Origin: Geosiphon pyriformis uo1
Taxonomy: Eukaryota > Fungi > Glomeromycota
Length of the DNA: 64,000 nucleotides
NCBI GenBank assembly: GCA_016748015.1
Contig: JAAOMT010000512.1
Span: 778,719-842,718 of the forward strand
Reading direction: 5' to 3'
Shown in pieces: positions 1 to 64,000 of this stretch (positions within the stretch are counted from its first letter, which is position 1; each line of letters begins with the position of its first letter). The position numbers and the translations under genes were made by a program. The notes under the pieces are model-generated. The model was given only the letters and a program-made list of their open reading frames with translations. It was not told the origin of the DNA and did not search any database.

Positions 1-1580
1 TTTTGATCATATTTTAAACTTAACAGTACAAATAGTTTTAGATAAAATAAAAAATACTATTTTTAAAGTATTTTTTAAAAACCCAAACCAAATATATTTA
101 CTTAAAATTTTTTTAATGTAAACTTTGTATAAATTAAAGATTAGGGAACTTAACTCTGTAATCTGTATCTTGTTCTAACATTTTAAGCTTTTTGAATACA
201 TCTGTAATACATGTCAAATTAAATATTATAAACTTATTTTAAATTGTTCTATCTGATAGAATTCTACTTATAACATGATCAGAAATAGATTATCTCTTAA
301 ATTAGCAAGTTATTTATTTCTGATTTTGTATATTTTAAATACAAAAATTCCAACTGTAAATTTATAGCCATTAAATACTCTTATTAGCAATTATATTAAC
401 CTTTATTAATATGCTATTTCATATAATTAGTGAACTGTTTTTGATAAAATTGTTAAATTTCTTAAATTATTTAAAGATATTATGATTAAAATATTAGTTA
501 GTTTAAATAATACTGTTTTCTTGATTATTCTTTTTTTTAATATTATTTTTAATCATGTCAAAGACATAGTTAATAATAATAAATTTGGTAAAGCATTATA
601 ATTTCAATTGTATTTATTTAGTTATTTATTTAATATATTTAATATTAGATTTATTACTTATTATAACAACTAAAACAATAAGTAAAAAGTTGATTGAATA
701 TTATTCTAAAACAAATACAACTGTAATGTTCTGTACTATATTAAATCCAAGAAAAAAATTACATTATTTTACAAAAAAAAAAATTTTGGATGACAATATT
801 AATAAAATAAAAGAATTATAAGTTATTAATTTATCTAAACAGTTTTATTTTCTAACTTTTACATAATAAATAAACTTTTAGAATGCATACTTTCTTTGAA
901 ATAAAGTATATACTGGATATTATACTAACATCAAATAACATTTTTTTGTTTAATAGCAATTTTAATAATATTATAATATTAATTATATAATTTATATTAA
1001 AGACAGACTTTAATAATAATGAACAAAAAAACTTGACAAAATTAATTGTTATATTTTTAAAAAAATGGTTAATAGAAAAATAAATGTAATAACATGATGG
1101 AAGATATATTATAAAAAATATTTATTTAAATTAACATTTTATTAATAATTCAATATTTAAACATATTAAACACAATTTTTTCATTTTATATATATAGTTC
1201 ATAATTATTTAACAATTCAAGAATTATTTGTTGTTTCTGAATGCATTTTTTTTGCAGATGAAAATATGATTACAGATATAAAATTTCACTTAGTGCCTAA
1301 AATTATAAGAGCAGTATAGTGTCTTTGATTATAAATACAAAAATTATTGAAAAAAAAATTAAATAATAATATAGTATAATATAATGTTTTTAATAATTGA
1401 ACCTAAACATATTCATAAAACTTGAACCAGACTTGTTATATATGTTTGGATTCAGTTTAAGTTTAGTAATTTTAAGTCTGGTTCAAGTTTGAATTTGAAA
1501 TTTTGCCATATTTTCTGTTTAAGTTTAATTTAATTTAGTAGTTTGATTGAACTTGAACTAAACTAAACTGAATATTAAAA
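1..1580 (+). mobile_element. Hypermutated hAT DNA transposon relic (3' part)
   Basis: ~230-285 reads KLILNCSI**(frameshift)STYNMIR, matching the hAT DxxTRWNSTYxM motif. 1206-1334 reads YLTIQELFVVSECIFFADENMITD...IRAV*CL*L*, which C/G restoration converts to the hAT dimerisation motif YLAIQGSSVASERxFSAGG...CLRSW. GAAC-rich subterminal repeats at 1398-1572 include a perfect 17-bp inverted repeat (1418-1434/1474-1490). Confidence 0.7.
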
Positions 1581-1589
1581 TCTTAGAAA

Positions 1590-2090
1590 GAGAATTAATT
1601 ACTATTAAAAAGATATTATTTAAAATTTTATTTGAAACTATAAAAAAATTTAATATAACAATACTAAATATAAACAACTACTATTGTTTTTTTGATACTT
1701 TGGTCTTTTTGGCTATTTGCAAAAAAATAATATTATTATTAATAGTAATAACAAAAAAGACCAACTTATTAACTAGCTTATTGTTAAATACTTTTGGGCT
1801 TTTAAAAAAATAAAAACAATACTAAAATTAATTTAAATGTGTTTTTTAGAAAAAACTTTAACTAGAAAAAACCACTAGCCAAAGATAAAAAAATGCTTTA
1901 GAAGTTATTAAAAACAATTTTTAACTAATATTTAGAAAAAATACTGTCAAAATATTTTGTTTAACTGCTTTAACAATAAAAAAATCTTCTTTTATTGAAA
2001 CTTTATTAGTTAAAAAAAGAAAAATAATATTTGAAACTTTTTTACTTTTTGTTCTAATTATAATTATAAAAACAAGAAAAAAAAATTTTA
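1590..2090 (-). repeat. 5' fragment of the non-LTR ORF1 relic family
   Basis: Colinear similarity to 19790-20260 and, inverted, to 26300-26780. Confidence 0.65.
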
Positions 2091-3895
2091 ATAATATTTA
2101 TAATTTTAAAAATTTTAGATTAATTGTAATTAGTTATAAAAAAAATTTTTTATTATTATATATTTAATAAATATAGTCTAATTACTATTTAGATATTAAA
2201 TACAAACCAAGCAAATAATTTAATTATCAAAAACCAAAAAAGTTGTTTATTAAGATTAAATATAGTTCATGTATTTTCTACATATAATTAGCTATTTAAG
2301 CCAGCTTAAACTATATTATGTTAATGCTATTAAAAAAAAACCTACTTAAAAAAAACATTCTTTGAACAATCTTAAACAAAATAACACTATTATTAATTAT
2401 TTTAATCAGTTATTTAGCTGTTTTCAATGTATTAATCTTTATAGCAACAAGTTTGTGTTCTTAAAGCAACATTAAATTAAAAAATGTATTATCATTTATT
2501 GTAAACAAATTCATTTGAGAACCAGCTATATTAATATTTTTATAATTGTATTCAGTTTTTAAAACAACTATTTTATATTTTAGCTTATTAATAGCTTTAT
2601 TAAAAGCATTTATATATACCATAATTTTATTGATCTTAAGACTAAATGCTTTACTTAAAACCAAATTATCATTAATAAATTGTTTAAACACAATAACTAA
2701 AAAACCAATAGGCTTAATAATAGACTTAATTAATATAGAAAGTTTGACCAAATCAGCTTTTAGAGAAGTCAATTAAAAGAACATCATAAAATTACTGACT
2801 ACAATTACAGCAAAAGAAACAAAGCCAACCAAAAATATAGAAATTAGAGATAATACAGATATAATAGTCTTAATATAAGACTTGGCACCAATAAAACAAG
2901 ACACAACTATCTTGAAAATCTTAAAAAAAAGAAGTAAAAACATCTTATAATTAACAGCCAAATGATTTAAGTCTTGATATTTAAAACAAAATTAGCATTT
3001 AAAAGTTTTTTACCAAATATAATACTTTTTCAAAGTATTAGTTTTAATAATAGTGTTACAGATTGGAGTAACAAGCTAATGGATAGCAAGGAAGAACAGA
3101 ATTGTAGGGTAATGGAAATAATCAAAGGGGATTCAACTTCAATGAGTAAATTGAATGAGTATGGATTCAATGTGCAAAATCAGTCTCATAAAATATCTCA
3201 ATCGCTATTCTTTTCAAAAGGTAACAAGGGAATCTGAAGGTAGAAGGATAGTCTGTACTGTCAACAATTAATCACCACTGGTATTAATTCTATGCCTTTA
3301 TATCGGTGCTCTTAGAATTTAATATCAGGTATCAACTTGTACTCTTCAGTCACGTTTATACAAATAGTTTTCAAATACTACAATTATTTAAACAGGAAAA
3401 GACCAACAAGTAATCTTTTATCCTAAGATGTTCGGTGTTACGGAATGGTTTTCTTGTTATATTTAATTGCTGATATCCCGCTTTAATTGCAATCAGTCTT
3501 TCGTGAGTTTCTCAGTTCTATTTGTGTGATAATGTCACTGTTACACTGAAGGCTTTCTTTTTACTGTTGTGATGTAAGTTATTCTTTAATTCTTGATTGT
3601 TGTGTGTGTTTATGTACTCTTTTTTAGAGGCTGAACTGAAATCTACCCACTGTCTGGGGTCTTCTCTGAGGCTATTCTTGCAATTGCCTGATGTGTTTCT
3701 CTAATCTAGAAACACAGAATGTTAATGGTCTTTAGTGCTTTTCTAATTCTCACAATAAAGCTTTTATCAATTAGTAACAATGTGAATAATCTTGATCAAG
3801 GATTATTCTTCCAAGGGATTCAGTTGATGAATGATAGTTTCATTCAATAAATAATACAAGTAAGTTTCTTAATACNNNNNNNNNNNNNNNNNNNN

Positions 3896-6315
3896 GATTC
3901 CAGTAATAAAGTATGTGATTTTGGATGAAATAGTGTTTTGCTAATTTTTGGAGCTTAATTAGCTCTTTTACTGGCATTTCTTTGTCTATTTGTAGTGTTT
4001 CCAAGTATTGGCTGAGGTTTTTGTAAAGGTGGTTGTTCATTGTTGTTGTGGCGGGTGGGTTGGTGATTTTTATGTGTGTCTCATTCTTGACAAACAGTCG
4101 GCATTAGCATTTTTGGTACCTTCTTTGTATTTGATAATATAATCGTATGGTGCTAACGTTTGTGACCATCTGACATATTTTCCTTTTAGTGCTTTCTTGT
4201 TATTTAACCAGACCAGACCTCTATGATCTGTCGTAATCTCAAAGGGTTGGTATCGTAAATATGTGTCAAAGTGAACACCAGACTACTGCTAAGCATTCAA
4301 GTTCATGTGCTGCGTAGTTTTGTTCTGCCGTACTGAGACTTCTGCTGGCATAAGCGATTACATATTCTCTTCCATTATCATTTTTTTGTGACAGAATGGC
4401 TCCAAGTCCAGTTCCAGAGGCATCTGTGGCCAAAATGAATTTCTTGTTGAAATTCGGATAGATCATTATTGGTGATTCAATGAGCTTTTGTCTAAGGTAC
4501 TCAAAAGCTTTTTGTTGTGCTTCAGTCCATTCAAACTTCACATTTTTAGATAGTAGGTAATTAAGGGGTTTGGCGATGTTTGAAAAGTTTTCTACAAAGC
4601 GGTGGTAGTAAGATGCGAGTCCTAAAAAGCTTCTAACTTCTGAGATGTTTCGAGGTACTGGAAAATTTTTCACTTTGTCTATTTTTGATGGATCTGGTTT
4701 TATTCCATTTTTTCCAACTACGTGTCCTAAAAATGCTAGCTTATTTTTCCCAAAGAAACATTTTTCTAGATTTAGTTTAAGTCCAGCGTGTCTCAATCTC
4801 TCAAAAACTTGTTGTAAATGTTGGAGATGATCCGTGAATTTTGATGAGAAAACATTTGTATCATCCAAGTAGACAACAACAGATTGCCACAGGATTCCGG
4901 AGTAAATTACGTCCATTAGTCTTTGGAATGTCGCGGGAGCGTTTGTTAATCCAAATGGCATTACATTGAACTCATAATTGCCATTTTGTGTTGTGAATAC
5001 TGTTTTATGCCTGTCCTTTGGGTCCATTTCCACNNNNNNNNNNNNNNNNNNNNCACAGAATGTTAATGGTCTTTAGTGCTTTTCTAATTCTCACAATAAA
5101 GCTTTTATCAATTAGTAACAATGTGAATAATCTTGATCAAGGATTATTCTTCCAAGGGATTCAGTTGATGAATGATAGTTTCATTCAATAAATAATACAA
5201 GTAAGTTTCTTAATACTTTGGGTTGTGATAGTTTAGTTTTAAATATTCTTTTTCATTTCTTTTTGATTTTAAAGGTTTCTTGGGATATTTAATTTGAAAG
5301 TATGATTTAAAGTGGAGTTTGTGGGATAAAATTGGATCTATTGCTTGATAAGTTATGATTTTTATTACTTGATTTTTTTTTTCCCAATATTAAAACTACT
5401 GTATATATACATGTTTGTAGTTCTATGAGAAAATACTTTCTTTTTGATATTTCAACCTGGTGTTTGCTGCTATCACCAATTGGTGTTGGCTGCTATTGTG
5501 AACTGGTGCTTGCCACTATCGCGAGATGGTGTTTGCTACTATATTAATCATTATCTTTCTAAGATTATTACTGTGCTATATTATGATTGAATAGTTTGTA
5601 TTATTTTTATGATTCTTTTTTCTAAATTTTTAAACTGTAACATTATCCCCTCCTTTCAAGATTGAGCTCCATTGAAATCGAAGTTAATTTCTTATGTATT
5701 GAATTATGTCTGAGCTCATTTTTGGCCAATAGTAACGGCTAGTTGCACGTTGGATGGTTGCTGTTTTTCCAAAGTGGCCTGAATGAATATCTGAGTGCAT
5801 GTTAAATAAGATAGTTTCTTTTTCATCTGTGGTTATAACTCTTAATAGATTATCTGGATTTTGTCGATTCCANNNNNNNNNNNNNNNNNNNNGTTTGTTA
5901 ATCCAAATGGCATTACATTGAACTCATAATTGCCATTTTGTGTTGTGAATACTGTTTTATGCCTGTCCTTTGGGTCCATTTCCACTTGTCAGTACCCACT
6001 GGTCAAGTCCAGTATAGAAAACCATTTTGCTCCTCCAAAAACGTCGAAGATTTCGTCAATTAACGGTATTGGGTATGAGTCTTTGGTTGTTTTGCTGTTT
6101 AGTTTGTGATAGTCGATGCAAAATCTAATTTTTCCGTTTTTTTTCCTTACTAAAACAACTGGTGAGGACCATGGGCTCATTGATGGTTGTATTATTTCTT
6201 TTTCCAATATGCTTTGGACTTCTTCTCTGATAAAATTATGCTCCATTGGTGGGACACGGTAAGTGCATTGTTTTTCAGGTCTGGCATCTCCAGTGGAGAT
6301 TTGGTGTTGAACCAA
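3896..6315 (-). pseudogene. Element B RT/RNase H and truncated integrase (contig order scrambled)
   Basis: SPWSSPVVLV, FCIDYHKLN, MPFGLTNAPATFQR, YLDD and TDASGTGLGAIL motifs; integrase N-terminus MHSDIHSGHFG...YYWP at 5685-5872; in-frame TGG>TGA stops. Confidence 0.9.
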
Positions 6316-6384
6316 GTTGGTTCTTCCAAATTCGCCATTTCTTGAAAATATATCAGAGTATTTTAAAATTAATGCTTTTAATTG

Positions 6385-8868
6385 TCACTGTTGGTCGGGA
6401 TCCATTGTTCCAATGTTTAATTTGGTCAATTCTTCTGGCGTAAATTGATAGCATTCTACCGGTTGTTGCCAATTTATTGAAGTGAGTTCACAGTAGAGGG
6501 CGATTTCTGGGAAATTTAGAATTTCTTGTGGTGTTGACACGTTTTCTAGCTCCATTCCGAAGTATCCAATGATGGTATCTTCCAGAATGTAGACAGGTTC
6601 TTCTGTGGTGTTTGCGATAGGAATTTTTATCCATTGAGCTTTATCAGCTGGAATAAAAAGGTTAGTAAGTCCTATGAGAAACTGTTGGCAAGTTTCTGGG
6701 TAGGGCTCAAATATTAAGTCTTTTTTTTTAATTGTTCTTTTTATTCTTATTTCTGATTTTCCATATGATAGGAGTGTAATGGACCGCTCATTTTTAATTA
6801 CTTCGCCTTTTTCCCCTATTGTTTCAGCAAAATTCGCTTCAATTCCTTTTCCTGTCGATCCGAAACCAAAAGTTCCTTTCGTTGTTTGTGACAATTCCTC
6901 ACGATTTTCCACTGAGACGAATTTCCCAATTTTTACCAATGGTAAGAAAATTGCTTGTGCAATCTTTTCCTTAGATTCAATGGTATAAGGCTTTTCTGAA
7001 TTGTTTTGTAGCAAAACCATCAAATTTCCAGTGTATCCGGAGTCAATTACTCCTTTTTGAACGCTTATTCCTTTTTTCGCGAGGCTTGATTGCGATGCCA
7101 TTTGAACCATTATTCCTGGCAGAATTTCAACCGCTATTTTTAGGTCGATTTTGGTGATGCTTCTGGGTGGTAATGTTGTGGATTGGTCTTCCGGATAACA
7201 TAGATCGAATCCGGCGTCGGTTGGATGGGCTCTTTCAGGTATTATTCCTAAATGCCCGTTGTCAAAGTATTGGATGTCGGTCACTTGTTCTAGGTCGGTA
7301 TAGGCTACAAATTTTTCTGACTCGGGACCGTCAGGTGAGTCTTGTTGATTTATTGATTGATTTTGAGACTGCTGATTCTCAATTTCCATTTTTCTTTCTA
7401 AGTCCCTTTCGTCTTGACACTCTTCACAGTACTGACTTTGGCACGGAATGAGACAGTATTCGCAGAGGTAAGTGTTGATTTGGGCGAGGTATTGTTTTTG
7501 CTCTTGTCGAGTGGGGCATAGTTGTTGGTAGTAGTCCTGGAATTCGTCCACTGGGTCGAACATGTTGTAGCTGGTGACTTCGTCGGCTACTTCGGCTGAC
7601 TCTTTCCAACGTCGTATTTCTTCGGCAGTTCCTCCTCTTACTTTGGCTTGTGCGGTGTTATACAACTCATCCTCGTTGTGTGGGTAGTGCTGTAGTCTTT
7701 TTAACACTCTGTTGAACGCTGCTTCGAACGGCGTTCCTCCTTTTACCCAGTCACAGATGAGGATCGTGTATTGGCAAGTTGCGTCACACATTCCTCCTCT
7801 GCCTGGTAAGTCATTCCAGTCGCACCCTCTTGGTAACGGTTCTCCACAAGCGAGACACGGTTCCTCGTCCCATTTTCCATGTTTTTCTGGGTAACCGTAT
7901 TTTTCTTTGTTACAACGGTTACAATAGTAGTGGGTGGGGTTTCTTGGGTCTTCGTCCAGTGTGCTGCATGCAGTCATAGACGAGAGTTTCTTCTTGCAAA
8001 CCGAGCATTCTAGCTTTGGTCTGTGTCGCTGGTGGTTTCTTCGTGAACTTATCTGGTTCCATTCAGATCTTTCTTCGCTGGTCCACGTTGGTACGGCTGG
8101 TAGTTTTGTTCTTTGGTCATCAGCCTAAGAGAGCTGATAGGTTTCGATGGCTGGTAGTGCTGGATTTTCCTCAAATTCGAAGGTAGGTCTTTGGTTGGCG
8201 CTGGGTTTTTGGAAATGGCCACAGATGGCTGGAATTTTGGCTTGGTAGCCATTATAATTGATCAGAAGCTCTTGGGTGGTCCAGTCTAGGGTGGCGTTGG
8301 CTTTTGTTAGCCAGTCATTCCCTACTAACGCTTGATATTGTGTAGCGTCCATTACTAATACTTTTGTAGGTATTATTATGCCATTAATTTCGAAAGGGAA
8401 TGAGTCGATTTTGCCATAAGGCAGCTTTGTACTTCCATTGGCTGTTATAATTTGGGACGTCGCGGCACGATCAACTTTGAAACCCAGTTGGTTTACTAGT
8501 TGAAGCATTACAATGCTTCCAGCGGATCCACTGTCTAAGATAAGTTTGATTGGGGTATTGTTTACAGTGGCTTCCATATACATAGCAGTGATTGGGCGTT
8601 TTTCGTCCAATGCTGCTCCACTGAACATAACCTCGTTTTCCTCTAATTCAAAAGGAAAAATAGCTGCGAGGCTGCTATCTTCGGTGGCAACTGCTGGTAG
8701 TATTGTCTGGCTCAATTTAGAGGAATTCTTGGTTCTGTTTATGTTTCTACCATTATTGTTTCCGATGATCAGGTTTTCCGGTATATTAAGGTAAGTTTGT
8801 TGATAATTTTGGTAGTTTGGATTGGTTTGCTGATTGGTTCCGGCGCAGTTTGGATTCCTCTGGACCAA
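6385..8868 (-). pseudogene. Element B aspartic protease, Cys-rich region and dUTPase domain
   Basis: Protease LILDSGS (~8530). dUTPase motifs AGFDL, SQSS, GVIDSGYTG, IAQ and KGTFGFGSTG at ~6850-7240. Confidence 0.9.
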
Positions 8869-8880
8869 CGCGTTCTGGTT

Positions 8881-10740
8881 CTACATGGGCTGATTTCGGG
8901 CCTCGGGACGCCAATTCGGGTTGGCTATCATGGGCTGTTGCTGGTAAGCTCCTTGATTTTGATACGTGGTGGGATATTGGCGTGGTATTGGCATGTACTG
9001 GTTTCTGGGCATTTGGGGTGGCGCGTAGTAATTATTTTTGCATGCTTTCTGCATCATTCGTGTTCGACATTGACTAATCAAATGTCCTACACATTTGCAA
9101 AAATGGCAGGTGTGTGTTTCTGTTCTGAATTCCTGGCGCAACGGGCGATTATTTCGACTGTCGCTGACTTCCTGGCTGCGTCTTTGGGGTGGTTGGTATG
9201 TATTTTTTCTCAGATCCGGGATGAGGTAACTTTCTATTTTCTTAGAGAGTTCCTCCCCTAATCACATTACTCTTTTCTCTAATGTTTCTGTCTTATTTTC
9301 CTCCATTACCATGTTAACTATTTAACTATGGTTAGCTTCTTTCTCAGCCGATTCAAGGGCTCTGGTGAGCGTAACAGCTTCTGGTAAGGAATTAGGGTAA
9401 GCAGGACGTACTCTTCTTAAAATGCTGCTTTTTAATTCTCTAATAAACTGATTTAAAACCTGAAGATCAGTGTAGTATCCTTGTTCAATCACTTCAATCT
9501 GACAGCGAATTTGATTGAATCAAGCAAGGTATTGGGTGACAGTTTCACTGGTATTTTGCTTGATAGTATTGAATTCGTTCTGTAGTTGGATTACAGCGTT
9601 TGGGTCGCTAAAATACTCCAGGAGTGCATTTTTAAATTCGGCGAAGCTCGTGGGTTTTGTTTCCAGGCTTTGATACCACAAGTCGGCTGTGCCTTTCAGG
9701 AAGAAAGGTAATATTTGAATTGTTCTTTGGTTGTTCCAGTTATTTGCCTGGATGGCTTTTTGTGCTTCTCTGAGCCATGTGTGCACGTCCGTTTCTTCTT
9801 CCTCTCCTGAGAAATCTGTTAGTCTTGCAATGTATGGTGTGGTCATTTCGTTGCCGTTTTCTGCTGGTGGGTTTATTGGTCTAAGAGAAGGTGGGATGAT
9901 ATTTCCTTGAGCATTCCTAAAGGTGGCTTCCCTTATATCCGGTTCTTCCTCTTGATCACGAGTTTCTTGGTTTCTGGACTGGCTGCTTGTTCCAGTGACT
10001 GGTCTTGTGATTGTTTTTTCGCTGGTCTCTTTTTCGGATTCTGATTCAGACTCCTCTTCACAGTTTTCAAACTCCGTTCTAAATTTTGGCTGAAAAAGAG
10101 AGTTTTGGAATAGTGATAAATATTCTCCTGTAATTGGTATGTTTCCCCAGTTACATTGTTTAATTTTATCAATATAACTAGGAGTTTTTGGCATTTGTGG
10201 AGTTGATGTTGATAATGATGCAGCTCCTAATGGAATTTGTATCTTATTTTCTGGTGAAAAATGGTATAATTTATCTTCTGGTGAATAAATACGTTGTTTC
10301 TTTATTGATTGAGTGACAGTTTTCTTTGGCATTTGAGCTGGTGTTTCTAGTTTTTGCTGGTTACTTTCCTGATTAGTTTCTAAATTTTCTTTGGTTTTGT
10401 TGGCGCGTTCCCTAGTGTTTCCTGTGGATATTGGAAAATTTTCGTTGGCATATTGCTCAATTTCTCGATGGATTTTGACAATAGTTGCGGCTATTACTGC
10501 TACTTCTTTTGTAGTGTATTGTGATAATTCTCTATACAATCCAAGTTTTGCGTCGTGTGGTTCTTCTTCCTTTCCTATATGATAATTTATTCTGGCGTTG
10601 ATATAATAAGTGAGAGCAGATTCTGCTGGACAACACCCTTCTGGTAATCCAAGATCACTTTAATTTTGTGTGTAAATAGCATGGCAGAATTCAAGAACAG
10701 TAAGATTAAGGGTTTTTGTCACCACTTTTGTCTTTTCCTT
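8881..10740 (-). pseudogene. Element B gag
   Basis: Capsid-like DFSGEEEETDVHTWLREAQKAIQANNW...FLKGTADLWY; CCHC knuckle CHFCKCVGHLISQC; premature stops. Confidence 0.85.
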
Positions 10741-11812
10741 TTTAGCAATGAATTATTGCTAATTATTATTTCCTTTTTNNNNNNNNNNNNNNNNNNNNNN
10801 NNNNNNNNNNNNNNNNNNNNNNNNNNNNNNNNNNNNNNNNNNNNNNNNNNNNNNNNNNNNNNNNNNNNNNNNNNNNNNNNNNNNNNNNNNNNNNNNNNNN
10901 NNNNNNNNNNNNNNNNNNNNNNNNNNNNNNNNNNNNNNNNNNNNNNNNNNNNNNNNNNNNNNNNNNNNNNNNNNNNNNNNNNNNNNNNNNNNNNNNNNNN
11001 NNNNNNNNNNNNNNNNNNNNNNNNNNNNNNNNNNNNNNGAATAATCTTGATCAAGGATTATTCTTCCAAGGGATTCAGTTGATGAATGATAGTTTCATTT
11101 AATAAATAATACAAGTAAGTTTCTTAATACTTTGGGTTGTGATAGTTCAGTTTTAAATATTCTTTTTCATTTCTTTTTGATTTTAAAGGTTTCTTGGGAT
11201 ATTTAATTTGAAAGTATGATTTAAAGTGGAGTTTGTGGGATAAAATTGGATCTATTGCTTGATAAGTTATGATTTTTATTACTTGATTGATTCTTTCCCA
11301 ATATTAAAACTACTGTATATATACATGTTTGTAGTTCTACGAGAAAATACTTTCTTTTTGATATTTCAACCTGGTGTTTGCTGCTATCACCAATTGGTGT
11401 TGGCTGCTATTGTGAACTGGTGCTTGCCACTATCGCGAGATGGTGTTTGCTACTATGTTAATCATTACCTTTCTAAGATTATTACTGTGCTATATTATGA
11501 TTGAATAGTTTGTATTATTTTTATGATTCTTTTTTCTAAATTCTTAAACTGTAATATCGGATACTTGAAGGTAGGGAAAAGGAAATTAGTGATAAAAGAG
11601 TGATTGAGATGAAAGTTATTTTTATTTATTTAATTCTTGTCTGAAAGATGATTTTCTATAGCTAAGAGACTCATTGCTTATATAGCTAATGAAAGTGGTC
11701 AATGATCAGGTCAATAATCAGGTCAATGGTCAGGTTATTGATCAGATCAATGATCACTATCTAAAAATAGAGTGACTAATTATATGACATCAGTGGCTAA
11801 TACATGTGATAA

Positions 11813-12469
11813 CTAATAAAAATTATGAGTTTCAATCATAACATCATCCTCTCCAAAGAGATTGAGCTCTAGTAAAATCAAGCTATTTATAGGGTATTCT
11901 AATTGAAGAGTTTTGTTTAACTCAAAACTAACTAGTTTGTTAAAGTCTTTTGTGGATAGAGTGTATAGTACTTGAGGCAAAATAAGCTTTGTATCCAAAA
12001 GACCAAATCTTTGTATAAGAGTTTTGGCTCTTTTTACAATGGTTAAAACTCTTGGGACATCTAAACGTATAATGCCCAAAATTTTCATTTGTATCTCTAA
12101 AGTTGTTTTCTTCATGAGCTTTATTTCTTCTATGATTTCACCAAGACAACCATAGAGTTCTAGTTGCCTTTTATATGACAAGTTTTTGTCTATGGGCAAG
12201 ATTTCTTTAATTATTTTTCCAATTGTCATAAAAGGTGTAAGTATTGCTGCTGTTATGCTTTCCAGCAAATACTTATCCATTTTGCTACCAATTTTTTTTC
12301 TTCTGGTAGTGGTTTTCTTTGGTCTAATAACAGTATGTGTTCCACTGTTATCAGTTATGGTGGTTTGTTTTCCAATGGTCAGAGTAGCATTTGGATAATT
12401 TTTGATCCAGTACTCATGGAGAATATAGAAAGCATTTTGAATGTTTTGATCTAAGAAATAATTGTTCAT
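11813..12469 (-). CDS. Element A extra ORF (ORF3) between integrase and 3' LTR, unknown function
   Basis: Open frame 11813-12565 with first ATG at 12469 (218 aa). It is in a different frame from the integrase C-terminus and runs through the PPT into the LTR. Confidence 0.6.
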   Translation of the reverse strand: MNNYFLDQNIQNAFYILHEYWIKNYPNATLTIGKQTTITDNSGTHTVIRPKKTTTRRKKIGSKMDKYLLESITAAILTPFMTIGKIIKEILPIDKNLSYKRQLELYGCLGEIIEEIKLMKKTTLEIQMKILGIIRLDVPRVLTIVKRAKTLIQRFGLLDTKLILPQVLYTLSTKDFNKLVSFELNKTLQLEYPINSLILLELNLFGEDDVMIETHNFY

Positions 12470-12509
12470 GTCGATTGAAGATACCTCTGTTTTGGGAATG
12501 GTGCATTTA

Positions 12510-15500
12510 TTTATATCTGATTTTTGTTGATTATTTGGGTCAGTATTACCACAACAAGTAACCAATCAGATTGTTTGTGATATTTCTTGAGTCGTGTATC
12601 ATGAACAGAGTGATCATTGAAGATTATTCCATATTGATCTTATAAGATATAAGAACTATTGTTTAAAACTTTGTTGACTATAAAAGATTCTTTTTACTGG
12701 CTAGAGAATTTATTATCATAGATATTGTCTTTGTCTGAATGGTATTCTAAAACTAAGTCACCAACACTTAAGGAAAGTGTTTTATATGTTTTTTTTTCTT
12801 AAGCTTCTCTTGGAATTGTTTTATCTTTTCAAAGGCAATTATCTATACTTCTACTAATGAGTCAAAAATAGTACCAAGTCTTCTTTGCAAAATGTCTTTG
12901 TAATTTTCTATTGTTATTTCTTCAAAAGATATTGTCTTAATGTCAGTTTCTATTGGTAGAGTTGCCATTTGTCCATAGAGTAAAAAAAAGAGTTCATAAC
13001 TTGTTATGTCATGATTCACAGTTCTATAAGCGAACAAAGCTGAAGGCAGTACTTTGTTTCATAAGTTTGTTTTTTCGCTGGTTTTGGCTAGAATTTCACA
13101 TAGTGTTCTATTGAAACATTCTACTAGGCCATTTGTTTGAGAGTGATAAGAAGAGAAAAGTTTGTGACATATTCCCATTTTTCTGCAAAGTTCTTCAACA
13201 AGTGTACTGAGAAAAGCTCTTCCTCTGTCAGATAAAAGTTTTTTGAGGCAGCCATGGCGACAAATGATATCTTCATAAATGAAATTGGCTATTGAGACTG
13301 CTATTTGGTCTGGAGTGGCTTTTGCTTCTATTTACTTTGTAAGATAGTCGGTAGCTGTGATAATGTATCTGTTGCTATCAGGAGTTATTGTTAAAGGTCC
13401 AACAACATCTATACCAATTCTGTCAAAGGGTTGACCAACAGAGATTGGATGGATATCTTCTTTGCAATTGGGTTTTCTTCTTCTTTGGCAAATATCACAG
13501 GTTTTGATGTATTCAGCAATGTCTTTTCCCAAGGTAGGCCAATAATAGTGAGCTAGAGTTTTCTGAATTGTTTTTGTTTTTTCAAAGTGTCCAGCTAATG
13601 GATCAGTGTGCATATTGTAGATCACAATTTCTCTTTCTTCAAATCTGATGACTCTTTGAGGGCAGTCAGGATCTTTTCTATTTCTTTTATAAAGTTGGTT
13701 CTGGTGAATCAAATAGAAATTTGATTGTTTGCACAAATGTTCTCTTTGTTGTTGTGTGTATTTTAGTGGATATTGTCCTTTACCCAAAAATTTCATTAGT
13801 TGTCCAAGTTTATTATCGTGTTTGTCAAAAAGGGGGAATTACTAATAATTAAGTTGGTTTGGTTTGAGAGAGTTGTTCTGTTATTGGATGGTAAGTCTGG
13901 AAAGAGCATTGGTGTTTTGATGATTAGCTCCTTTGTAATGTTGAATATTATAGTCGAATTCATCCAAGTGGAGTATCTAGCAAGTTATCTATTTGTGTTC
14001 TAGTCTCTTTTTGTTGTGCAGCCAAACCAAAGCTTGGTGATCTGTTACCACCAAAAACTTCACACCAAGAAGATACTTACTCCAGTAACTGGTGGACTAT
14101 ACTACTGCTAAGCATTCTTGTTCAATGACTGAATAGTTCTGTTCTGCTGGGGAAAGGGTTCTACTGGCATAGACTATGGCATGTTCTTTGCCCTTTTCAT
14201 TTTTTTGAGAGAGAACAGCACCAAGTCCAAAGCCAGATACATCAGTGTGGAGGATAAAGAGTCGATTTAGATTAGGTTGCTTAAGGATGGGTTCTGTAAC
14301 CAGTTTTTCTTTTAAAGTTTCAAAGGCTTTTTGCTAATGTGTTCTCCAATGGTAATTGACATTTTTCCTGAGTAGCTGATTGAGAGAAGAGACGATTTTG
14401 GAGAAATCCTTAACAAATTTGCGATAATAAGAGGCCAAACCAAGAAAAGAGTGTAGTTTATAAATGTTCATTGGTTGTTTGATGTTTTGGACTTTTTCAA
14501 CTTTGGCTGGATCAGGAAAGATTTCATCTTTTGTGATAAGATGACCAAGGAACTAGGTGGATTGTCTTCCAAAGAAAAATTTGATTGGGTTGATCTTGAG
14601 ACCAGCATTTCTGAGGAGGTCAAAAACCTTTTGCAAATGTTCCAGATGTTCATTCCAGGTTTTTGAGTATATTATTATGTCATCTAAATAGACTAGAACA
14701 AAGTTTTTCTTGACTGATTCAAATACTTTATCCATTAAGTGTTAAAAAGTAGGAGGGGCATTGGTAAGACCAAAAAACATGACTGTGAATTCATAGGTGC
14801 CATACTTGGTAATGAAGACAGTTTTTTTTTTGCTTTCTGAATTCATCTCTACTTGCCAGAATTCAGCAGTTAAGTCAATGGTTGAGAAGAAAGTAGCATC
14901 TTTAAATTGGTCTAACATTGCATCAATCTTGAGAAGTGGGTATATGTCTCTTTCAGTGATGGCATTTAATTGGCAGTAGTTGACACAGAAGCATAGTGTT
15001 CTACTTTTTTTGGATACTACTACAACTGGAAAAGCCCATTCACTCTTGGTTTCTTGTATGAATCTAAGTTCTTTCATCCAGTTTATCTCTTTCTTGATAA
15101 ACTCATTATTGCACTAATTGGATTGATAAGACTTTAAATAGATGGGTTGAGTTTTTCTGGTGGTGATGATGTGTTGTATCACATGAGTATGTCCAAGGGT
15201 ATCATCTTCTTTGGAGATAACTGGGCTATTTTTAGCCAGCAAATTTTCAATGTCTATTTTTCTTTCTTCTGGGGAGGGTTCTTTTTGTTCTACAACCAGT
15301 GATTGGATCTCAGGTGGTTCATTCTCAAAGGACTTCTGTACTTCTTTCAATTCTTCTCTGGGTATCAAACTAATTGGTTCCCAATCTCTGTAATAGATCA
15401 GGCATGATTTGCATTCATCGCTTGGAGAATACAAGGGTTTGTTGTACCAACACCGGGCATAAGGACCATGCCACCAAAAACTGTATTTGGCTTTCTTGCC

Positions 15501-18132
15501 AGGTTTTCTTTCAAAGGTTCTTCTAAAAATATCATAATAAGACCAGCAGATCAGCTTGTCATTTACAATAATTCCTTCTTTGTCTGCTTTAATATTGTCC
15601 AGTGGTTTGCCATTGCTAGTGAAGATAGTATAGGTGAGTTTAGCAGTTTCTTCTTGCTCTTCTTGTTCTTCTTCTTCATTGTTCTCTTCATTATCTGATT
15701 CATCTGATTGTTTTTCTTCTTGGTTTTGTTTGGGTATTGGGAGAGTTGTCCAATGGCAACACTTAACCACAATGGGTTTCTCACCATATCTGATGGTTAA
15801 TTCACAAAGTTCATAATTAAGCAAAGCTTTTGCTTTCTTGAGCCACTCATTGCCAACAATGATAGTGTATTCTTTGGCTTCAGAAACTTCCATGTCAGTT
15901 TCAATGCTGATTCCATTGATGCGGACAGGAACAGCTTTGGCAATACCCAGTCCTTTCTTTTTGTCACCATGTATGTTGGTCATTGGTCTGATAGAAGATT
16001 TATCAATCTTTCTACCAATTGCTTCCAAGAAGTGTTTGGCAATGACACTAACAGATAATCCACTGTTCAGAATTAAGTCAATGAAGTATCCAGCCACTTG
16101 GGCTTTACAAATCAGAGGGGTGACATTGCTGTTGTCAGCAAGTCCAACTTGGCGAGAATGCTTGTTGGTTTTTGGTGTCTTTTTCTTTGGAATCAAAGAT
16201 TTGCGAAGATCTTTTCTGAACTATAAGTGGGTCATTAACTGGCCAAAGGTAATATGTGCTGGGGTTTCCATGAGATTTTTGACAATGGAATAGGGTCCAG
16301 ATTTTTGTACAATTTCTGAGGGTTTCAACTTTGGAGAATTCTTAAAAACTTTAGCCTTTGGTGGCTCATTGTTATTAATGGCAGAAGTTGAGGCTTTGTT
16401 GGGGTCTAGAACGAAATCAACCTTGGCTTTTTTCTTTTTTCTGGTTGGTTCTAAGGTGTTGATTGCTAGTTCATCCATGTCATAGTCATCATCAGTTAAA
16501 TTAAAAGCGTAAAAGGAGTTTTTTCTGGTTGGCTTACACTCTCACCTTTTGGAAGTGCGCCTATCAGTTTAAAGGCTGATAAACAGTGGCTTCAACTAGG
16601 GGATCCTCTCCAAAGAAATTGATGTTGGCATGATTGGGTCTTTGATTGGGGACATTGTTGTTGTTGTTGGGTCTGTTGTTTTGGTTGTTATTGTTTCTGG
16701 GAGCTGGAGGAGGCAGTGGAAGATTGTTACAATCTCTTGAATAATGTCCAGTTAATTCACAATGATAGCACACAGATGGGCCACAATTTTGCTGTCTTTG
16801 ATAGGGAAGTTGCTGGGGCTAGTTAAAATGAGGTTCATATCTAGGTCTTGGTAGTTGCTAGTTATCTCTGACTGCTTGTGCCAACAGTTCTAATAACCGG
16901 GCAAGGTTAGCTGTGAGTCTATCTATCAATTGTTTATTTGGGTCTTGGGTTTGGGCAGCAAAAAAAGTAGCAGCCATTTGAGGAGTAGGAGCCATAATAG
17001 GAGCAGGAGCAAAAACTGGAAGTATAGATCCCAAATGCATTCTTTAATTGTCTTCAATTCTTTGGGTGAGTTCAATGGCCATATTCATGGTGAGATTATC
17101 TTTTAAAGCCAAGAGAGGCCAAAGAGCATACAATAAATCAGTTCTCAATCCTTTTGTGAAGGAGTGAATCTTTTGCTCTTCAGTCCAGTTTCTACCAGAG
17201 TCTATATGCTTGATAAGTTTTTTGATTGCTTTGGCATATTTGGTCACAATTTTACCAGGATCTTGGGTTCTTCTTTCTAATTTCATACACCATTTGGATA
17301 TTAAGATGGGGGTTCTGAATTTGTTTTCAAACCAGATAGTAAAAGAGGTGTTGTTTTCTTTAATATTTGCTGGGGTCCATCTGACAATTCTTTGTTGAGC
17401 ACCAACATTGGTTTCTTGTGAAAACCAGGTAGCAGAAGAGCCTTAAAGATAGCCACCAACAATTTGGAACTTGTATTCATCATCATACTGGTTTGCAGTA
17501 ACTGCTCTTTTAAAATCATCCAACCATTCAATTGGATCTTGGGCATTACCTCTGAATAGGGGTAGTGGGGTGTTGTTTCTTTGTCCCAAAGCAGTTTGTA
17601 TGTTTTGGAGGGTGGCCAGGATGTTTACTTGTATTGGATCTTGGGCCATTGGTTCAGGAGTTACTGTTTGAGTGGAATAATCTGAATCACTTGGGAAGAA
17701 ATCAAAAATAGAAACAGTTTGGTAACTTTCTTCTTCTGTTTCAAAAGGGGTTTTAGCTGATTGATGGACAGCAATCCAGATGTGAATTTGGTGATTTAGA
17801 TATTCGAATTCAAGAGGTTGTTGTTTAAAGGTTGCTGAGTATAAGAGCTGATTGATATTGTTGTTTCTTTTTTCAAAGTTGTTTTTAAAGTAAGCTTGGT
17901 CAAAGTAATAGATTGTATAGGCTGTGTAGGTTTCAGCTGAATGCTCATTCAGGAACCAGTTCCAAAAGTTTTGGAATTGTCTACTGAATTGTTCTTCAAG
18001 AGGGAAGCAAATCAAGCAGGATGGCAAAGGATTGAGTTCAATAAAGTCTAAATCATTTCTGTTGTGTGTTTCAAAGTGTTCTGCTGATTGTTGTGGTAGG
18101 TATGAATAATTACCCATACAATAAGGAAACAA
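12510..18132 (-). pseudogene. Element A gag-pol, fragmented by stops
   Basis: gag FRGNAQDPIEWLDDF; knuckle CYHCELTGHYSRDC; protease LILNSG (DSG>NSG); RT YLDD; RNase H HTDVSGFGLGAVL; integrase H-H-CDIC and IGIDVVGPL; degenerate GPF motif; no chromodomain seen. Confidence 0.92.
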
Positions 18133-18146
18133 GTGGATTTTGACAA

Positions 18147-18163
18147 TCTCACAGGAAGCACTA
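18147..18163 (-). other. Putative primer binding site of element A
   Basis: Six nt inside the 5' LTR boundary, the plus strand reads CTCACAGGAAGCACTA, like a tRNA 3' end ...GGAAGCA-CCA with one C>T change. tRNA identity not determined. Confidence 0.5.
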
Positions 18164-18690
18164 CTTTTATGTTACAGGTTAGAGTAACAAGCTAATGGAT
18201 AGCAAGAGAGAACAGAATTGTAGGGTAATGGAAATAATCAAAGAGGATTCAACTTCAATGAGTGAATTGAATGAGTATGGATTTAATGTGCAAGATCAGT
18301 TTCATAAAATATCTCAATTGCTATTCTTTTCAAAAGATAACAAGGAAATCTGAAGGTAGAGGAATAGTCCGTACTGTCAACAATTGATCACCACTGGTAT
18401 TAATTCTATGCCTTCACGTCGGCACTCTTAGAATTCAATATTAGGTATCAACTTGTGCTCTTCAGTCACATTTATACAAATAGTCTTCAAATACTACAAT
18501 TATTCAAACAGGAAAAGGCCAACAAGTAATTTTTTATCCTAAGATGTTTGGATACTTGAAGATAGAGAAAGGAAAATTAGTGATAAGAGAATAATTGAGA
18601 TGAAAGTTGTTATTTTTATTTATTTAATTCTTGCCTGAGAGATGATTTTCTATAACTAAGAGATTCATCACTTATATAGCTAATGAAAGT

Positions 18691-18774
18691 GGTCAATGAC
18701 CAGGTCAATGACTAGGTCAATGATCATGTCAATAATCAGGTCAACAGTCAAGTCATTGATCAGGTCAATGATCA
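18691..18774. repeat. 12-bp tandem array (GGTCAATGATCA) in LTR-A U3
   Basis: 7 units here and 5 units at 11697-11756; just upstream (minus strand) of CTATATAAG at 18671-18679. Confidence 0.85.
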
Positions 18775-20711
18775 CTATCTAAAAATAAAGTGGCTAATTA
18801 TATGACATCAGTGGCTAATATATGTAATAACTAATAAAAATTATGGGTTTCAACCGTAACAATAGTAGCATCTAAATTACTCTGTAAACCAAATATAATA
18901 AAAACAAATTAAGAATAATGACCAGATTTAAGTAAATAAGAAATAAAACAAGTTTGATTACCAACTTAAGAAATCATATTACTGATTTCAAAAACAATAT
19001 AACCAGAGAAAAAATTGACCAACTTGGCTTTAAACTTATCATAAAACAGAATAATTTTATTTTAATTCACTAAAAAAAAGATCTTAATACTATTTTTATT
19101 TAATAAAACTAATCAATAATTTAAAACAAATATAATAATATTTAAATTTTTAAAGTAAACAATTACATATTACTAAATACCAATAGACTTTAACACAATA
19201 TAAGTGACTTTTTTAAACACATCAAGTACTATTTTAATATTAATAACAAATATATTTAAAAATATATTATATAATACAACAACAAAAAAAAATCAAACTT
19301 AAAAACCACTAAAAATTTGGCAATTTTAAGAGTAGTCAAACAAACAAAGCTCTTAAGCTTAACTATAAACACAGTTTTTAAAAATTATTAGAAAGCAAAC
19401 TTTATATAAAAGAGTTTTATATTGTTTTTTATAACTAATTTTGCATCCAAAAAACCATACATAAACTGAAAAACAGTCTTAATATAAGCCAATTTAATTT
19501 TAAAAATTGTATTAAGCACTAGAATAAAAACTATTTATCCAGCAAATTTTTGACAACCAATAATGATTTCTTAAACATCATTAATAATAATACCAAAAAC
19601 TAAAAAAAAATAATTCAATTTTTATTTAATTAGTCCAGTTTTTAAAAACAAATGATATAATAAAAAATCTTTATTTTGTTTTTAAAACAAGCAAAAATTT
19701 ACTAAAAAACACTATATTTGGCAATATAATCAATAATTAATTTTGGCCTATTTTAAACAATATCCTAAATAATACAAAAAAATCTTATCTAAAATTTATC
19801 TGAAATTACAAAAAAGTTTGATATAACAATAACAGAAACAAGTAATTACTTTTATTTTTTGGAATTTTTAGTTTTTTTAACTATTTTTAAAAAAATATTA
19901 CTAATGATATCAGATATAATAACAATAATTAAAAAAATCAGTTTGTTAATTAATTTACTATTAAAAATTTTTGAGCTTTTGGTAAAAATAAAAACAATAT
20001 TAGGACTAATTCAAATGTGTTTTTTAAAAAAAACTTTAACTGATAAAAAACTAGCTAAAAATAAAAAAAATGCTTAAAAGACTATTAAAGACAGCTTTTT
20101 ACTATTATTACTTAAAAAAAAGCTTTTAAAACATTCTATTTAATTATTTCTATAACAGAAAAAACTTTTTTGGTTAAAATTTTATTAAATATCTTAAAAA
20201 AGATATTAAATATAGCTTTTTTACTTTTTGTTTTAGTTATGATTATAAAATTAAGAAGATAAAAAATATTTTTTAATACTTAATAATTTTTATATTATTT
20301 TAATTAATAATTTTATTAAATTAATTTTAAAAAACTGTTAATGTAAATTTTGTTTTTAATTTTATTAAAATTGTTTTAATATAAAATAAAAATTATAATA
20401 AATCAACAGATTTTTAATATTAAAATTTTGAATTATTTTTTTTATTTACTTAATAAAATAATTAACTAATAAATTTATTTATTAAAAATTTTGCTTAAAA
20501 AATTAATTTTATTTTAAATAATTGTATTTTTAAGATTGAATATGTTTTGTTTAAATTTTAATTGCTTTTAATTAAATCAAAAATTAATTAAATCATTAAA
20601 CCCAGTTTTAGAATTAATTATTAGAAATAGGAAATTGACACAAAAAAACTTGAATATTTCCATAAATAAATAATCAGTGAATATTATAAAAAAGGAAAAG
20701 AATCACACTAG

Positions 20712-20727
20712 TTTGTGACGTCACAAA
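20712..20727. promoter_or_regulatory. 16-bp palindrome with CRE/ATF-type core TGACGTCA
   Basis: TTTGTGACGTCACAAA, about 130 bp upstream of the WDR91 ATG. Confidence 0.45.
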
Positions 20728-20853
20728 TTTTATGGCGATCCGGATCAACCAGTAAAAAATTATTCAAGATTCTGATCAATCATCGTTTCTAGTATCACTA
20801 TTTGACTACCATTGTGCCATAAGAAACGGCGAACCCAACTTCTAATTTACAAC

Positions 20854-23800
20854 ATGAATTCTGTGCCACAACTCGACGAATTAATAAAGGAATACCTTCT
20901 AGTGCGTAAATATTCACATTTCGATATAAACTTTTTTTCATATTAACAGCTTAATTAAAGCATATTTTCTGTTCACGTTACAGTTTAGGGGGTTTATCAA
21001 CACTTTCCGGGCTTTTGAACAAGAGAGCCGAACTGATAAGGAAAAAAGTTTTCAGGTTTACAAAAACATGAATATTTTGTCGATATTTGTAATTTTATTT
21101 GTTTAACATTATATCATTATATTTATTGCTTTTTTTGGTTTAATTAAAATAAACTTTTTGAACCTGGTTCTTGTATATGATAATTTATTATACTGATCAA
21201 TGATAAAAGGGAGATAAGATCATCGATGAATTATTCAGTTATATTTTGAATAGCGATATAAATGGCTTGCTTGAATACTGGCGGTATCTCGATATCCGTT
21301 ATTTTTCTCGGTTGGATGGTCGATTTTTCGGCAGCGTGAAAAAGTTTGAGACTTGTTTGCTTCGATATTACCTTGTACATGGTATGTTTTAAATTTTGGA
21401 ATTCTTGTCCGCAAATAATGGTAATTTGATTAAGCTTCATACAGCCGCTCAACATAAACGAAAAGATGTGATTTTCGAATTTTTTGACACTTTTGGTGGC
21501 GAATTGAATGGAAATCCAGACTGGACCAAGTGGTTTGGTAAATTTTCAATGATAATCAGTCTTTTGATGAAGGAAATTTTATACCAGAAACTCGTTTACT
21601 AATTCTATGTCTATCTTTAGGGTTTCCCTTTTCCAAAAACCCCGCCGCTGATTCCAATTTTGAAACTTTTTTCACTAAACAGTGGTTGGAAACTTTCACA
21701 GTGTCTTTACATAATTTCCTTAATACGATTTTTCAAAATATGCGTATCCTTTCTAAATTTAATCAGCTTTCCCAAGTTGATACTGGCAATGTCAGCAATT
21801 TTGCAATGCTATTTATTTATTTATTTTTATTGATCTTCACATTTAATCATTCATTAAGCGCTTCCAAGTTTACTATGTTTCAATATTGATCGTCTTCACC
21901 GCCGCGCTTTACAGAATGAAATTGAAGAGCTTCAAAGTGTGGTTGAGAATCTCAAATTGGAGATCCAGGACGGGGATCACGAAATATCTTCCTTAAAACA
22001 AAAGGTCTGTTTATTTATATTGCCTCAAATGCAAATTACTCCGGGAGGAAAAAAGTTTAATTCTCCTGAACTCACTAGGTTGCTCAAACGCATAGTGAGC
22101 TTGCCACTGGCTCCAAATCTCGACGTCGAGCTCTGTCATTAGTTGAACAAAAAGAAAATACGTAAAGTGAATCTTTGGTTTTTTTATTTCTATCCTTTGT
22201 AAGCATATATATATATATATATATCAAAAATGAAGTATGGAATAATTGATGATTGATAGGAATGAGGTAGAACAACTTTTAACTCCTCCACGTGGTAAGT
22301 GATTTTTCGGGTCCTTCAATTCATCAACAGTATATCTTCTCTACTGATTATTTTCCATATCAGCCAGAGCCCAAGTATCAACAAGTCTTCCTGTTTCTCG
22401 TTCTGCCACACCCATCAACAAGCTTGAGACTGGATCTGACAATAAATATTCACAATCACCAAAATCATTACCCGAAGAGCGCGCGATATCGCCTATTTCT
22501 GAATTTACCATTGATGGTGAGGAAGAGGGAGAATTGCGTAATGGGGATGAAACGGAACCCTTTAACGTTACGAGTCAGGTTGGTTATTTTAGGAAAAGTT
22601 GACTTATCGCTCTGAACTAATAAGTCTTTTTATAGGAATTATATTTGGAACATGCTTCAGGGATCTCTCTGGCCAAATTTTCTAGTGAAGGAAACTTGAT
22701 AGCTAGTTGTGATGTAGATAACATTGTACGGTAGGAACTCCGATTGAAATCTTTTGCGTCATTATTTTTGATTTATGGTCGATTCCCATGCGTTTGCTAT
22801 ACGTATTCAGTATATGGAGTTATACTGGAGAAACAGCCGCGTCAAAAATTACAAATTCCGATTATAATGTATTATCCATGGAATGGGAAGCGAGGTCTGA
22901 CAAATTTGTAAGCCCACCTAATTTTGACTGACAGCTGGTTACATTCAGTCTTATATCATTTTCTCATTGAATTTTTGGAACACCAATTAACAAGCTGTTA
23001 CTTGGTACAGATGATCGTTTTATTCGGGTGTACAATCAAGAGACTAAATCTATAGTGCATGAATTTCAAATGGAGGACCGATTTCCAAGGGTGAATCAAG
23101 TTTGCTGCTCACCCGTAGAATCCATATTTGCTTGCTCCGGCATTCCGAAAAAACGTGATACTTCGTCATCATTTTTAGCGGATACTGCATCTGGGTCCTT
23201 GGTGAGCTGGAATATGAAAACCATGTCAATACAGGTTTTTAAGCAAATTATTAAACATTTACTTTGAATTCATTATTTATAACAAATCCTCATAAGTATC
23301 GATCCAATTAATCTAGGATACCTTTGTTCTTGATCCATCATCGTCCTCATCATCTAAAAATCCATCAAACCTAATTCAAACCATCAAATTTAATCATAAT
23401 GGACAGATGTTGGTTGCTGGTGACAAAGCAGGGTATATTCGCATATTTGGTAGGAATATCACATTCAGTTCACTGCATTTCATTTCTTATTCTAACTCAT
23501 ATAAACTTCTTTTAGACATCCGTACGTTATCGCCAATAATGAAATGGAATTTGTCCAGTGCAACATTAACACCGAATAAAGCCGGGAGTGGTATTATCTG
23601 TTCGGCTTTGTTTAGCTTTGATGAAAATTCTATATACGTTGTCGATGAAGCTGGAAAGGTATAAATTTTCTCTTAGAGACTAGCATTTCTATGCCCTTTG
23701 TAAGAGCTATTGATTAAGCCCATTTCAAACTTTTGATCGTCTAAATTCAATAGCTGACTCAATGGTCAGTTCTTAAACCTGGACAGCTAGTAGCTCAATC

Positions 23801-24340
23801 AAAATTATTTGGTTTTCCCCCATCGATTTCAGCTCCGCCACCAGTAGTACCCCCAGCATCAACAACAGCAACATCCCATACTATAAGCTTTCAGTTTCCT
23901 ACTACGTTCCGAAAGCGCACTGCCTCAGCAGCATCCAACCGAAGCACGCAATCATTGCCCACCATCGTAATTGGTAATGATAAAACCCCACCAATGTCAC
24001 CCTCAAGTGTACCGATGATTGGATTTAGTCCAGACACCGAACACATGATCTGTGTGGGTGGTACTGGTGGGTGTCAAGGAGTCATATATCAGGTTAAATT
24101 TTATCTTTCAGTTATTTCCTTAGATTTACGTATTTTTGACATTCGTCTTATCAACCTTCTAAATTGGAATTTTAGACATCAAACGGCGATCAGGTCCAGC
24201 ATTTAGCTTCACATTCGCAATATTTGACTTCTGTTGATTGGACCACGACTACGGGTAATGCAATTCTTACTGCTTCGATAGATGGTACCCTCAGAATTAC
24301 AAAAATATCAAAGTCATCAACACCAAATGTGAATAATTAA
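20854..24340 (+). CDS. WDR91: WD repeat protein 91 (endosomal Rab7-effector family), multi-exon
   Basis: Spliced N-terminus MNSVPQLDELIKEYLL/FRGFINTFRAFEQESRTDKEKSFQ/GDKIIDEL matches the WDR91 start; coiled coil followed by WD40 repeats (TIKFNHNGQMLVAGD, LTSVDW); TAA at 24338-24340. Confidence 0.88.
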
Positions 24341-24739
24341 GAATCTCGGTTAATCTTCAATTATATTTATTAATATAATTATGAGCAATTTCTTTTCAAG
24401 TATCAATTTTTTTTTCTTTAGCTAAATGCTCAGCAATAATGCGAATTCCGTTCGTGATCAAATACTTGTATAGATCAATTTTTTAATGTGTAAATGAATT
24501 GAATCAATTATCAATAGCAGATATATTTAACTAATTTATATGTAAGGTATTAATTGTTTTGTGCATATAATAATTTTATTTCATTAAACAAAAAAGTTTC
24601 AAGGAATTTCAAGTGAAGATGTTCTTTTTAAACTCATGAATTGATTTTAATAGTAAGCAAATTTTTTCATTATTAATGGTTTTTATCTTTGTACAATTTA
24701 TAATTAAATGTTTATTTAAATTTTATAATAATAATATAT

Positions 24740-25700
24740 ATTTTAAAAAAACTTTTTTTTTCTTGTATTTTTATAACTACAATTAAAACAAAAAGTAAAA
24801 AAAAGCAAATTCTTTTTTTCTGTTATTGTAAATAGTTTTAATATTCAAAAAGTTTTTTTAAAAGTAAAAACAACAAAATAATGTTTTTTTAAACCACTTT
24901 TTTTAAATAATAAACTATAATACAGCTTTTAACCATTGAAAAAATATTTTTTAGCTTTAAATAAAAGTTTTTTTACACAAAATTTCTTCTAGTGTCAGTT
25001 TTAGTATAATTGCTATTATCATAAAAAGCTTTAAGATTTTTAACAAAAAACTAATAATAAAACTATTATTTTTCTTAATAATTTTTTAAATAACCAAAAA
25101 ATAAAAAATCAACTCATTTTTTTATTTAAAATTAATACAGTTAATTTTTTAAAAATATTTAAAAAAAATTTTTTTTTACTATTTTTCAAATTATTATATT
25201 TGATTTATCATTAGCTATTAAAATTTTTTTGAATAAATAATTGTTATTTTGGTTTTTAGTTTTTACATAATATTATTAATTTAAAGTTAATTATTAAAAG
25301 CAATATTAAGCTTTTTTGTATAAAATTTGCTTTTCAAGTTTTTTTAAATATTATTATTAAATTTAAGCTTGCCAATTTATTTTATTTTATTACTTTTAAA
25401 ATTGTAAAATTTTTTATAATATCTGTTTCTACTTTGTTTTTATTATTATAACAAAGTATAATATGTTTTTTTTTGGCTTTTTGTTAATATAACATATTAA
25501 TTTTTTAGTTTAATAATAAAGTATTTTATGTCAAAATAACTGTTATTTTATTGTTAATTTTTTTTTGGTTTTATATAATAATAATTAATAATAAAATAGT
25601 TATAAAAATAATATCTTTGAAATTTTAAATATTTAAGCTGTTTTAATTAATTAAATTTGTTGTTTAGTCTATTATTATTATAATTAATTTAGTTATATTT
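24740..25700 (+). repeat. Highly eroded copy of the non-LTR ORF1 relic family
   Basis: Partial similarity to 26300-26500 and 27960-28400; almost no C or G left. Confidence 0.45.
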
Positions 25701-27047
25701 TTTTAATAACAAAAAAATTTAATTTTATAATTAATATTAAAATTAATTTTTAAAAAAAACAAATTAATAATATTATTTAATAATAATATAATTTTATTTA
25801 TAAATAAAAATATTTTTAAAAATTTTAAAGTTTGTTTTTTTTGTTTAATTTAAAGTAATTTTAATTAATTTAAGTAATTAATTATATAATAATGTGTTAT
25901 ACAAAATAATTTTTGGTTAAAATATATTTTTAAATAGAACTTAACTTATTAAATTATTTGTTTTAAACAAAATATATATATATATTAAAATTAAAATCAA
26001 AAAATTTAAATTTAAAAACTTATATAATATTAATATTAAAAATTTTAAGTGTTTTTTTATAAATAAAATTAAATAATTATATTAATAAATATAATTTATT
26101 AATTTTAATATGTAATTAACTATTTAAATCTAAATTAATAAATACTTATCTATTTTTTAAATTTAAAATACTAAGTATTTTTATCTTATTAAAATAATTT
26201 ATAAATGTATTTTTTTTAATAATTATATGTATATATATTTTTATTATTTGGCAAATTTTATATATAATATATTTTTTACCAAAAAATATGACTCTTTGTC
26301 TTCTTAATTTTATAATCATGATCAGAGCAAAGAATAAAAAAGCTATATCTAATATTTTTTTAAAATATCTTATAAAATTTCAATTAGAAAAGTTTTTTCT
26401 GTTGTAAAAACAGCCAAACAAAATATTTTAAAAGCTTTTTTCTTAAATAGTTATAGTAAAAAGCTGTTTTTAGTAGTTTTTAAAGCATTTTTTTTATCTT
26501 TGATTGATTTTTTATCAGTTGAAATTCACTCTAAAAAACATTTTTAGATTAATTTTAATATTGTCTTTACTTTTATTAAAAGCCAAAAAGTTTTTAATAG
26601 TAAACTAATTAACAAATTGGTTTTTTTAACTATTATTATTATATTTGATATTACTAGTACCACTTTTTTAAAAATAGCCAAAAAAACCAAGAATTCTAAA
26701 AAGTAAAAACAATTATTTGTTTTTATTATTATTATAATAAATTTTTTGTGGTTTTAGATAAAATCTTAGATAAAATTTTTTTTATATTATCTAATATATT
26801 ATTTAAGATAAGCTAAAATTAATTACTGGCTATATTGCTAAATATAATGTCTTTTGATAAATTTTTACTGATTTTAAAAGCAAAACAATAGTCTTTTATT
26901 AAATTATCTGTTTTTAAAAACTGGACTGACCAAATAAAAACCAATTTTTTATTATTTTCTTTCATTTTAGTGTTGCTATTAATAGTACTTAAAAAATTAT
27001 TGTTAATTATTAAAGATTTATTTGGTAGATGTTCTCTATTTTAATGT

Positions 27048-27919
27048 TGTTACTCATAGAATATAAGAATCATAATAATATATATATTAGCCAATCAGAA
27101 GTAGACATAGTAAAATATGGAATTATAGGATTTTAGGAATTACAGGATTCTTATATGAGAAATTGCAGAATTCTAGGAATTCCAGGATTTCTGACAGAAA
27201 AAATTAAAAAATTGAGGAATCTTAAATATATATACATAGCAGTAACATTAGAAACAGAAAAAACAGATCTCTTAGTTTGGACTTCTTTTCTTATCTATTT
27301 CCTAATTATTTCAAGAATAGTTTATATTCATTGAAGTAAAATCATCAAATCATCAATAAAATACTTATCTATATTCAATTTATGTTGTTATTATTTGATT
27401 GAAAAATATTCATTAAACTCTAATTATTAATACTTTATGTTGATAGCTGCCAATACTTAACTACACTAGAACAATAGCACTTAATCATGACTATTGATGG
27501 AATACTAACTTAATTGTCTTGGCTTAATTTCTTTATTTTCTTTTATTTTTTTTATTTTCTTTTATTTGTTTCTTGTTGTTTACTAATTAATTAAAGATCA
27601 ATGCATGAAATTATCAACATTAAAGGGACTGGTAAAAAATCTGTAAAACAAGGATAGAACACTTACAGAATTAAGAATAGCTTAACAGAAGAATTATCAG
27701 CCACCATATTGAGAAAAAAATTCAATGAAATTGCAATTCTAGGAGACTATTAAAAACAACCATTAAATCTCTGTCTATTATACAAAAAACTCAACCAAAA
27801 CTTTTAGATCACAAAACTTTCAGATACAAAATCTTTAAAAACCAACATCATTAAATCAATTGAGCACCAAGTTATGGGTTTGTTATTTGCTTTGAAACCC
27901 CAAATAATTATCTGTAACA
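27048..27919. mobile_element. Solo LTR (family C)
   Basis: Termini TGTTAC...GTAACA; TSD ATGT (27044-27047/27920-27923); removing it restores homology to 19480-19540. Confidence 0.88.
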
Positions 27920-29414
27920 ATGTTTAGTGTTATTTTTAAGATTAAATTGGCTTATTTTAAGACTATTTTTCAGTTTTTACATGGTTTTTTAGATATAAAG
28001 TCAATTGTAAAAAACAATATAAAGCTTTTTTGTATAGAGTTTACTTCTCAATAGTTTTTAGAAGCTGTATTTTTGGTTAAGCTTAAAAGTTTTGTTTATA
28101 TGACTATTCTTAAAATTGCCAAATTTTTGGTAATTTCTGAGTTTAGCTTTTTTTTGCTGCTGTTATATTATATAATATGCTTTTGGGTATATTTGTTGCT
28201 GATATTAAAATAATACTTGGTGTGTTTAGAAAAATTATTTATGTTGTGCTAAAGTTTGCTAACATGTGACAATATGTAATTGTTTATTTTAAAAATTTAG
28301 ATATTATTGTATTTGTCTTAAATTATTGATCAGTTTTATTAAATAAAGATAGTATTAGGATTTTTTTTTGATAAATCAAAATAAAACTATTCTGTTTTGT
28401 AATAAGTTTAAGACCAAGTTGGTTAATTTTTTTTTGGCTGTACTGTCTATAAAATCAGTAATATAATTTTTCAAATTAGTAGTCAAATTTGTTTTATTTT
28501 TTACTTATTTAATTCTAATTATTATTTCTAATTTGTTTTGGTTATATTTAATTTATAGAGTAATTTGAATACTGTCATTATTAAAACTAATACTTAAAGA
28601 AGTATTGTATCTGATAAAAAACTTCTAAATACTAATACTATTTTAGATGCCAAGACTTAAATTATTTGGGTGTTAATTATAAAATGGCTTTATTTTTTCC
28701 TTCCAAAATTTTTAAAACTTTTGTGTCTTGTTTTATTAGTATTAAGTTTTATGTTAAAACTGCTATTTCTGTGTTTTTTTTAGTTTTTAGTTCTTTAGTA
28801 GTTCTGTTTTTTTTATTTATATGATGACTAATATTACTTTAGTTTTCTTTTAGTTAGTCTCTTTAAAATTTGATTTGGCCAAGTTTTTTGCTTTGATTAA
28901 GTTTATTATTAAGCCAATTGGTTTTTGGTTACTGTATTTAAGCAATTTATTAATAATAATTTGATTTTAAGTAATATATTTGGTTTTAAAATTAATAAAA
29001 ATTTGGTATATATGAATATTTTTAACAAAGCAGTTGGTAAATTAAAATAAAAGATAGTTGTTTTGAAAATTAAAAGTAATTATAAAGATATTGATATGTT
29101 TGGTTTTTATGTAGAATTGTTTATAGTTAATAATAATATGTTATTAACTTAATATTATTATGAAAACATAAATTTATTAATGTCAATATTAATGTTTTAA
29201 AAACAGCCAAATAACTAATTAGATTGATTAGTAATAGTACTATATTGTTTAAAATTATTCAAAAAATATTTTTTTTGAATAAGTTTTTTTAAAATATTAA
29301 CATAATATAATCTAAATTGGCTTAAATAACTGGTTACATATAAAAAATATGTAAACTGTATTTAGTCTTAATATATTTAGTTTGTGTCTAATATTTAAAT
29401 AATAATTAAACTAT

Positions 29415-30243
29415 TATTATAGATAATTATTTGAAATATTGGAATAAATAACAAATCTGTAACTTAGTGTTTAATATCTTATTATAATGTTGATTTTTAA
29501 AGATTATGGTTAAGTTTTTTGTATAATAAATAAAGATTTACTTAATAATAATTTTCTGAATTTTTTTCTTCAGTATAAAAGCCAGTTTAATTTAGTAATT
29601 ATGTCTTTTTAGTAAGCTATTTTTAAGTTTTTATTCTTGTTTTACAGATTTTTTATTAAATTATTTTTAACATTAATATCTCAATATTTAATTTTTTAAT
29701 TAATTAGTAAACAACAAAGAAACAAAATAAAAAAAATAATAAAAAATAATAAAAAATAAAAAATTAATATTTTATTAATAGTCATAATCAAGAGCTATTG
29801 TTTTAATATGGTTAAGTAATAAATTTTATCAGCATAAATCACTAATTAAGTTGAAAAATAGCAATATTAATCTAATATTGTAGATAATATAAATTGAATA
29901 ATACAATAATAATTTTATTTAATATTTAGATAATTTTATTTAATATTTAGATAATTTTATTTTAAGATATAGAAACCAACTTTTTTTAAAAAAAGTATTT
30001 AATTATTTGTCTGTTTTTACTTCCTTTTTTCTTATTTTTAATACTACTGCTATATATATATGATTTTTATTATACAAAATTTCTTAAAATTCTTTAATTC
30101 TTCAAGAAAAATTCTAAAATTCTGGAATTTTGAAATCCTGAAATTTCTTGAAAAAAATTCTGGAATTTTTCTTTTTTATTATGTTTATTTTTAATTGGCT
30201 GTTTTTATTTAATTATTATGACTTTTATTTTCTATAAATAATA
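29415..30243. mobile_element. Older solo LTR (family C), inverted relative to 27048-27919
   Basis: Reverse-complement homology to 27048-27919; termini eroded to TATTAT...ATAATA; TSD CTAT/TTAT; removing it restores homology to 2146-2200. Confidence 0.8.
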
Positions 30244-31407
30244 TTATAATTATTAAATACATAATAATAATAAAAAAACAATTTAATTTTTTAATGTTAA
30301 ATTCAAACTTAATTCAATTTTAAAATTTTTTAAATTTTATAATATTTTCTTAATTATTAAAAAAATTAAGTGTTAAAATATGTACAAAACAAAATTTTAT
30401 TTATATAAATCTGATTTAAAATAATAATTAATATTGTAATTTAAAATACTAATTAAATTTATTAAGTACAATTACTTTTGTATTTAATAATTATTGTTAA
30501 ATTTTAAATTTGGATTTTTTAAAAACAAAAAAGAAAGAAAGAAAGAAATAATATTTTAAATATATAAAACTTAATTTATGTATTAATTTCGAAATTTGTT
30601 GTAAATAATCTTTAAAAATTAAATTAATTAGCTTAAAAATAAAGATTTGATTAAAAAAGTTTAACAATTTTAACAACTTTTAATTTTATTGTTTTTAATT
30701 AATTAAATTATTTTGTTTTTTATTAAATGTAAATTACAAATATTTTTAAATTAAAATTATTTTATAACTTAAAAACAAGTTTTAATTATTTTAAATATAA
30801 ATATAAATACAAATACAAATACAAATTACAATTTGGTTTTAACAATAAAATTCTTAACACAAAAAATTTATAAGCAAATAAAATATATTAAATACAAAGT
30901 TCTTTAATTATTATATTTAGAAATTTTAATTTCGTAAATTAATGAAAAAGATTAAAATTGTTTTTTATTTCTTATTTTAAACAATTAAAAATTATTTTTT
31001 ATGAAAGTTTTTAATTATAATTTTTTTTATTGATTTTTTTGTTTTTAACACATTTTTATACATATTATTAAATAATCATAATTATTGATTGAGATTATAT
31101 TTACTTTGATTTGATTTAATTTAATCACTTTATTTTTAATACATTTGACTATAATGTAAAACTTTCAATAAAAACTTTTTTATTTTTTAAAGTATTGATT
31201 TTATAAAAATATAAGATTAAAACTTGTGTCTGTATAAATTTCTATTTTTAAAAACTGCAAGGTTTATTTATTTTATGCAAACTAAATTTTTAAAACTATT
31301 TTTGATTTTTAAAATAAGAATTTGTTAATTACGTAACACTATTTGGAGTAGAATTTATTACGCTATCAAATTTTACTTATTTTTCATTGTCTTTTATTTT
31401 AAATATA

Positions 31408-32555
31408 ATGCCAATTGCCAAAATAAGTCCTTCAGTTCTTTCCAGCGATTTTGCACAGCTCGGGGCGGAATGTGAACGTATGATTAAGGACGGTGCAGAC
31501 TGGTTGCATATGGGTACTGGTTGTTCTACACTCTGGAATCTTGTACCTTTCGCTAGAATGCAACCTTTCTTAACCTATGACTTCTTATAGACGTTATGGA
31601 CGGGTAACTGGAATTTGCTTTATACACGAAAGAAGCCCATAAAAAGTATTTCACAAAGACTGACCTGGTTCTTGAAATGGATACATACCCTGAAAATAGA
31701 CATTTTGTACCGAATATCACTATCGGGGCGCCAATTATTGAGTCTTTGCGCAAACATACTGACACGTTTTTGGGTATTTAAATAATTAATCTCGAATTTC
31801 ACGGGACACGATAAATGAATATTGTGACATTAGGCAAAAAATATTAATTTTCATTTTCAAAAAGACTGCCATTTAATGGTTGAAAATCCAGAGAAAGTAA
31901 TATTTATAATATTTTTGAGCGTTGAAGTTCCATGAACATGGCTTATCAACATTTCGCACTTGATATTAAATATAGTGGGTGACTGATTTTGCGAAAGCAG
32001 GTGCATCAATGTACACTTTTCATATCGAAGCAACAGGTAAAATGGATTTTCTAAATGATCAGATTTGAAAATTTTCATATAAATTTATTCTTTTGTATTA
32101 TTGTTAAGATAATCCTGTAGCGCTTATTAATGAAATTCACCAAGCTGGCATGAAAGCTGGGGTGGCCGTGAAGCCCAGAACCCCTATAGAGTCTGTATTT
32201 GATTTAGGAGATAAGATGGATATGTGCCTGGTAATGACCGTAGAACCAGGCTTTGGGGGTCAAAAATTTATGGCCGATTGCATGCCGAAGGTTCGTATAT
32301 CACATTTTTTCGCTTGTTTTACTTTAGTAAGCTTAAAGATAAATTTGTTCTGTTTAGGTAAAAGTTCTCCGTGAGAAATTTCCGAATCTCGATATAGAAG
32401 TTGATGGAGGCCTGGCATTGGAAAATATTGACCAAGCAGCAGACGCTGGAGCTAATGTTATTGTAGCTGGGACTTCGATTTTCAAAGCTGAAAATCCCAA
32501 GACAATAATATCAACCTTTCGGGAGAAAGTCAATACAGCGCAACTTAATAAGTAA
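31408..32555 (+). CDS. RPE1: Ribulose-phosphate 3-epimerase, 7 exons
   Basis: [57 protein letters not shown] and VAGTSIF motifs; includes a 13-nt exon (31591-31603). Confidence 0.95.
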
Positions 32556-33231
32556 TATTTATGGTTTTTTTACGAACATATATTTACTTTCACTTTTTCC
32601 CCCAGAAATACAGATTTCTTGGGGGTAAAATCGGTCAATCTTGCAGGTAGAACTTGTGAGCTAAAAACTTCTCAGTGAAAATGTATTTAATTGCTTACAA
32701 GCCTTGTTGATTTCTAAACTGGCTTATTTGTTAAATTCAATTAATTTTTGAGCATGCAATCAAAGTTGTATGGATATTACTTGATTCCGAAATCAAGTAG
32801 ATTGAGAAATTCGAAAAGTTTGGGTAATAAATTGGTGGAAATCAATCATTTGGTCCTATACCTTTATAAAAGAAAAATTCAATTTATTTTGTAAATAATA
32901 CCATATTCAAGCGCTTACAATTGCTTTATTTACAAGGCTTGAGGTTATCTAAACAGCTGTCTTGTCAAATTACCCAATTTTAAAAGTTACCTCTCAACTA
33001 CCGCTCAACTACGTCAAAAATGAGGCAAATTGATAAACTGCAAAGGTGTGATAATATTTATTAAAGAATTAAGAATCAGCGCCCAGTAATCAATTGTATT
33101 TCTCCTAGCAAGTATGGGAGATGATTAAGATACAAGATCCCTCCAGAAACTTCTCAATCATAGGCGAACCTCTAATTTGAGTTTTCTTTCAACACATTTC
33201 ATAAGTGCTTCACTTTTTAGAGTTATGATCC

Positions 33232-35961
33232 TTAACCAGAGTAACTGTTTCCGCCGTTTGGGCCATGAACACCGGGATGAGCTCCGACAACTGCATGGGG
33301 TGAAGTAGGACCTCCCATCCCAGGAGCACCTCCGGAAGCCGTAGCAGCTGCTTGGGCATTATAGTTGTACCCATAATATTGTCCATATGCATCATACCCC
33401 GCATTATTATAATACTCCCAGCCCGCTGTTGCGTGTTGTTGCTGACCAGCAACAACCGCTGCTGCCGCTCCATCGAGGGAAGCCAAAGACTGTGGTGGCG
33501 CAGACATCCCAGGTGGAAGATCATATCCAGCTTCAGCCCCTGGTGTAGCATAGTGATGGCCTTGACTACTATAATACGCTGTATAAGGAGCATAATTGTA
33601 GGTGCTAGGCATACCATAAGTGTGATAAGGAGTTGTCGTCTGTTGTTCTGGGGCCCTATCTTTTCCCCAGGAGCACTGCCATTATTTCATTTGTGTTAAA
33701 TGGGGAAGATTAAGCGAACAAAGTCCTCTTTAAAGCTCGAAAACACTTACCTTTATGACACGATTATTGATGCTTGTATTTTGTAGATTTACAATGGCGT
33801 GAGCAGCATTCTCGTGCGAATCGAGCCTTAAAAATTGAGAGTTAACAAATGAAGGTGATTCTAATAGTTCCAAGTGTGCATCACTCACTTCACGAAAGCA
33901 AATCCACGATCGGCTTGCATTCGAACTTCAATGATGTATCCATATTGTTGGAAATAAGGTATCAAATGTTCCTCTAAGTATTGATTTTCAAACCATTTAT
34001 TGTTTAGAATGATGATGTTTATTGTGATATAAATTTATTACTACTCAAAATGACGGAAAGTACTCACGCGTTGTATATGCGGGCAGATTGCCGACATATA
34101 CAGTACTATTGTACTGAGGAGTTTGTTGAACAACAATTTCATAAGAAAGTTGAGGTGCTTGAGGTGGGGTTCCTTTATAAAGATTAAGCAAAAATACCTT
34201 TATAGTTGAGGATTTTATCAATAATGAGCAATGAAAAATACCTTGTCTTTCTGATGTTGTGCTACCTGGACCAGGTTGCCCTTTTTGATTAGCCCAATTA
34301 CATCGAATGGCACGACTTCCAAGCCATTCTCCTAAAGATTGATAATGGAGATTAGATGACAATAGCCGGAATTTTGTCAAACTTTGACTATAAATATGTA
34401 ATTATTTACCGTTCATAGTTGCAATAGCTTGTTCTGCGTCCTATTATTATAATCATGAAAGTTGAAAATCATTTTCAGTCAGCGATATATAATCTTTTTT
34501 CATTGGGATTTTAAAAACAACATAATCCTTAAGAATACTACAAAACCATAAGAGTACTTACAGTTTTATCGCGGAAAGCCACAAAACCATATCCTCGAGA
34601 CTTTCCAGAATTAACATCCCACATTACCCGGGCATCTCTGTTTAAATGAAAAAAAACAGGTTGAAAGTTTTGATTGATTTATAGCCAAACTTTTACCGAT
34701 TTTTGACTTACGACATGCTCCCAAATGCACTGAAAGCCTTTGCTAGCACTTCATCGTTTACCTCTGGACTTAAATCGCCGACAAAAATATGATAATGATC
34801 TAAAAAATATTATTAAGTGAGCTTTGAATTTGCACCTAATGGAATTAGTTTTAATTAAAAATAGTTTTTACTTGATGTATCCTCCTTGTGCCCTTGTTGC
34901 CCTTGGAAAGCCCAGTTTACTTTGATTTCCTACAAGCCGAATTTTTTTTAGTGGATTGGGAATAATGAGGCTAATAAATATAAATGATAAAAACCATATC
35001 ATATATTCGCCTGCCATTCAAAGTTTGCAATGCTTGTTCCGCAGAGCGATGATCGTTAAATTCTACAAATCCATAATTCAAACCTCCATGTTGGTACTAT
35101 GGGAAAGTTATTTGGTTGGGTTGGAGATGAGAAATTGGTTAATAAATTGTGTTTATGAATGATATTTAAAAGTTTCGGAACATTTTAAGTTGTATAAGGG
35201 AATCAGCCTACGAGCCATACTCCATTATTGTCTTGGTCGGAAAGAAACGCCGTCTTATGTAATCAAGAACACAAATTATGTGGAACTGCCGAGAAATAAG
35301 ATTCCACATTTAATTTAATGCGGATGTAAAAAAACTAAAAAGGTATTGGCTAAAATGCAAAAAGGCTTGTGCTCAATTAATCGGGATGGTAAATAAAAAA
35401 CTAGACCAAAAAGCATAGATCGACATCTCAAAGAATGATCGTAGAAATTTAGAAAAGATAGAGAGAGATAAAGAGAGATAGAGAGAGATAGAGAGAGATA
35501 CTGAGGTGAAGATAAAGGAATTCCAACCTTTGAGCTGCGTCAATAAGTTTTATGGAGCGCAACTCGAGAGAGAGCATCCAGCAGCTTAAGAAGCCCACAA
35601 TAGCCATAGACGGATAGATAGGTTAAATCCCAGTTTTGAAGTCTCTCGTTTCTCAAAAAGTATGTTGGGCTTCGTTATTATTTCAAAGGAAAAAGAGTAG
35701 TTTTGCCAAATTCATAACGACGCGAAACTGACAAGTCCCACACAAAAGTCTTAGGAAAACCCCTTCCACACCTTAAAACTCCTCCTAATCGCCCTCTGGT
35801 GGGGCTTTACTATATAGGAAACTCACATTTTTGTCGGGAATTATTTTGGTGTTGTTCACAGAACCGGCGACTGCAAAGATCTCCAACAGCATACTATCGG
35901 TCACCCTTGGGTCAAGATTTCCGACATAGAGACTTTTACAACCTTCGTCGGTAGCACCCAT
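33232..35961 (-). CDS. PUB1: Pub1/TIA-1 family triple-RRM RNA-binding protein with Y/G/Q-rich C-terminus
   Basis: SLYVGNLDPRVTD, NYGFVEF, IFVGDLSPEVND, SRGYGFVAF, GEWLGSRAIRCNWANQK, TVYVGNL and CSWGKDR motifs; low-complexity tail. Confidence 0.9.
35457..35500. repeat. (GAGAGAGATA)n microsatellite in PUB1 intron 1
   Basis: About 4.5 copies of a 10-mer; a pyrimidine tract on the transcribed strand. Confidence 0.8.
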
Positions 35962-36731
35962 CGTTGAGAGGATCTGTTGCAGAAGATCAAAAAGTAAGGG
36001 TAATTGAAAGAAATTGAAGAGTTAAACGTATTCAAGAAAAATCTCGAAGGGTGGTCCGGGGAAGTGCGGGGTATGTAGGGTGGCTGAGCAAGTTTGGCGG
36101 GAAACCAAAAGATGAAAGTAAAAATTAGCTTTTTAGCCCGGGAAAAACGGGTTTCTGAACTTTCTTTTGATTGGTTCCACCAATTTACGCAAATTCTGGG
36201 TATGTCAACAAACAAAGCTTGTGTGTATCAGATTAGTAAAGATTTGCTATGTTGAAATAAAAAAAAGTAATTTTTAAGTTAAAGTTGTAATTTATTCTTT
36301 CAGCTTTTATGTCAATTTTTTATGTAAATATAATAATTAATTAAAAATTTTAAATATTTTGATAAAAAACCAAAATTTACATACTTTTTTTTTTTAAAAA
36401 AAATAATCGTTTGTTGAAATTTTATTATGTAAATATTATAAAACTGTTTTTTCAAATTTTTAATTAATAATTTATAACACAAATTTAATTTTATATTTAT
36501 TGTATTTTATTTAAAAATAACTATTCAATTAACTAAAATTATTTAATCAAATTTTAATTATTTAATTTTTTTTACACATTAATAATTAAAATAAAATTTT
36601 AAGATTTATGTAATTAAAATTATAAATTAATATAATTGTATTCAAAATATATGTACATAATATTTAGATGTATGTAAAATTAAAATAATTCAAACATTTT
36701 TTGTAAAAATTTGTAATATATTAAATAAATA

Positions 36732-39014
36732 CAATCAGACCTCTATAAAAGAACACAGTTGGGACATGCAAATTATGTTCCATTTTAGAAGTGTTTTATT
36801 ATAGAGTTTTATAATTATTATCAAATAAACTATATTTATTTATTAAATCAATCAATTATTATTATTATTATTATTATTATTAAAATATTGATTAATTGTT
36901 ACCTGTTTTTTAGAGTTTTCCTTCATTTTTTCGTTTTCATATATTTTTTTCTAAGTAAATTTTGGTTTTCTATACTAAAATTTTCTTTTGCTAATTGCTC
37001 TTCAAATCTAATTACCTTTTTTAATGCTTCATATGCTTCTGTAATTGTAATTAAAGCAGGTGGAGATTCTTCTAATTCTTCTTCCGAGTCATTAATTGTA
37101 TTGGTTTCAATTTGAGGATCGGCTAAAACCATATCTACAATTTCATTATTATCAAGAATATTTTCAGTTGCCAATAATTTATCAACTGCGACAGTATAAT
37201 CTTCGAGATTTTTGACCAATTGTTGTGCATTTGATGGTAAATTGTTGAATATATCCATAGCAATTGATGTTTCGGATTCTTGAATTTCTAATTCTTGATT
37301 ATAGAAAAGAATATCTGTTTTTTGCCAACAGTTTTGAATTATAACAGGTGTTACTTGAAACCATGATTGAACAACATAATTAATTGCTTGTTTTATGTTT
37401 AATTTATTTCTAAAAAATAAATTAATATTAGATAAAATTATATAATATATAATGATAATAATACTGTATATATTATATTACTTAACTGTTCAATATTAAT
37501 TTTTTGTTCAAATTGATGTAAAATATGTTGACAATATAAGTGCTTATATTTACCTTTGAAAGATTTGATAATGTCAGCATCCATTGGTTGAAGATGTGAT
37601 ATAGTATTTGGAGGAAAATAGTGCAAAGTAATATTGGTTAATTGGAATGAATCTTCTCCGATTTGAGTATGATAAGAAGTTGCATTATCAACCAAAAGTA
37701 ATATATGCCGATTTTGAATTCGAAAGCCTTCATTTATATATTTGAGCCATGCTTTCCATATATCTGAGCGCATCCATGCTTTGGAATTGAATTTGTAAAT
37801 TACAGATAGGTTGGAAGTATTAATTCCTTTAAAGCATCTTGGATTTTTTGCATGTTCAATTACTAAAGGTTGCAATTTGTGAGATCCAGTTGAATTTGTA
37901 GCAAGAAGAATCATAATCCGAGATTTATTCTATAAAAAACCCAATTAATTTAATATAACAATAATATATAATGATAACAATTGGTAAATATAATATACCA
38001 ATTTTTTTCTTGCATTTCGACATTTTCCAAGTGTTTGATATTGTCCCATACAAAAAAATAATCCTGTTTCATCAGCATTATATATGTCAGCAGGATCAAA
38101 TTCGGATATAATGGTTTTTAATTTTCTTCATTCTTCTGGTAAAATTTTAGTTGATACACTTCCTGCTTCACCATGAAATCGGTAAACACGTAACTGGTTT
38201 CGTTTTTTGAATTTTTGAATCCATCCATTTGAGAATTGCATTTCATTTTCATGCATACCAAGAAGTTTGGCAAATTTTTTTCCTTTCTCTTTAATTAGTT
38301 GATCATTGAATTTGATAGTGGCTGCCGTTACTTGTTCTACTCAATAACTTAAAGCTTGGTCTAATAATGGAAATTTAACGCTTTTGTGTTGAATAGATCT
38401 TTCTGAGATTTCATCAATTTCAATATTCAACCACTTTGCATGCTCTTTGATTATCTTGGGGACAGTTGGACGAGAAATATGAAGTTCTGGATATTTATGA
38501 TTGAAGTAAGCTACAATATCATCATGTTTCGTGCCATAGTAATTTTTGGAATATTGACAAATTTCTTTACAAAGAGCATCATTAACTGCTGCTCTTTTTT
38601 GTTTTTTGAATAAAGGTTCCGACATTGTGATAATTTAGCCTATAATTATAATATTAGATTTTGTTTTAGCAAGCCTGAATTGGAATACAATAGGGGCTAA
38701 GTGGCTGTACGTGAAAATAGACAAGATCAAAAAGAGTAAGTCCAATATAAATCGATTTAAAAGAAAGTTAGGATGAAATCAATTCAATACATTCTAACTC
38801 TTTTCCCAATTACCAATTAACATCTAGCACATGATATTTGTTCTTATATGAAGGTAAATTTCGAATAAACGTTTGATAAAATTATGTTCTTGTTCCTTTA
38901 TAGCTTGTTCTTATATAAAGGGAAAATTGTTAATTAATCAATTGGTTCTATAAAAAAATGTTCTTTGTAAGAGGTTGTTCTTTTATCGAGGGTTCTTTTA
39001 TGGAGGTCTGACTG
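36732..39014 (-). mobile_element. pogo/Tigger-like (Tc1-mariner superfamily) DNA transposon with pseudogenised transposase
   Basis: 23-bp TIRs (36732-36754/38992-39014, 2 transition mismatches) and TA TSDs. Transposase from ATG 38625: CENP-B-type HTH, YNADETGLF, LLLVDNA, HLQPMD; in-frame stops; introns at 37930-37998 and 37410-37481. Confidence 0.93.
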
Positions 39015-39570
39015 TATATTTATTAAAAATTCGATTTTAAATAAATAAAAAAACCACCAAAATATATAAGGATATTTAACAATAATTTAATATTTTTGTT
39101 TGAATACATGTATATAATTTAACTTTGTTAAAAATTAAATTAAGTAATTTAATAAATATATAAAATTTAAATATAATAATATTAAATCAATTAAAAAACT
39201 TTATTGCAATAACATTAATAGAAAATTAAATAAAGCTTAACATTATGCAAAAAAAAAAGACTTGCAATATTTAAAGATAACAAGTCAAATAAACCTATTT
39301 AATACATTTTATTTAAAAGTTATGAAGAGAAACTGTGACACTATTGTGGCTTTTCGGCCCTGCGCTATGACATATACTAATTATATTGGAAAATAATCAA
39401 AAGGAATATAAATAACTTCGCAGGCCCGCAATAAATTAAATCTTACTGAATTAGTCAAAGTCGTCATGAAAACTATAAATTTACAAATTTGTTACAGCTC
39501 TGAGCATTAAAATAGTAGCAAGCAATGCATGTATTATCATAATCCCTACTAGTTATTAGATATTCCTCGA

Positions 39571-40705
39571 TCAAAAATCGTCACCTTGATTCGCAAAAAA
39601 GTGAAGGTAGGCAATGACTAAGAAAATAATTAAAAGTATTATTAACTCATCGAAATAAAAATATAAAAATGATTCAATCTCATTTTCAAAATTTACTTGT
39701 TATATATACGAAGGCTCCACCACCAATACTCATAACCATAGCAATGTATGTTATCTAAAGCAAAAAAAAGTTGCGATTATAGATCATTCCGTTTGAGGCT
39801 TAAGAACCAATAATTTAGAAACACAATTACCGCTCCAGAATGAGCAAGAACATAGGGCAAGCCTATACCATTGGTAATTTGGAAACAAAGGTAGTGATGG
39901 ATGAATATACCAAAATTATTTCCTTCGAACGAAATGAATAAATATTTGTCTTAGCTATCATTACAAAATCCTGTAACAAGCAAGACCGCCGTTAAAAATT
40001 GACTAAAATCTTTGAAGCCACTGTTTTAATGGAAAATCCAATAAGTCATTTCACAAGTTTTTATTTGAATACACAATTGTGTTATATTGAATACTTACTT
40101 GGGGGTGTTATCTGACAAAATCTCTTCATTACCAGCACGAGATGAAAATATTATATTTGGTATTGGTGCAAGAACAAATATAGCCACTTTGATGTGAAAT
40201 AAAGTGTTATTAAAACAATAAAAAAAAGAAAAAATTCACCAAACAAGAAATGAGACCTCACCAACAAATAAAGGCCACCAATTACTGGAAATTATCCGAA
40301 ATTTTGTAGGCACACATGTTAAAGATCGTCGTGAAAAAGCATCAGACCAAGAAAAATCGTATTATCATACCTATATAGAGCACAGGACAATATTACAAGT
40401 AAAAACCCAACAGCAAGTACAAATGCCAAAGTGATGATGCTGGGTACAAAAAGATTCTTTTATTATTGGTTCAAATGAGTAAGATAAAAGCCAAAAGCCA
40501 GGGGTGAGAACTCTTAGCCACTTGAAGAAAATTTCCATATCATCTTTGTTATTTTAAAGACTAAATCATCTTGTCAAGCAACTCACGCTAGAAATTCGAT
40601 TAGTATTGGTTAGTTAGTAGTCATCCTTCAGAAAAGTGCAAGGTTTACAAAAGCGAACAGCCTGGGTTATAAACCAAAGATTCGCTTACTTTTTAAGCCT
40701 GCCAT
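39571..40705 (-). CDS. VPS55: Vacuolar protein sorting 55 (LEPROT family), 9 exons including a predicted 1-nt exon
   Basis: Spliced product MAGLKTIITLAFVLAVGFLLVILSCALYSNWWPLFVVAIFVLAPIPN...LPYVLAHSGAI...AYLHFFANQGDDF; all introns GT-AG. Not visible in the ORF track. Confidence 0.9.
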
Positions 40706-41329
40706 TTACCAAAAACTATATATTATACAATTCACAAATCAAAAGTCGACTAACGAACAACTGTTAAAAAGTGTCAGTTCTGGTGTATCAATTATCAATT
40801 TAGATTTCTTGAATTGGCCGATTGGTCGAACCCGGCATCATTTCATGTTTCATCAAAAACTGTTAAACGAGTATGAAACTATTCGCGTTACACCCACTTG
40901 GACAGCATTTCCCATTGTAATATTGTCACTGTACACAACGTGGTCAAGATGGTCATAAAACCAATATGTTCGATGAATAACGAGATATCAAAGCATTGCT
41001 GGCAACTTCCCCCGTCCTTAATCTTCAATCTACACTCATTATTTGTGTTCGAGCCCCTAACCCCTTTTTCTCCCTCCCCGAAGGTTTACGTCCTTAGTAC
41101 AACGGAACCTAAGGAGCCTGTTTAACAAAGTGAATGAGGGCAAAAATTCACTGCGGGACAGTTTATTATCAACTTTCTCATCCTCTTCGTTAAAATCTCC
41201 TTCGAATTTCAGGCTACTTTTATTTTACATGTTCAAAAAACAAACTATAGACCTTTCGACTTTCCCAATATAAAATTGCACTTCTGAGTACTTGGTACCC
41301 ACCTTTATTGAAAAAGGGGCATAAAGGAC

Positions 41330-44300
41330 ATGGAATATAATTACAAACCCTATCAAGCACCTTACTCTCCTGCTTCAACTACCTTACCGGCACCCAGCCG
41401 AACCCCGCCTCTTAACACTCACTCTCCACCTAATCCGTCTACAGCCGTCTTTAATGCAATATTACAAAATAATGTTGGACTTTTAGGTTCCATCCTTGGA
41501 AAAAATTCTTTCAATTTGAATAATCTACGAGATTACGATGGCAAGACACCTTTAATGGTCGCTGCCTGTGAGAATTGTCCCGATGTTTTAGCATTCCTTG
41601 TCGAAAATCGAAGTGTAAACCTTGATTTACAAGGTATTTTTGCTTTTGAACATGCCCTTAGTTTTGGAGCTTTAAATATCCATGATATAAATTTAATTTA
41701 TATGTTATTTTTCCAAGATAATGAAGGTGAGTCGGCCCTGTATCAAGCTGCATCCAACGGGAGTCTACAAGCTGTCGACATATTGATTGCAGCAGGCGCA
41801 TATATAGAATGTGGAAATAAGGTGATATTTTATAACCTTTGTCATATGGTATCAATTTTTGTTCACTAGCTAATTATTCTAATTTATAGGAAAATATTAC
41901 ACCCCTGATCATAGCTGCCTTTAAGGGGAATGCTGACATTTGTCGCACACTCATAGACCAAGGTGGAGCAAATGTCAATCAACAAGATAATTCAAATAAA
42001 ACTGCATTGATTTTGGCAGCATATGAAGACCATATTGCTACTGTCGAGGTATTGCTTGCTAGAGGCGCAAAAATAAACATGACAGATCAGGTATGAGCAC
42101 ATATGTTAGAATAAGATTCCAATGTTTTTGTATTAATATCATTATATTCTCACTTTGTAGTATGGATGGACTGCTCTAATGCTGGCTGCTTACACAAATC
42201 GATATTATGTATGTAGAACCCTCCTGGTTCATAATGCAAATAAGGATATAGCCACAAGCAATGGGAAAACTGCATCCATACTTGCCCGTGACGCCGGGTA
42301 TTTCGATTTAGCCGACATGATTGAACAATTTGTTCCTGGAGGTCAAGTCTCTCCCAGATATACATATGGAATGGATATAAACTCAACATCAATTCCTCAA
42401 TATCACGAACCATCATACCGGGAAGATATACCACATCACAATGTCCCTCGGAATCATAATTACACTGATCCTTATTTTCCTAAGGGTCATATGATGCCTC
42501 TTGAACAGGACAAAAGACGTCTTACACTTCAACCTAAAAATCTCGAAAGAAGACGATCCCAATATTATAGTCTCAATGTTAATAAAATTGGTCCTCATGC
42601 TGGTGAATATAGAACAGCCCCTCATGTCAAACAAGATATGAGACCTAGGGAAGATGGAACACCTTGGGTTATTTTCTCATGGATAGTCACTGCATGTTTT
42701 TGTAATCCGTGTCTTTCAAGCATCGGAAAGATGAAAGATCCAAATATTCGACAAGCTTGGCGGGAGAAATTTGCATTATGTTTTATCATATTATGTATAT
42801 CGGGTTTCATGGGTTTTTTAACTTTTGGTTTGTCTACGATTGCATGTCAAAGGAAGGTACCACTTTACCCCCAAGATATTCTTCGATTATATGGACCACA
42901 AGTTACGGGACGAAAAGTGCACATAGTCCGTGGAAAAATTTATGACACTGGGAACTTTTTCCAATTTGGAAGCCATCGTCCTATTGCACCATTCAGCGAT
43001 GAAGATTTGAAACCTATCATTGAACCCTTGTTTGGTACTGAGATCTCGAGCTATTTTCCACCAAATTATAAAGCTATTGGATGTTCTAGCTCACCTAAGA
43101 ACACTGTCTGCAACCAAAATGACAATAGATATCATTGTCATACCTCCCTAGCTTCACGAAAGTTACTTGAAACCCTCTCTATGAATGAATTTGTCGGTTT
43201 CACATGGGACAATATTACAAACGGAGACAGAAAATTATTTGTATATAATGACGCTGTATATGACTTGACCGAATACCTTGATACCCAAAATTCAGATTTC
43301 TGGCTCGGCGGCCCAGATACCACTAAATGGCTAGCTTCGCTGGTTGGGGAAGATGCAACAAAAAAAATTCTCCATAGTACTAATACGACACGAATCGCAC
43401 AATGCTTTGAGCATTTCTTGGTGGGAAAAATTGATGGAACAACAATTGGGTGTTTTGCCACGAATTTGATATTGATTGTGATGACTGTAGTTTTCACCGG
43501 AATCACCTTGATCAAATTTGTTTCTGCTATTGCTTTTGATTGGTTCCTTTCTTGGCAATTGGGTAAAATTTCTAAAAAACCAAAAACAAACGATCAAATA
43601 ACGCGTATTCTCTTGCTGGTAACATGTTATTCGGAGGGCGTAGAATCTATGCAAACCACGCTTGATTCTTTAGCTGGCACAGATTATTCAGATGAACACA
43701 AGCTTCTTTTCGTAATCGCAGATGGTGACATTACGGGTTCAGATAATGATCGCTCAACTCCACAAATATGTAAAGATTTACTTGAGCCTCAATTCCCTGA
43801 ACTAGACGAACCTGAATTTGTATCCTATTCCGCTATAGGGGATGGCAAGAAGCAGCATAATATGGCCCAAGTATACACAGGTTATTACAATGTCAATAAT
43901 CATAGGGTTCCTATGTGTTTGATTATCAAGTCTGGTACACCTGAAGAAAGAAAAGGAGCTAAAGCTGGTAATCGAGGGAAACGTGACTCTCAGCTGATTC
44001 TGATGTCATGGTTAAGTCATGTTTATTTTAATGAACGTATGTCGCGGTTGGAATTTGATCTCTTTCAAAAAGTGCGTGGTTTAACTGGGGTGACGCCTGA
44101 CAAATACGAGATGGTTTTAATGGTGGACGCTGATACTTTGGTGAAACCCGACAGTGTGAGCCATATGGTTGCCGCTATGGAGCGTGATCCAAAAGTAATG
44201 GGACTTTGTGGCGAAACAAAAATTGCCAATAAAACTGCTAGTTGGGTTTCCATGATTCAGGTAATGGTCATTCTCTGATCCCTTTATGAAAATTTTAAAT

Positions 44301-45404
44301 TTCATTCCATATGTATAAAAATTTTCTTGTAGGTTTTTGAGTATTATATTTCTCATCATCTCGGAAAATCTTTTGAGTCGATTTTTGGAGGTGTGACTTG
44401 TTTGCCCGGATGTTTTTGTATGTACCGGATAAAGGCTCCCAAGTTCGACGGAAGCTCTGTTCCTATACTGGTAAACCCAGATCTTGTCGAAACGTATTCA
44501 TCAAACACTGTGGAAACATTGCATCAAAAAAATCTTTTACTGCTGGGAGAGGATCGTTATCTAACCACGCTAATGTTACGGACATTCCCGAAGCGAAAAA
44601 TGATTTACGTGCCTAAGGCCATTTGTAAAACAGTCGTACCTGATGAATTTAAGGTTTTACTTTCGCAACGCCGTCGTTGGATCAATTCTACCATTCACAA
44701 TCTCATGGAACTGATTCGTGTGCCTCAACTTTGCGGAATTTTTTGTTTCTCGATGCAATTCGTTATTTTTCTCGAACTAGTCGGTACCGTTGTTTTGCCA
44801 TCCTCCCTTCTGTTTATGGTTTACTTGGCATATGCTGCTGCCCACGGACAAGCCGTATTGTTGCCTTTAATCTTTATAGCAGCAACCTATTTCCTACAGG
44901 CCTTTCTGATAGTGTTTACGTCTCACAAAGTCATGTATGTAATGTGGATGGTTGTTTTCATTTTTGCCATGCCTGTATGGAATTTCGTTTTACCATTATA
45001 TGCGTTTTGGCATTTCGATGGTAAGTTTTATTCTCAAAAATTTTATAATTGATCAGTTATTTACGAAGATAATTTAATCAAAGCTGACATTGCTACACCC
45101 TTTCCTTTTTATAGACTTTTCATGGGGTGCTACCCGCAAAATTGCTGGCGAAGATAATGGTCATGGTGATGGGGGCGGTGATGTATTCAATCCAAACGAT
45201 ATCCCCATGAAAAAATGGGACGAATGGATTCATTATAATAAACCCAAACAGAGATTAAGTTATGCAAAAGCAGTTAATAATGGAAAAAATTTTGATCCCC
45301 TAAACCCTGGAACGATGATGAGGCCATCTTCGGGGTTTGGTGATCAATATGGAGGAAAGCCGATGGGACCCAGAAATCCTGGTGGACTTGAGATGTTAAG
45401 TTAG
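41330..45404 (+). CDS. Class IV (Chs3-like) chitin synthase with N-terminal ankyrin repeats
   Basis: Exons ~41330-41633, 41718-41821, 41891-42090, 42161-44260, 44333-45020 and 45115-45404 join in frame. Ankyrin motifs [46 protein letters not shown] motifs [38 protein letters not shown]. Confidence 0.9.
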
Positions 45405-45889
45405 TCATAAACAATAATAAAAGTGTTCTGGCCAATTTTGTAAATTTCTCCAACCAATTGTAAAGATTAATCACCTCCGTCAATAAGATAGACGCTTATG
45501 TACTCGCTAGGAGGACTAAGAAGACTTCGGTTCGCCGGGGGAGGGACTATAAATACTTATACATAATTCTGTATTTTAGAATATTTAATCAACTTATAGA
45601 AATCAAGATATCTTGTAAACATTAGCGGAAATTATCATCATATTCATAAAAATATTCTTTGCAAAGTATATAAATGAAATTAATAACAGCACATTCATTT
45701 TGATTAATGGATTTTACGAAACTGACTTAATTCTTGGTTTTAATTTTATGCAAGAAACATTCCTATGAGATCGAAGACATCCACTGATTTAGCCGGTTAT
45801 GTATTATTTATCATAATATAGATGAGAAATAAAATACGTGCAAGGCTTTTACTTTACCCTATACTATCTCAGCTTGAAAGATAATCTAT

Positions 45890-47365
45890 CTAGTTTCTTT
45901 GTCCTCTCGAAGTTTTTGTTTTTCGAAACTGACTATCTTTTGTTATTTCGGTAACCTCCTGACTTTGATGATCTTGATTTGATTGGGAGCCTTCAGGAAA
46001 ACTAAGAGCTTTCTTCTGTTTGAGCTGCCATTGACCCTTAATGGGAGCAGTGGTTACTAGCTGCTTGATTTTAGTAGACAAATATGGGGTATTAATTGTT
46101 TTGTCGATTATTTTTGAAGCACCCTCTGGAATCCCAGTCCTGTCATTTTGATTTTCATCCCGGAGTGATTTATACATTCTCTTCATGTAAACATTCGTTC
46201 GAAGAGGATTTAACCATGAAGCTATTACTGGATTCACCTTCCCTTTTACCAATTCATAAAGACTGTTAAGCTCTGGATCATCATTCGCCTTTAGTAAAAC
46301 AAGAGGTGAGAGTAGAATTGGGATTCGAATGAATCAAAAAAAAAGAAGTATAAATTGCTAAAATACCTTTATACCAATACATGATAATGATTTCATCCCC
46401 GTCGCGTTTGCTAACTTGCTATGCGCACCTCTCGGTAAAGGTACAAGTAGGACGTTCCCATATATACTTGCCATAATCGGCAAATGTGCATATAAGTGGT
46501 AGGGTGAAATCTCAGCTTTGGATACAAATATAATTCTTAAATGTAATTTGTGACCAGAACTGATATTTGAACTTTGATCTCCAAATATTTCAGTGTTTGA
46601 GTCTATGTTTTTATAAAAAACTGATGCGATTTGAAGATTGTTTGGTTGTTCCAGATATCTGGTCACCGCATTGATACCAAAAATAAACGAGGATAAAATT
46701 GTTGGTGGGCGAGTATTCGTAGTGCTATTATTAGAATCTTGGGAGGAATCGATTTCCATAGGATCACCTTCAGTAGTTAAAAGCCTTTTTGGAAGATCAA
46801 CTCTCTCAGCCTCGACCTTCGTTTTATATTGGAATTTTGCAGATTCTTTGTTTCGACGCTTTTGACGACGATATTCACCGATACCTGACAGCACGCTGAA
46901 GATGAACAAAGTGAATAATTTAGAAATCAAGTGCTAAACCTGAGCCTTTTAAGCAACAAACCTGCATAATGCATCGAGTATAATTGCTTGATCTTCTTTG
47001 GGTATATCGGGCCTTTGAAATAAATTGCATTAAACGACTTCAGGCAGGTAAAAAATTCTCATCATATCAGTCTTTAAATACCAATCTATTGGGAAAGGGG
47101 AGTCCAACACAGCCTTGAAGACAGTTTTTCGTTGTTTATCAGCGTAACGATAAGTACGATCTATGTGAGAAATAGCATTGTAGTCGATGGTCGTTTTGTC
47201 ACGACCACCTTTCCCATAAGAGCTCATAGTCCTTTTTTTGATAAGCTCTGCTTCGGAAACATTAATATCTACTTTTTTATTTTGCTTTTTTCCAGGCACT
47301 TTTTTTTCTCCCAGGTCTTTTATACGAGCACTTGACTCACGAGGCTTTTTTAAATCCTTGGACAT
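45890..47365 (-). CDS. RNase P/MRP subunit Pop3/Rpp38-like (L7Ae fold)
   Basis: KTVFKAVLDSPF, FGINAVTRYLE and HLYAHLP...LVPLPRGA..KLA.A.G motifs; 4 exons. Confidence 0.75.
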
Positions 47366-47554
47366 GTTGAAAGTTACAACTAAATATTTAGAGGTATTAA
47401 TCTCATGATCTAAGCAGTTTAGTACAACCACAAGGGCTACGCGAAAGGTTAGGAATCAAAATTTAACATTTTGACCAGCATTATTTAAAAAATGATGATC
47501 AGATCAATAAGTGTGAGGTGAAGCCTCGCATTTTTACACTCGAGGCAGCTCATC

Positions 47555-48368
47555 ATGCGGAAACCAAAAGATAAAATATCCCAAGGCCTTATTCGCATGT
47601 CGTGGTCCCTGAAAAATCTTTTTATTATCCATCAGCGTGGCGCTACCCCACCTCGCCTCCAAAACCGATCACTTTATCAACAAAAATGGCAGGCGAAAAA
47701 GGATACGCGTGCCTATCATGGCGCGCAGCTAAACGAAAGGCAATTTAAGAATGTATTTGAACCACGATTGCCTGCTAGTAACACACGCGTCAGCTGGGAA
47801 GATAAAGACAGAAAGCTTCCGCCTGCTGCCGTGCTTACTTACGCGTGTTTGGAACGGAGGTTAGACTTTATCATATTTAGGAGTTGCTTCGCTTCGAGTA
47901 TATGGACTGCTAGGCAGATGGTTTTGAGTGGAAAAGTCAAAGTCAACGACATAAAGGTTATTTATCCCCTTATTAATTTTTTCTTTCATTATTGTAAAAA
48001 TCTCATTTTTTTTTTGGTAGTTAGCAAATCCATCTCATATGGCTAAAGATGGTGATATAATCAGCGTCAACCCAAAAGCTATTCGTTTTTTAGATAAACC
48101 GGACCCATCACAGCCCGGAATATTTAAGCCAGTGCCATTTATGCAACCATTTCTCTTTATACCAGATTATTTGGAAGTAAATTTCAATACGTGCTCAACA
48201 GTATATTTACGAGCACCTATGTTGCGACCAGGTAAAAGTGAAATACCTTCACCCTTCCCACCTGAATTTCACTCTTTGGCCTACGAATTTTATGTGGGTT
48301 TAAAAAAGAGAAAGAAAAAAAAGGGTCCGGTGGAAAGCCGTCATTATATACCTCGGAATAATCTATGA
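47555..48368 (+). CDS. NAM9: Mitochondrial ribosomal protein uS4m
   Basis: RMSW..KNL, LYQQKWQAKKDTRAYHG, S4 domain LERRLDFIIFRSCFASSIWTARQMV and FIPDYLEVNF; one intron (~47957-48020). Confidence 0.9.
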
Positions 48369-48520
48369 TTTGCTTACTTCTAATGCTTGACTAATTCAAA
48401 AGAAATTGGAATCTCAAGAACTGTGCCTATGTTCAGCTACTATATTATGACGCTTGTTGCAATATAGCCTTACACTTTAGAAACTTTGGATAGCTATTAG
48501 GAGATTGGTTGATGATAACC

Positions 48521-51500
48521 CTAATCCATCAACATTTCCCACTAGTAGAGAAATTTAATAAATAAATAAGTAAAGTAGAATATTAATGTAAAAAAGTACC
48601 GAAACGTCTATTATTCACCAAATGATTTTCAGGCTGTTCTGCGTTTTCCAAACCTGTTGAGGGCTTATTTTCCTTTTTTATCGGCAAAAACTAGACAAGA
48701 ATAATGTATCATTTTTAAACATTTTTTCGAATCAATTTCATCGAAATCAAATTTCTATGTCACCTTATTTGCATCTTCTTTTGAAATATTACTGTCTGGT
48801 GCTTCATCGGAGCTTATCAAAGTGATTTTTGAATCGACCACATGTTGCCAAAAATCTGCCTTTGCGAGCGGTCGATCCAGACAATTTTTTCGAAGATTCT
48901 GGAGGAACTCATTGAACCTTTCCGACTCATCCTCCTTTTATAATCATACGAAACATGTTTAAACTTGATAACAGTCAAATAATGAATAGATTCTTCATAC
49001 CCGAGCAGAAACTTCACGCAATGCTTTCAGACATTGAATTGCTTTGGTATCATCTACTAAAGTTTTTGCGAGATCCGTTATAATTTTACACATTTGTTCC
49101 ACCGCTGAAAAAATGATATAAACTTTGGATTAGAAAAAATGATTTTGTAGAAAAAAACCGCGAGTAATAAATTAATGAATACATACCAGTTGTAACCAAA
49201 TCTTCTTGCCGATTTTCAATCATCTTGGTAAAATCGCCCACAGGATCGATATATCCAATCTTTCGAATATCAGCACTATTAGGCAGAATATCGCCACAAA
49301 AGGTCCCATTAATCTCGGACTTGTGTTTTTTGATACCCACCTCCTCAAACTCTTCTTCTTTACTTCCTAATATTTCCTCAGCGTTAATTTCACCTACACC
49401 CTTTCGAGAAACTTCAGCACGACGGCGTTTGACTTTAGGAGGAACTAAAAAAACGGAAAATGAATCGTTTTCCGAACATTATAAGCAAGTTTAATGCTGA
49501 AGTACCTTTAGTTATTTTAAAAAGATCACGCATTTCATTGATCAGATGCTTGTTTTTCTCCACAAGGGATGGTAAAATTCGGGCGTTTGATGTCAATTTT
49601 TCGTCCGGAAGAATCAAGGAATCATCCGGATGGAGAGCACGATGGGAAATGGCCTTTTGTATACGAAATAGAACAGGATTATAAACTTCCTTTACCTTCA
49701 AATGTTCTTGAGCGTTCCTGTAAATAAAATATAATAAAATTATAAATACTCATGGAATTTGATTTTGAAGCAAAAAACTTACCCTTCATTATCCAAGGCG
49801 GCCTCCATTAGATTCATTCCATTAATATATTCACCCATTTTATCCAACATTTCTGGGGTGGGTAAATTCTTATGCTTTTCAACTTTTTTCCCAAATTTGT
49901 CTACAATATTTTCCAGAGAAGGAAAGACGCATTTTCGATAATCTTCACAAAATGGAAGCTATCCAAAAATGAATAAATGTTACAATGGATCTATCAGATC
50001 AACATCTAAATTGTTGGTAAATACCTTGGCGAAGTATAAGCATTCAGTAGATGTTTTAAGATGAGGCACCAATATTGCCAATCTGGGGTCTTTATTTGTT
50101 TTGGATACATAACGTACTAAAGCGTACGCGTTTTTTATGAATAACGCTTGAATGAGAGAAGATAGACGCAAGGACGCATCGAGATTATCTTTGGGAGGAA
50201 GAATGACGGATATATTTGACAAGCAATATTCTTGCCTATACTTTAAATAAGGATGCAGTATGAAATAGGATAATATCATTTAAGAAGATCATACTAGAAA
50301 TAAAACTCTTACATCTTCTGCCTTGATAAAACCTAACATACACATAGATTGAATCGTATGAAGGCCCAATACTTCTTCATCATATGAAGGAATGGGTATA
50401 ATCGTTTTCCCAAAAGTATAAGCTTTTTCCAAATCTTCTAGCGGTACTTCTATCTGATTGGCCTCATCTGCCTTTTCCCCTTCGTTCTTGTCTTCTGATT
50501 TCTCTATAATCACGTGTACTTTGGAGGTATAAACTTCGTGAGTTTTCTGGCGTAGTGTAGACATCTCAGCGGGTATTGACCATTTCTTGGCTGTAGGTGG
50601 TCTGGTTATGGAAGTCTTATGGTACATTTCAATAGGAATTGATAACGAGGATTCAGGATGTTCTTCCACGTCACCCAATGTCAAAAAACCCTTATAAACT
50701 GGCGTCGGCTTTACAGCCCTGATTTGAGGCAATTCAAGGCGATTCAAGAAATCTCTCATTGTGAAAATATCCCCTCCGCAATCTCTGACAAATTCACGCC
50801 AAAAATTTTCGCTTGCGGCCTTTAGGTAAACACATATATTATACTGACTGATATTGAACAAGAAACAGGAAATACGAAAAAGACTATCCGCTTGACCTTG
50901 ATATCGGATTTCGTTTTCTCACGGAAGCCAGTATCGGGATCATCAAATCCCATTCCCCTAAAGTAAAAATAAATTTAGATTGTAAATAACCTTCCGCTGA
51001 AAAATTATGACCTCAAGAAAATAACCTCCTAATTTCAATTAACTTTACCCACATAAGCAGAATTATTTCTCACGGTAAAAGAAAAAATAGAATCCATACA
51101 CAATCTTAATTTCGATACCTGAACCACAAATGTTGGTTATCGCAGAGTGGTTGCTTTTCGTAATTGTGGATTCTCCATCAGTGAATAAATAAATTTTTTT
51201 GATGTATTTGAGATGTTTGCAGTGGTCTGAAATCAATTTGATAGCAACTTCCACAGCCGAGAGGCCTAATTAAAGCCAGGGATAAGCATTGTAAGGGTTA
51301 TTATATGTGGTATGCTGTGTTCTTGAATAAGAATAATAAAGGCGAGGGACTAGGGACTGCAGAATCCACCACAAATGACACTTACAATCTCCTGAAATAT
51401 CTCCACGAGGGAGATCATTTCTCACTTTGCGTAAAATCGAAAGTTTTGGCTGCTCTATGCCATTGAGAACGGATATATGATCGTGCTTTTCGTCTGTTGA

Positions 51501-52104
51501 TAATGGATTATCGGTATCTATTGAAGAATTTCAATATTGTGTTTTGAGATATGCATGGGTATGATTTAATTTGATCTGTTAAGGTTGTTCTTAATAGACA
51601 CATATGAACAGGTTTCAAAAGTTTCTTAGCATGCAAAAATATCCTGTCCAAAAATGGAGGCTAAAAGATATACTAATCTTGGCCAAAGTTCAAGATGAAA
51701 TGTTGAGAACACCCTTATCATTGAATTCATGCAGTTTTGATTATTAAAAAAATATTACCATTTGTTCCAACAGCAACTACCGAAGTCATGTCAGTTTTTC
51801 GCTCTGAAATAACCTACAAGACAAAGGCATGCCCACATTAAATTATGTCAAATGTCAGTCACGACTGGTTTTTACACACTCGTTTAATGTGAATCAAATA
51901 TTTTAATGGGCTCTATATCCTTAAATTTTGGTGATGGTAGTATAATGAATGATGTTTTCCTATTACTGTTACCTTATTTTCCAACATTATCTGAATGGCT
52001 CTGGAAGACAAGTCAAAAGCAGTGGTCCCACTTTCGTCCACCTTCTTCTGCCACATAGATGGCCCTACATCAATAATGAAAACTGTTGCAACTTTCCCTG
52101 CCAT
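48521..52104 (-). CDS. KU80: ATP-dependent DNA helicase II subunit Ku80, multi-exon
   Basis: vWA start ATVFIIDVGPSM, KKIYLFTDGES, AYTFGKTIIP, LVRYV, YNPVLFRIQKAISHRALHP and IGYIDPVGDF (Ku80 C-terminal domain). Confidence 0.92.
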
Positions 52105-52825
52105 TTTGAATTGTTTGCAAACGCGTAGTTTAAGTTAACAAGTATGCCCAATTTAATAATCATCAATTTATTAACTATAGTCTGCGCCTCAGATTTTGAT
52201 TATTTTTATTGGTTTTATTATGCAAACACAAACAATATAAAAAATATAATATATGTTTTTTAAATAAAATTTCAATTTTTATTATGTAAAATATATTTAA
52301 CGTAAATCTATATTATAATGAATATATTAAAAAAACAAAATTTTAAAATTTATTATTAATGAAAATATTTAACATTAAAGTTAAAAGTTGATATTTGCCA
52401 AGTTGCTCGAAAACGTGTGGATTTAGACTTTATACACTATCAGAAAATCTCAATTCCTTATACTGGTCCCCGAGAGTTTTGATTAAATTTTATTTCAGGG
52501 ATGAATTACTACTTTTATGCTCATTTTTGAATTGTAAACACCCAGTATTGTGATAATAAAATTACAAATAGGCCAGTCCTTAAAAAACTGTAATTCAAGG
52601 CTTTATCAGATAGGTTGCATGTTTTCAACAAATGTTAAATATAAGATTTATGGGTGTAGATAAAGGTAAACTGAGAATGAATAATGTTTGTGTCTAATGA
52701 TTACTTTTCGGATATTCGGGACTATTATTGAGTTTTTTCAGATTTAAAATAAGAAAACACCTGTTGAAGTTTATGCTAATTACTAAAAAGTACTTGTAGC
52801 CCTAAAAGTTCGACAATTCTTGTTC

Positions 52826-55800
52826 TCAGGTGTGATACGATGGAGAATTTGGACTTTTGATCATAATAGTTAACAATAGCGGATGATAATAAAAAAGACA
52901 AATCAATATTGGATAATACATCATTAATTCGTAAAATAAAAAATTACATCATTTACCTGTAATTGGGCGATTTGGGAGTATAAGCGGTCGTAGAGTGTGC
53001 AGGGGAGTTCGGACTAAAGCTTGGAGATGCTGGATTGAAAGACGGCGATGTTGGTCTAAAGAATTAACTTGTTAATAAAACTATACTAAAATAAATTTTT
53101 AATGAAATATACTTGAATACATACGAGTAAGATGGTGAAGTGGGTGAATATTGAGGTGATGTTGGACTATAGGCTGGACTTGTCGGCGAATAAGAAGGGC
53201 TGGTCGGCGAATAAGAAGGACTTGTAGGTGAATAACTTGGAGACGTAGGGGAATAACTAGGTGATGTTGGTGAATAACTTGGTGAGGTGGGTGAATAACT
53301 TGGAGATGTTGGTGAATAACTAGGGGATGTTGGTGAATAACTTGGCGACGTCGGCGAATATGAAGGGCTAGTCGGCGAGTAGGTAGGACTGGTTGCTTGA
53401 TAATTTAAGGGTGTACTCCCAGTTCCACGAAGAGTATTGCGAGGACCAAGAGCCAAGCCGACTCCCAAATTTCCGTTGACGCCGGCAAGTTGTCCTGCAA
53501 CCCCGTTGAATGCTGATGGGCTCGTAGGCGAATAGCTTGGGCTTGTGGGACTATAAGCAGGACTTGAAGGCGAAAAACCAGGGGATTGTGGATACGCAGA
53601 TGGTGAAGTTGGGGAATATTCAGGAGTTGCTGTGTGATAGGTTGGACTGGTATTAGGTGCATAGGGACTGACGCCCCAATTGACGGCATTTTGAGGATTT
53701 CCAACCATAATCGGAGTTCCGGAGCCTACTTCCGCTATAGGAGAAAATGCTGGCGTACTAGGAATTGAGAAATCAACATATTGTGGTGTTCGAGCACCAT
53801 GATGGGCTGGTGTATCCGCTCCATGAATGCCTGGTGTTCGACTTCCGTTAAACGGAGTCATGGGGGTCATATGGCCAGGAGTCATAGCACCGGAGCGACG
53901 ATATTCATTCATACCAAAATTGCCTTCAGCTGTTTTAGTTTCGGTTGGATGGGGCGGAACGACTGTCTTTAGCATTTCATCGTCAAGATATATATCAAAT
54001 TCACCGGTTCCAAGTGGCGCAACCTGTCCCAGCATAATATTTTCTGCTACTCCTTTACAGTCATCGATTTCACCTGCGGCGGCCGCTTCCATCAAGATTT
54101 CAACTGTCTCCTCAAAGGAGCATCTCATCAAAGCACCTGTTTCTGCACGATTAATACCGTGGCGAGTGATTGCCATAAGGTGTCCTCTTGATGTCATAAC
54201 GTCGCACAACAAAGCTAAATGACGATAATTGACATAAGAGCCATCAAACTCGATAACACCCCGAAGTTCCTTTAATAAAGCAGCACGAGTAGCTTCGATA
54301 CCCAAAACTGTCATAATTTCCACGCAATTATTTGAGTATGTTCGTTTATGGTCGACATGCTCGACACAAAGTACCTCTTGCAAATTTGTTCCATCAGTCT
54401 CTAGAGTCCATTCATCTTCTTTACAAATTTTGCCTACATCATCAATGTATATTTGTGTCTTTTTTGTTTCTATCAAGTAGACACGTTGGATTCCGCGAAT
54501 TCCCCTCAAACCAATACTTCCAAGCATATTGTTTTCTAATCTTTTGAGAAAGACATCCTCTTCAGTTGAATGATGAGTTCCTTCTTCATCAACAGTTTCT
54601 TTGTTGCTACTGGACTCATTAAGAATTCGACATCGAATGATTTTCTTGTCAGCATTATCGTCATTCCATATAGCATGGATGTCACGTCGAAAATGTTCTT
54701 GAATTTTGTTACCGACAGTATCCATAGGAAGCTTTTTATCAAGCATCACACCGTGTCCTAGTTCAAACCTCAAAACCCAGGGCGATTGTTGAATAGTATT
54801 TACTGTTTCTTCCATTTGATAATAGAGCTCAACGAATTCTCTATCTTCATCAATGATGCTAGAAGTTATGTCAGGATCATACCAAATTTCAGTGCATTGA
54901 GTAACAGTTTTAAGGGTTGTGTATTCAATCACACTTTGAATTTCTTTGGCAAGCTCCATATTTTTTGCGTATTCACCGTTTAAGTATACATGAATGGAAG
55001 GTGTCTTAATGTTTTTTGCGACATTGATAATTTCTTTGAGACGTGGTACACCAAGCGTGACGTTTTTACTGCTCACACCAGCATAATGAAAGGTATTCAA
55101 TGTCATCTGAGTGGCCGGCTCACCAATAGATTGAGCAGCAATTGTTCCGACCATCTCCCCAGGAGCAACTAATGAATTTTGAAACCTTTGTTGTATCTCA
55201 CCAATCAACCAGTTAAACGCTTTGTTGTTAAGATGATATTCTTCAATTACACGACGACTCGAAAGAACGGATCGCAATAAGATTTTGAAAAGCAAGGTGG
55301 AATTTAACTGTGCCTCTTGACTAATTTTGTCATCTCCATTGACCACCCGCAACTGGTCAATTAATCTGTTCAAGCTACCTAACAAAATAAGAGGATGTAG
55401 GTCACTTCCTTCCTTGGTGTCATAGCTAAACATTTGCTGGGCATTTTTTATTAGACGTTTAAGATTCACTGGCATTGGCCATTTGTTATCGCCATGAGGG
55501 AAAATAAATTCGCGCAATAATCTCCGATCTTCCTGTAATTGATTATATTCTTGTTCAAATTGATCTTGTACTTCTCTGGATGCCATTTCGCTCTCTAAAA
55601 GAGCAGTAAGTTTTGGAGTGAGGGAGCCGGCAGCAAAATCGAAATTGGAATCACCAAGATTAATCAAATATTTTCGTTCAAATTCGGCATTGGATAAGTT
55701 GAGAGAATCGAGTGACTGCTTTTCAACAAAGCAACCATCCATGCCGTCTTCCCCATAGCAAAATTGGATTACATCTCCTAAAGAATTTCGAACGGTCCCA

Positions 55801-58800
55801 TCATATTTAACCATTACATCCTCCAGGGCTTTCACTAGTCGACGTTGTATGTAACCAGTTTCGGCAGTTTTGACAGCCGTATCGATCAAACCTTAGTAAT
55901 AAGGTGAATTTAAGTTAAAAGAAATTACTATTTACTAATCGAGGGGTGATAATTACCTTCACGACCACCCATTGCATGGAAAAAAAATTCAGTTGGGGTT
56001 AATCCTCTTAGATAAGAATTTTCGACAAAGCCGCGAGACTCTGGACTATGATCATCTTTGGTAAAGTGTGGCAAAGTTCTAAACTTGAACCCAAAGGGTA
56101 TACGTTTGCCCTCTACATTTTGTTGACCAACACATGCACTCATCTGGGAAATGTTGATGAAAGATCCTTTAGAGCCAGAAACTACCATCTGCTTAACATT
56201 ATTTTCTTCTCGCAAACTCCTCTCAGCACTTCGCCCTGCCGAATCACGAGCCGTATTGAGCTCTCGGTTAACATGATGTTCAAACGATTCTCTGATGGTC
56301 ATACCCGGTTCGCATTTTAAATTATCTTGCTGCGCTTTCAAAATAATTTCTTGTACTCGAGATTTCGCAGCGCCAATGGTTTGCGTGATAGTCTCCATTG
56401 TATCCTTATCAGCAATCGTATCACCAATACCAATACTGAAGCCATGTTGTAGTAGCCAGTTATTTACTACTGTTTGACAACCATTTAAGAATTTTTTGGC
56501 AGCCTCAGAACCTAATTCCTGCATGATAACATGTACAAGTCCCTGCTGCGAGGTGCCAACTGTTTTTTTGCATATAATACCACAAAGTACTTGACCATCT
56601 TCTATTAATACCTTCGTGTCACCGGGAGAAATATCGGATTTTTCGTTTTCTGGATGTCCAGAGTGGAAACCATCACAATTGATACCTTTAGGAATGATCA
56701 AACTCAAAATTTGTTTACCCGTCCACATTGGAATCGGTTTGATGATACAAGGACGAGGAATACGTCCATCCCATTCAGGGACCCACATTAAAATGTTCAT
56801 TACTAAATCTCTGGATAGAAAGCAATCACGCTTGGTAAACTTGCGAACGGCACATAAAGTGTCCTGTACAATACCCATTACAGGTTTGTTCGATTGTGGT
56901 GAAACAATTTGCTTTGGAACCATGCAAATTTCTGTGATTTCTGCTCTAGTTTCTACTGATTGGGGCACATGCATGTTCATTTCATCGCCATCGAAATCTG
57001 CATTGTATGGTGAGGTGACGGACAAGTTCAGGCGAAAGGTCGAGTAAGGCATCACTCGGACTTTATGACCCATCATTGACATTTTGTGAAGTGAGGGTTG
57101 ACGGTTAAAAATGACAACATCACCATCGTTAAGATGACGCTCTACTTTCCATCCATATTGCAATCGCACCTCACCAGCACGTTTGTGATGCTTCAAGTCG
57201 ATGCGTTCCCCCGTATCTCGTATCACATATTTGGCTCCGGGATGTTCGGTAGGTCCATTACGCACAAGTTCTTGTAAATGTTCAATGTTATAAGGGGTGA
57301 CTAATTCAGGATACGTTAAATTACGTGCAATACTACGTGGAACGCCAACTTCGTCTACTGAGATATTTGGATCGCCTGTGATAACTGTACGTGCTGAGAA
57401 ATCAACACGTTTTCCCATGAGATTTCCACGAAGACGGCCTTCTTTTCCCTTTAGTCTAGCACGAATAGATTTTAAAGGTCTGCCAGATTTCTGTAAGGCT
57501 TGCGGTTGGCCGGCCATTTCATTATCCATATAAGTTGCGCAATGAAACTAAGGGGAAGTTTTTTAGAGGGGAATCCTAGCGGCAAACTCTATTGTAGTAT
57601 AGAGATAAAAGAACTAACCTGGAGTAGATCTTCGAATTCACTAATAACATGGACTGGGCTCCCTTCTGATTCAAACCTTCGTACGTTTTGATTGGCTTTG
57701 AGGATATCAGATAATTTATGTGTCAAATCATCTTCACCACGACTGGTTCCGTCCATCTGAATACTCGGACGCACGGGTGGTGGAGGAACTGGAAGAACCG
57801 TAATGATCATCCAATCAGGTCTCGCGAATTCAGCATTAAGACCCATATCAAGGAGATCTTGTTCTTTGATAGCCTTGAAAATTCTATACACATCAGCTGG
57901 AGTTAAAGGTTGCTTTGCATCTTGTGCTTGCTCCTACAATTTGAGGAAGATATTGTGGATAAATGATCTTTAACTAAATCTTTTGCCTATCTATCAGTTG
58001 ACTAACCTCATCCTTGGGTTTATAATTAGCGAATAGTTTTAAGCCATCTTTACGGATGGTAGGTTGCCGATGCCCACAACCACCATGTGGTTTTTTCCTT
58101 TTTAATCCAAGATCGTCCACAGCGGGTTGCGGTGCTTTATTTAGAAGTATCATATCTCCAAATTCTCCTAAGTCTTTGTCTTCATTAACAGCGTCAGGAT
58201 CTTCTCCGGATTCACAAACCATCTTTCCCTTACATATTTCCCAAACGGCGCGAAGACGGCGCTTGGGATCACGTATTTTGCGAGCTTGATTGAACTTTGG
58301 GTTTGACTAAACCATTAGAAGCAATGAAAACAGATCCCCGAAATGACAGGATAAAGATAGGGACATTTGTAAAGTAGTTTTGTTTGATTTATTTTGAATT
58401 TTTGAATTTGGCATTATGAGGATATACATAAACAATTTTTTGAGATTTGAGGTCAAGACAATGGAAATCAAATTTCTATTGATATTGAAAGCGAAGGGAC
58501 AACTCACGTCGTCTGTTTTCAACTTTGAGCATGAAACGCAGATACATTCCAAGATCTTCTTTACTTTAGGAAGAAAGCCTGTGTGATGTGTACACAGATT
58601 TTTGACAAATCAGATAAATAACAAGCATAAGGTCAGATTCAGTAAGTAGAAAAGATATCCAGAGATGAACTATGAGACGCTCGCATATTATCCATTGAGG
58701 TATGAAATAAGACAGATCGATGATAATCAAGGAATTTTTTCTAACAAAATTTCAAGAGCGAAGTGATGAAATACCAATGTGAAACACCGGTTTTGCCAGC

Positions 58801-59431
58801 TCTATGTGACCGAAATGACCTGGGCATTCGGACATTCCTTCGCCACATGTTTGGCATTTGAAATTTCGATCTATAGTTCCCATACGAGGATCAAGTAGAC
58901 CACCCATCTTCGGCTTATGTCCACTTTCGTCCATCGTTTCTGGGTGTTCGATCAACGCGACCGACATGTTTTTCTAGTAAAGTGTCAAGAAATACAATCC
59001 AGAGTCAAGGATACAAAACCATATTAAAACTATTCGAAAAATACGCTGATGTTGATCGTCAGGCTTTAAAAATTTTCAGCTAAAAGCAAGGGTATTTCGT
59101 TGAAATACCCCTCCCACTGCAACATCTTTGAACTTTTAGACTTTGGGATTCTATCGTTACCATCAATGATTTGTCGCAAAATATAAAAGTTATTAATGGT
59201 ACCCCTAAATTGTCAAACCAGACTTTAGCGTTTATTTTTTAAAGCTCGCGACATGCTATTCTCCTTGAGGGGAATGAAGTAAATTTAGCAACGGTAACCA
59301 AAGGTAGCAAAGTCTAAACTCTTTAGAAGAGCAGCAAAGGATACGATTTCGTCTGGGGATAAAATCCCAAACTGAACGTATTTCACTCGCCGTAGTGGCG
59401 CTGAAGAGTACGCAAACTGATATCCGTTCAT
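52826..59431 (-). CDS. RPB1: RNA polymerase II largest subunit
   Basis: [45 protein letters not shown] and a YSPTSPS heptad CTD; last exons 52957-53055 and 52826-52853. Confidence 0.98.
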
Positions 59432-60036
59432 GTCGGACGATGTTAGGCCAAAAGGGCTTTGAATTGTTGTTTCGCTAGCAACGAATCAGTCAAGTAAGCT
59501 GCTAATGATGAAGGGAAGAAAGAGGAAAAGACTCCAAATGCAAGAAAGCGCTGGAGTTAAAAGAGAAAGAATTTGCAACAATAATTGTTGAATCAAAAGC
59601 TGTCTGTTTATAAATCCGAGTGAACATGCAATTAGCAGCGCAGTTAACATAGGATTGGTAGAGCCAATGGAAACAGGCATTATTGTTCTAAAAGACTAGT
59701 ATTTTATTTAGTTATAAAAATGATTTTTTTTAACTAATATTTTTTACTTATATTTTTACATATGTAAAATAAAATAATTAATTAATTATATTAATATATG
59801 TTAAAAATAAAAAATAATTGTTGTTATTGCTATATTTATAAAATTAATATATAGTTTATTTAATTTTGTTTCTTTAAGCATTTGATTTTATTATGTTCTT
59901 TAAATTGTTTAATGTATTATATATAAATTAAATTATAATTTTTGAAGTCTCCCCCTTTTTCGGAATCAAGAGATTGAATCAAGTCTGTCTCATATAAATA
60001 TCACTCACTTCTAAAAGAAAATCTTTTCTTAGGAAA

Positions 60037-61262
60037 ATGGCTGAAACCCTCCCCCTTCCCTCCAAAATAATTGCTCGTTGGGCATGCAAAATTAAAGATT
60101 GGGAGCCCACGTTCGAAGTAATTTAAAATCCTTATCAACATCCTTGAATATTTAATCAATACCAATATAGTATCTTGTGATTTTTCAAATAGCAATATGA
60201 AGACGCTCTACTATGTGTACAAGCCGAAGAAAGGGATCGAATAAAAAAGTCTCGGTTTTTCAAAACTGTCAAACTGCGCCTTGTAGGACGTTTACTTTTA
60301 CGTTGGCTGTTTTGTAGCTATTATAAATTAGATTGGAAGACTATAAAATTTGGTCGAACCCCTCAAAATAAACCTATTTTGGTAAGTGACCTCATTGAAA
60401 TACCAAATAATTTGATGTGGTCATTTAGAATTATTCAGTTCCAATTTGAAATATTTTGCCATATGATTTAACGATTCATTGCAAGTCAAGCTTTCACCAG
60501 AAATGAAATCATTTGTCAAAGATGACTACATAATCGACTTCAATATATCGCATCATGGTGATTGGGTGGTTCTGGTTGCGGCGGAAATTCATAATTATGG
60601 TATGATAGGTGTGGATTTGATGAAAGTAGAAGAACCCCATAATGAAACGATTGAAATATTTTTCAATGCACTAGAGGACAAAGTTTAGTAGATCTATGTT
60701 CAAAAATACAAGAACTTTTGCCAATAACGGATAAGAAACGTTCATTGAAAAAAAATTATCTTTTTTGATATAAGTTTTCAGACTATGAATGGAGTGTTAT
60801 TCGTGCACACAAAGAAGCATCTAATCAGCTACACCGATTTTATCGATATTGGTGCTTGAAAGAAAGTTATGTTAAAGCACTTGGGCTTGGATTGGGGATG
60901 GATTTGCGAAAGGCTGAATTTCATTTTTCCCCCGATGAGAAAGATTCTTTTGGTGAAACAAAAGTTTGTCTCTATTCGATTGAAATTCTAATTTTGGGAT
61001 TGTTTAATTTCTGAAGATATACATTTGTAATCTTCAGATGATAAAAACTCGTACTCGATTATTGGTTGACAATCAAATGTGTCATGAATGGCAATTTGAG
61101 GAAAGTTATCTGGACGATGATCATTGCTTTGCGATCGCATATAACCGCAAAAAAGAGATCTCGGATATATCTATTACTCAATATAGGCAAGAATTTTCCC
61201 TTTTTAAACTTGTTGATGTCAATGAGATACTGTCCAACGCCTCTCATTTGAATTGGACATGA
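60037..61262 (+). CDS. Sfp-type 4'-phosphopantetheinyl transferase (Lys5/AASDHPPT family)
   Basis: NKPIL, FNISHHGDWV, IGVDLM and YWCLKESYVKALGLGL motifs; 5 exons. Confidence 0.9.
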
Positions 61263-61560
61263 ACTTATTGCGTAAATTCATCACAAACATGATTTTTATG
61301 AGCCAACCTTGAGTTTGGCACAGATTATAATCTCAAACCTTTCATTCAAATTAAATATATTAAGTGTTAAATTATCATGATGTTCCCAGAATTTATCAGT
61401 TCAAAATTATCTACATCACAAATGGTACCCTCACCTAGGCCATCCTAGCTTTTGATTATCCAATCTTTTTGGTCAAAGAAAATATCATGATTTTCCACCT
61501 TCATTTGAACTTTTCTCCTCTAAATTTGAATATGATTTGGATGAGAAAAAAATACACAAA

Positions 61561-63002
61561 TCAGAATATGAGATTATTTTGAAGATTTCTTTTTATACCT
61601 ATATCTTTTTTTTCACTATCTGCGCTTTTGAATTTTCCACCTTGCGACAGAAATTCAAGGATATGATCTTTGATGGCTTTGTATATCTCTTCAGTGAGTG
61701 CTTGTTTGCCATATACAGAAACAAACTCTCCATTTGGATCCATGAGGTAAAAGAATATTGAATGGTCTACCAAGTAATCCTCCCCATCTTTCACTTGCGG
61801 TGGTCGACTGAAATACATGCGATACGCTTTGGCGACCTTCGCCACCTGATCGAATGTACCGGTTAAGCCAATAAAATCCTTATGAAAATCTAAAGTGTGT
61901 CGAAGTTTAAGATATAAAAAATTTCGAGACTAAACGTGATATCATGGCAATTCAGAGAAACTTGCCCTTAAGGTATTCTCGGACAGCTTCAACGCTGTCG
62001 CGTTGCGGATCACATGATATAAAGATTGGTCTGATAATGTCACCTAGGTCTGGGTCACTTTCTGGAAGCGACATAAAAGGATGGTTAATAGAGGGTAACG
62101 TTTAAGTTGTCTATGGTTTGGCAGGTTTTGAGCACACTTGCTTAGCTTATCGATAACTGCCGTCATCTTATCCAATTCTTCAGGGCAAATATCAGGACAA
62201 TTCGTAAAGCCAAAATAAATCAGAGAATATCGGCCAAGAAGATCATGATCAGTAAAAACCTGTCCATTTTGATCGAGAAGGTCGAATGAGCCCCCAATCT
62301 TAGGCCTTCCTATTGATTTCATCTCGCGGTCTTCTTTTCCTAAAAGTGAGATCGTTTAAATAAGTAAAAATATCTTTCATCGAAATGTGAAAGGTCGGCG
62401 AAAAGGAATGGCTGATATAGATGTTATGGATACTTACGTTTCTTTTCCAACTTCTCCTTTTCATTCCTAAAGTAAAGTACAAGGCCTACGCCTGTTGCAA
62501 TAAATAAGGCTAGACTTCTCCACGTTGTTGGCTTGATGAAGTAAAATAAAGTCAGTTTCAGTGGATATTTGATTGACATTATGATATGCTGATATGAATA
62601 TAAAGAATTGAGCATACTCCCATTGCATAACGCTGACGAGAGGATGTTTCAGATTTCACATTTTTTGGTGTTTGCGTATAGTACCTTGAGGAATCCCAAT
62701 TAATTTTACTGGGAAAACTAGATTTTTTGATGGGACTTTTGTGCAGTATCTACAAAAACTGCTGCTTAGAAATGATCTTTGATGTTCACGAAAACCCAAT
62801 TCCCAGTAATTTCATTATAATAGCATGCCTGTTTACCCCCTGAATTTAATGATCGTAATATGATCAGAAATTTTTTTGTTGTTTGAACCGGAAAACTAAT
62901 ATTCTTGATGAGAAAATATCAATGTGGGATTAATAAATGTAAAAAATTAATATAAACAAGAATACAGACCAGTAACGCCTTCGAAGCAATTCTTAAAGAC
63001 AT
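61561..63002 (-). CDS. SCO1: Cytochrome c oxidase copper chaperone Sco1
   Basis: YFGFTNCPDICPEELDKM, ISCDPQRD and DYLVDHSIFFYLMDP motifs; TM segment. The first exon MSLRIASKALL (62970-63002) is inferred and less certain. Confidence 0.9.
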
Positions 63003-63809
63003 CAGGCAACAAAATCCAAAAAATCTGTTTTTTTATATTCTAGATCAGATTCTAATACTTTGGAATTGTATCAGAAATGACGATTTTGTTTGGATCATGT
63101 GACCTCCGATTTTCTAGATCAAATTTACCAACCATTTCACGTGGCCGTCAAAGGTACCTTTATTAAACCCAACAAAAGGATCCAATTTCTCGAGTAAAGC
63201 AAACCTAAAAAATCATACAATCCCAGATAATAATTCTATAGTGACAGTACTTCTAGTAGTTTTAACACTTCTCAAGTAAACTGTTCTCTAAAGAGGATAG
63301 TTTTCCTGAGAATGTAAATAATATGCAATATCATCAAGATCATAAAGATGCTAAGTGGACTCTTATACCAGTTCACGAAATTGTTACAGGAATCATGTAA
63401 TGAATCTGCAAAGCTGTTTTTTTGAGATCCCATCTAATTATCAAGAATTTCTATTTTCCTCATAGTACTTCGAAACGCATCTTGCTACATAAAAACAGTA
63501 ATTGAGGCAGATTGTGAGCTATTGATGGAATAAGGTTGAAGTGTTACGAATGTAAAACTGTATAAAGATTCGTTAAATCCCGCAGATTATGCAAAGGAAG
63601 AGCTCATCTAATTTCTATATCATAATTATATAATTTTTTGAGAGTGGGGTATGCCATTAGCTAATATTTGGTTCGGTTTATATTGGGCGTGGATACTTTG
63701 TAAAAATGACCAGCAAACATGTCTTACCAAAATCAAAAGACCCAACTGTCTAATGGTGATGTATATTAATTTTTATATTTATATTCGTCGAAATTCATAA
63801 CCAATGTCA

Positions 63810-63881
63810 TCCGCATTAGTCTAGTGGTTAGGATCTCCCGCTCTCACCGGGAAGGCCGGGGTTCAATTCCCCGATGCGGAA
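63810..63881 (+). tRNA. tRNA-Glu (CTC)
   Basis: Acceptor TCCGCAT/ATGCGGA; anticodon arm TCCCG-CT-CTC-AC-CGGGA; T arm GGTTCAATTCC; 72 nt, no intron. Confidence 0.97.
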
Positions 63882-64000
63882 TATACAGTCGAGAATATTA
63901 CATTACTATATTTTCATTGCATAACGGATTTCATTTTACCTTAATGCTATTTTATCCTTTTTCTTTATTGAAGCAAGAATTTTATTGGGCACTTGAATTT

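Follow-up and report, generated by a model that had tools for sequence, protein, structure and literature searches.

A probable single-nucleotide exon in the VPS55 gene of Geosiphon pyriformis and other early-diverging fungi

How can a first coding exon that ends one base into a codon be joined to a next large exon that supplies only one further base of that codon? The 5′ end of VPS55 in the fungus Geosiphon pyriformis poses this question in a 64,000-nucleotide stretch of DNA, here called the window, whose positions are used throughout. An earlier note, made from the letters of the window, had proposed that a lone C between the two exons is itself an exon. Exons of one nucleotide (nt) represent the lower limit of exon definition by the spliceosome, and very few have been documented. 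Here we report that the C at position 40587 is very probably a real single-nucleotide exon of Geosiphon VPS55, a reading that we base on the frame of the gene and on the comparison of genomes. We further find that this exon appears to be ancient and conserved across early-diverging fungi, in at least two fungal phyla.

One base restores the VPS55 reading frame

VPS55 is encoded on the minus strand. The coding part of its first exon (40690–40705; 16 nt, ATGGCAGGCTTAAAAA, the ATG plus 13 nt) encodes MAGLK and the A that opens a Thr codon, ends in phase 1 and is followed by the donor GTAAGC. The next large exon, exon 3 (40371–40439; 69 nt), lies behind a CAG acceptor at 40442–40440 and from 40439 reads C ATC ATC ACT, which is the third base of the Thr codon followed by IITLAFVLAVGFLLVILSCALY, the first transmembrane helix (TM1); its ends were placed from sequence and homology. 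Because the frame of exon 3 is closed by an upstream in-frame stop at 40462–40460 and there is no ATG inside the exon, an upstream exon is required and exon 3 has to be entered by splicing. When exon 1 is spliced straight to 40439, translation stops after 20 codons; when the C at 40587 is included, as the second base of Thr codon 6 (A/C/C, with slashes marking splice junctions here and below), the frame is restored and the product is MAGLKTIITLAFVLAVGFLLVILSCALY. The predicted mRNA would read ...TTAAAAACCATCATC... with the microexon and ...AAAAACATCATC, with no extra C, if it were skipped. On the minus strand, every coordinate and base that the earlier note had given for exon 1, the C, both introns and exon 3 is correct, and the frameshift and its repair are as it had described them.

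The C is embedded in strong splicing signals. Intron 1 (40588–40689; 102 nt, phase 1), read from the sequence as GTAAGC...TAG, carries a cluster of overlapping branch-site motifs (TACTAAC, CTAAC and TACTAAT; 40599–40619) that places the branch A 12–26 nt 5′ of the TAG, and TACTAACTAACCAATACTAATCGAATTTCTAG lies directly 5′ of the C. Intron 2 (40440–40586; 147 nt, phase 2), likewise read from the sequence as GTGAGT...CAG, opens with the donor GTGAGT at 40581–40586. An AG/C/GT arrangement with a branch site upstream of the AG, TACTAAC...TAG/C/GTGAGT, is thereby found at 40619–40581. When both strands of the 64-kb window are counted, the core motif YAGNGTRAGT has a single match, the 40587 site, with 0.91 matches expected in 128 kb. 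The composite motif TACTAAC-N(5-35)-YAGNGTRAGT occurs only twice in the whole 128-Mb genome (six times for the reversed-pattern control), so that the probability of its falling by chance in a given 250-nt stretch is roughly 1e-5 or less.

The second genomic match to the composite motif, at G000:C729:83188-83215 on the minus strand (locus L024), reads ...GTTACTAACATTTAGGCATCTAG/G/GTGAGT and could be another single-nucleotide exon or a chance occurrence. Within VPS55, the other internal exons that would restore the frame (7, 10, 13, 19, 22, 25 or 52 nt), and a lone A at 40512 with the donor GTTCTC taken as a single-nucleotide exon, were rejected for their N-termini foreign to the family and their weak sites.

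VPS55 is an expressed, single-copy gene that is otherwise intact

The earlier note had named the gene as VPS55, and profile scores agree: the exon at 40438–40373 alone (22 residues) scores 27.3 bits on positions 1–22 of the Pfam Vps55 profile (PF04133), above the cut-off of 24.6 bits. Exon 5 scores 16.8 bits on profile positions 32–52, and the Geosiphon protein aligns with annotated VPS55 proteins. A phmmer search with a 30-residue piece of exon 5 against 1.84 billion representatives returned only three long unrelated proteins.

Splicing of the downstream part can be followed in RNA, using the spliced contigs of one public transcriptome run that contains the locus. One contig of 376 nt, with a word depth of 66.7, links 40262/40186, 40099/40020, 39964/39861, 39831/39754, 39697/39617 and 39550/39472, all with GT..AG introns on the minus strand. 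These joints delimit exon 4 (40262–40284, 23 nt; joint 40186/40262), exon 5 (40099–40186, 88 nt), exon 6 (39965–40020, 56 nt; joints 40020/40099 and 39861/39964, the latter with its cut shifted by +1), exon 7 (39831–39862, 32 nt), exon 8 (39697–39754, 58 nt) and exon 9 (39550–39617), in which the coding sequence stops with TGA at 39573–39571. An intron in the 3′ untranslated region (UTR; 39473–39549, 77 nt; joint 39472/39550) starts 21 nt past the stop codon. Seven introns of 75–102 nt, six in the coding region and one in the 3′ UTR, were counted as RNA-confirmed; the joints listed for the contig make six pairs, the last being that of the 3′ UTR.

The RNA contig extends no further 5′ than 40282 and lacks the first two bases of exon 4; no contig lies on 40337–41171. 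This gap speaks neither for nor against the microexon, as contigs cannot show absence. The break near 40282 may stem from 3′ bias or from variable 5′ splicing that made the assembly graph branch. Together, the RNA-supported exons, exon 1, the C and exon 3 give a VPS55 of 129 amino acids with the C-terminus ...FFANQGDDF. VPS55 is expressed and, according to a profile search of the genome, present in a single copy; a second PF04133 match (contig C718) is AT-rich low-complexity sequence and was set aside as neither a paralogue nor a retrocopy.

VPS55 and an ankyrin-repeat gene, which in Geosiphon is fused to chitin synthase, form a head-to-head pair about 625 bp apart (40705–41330 of the window). 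The same RNA run confirms three introns of this neighbour (41630–41713, 41820–41887 and 42089–42158). An ankyrin gene likewise lies upstream of VPS55 on the opposite strand in Funneliformis geosporum (L011:710-1501), and the divergent pair seems to be conserved within Glomeromycotina.

The AG/C/GT island recurs in seven other fungal genomes

The earlier note had suggested looking for AG-N-GT conservation in other fungi, and we found it in seven relatives: two other Glomeromycotina, two species of Mucor, Umbelopsis, Calcarisporiella and Coemansia, whose loci were fetched via protein identifiers. In each of these seven independently assembled genomes, which represent four lineages, a phase-1 exon 1 is followed by an AG/C/GT island and by an exon 3 that opens with one base, and the three pieces make a Thr codon. 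In Rhizophagus (Glomus) cerebriforme, exon 1 ends ...AAAAA before the donor GTAAAA, the island is TTAG/C/GTAAGC and exon 3 begins G ATT ATT. The corresponding island and exon 3 are CTAG/C/GTACGG and C ATC ATA in Funneliformis geosporum, ATAG/C/GTAAGG and C ATT ATT in Mucor mucedo, ATAG/C/GTAAGA and T ATT ATT in Mucor plumbeus, ATAG/C/GTAAGT and C ATC ATA in Umbelopsis isabellina, AAAG/C/GTAAAT and A ATC ATC in Calcarisporiella thermophila, and TTAG/C/GTAAGG and A ATT GTG in Coemansia reversa.

With Geosiphon included, exon 1 ends in A and in phase 1 in all eight genomes, the lone base is always C and the split codon is ACC, ACG, ACT or ACA, each of which encodes Thr. The two flanking introns measure 57–195 nt and 66–167 nt, and outside the island no similarity among them is visible. 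Exon 1 is 16 nt long in five of the seven relatives and 19 nt, also in phase 1, in Calcarisporiella and Coemansia; the C falls in codon 6 in Geosiphon and, after the 19 nt, in codon 7 in the latter two. The donor behind the C has G at position +5 in seven of the eight species. A full GTRAGT is present in Geosiphon (GTGAGT) and, among the seven relatives, only in Umbelopsis (GTAAGT); four relatives match GTRAG but not the last base, and neither form fits the donor of Funneliformis (GTACGG) or that of Calcarisporiella (GTAAAT).

A product with the Thr is recorded for other fungi. A Logan cDNA contig from a Mucoromycota-like fungus (L014) runs contiguously through ATGGCAGGACTTCGAACTATCATT and gives the N-terminus MAGLRTII, and the annotated M. 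mucedo protein carries the Thr, which the genomic sequence of this species yields only with the extra C. The N-terminus of M. mucedo and of the Logan cDNA is MAGLRTIIALAF; that of Agaricomycetes is MA(H)AG[LI]KTVILLSF, and Rhodosporidiobolus, Phaffia and Verticillium have AGLKT[IV][IV]. MAGLKTII is, as the earlier note had stated, typical of the family, with AGLKTVI in Agaricomycetes and MAGLRTII in Mucor and the cDNA. Because these N-termini are shared by Basidiomycota, Ascomycota, Mucor and the cDNA, exon 1 with the following Thr represents the ancestral N-terminus of VPS55.

Public gene models replace or lose the lone base

A profile search with one exon per row, built from exons 3–6 because exons 7–9 were misplaced when aligned to a yeast protein, returned the NCBI model G9A89_019113 (P0146, Geosiphon pyriformis, 136 amino acids), which is identical to the gene in the window if a 22-nt exon takes the place of the C. 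This exon (40522–40543, minus strand; ATGATATGG) has the acceptor aacaaag and the donor GTGGCT. The model gains NDMEIFF and changes the Thr to Asn (MAGLKNDMEIFFNIITLAF), and its predicted product is 21 nt longer, ...TTAAAAATGATATGG. If the deposited model were right, the stretch 40543–40522 would link exons 1 and 3, and the C island would be unused or serve a minor isoform. Such an exon keeps the frame, has canonical AG and GT and is compatible with the RNA contigs, none of which covers this region. However, it inserts seven residues and replaces the Thr in the N-terminus, for which fungi otherwise show MAGL[KR]T[IV]I, its donor is weak and its acceptor lacks a pyrimidine tract. No relative requires a 22-nt exon, whereas the AG/C/GT island is present in seven of seven, and artefacts of other kinds occur here in other public models. 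An exon of one nucleotide is beyond what aligners and gene predictors can place, so a frame-saving substitute is the artefact to be expected. We consider it improbable that the deposited model is right.

The artefacts in other species are varied. The public models of R. cerebriforme, Coemansia, Gongronella and Phycomyces have R or S in place of the Thr, as if they had borrowed the G of the GT donor. That of M. plumbeus reads through an intron, and the N-termini are invented or truncated in the models of M. circinelloides, Umbelopsis, Rhizopus stolonifer, Calcarisporiella and Funneliformis. Faulty VPS55 N-termini in many models of early-diverging fungi (P0163, P0181, P0161, P0182, P0168, P0169, P0162, P0164, P0167, P0165 and P0146) can all be traced to an unannotated single-nucleotide exon. 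Its recognition would provide a corrected VPS55 N-terminus for many public fungal annotations, which now show R or S for Thr, a spurious insertion or a truncation.

Assembly error and alternative starts

A missing base in the assembly, either a sixth A in exon 1 or a CC opening exon 3, would turn the two introns (102 and 147 nt) and the C into one ordinary 250-nt phase-1 intron, like that of Basidiomycota. Grifola, Rhodosporidiobolus and a GC-rich metagenome contig (L008) do have a single intron at exactly A/CC, and exon 1 of Geosiphon terminates in a run of five A. Yet seven further assemblies, produced by different groups, need the same single base, and exon 1 of Mucor and Umbelopsis ends in AGAA, with no long homopolymer. 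Because the same layout is found in eight independent assemblies, a one-base error shared by all of them is impossible. The RNA contigs near the locus match the genome almost free of indels, a sixth A would produce Asn rather than the conserved Thr, and an intron of 250 nt would be out of line with the introns of 75–102 nt elsewhere in the gene. Moreover, the conserved AG/C/GT island would be left unexplained. An error of this kind is very improbable.

Least probable of all is another start, such as the ATG at 40538 with a 40522/40439 junction (MEIFFNIITLAF), or a decaying 5′ end with an unconserved N-terminus: this ATG has a donor at 40521 in frame and suits the RNA contigs, none of which lies over the 5′ exons, but exon 1 encodes MAGLK, identical to relatives, in a gene that is expressed, single copy and otherwise intact.

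Loss of either flanking intron can mimic intron sliding

With the C read as an exon, the intron-poor VPS55 genes of other fungi can be compared with Geosiphon position by position. The lone intron of Grifola, Rhodosporidiobolus and the L008 contig, all basidiomycete-type genes, matches the position of the upstream, phase-1 intron exactly. In L004/L009, a fungus from a soil metagenome, only the downstream, phase-2 intron is present (...AAAAC/GTACGC...TAG/A ATC). Of the sequences compared, those of Mucoromycota come nearest to its protein, and this first intron of its gene sits exactly at the position of Geosiphon intron 2. Neither intron is present in five ascomycete or yeast loci (Verticillium, Protomyces, L007 and two yeasts).

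In the accepted fungal tree, Zoopagomycota, to which Coemansia belongs, branches before Mucoromycota and Dikarya. As Coemansia has the exon and its lineage branches first, parsimony would place the single-nucleotide exon already in the common ancestor of Zoopagomycota and Mucoromycota plus Dikarya. The downstream intron would then have been lost in Basidiomycota, the upstream one in one Mucoromycota-like soil lineage and both in the sampled ascomycetes, and exact loss of one or both introns would account for the intron-poor fungal genes. Lineages that kept different introns would now resemble a single intron that has slid by one base. VPS55 offers a worked case of how an intron can seem to slide when one or the other of two neighbouring introns is lost and, if this history is true, differential loss of flanking introns is a concrete mechanism for such apparent sliding.

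VPS55 also contains another near-adjacent pair of intron positions. In L004/L009 and in L007, an extra intron follows ...LSF, two or three codons inside TM1; it is in phase 2 in L009 (TTCGT/GTACTC) and in phase 0 in L007 (TTC/GTATGC).

A proposed stepwise route for splicing around one base

The introns of Geosiphon VPS55 are short and are probably recognized by intron definition. An AG and a GT that are one base apart could not be engaged together, because the two sites cannot be occupied simultaneously, and the introns would have to be removed stepwise. Were intron 1 removed first, AAAAAC/GTGAGT would be left as a usable donor; were intron 2 removed first, TAG/CC would be left as a usable acceptor. 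From the sequence we infer that inclusion of the microexon would be constitutive and that either order of removal could apply. The strong signals, namely the three overlapping branch-site motifs and GTGAGT, may offset the absence of exon sequence. In both orders, the microexon base would become position −1 of the donor, which would have to lean on its intronic part; the G present at +5 in all but one of the eight species is consistent with such reliance.

Discussion

A lone C that is needed for the frame, flanked by splice sites in eight of eight genomes, makes VPS55 a natural and tractable system, accessible in Mucor, Phycomyces and Rhizophagus, for the use of splice sites one base apart. Zero-nucleotide recursive splice sites (AG/GT), known from Drosophila and vertebrates, offer one likeness: a 3′ splice site is followed by a regenerated 5′ splice site, and the two are used in successive steps. 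The Geosiphon site differs in that one base lies between AG and GT, is needed for coding and would be kept in the mRNA, and the introns on either side are 102 and 147 nt and not very long.

The closest parallel is in the same gene of plants. The earlier note mentioned a single-nucleotide exon in plant VPS55, and this exon is both real and published: Yu et al. 2022 (PMC8831610) described a conserved microexon of size 1 and phase 1 in plant VPS55-1 (their cluster 2), which sits between coding blocks of 19 and 52 nt, is followed by the donor GTRAGT and is absent from annotations, at the cost of 13 N-terminal residues in Arabidopsis. The VPS55 microexon is also present in Zygnema and has been read as arising around terrestrialisation (PMC11096116). 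In the searchable literature, we did not find a VPS55 microexon described outside plants, and word-based sequence searches yielded only fungi.

The plant and Geosiphon exons have much in common. Both lie in a Vps55-domain gene, directly before the first transmembrane helix, with size 1 and phase 1, and in both the first coding exon that precedes them is very short (16 nt in Geosiphon; 19 nt in plants, as in Calcarisporiella and Coemansia). The donor GTGAGT of Geosiphon is of the plant GTRAGT type, and in both kingdoms reference annotations miss the exon and give wrong N-termini. They differ in that the plant base is the second of codon 7 and the Geosiphon base the second of codon 6, and in that some plant isoforms or paralogues carry the microexon and others lack it, whereas Geosiphon VPS55 is single copy. 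Arabidopsis VPS55-2 contains ...MRACLHTGKLALL..., which, counted from the ancestral start, would make codon 7 a Thr codon, and the animal proteins LEPROT and LEPROTL1 begin MAG[VI]K. Given the same size and phase and the location in codons 6–7, there is a fair chance that the fungal exon is positionally homologous to the plant one. Whether the two are the same exon, already present in a shared ancestor near the eukaryote root, seems to us evenly balanced. If homology between plants and fungi is true, the exon has survived for more than 1 billion years; if its origin near the eukaryote root is true, it is the oldest known microexon, which contradicts an origin at plant terrestrialisation.

Another single-nucleotide exon, in Arabidopsis APC11, was confirmed with minigenes by Guo and Liu (2015; PMC4674806), who proposed intron definition with stepwise (recursive-like) removal of the introns. 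As in Geosiphon VPS55, one nucleotide is needed for the frame (constitutively in APC11); the gene is different, and the evidence is experimental for APC11 and comes from genome comparison for VPS55. The plant APC11 exon is base 20 of the coding sequence (blocks 19, 1 and 52). In Geosiphon, APC11 (G000:C706:824234-824337; L022:1358-1461) has a 20-nt exon (MKITIK plus CG), an 83-nt intron (GTTGAC...GTAG) and then T TGG CAA; this first intron, after base 20, coincides in position with the intron downstream of the plant microexon, which hints that Geosiphon APC11 shows the same pattern as VPS55.

Among fungi, a single-nucleotide exon has been reported in Fusarium CYP621A, in a 2026 paper that calls it the first for a fungal gene (PMC12940212), and 13 were listed in a long-read annotation of Coprinopsis cinerea (PMC12230235). 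Like the putative VPS55 exon, these are spliceosomal exons that contribute the second base of a codon and lead automatic gene models astray. They are limited to a genus or species, whereas the VPS55 exon spans Zoopagomycota and Mucoromycota and would therefore be far older.
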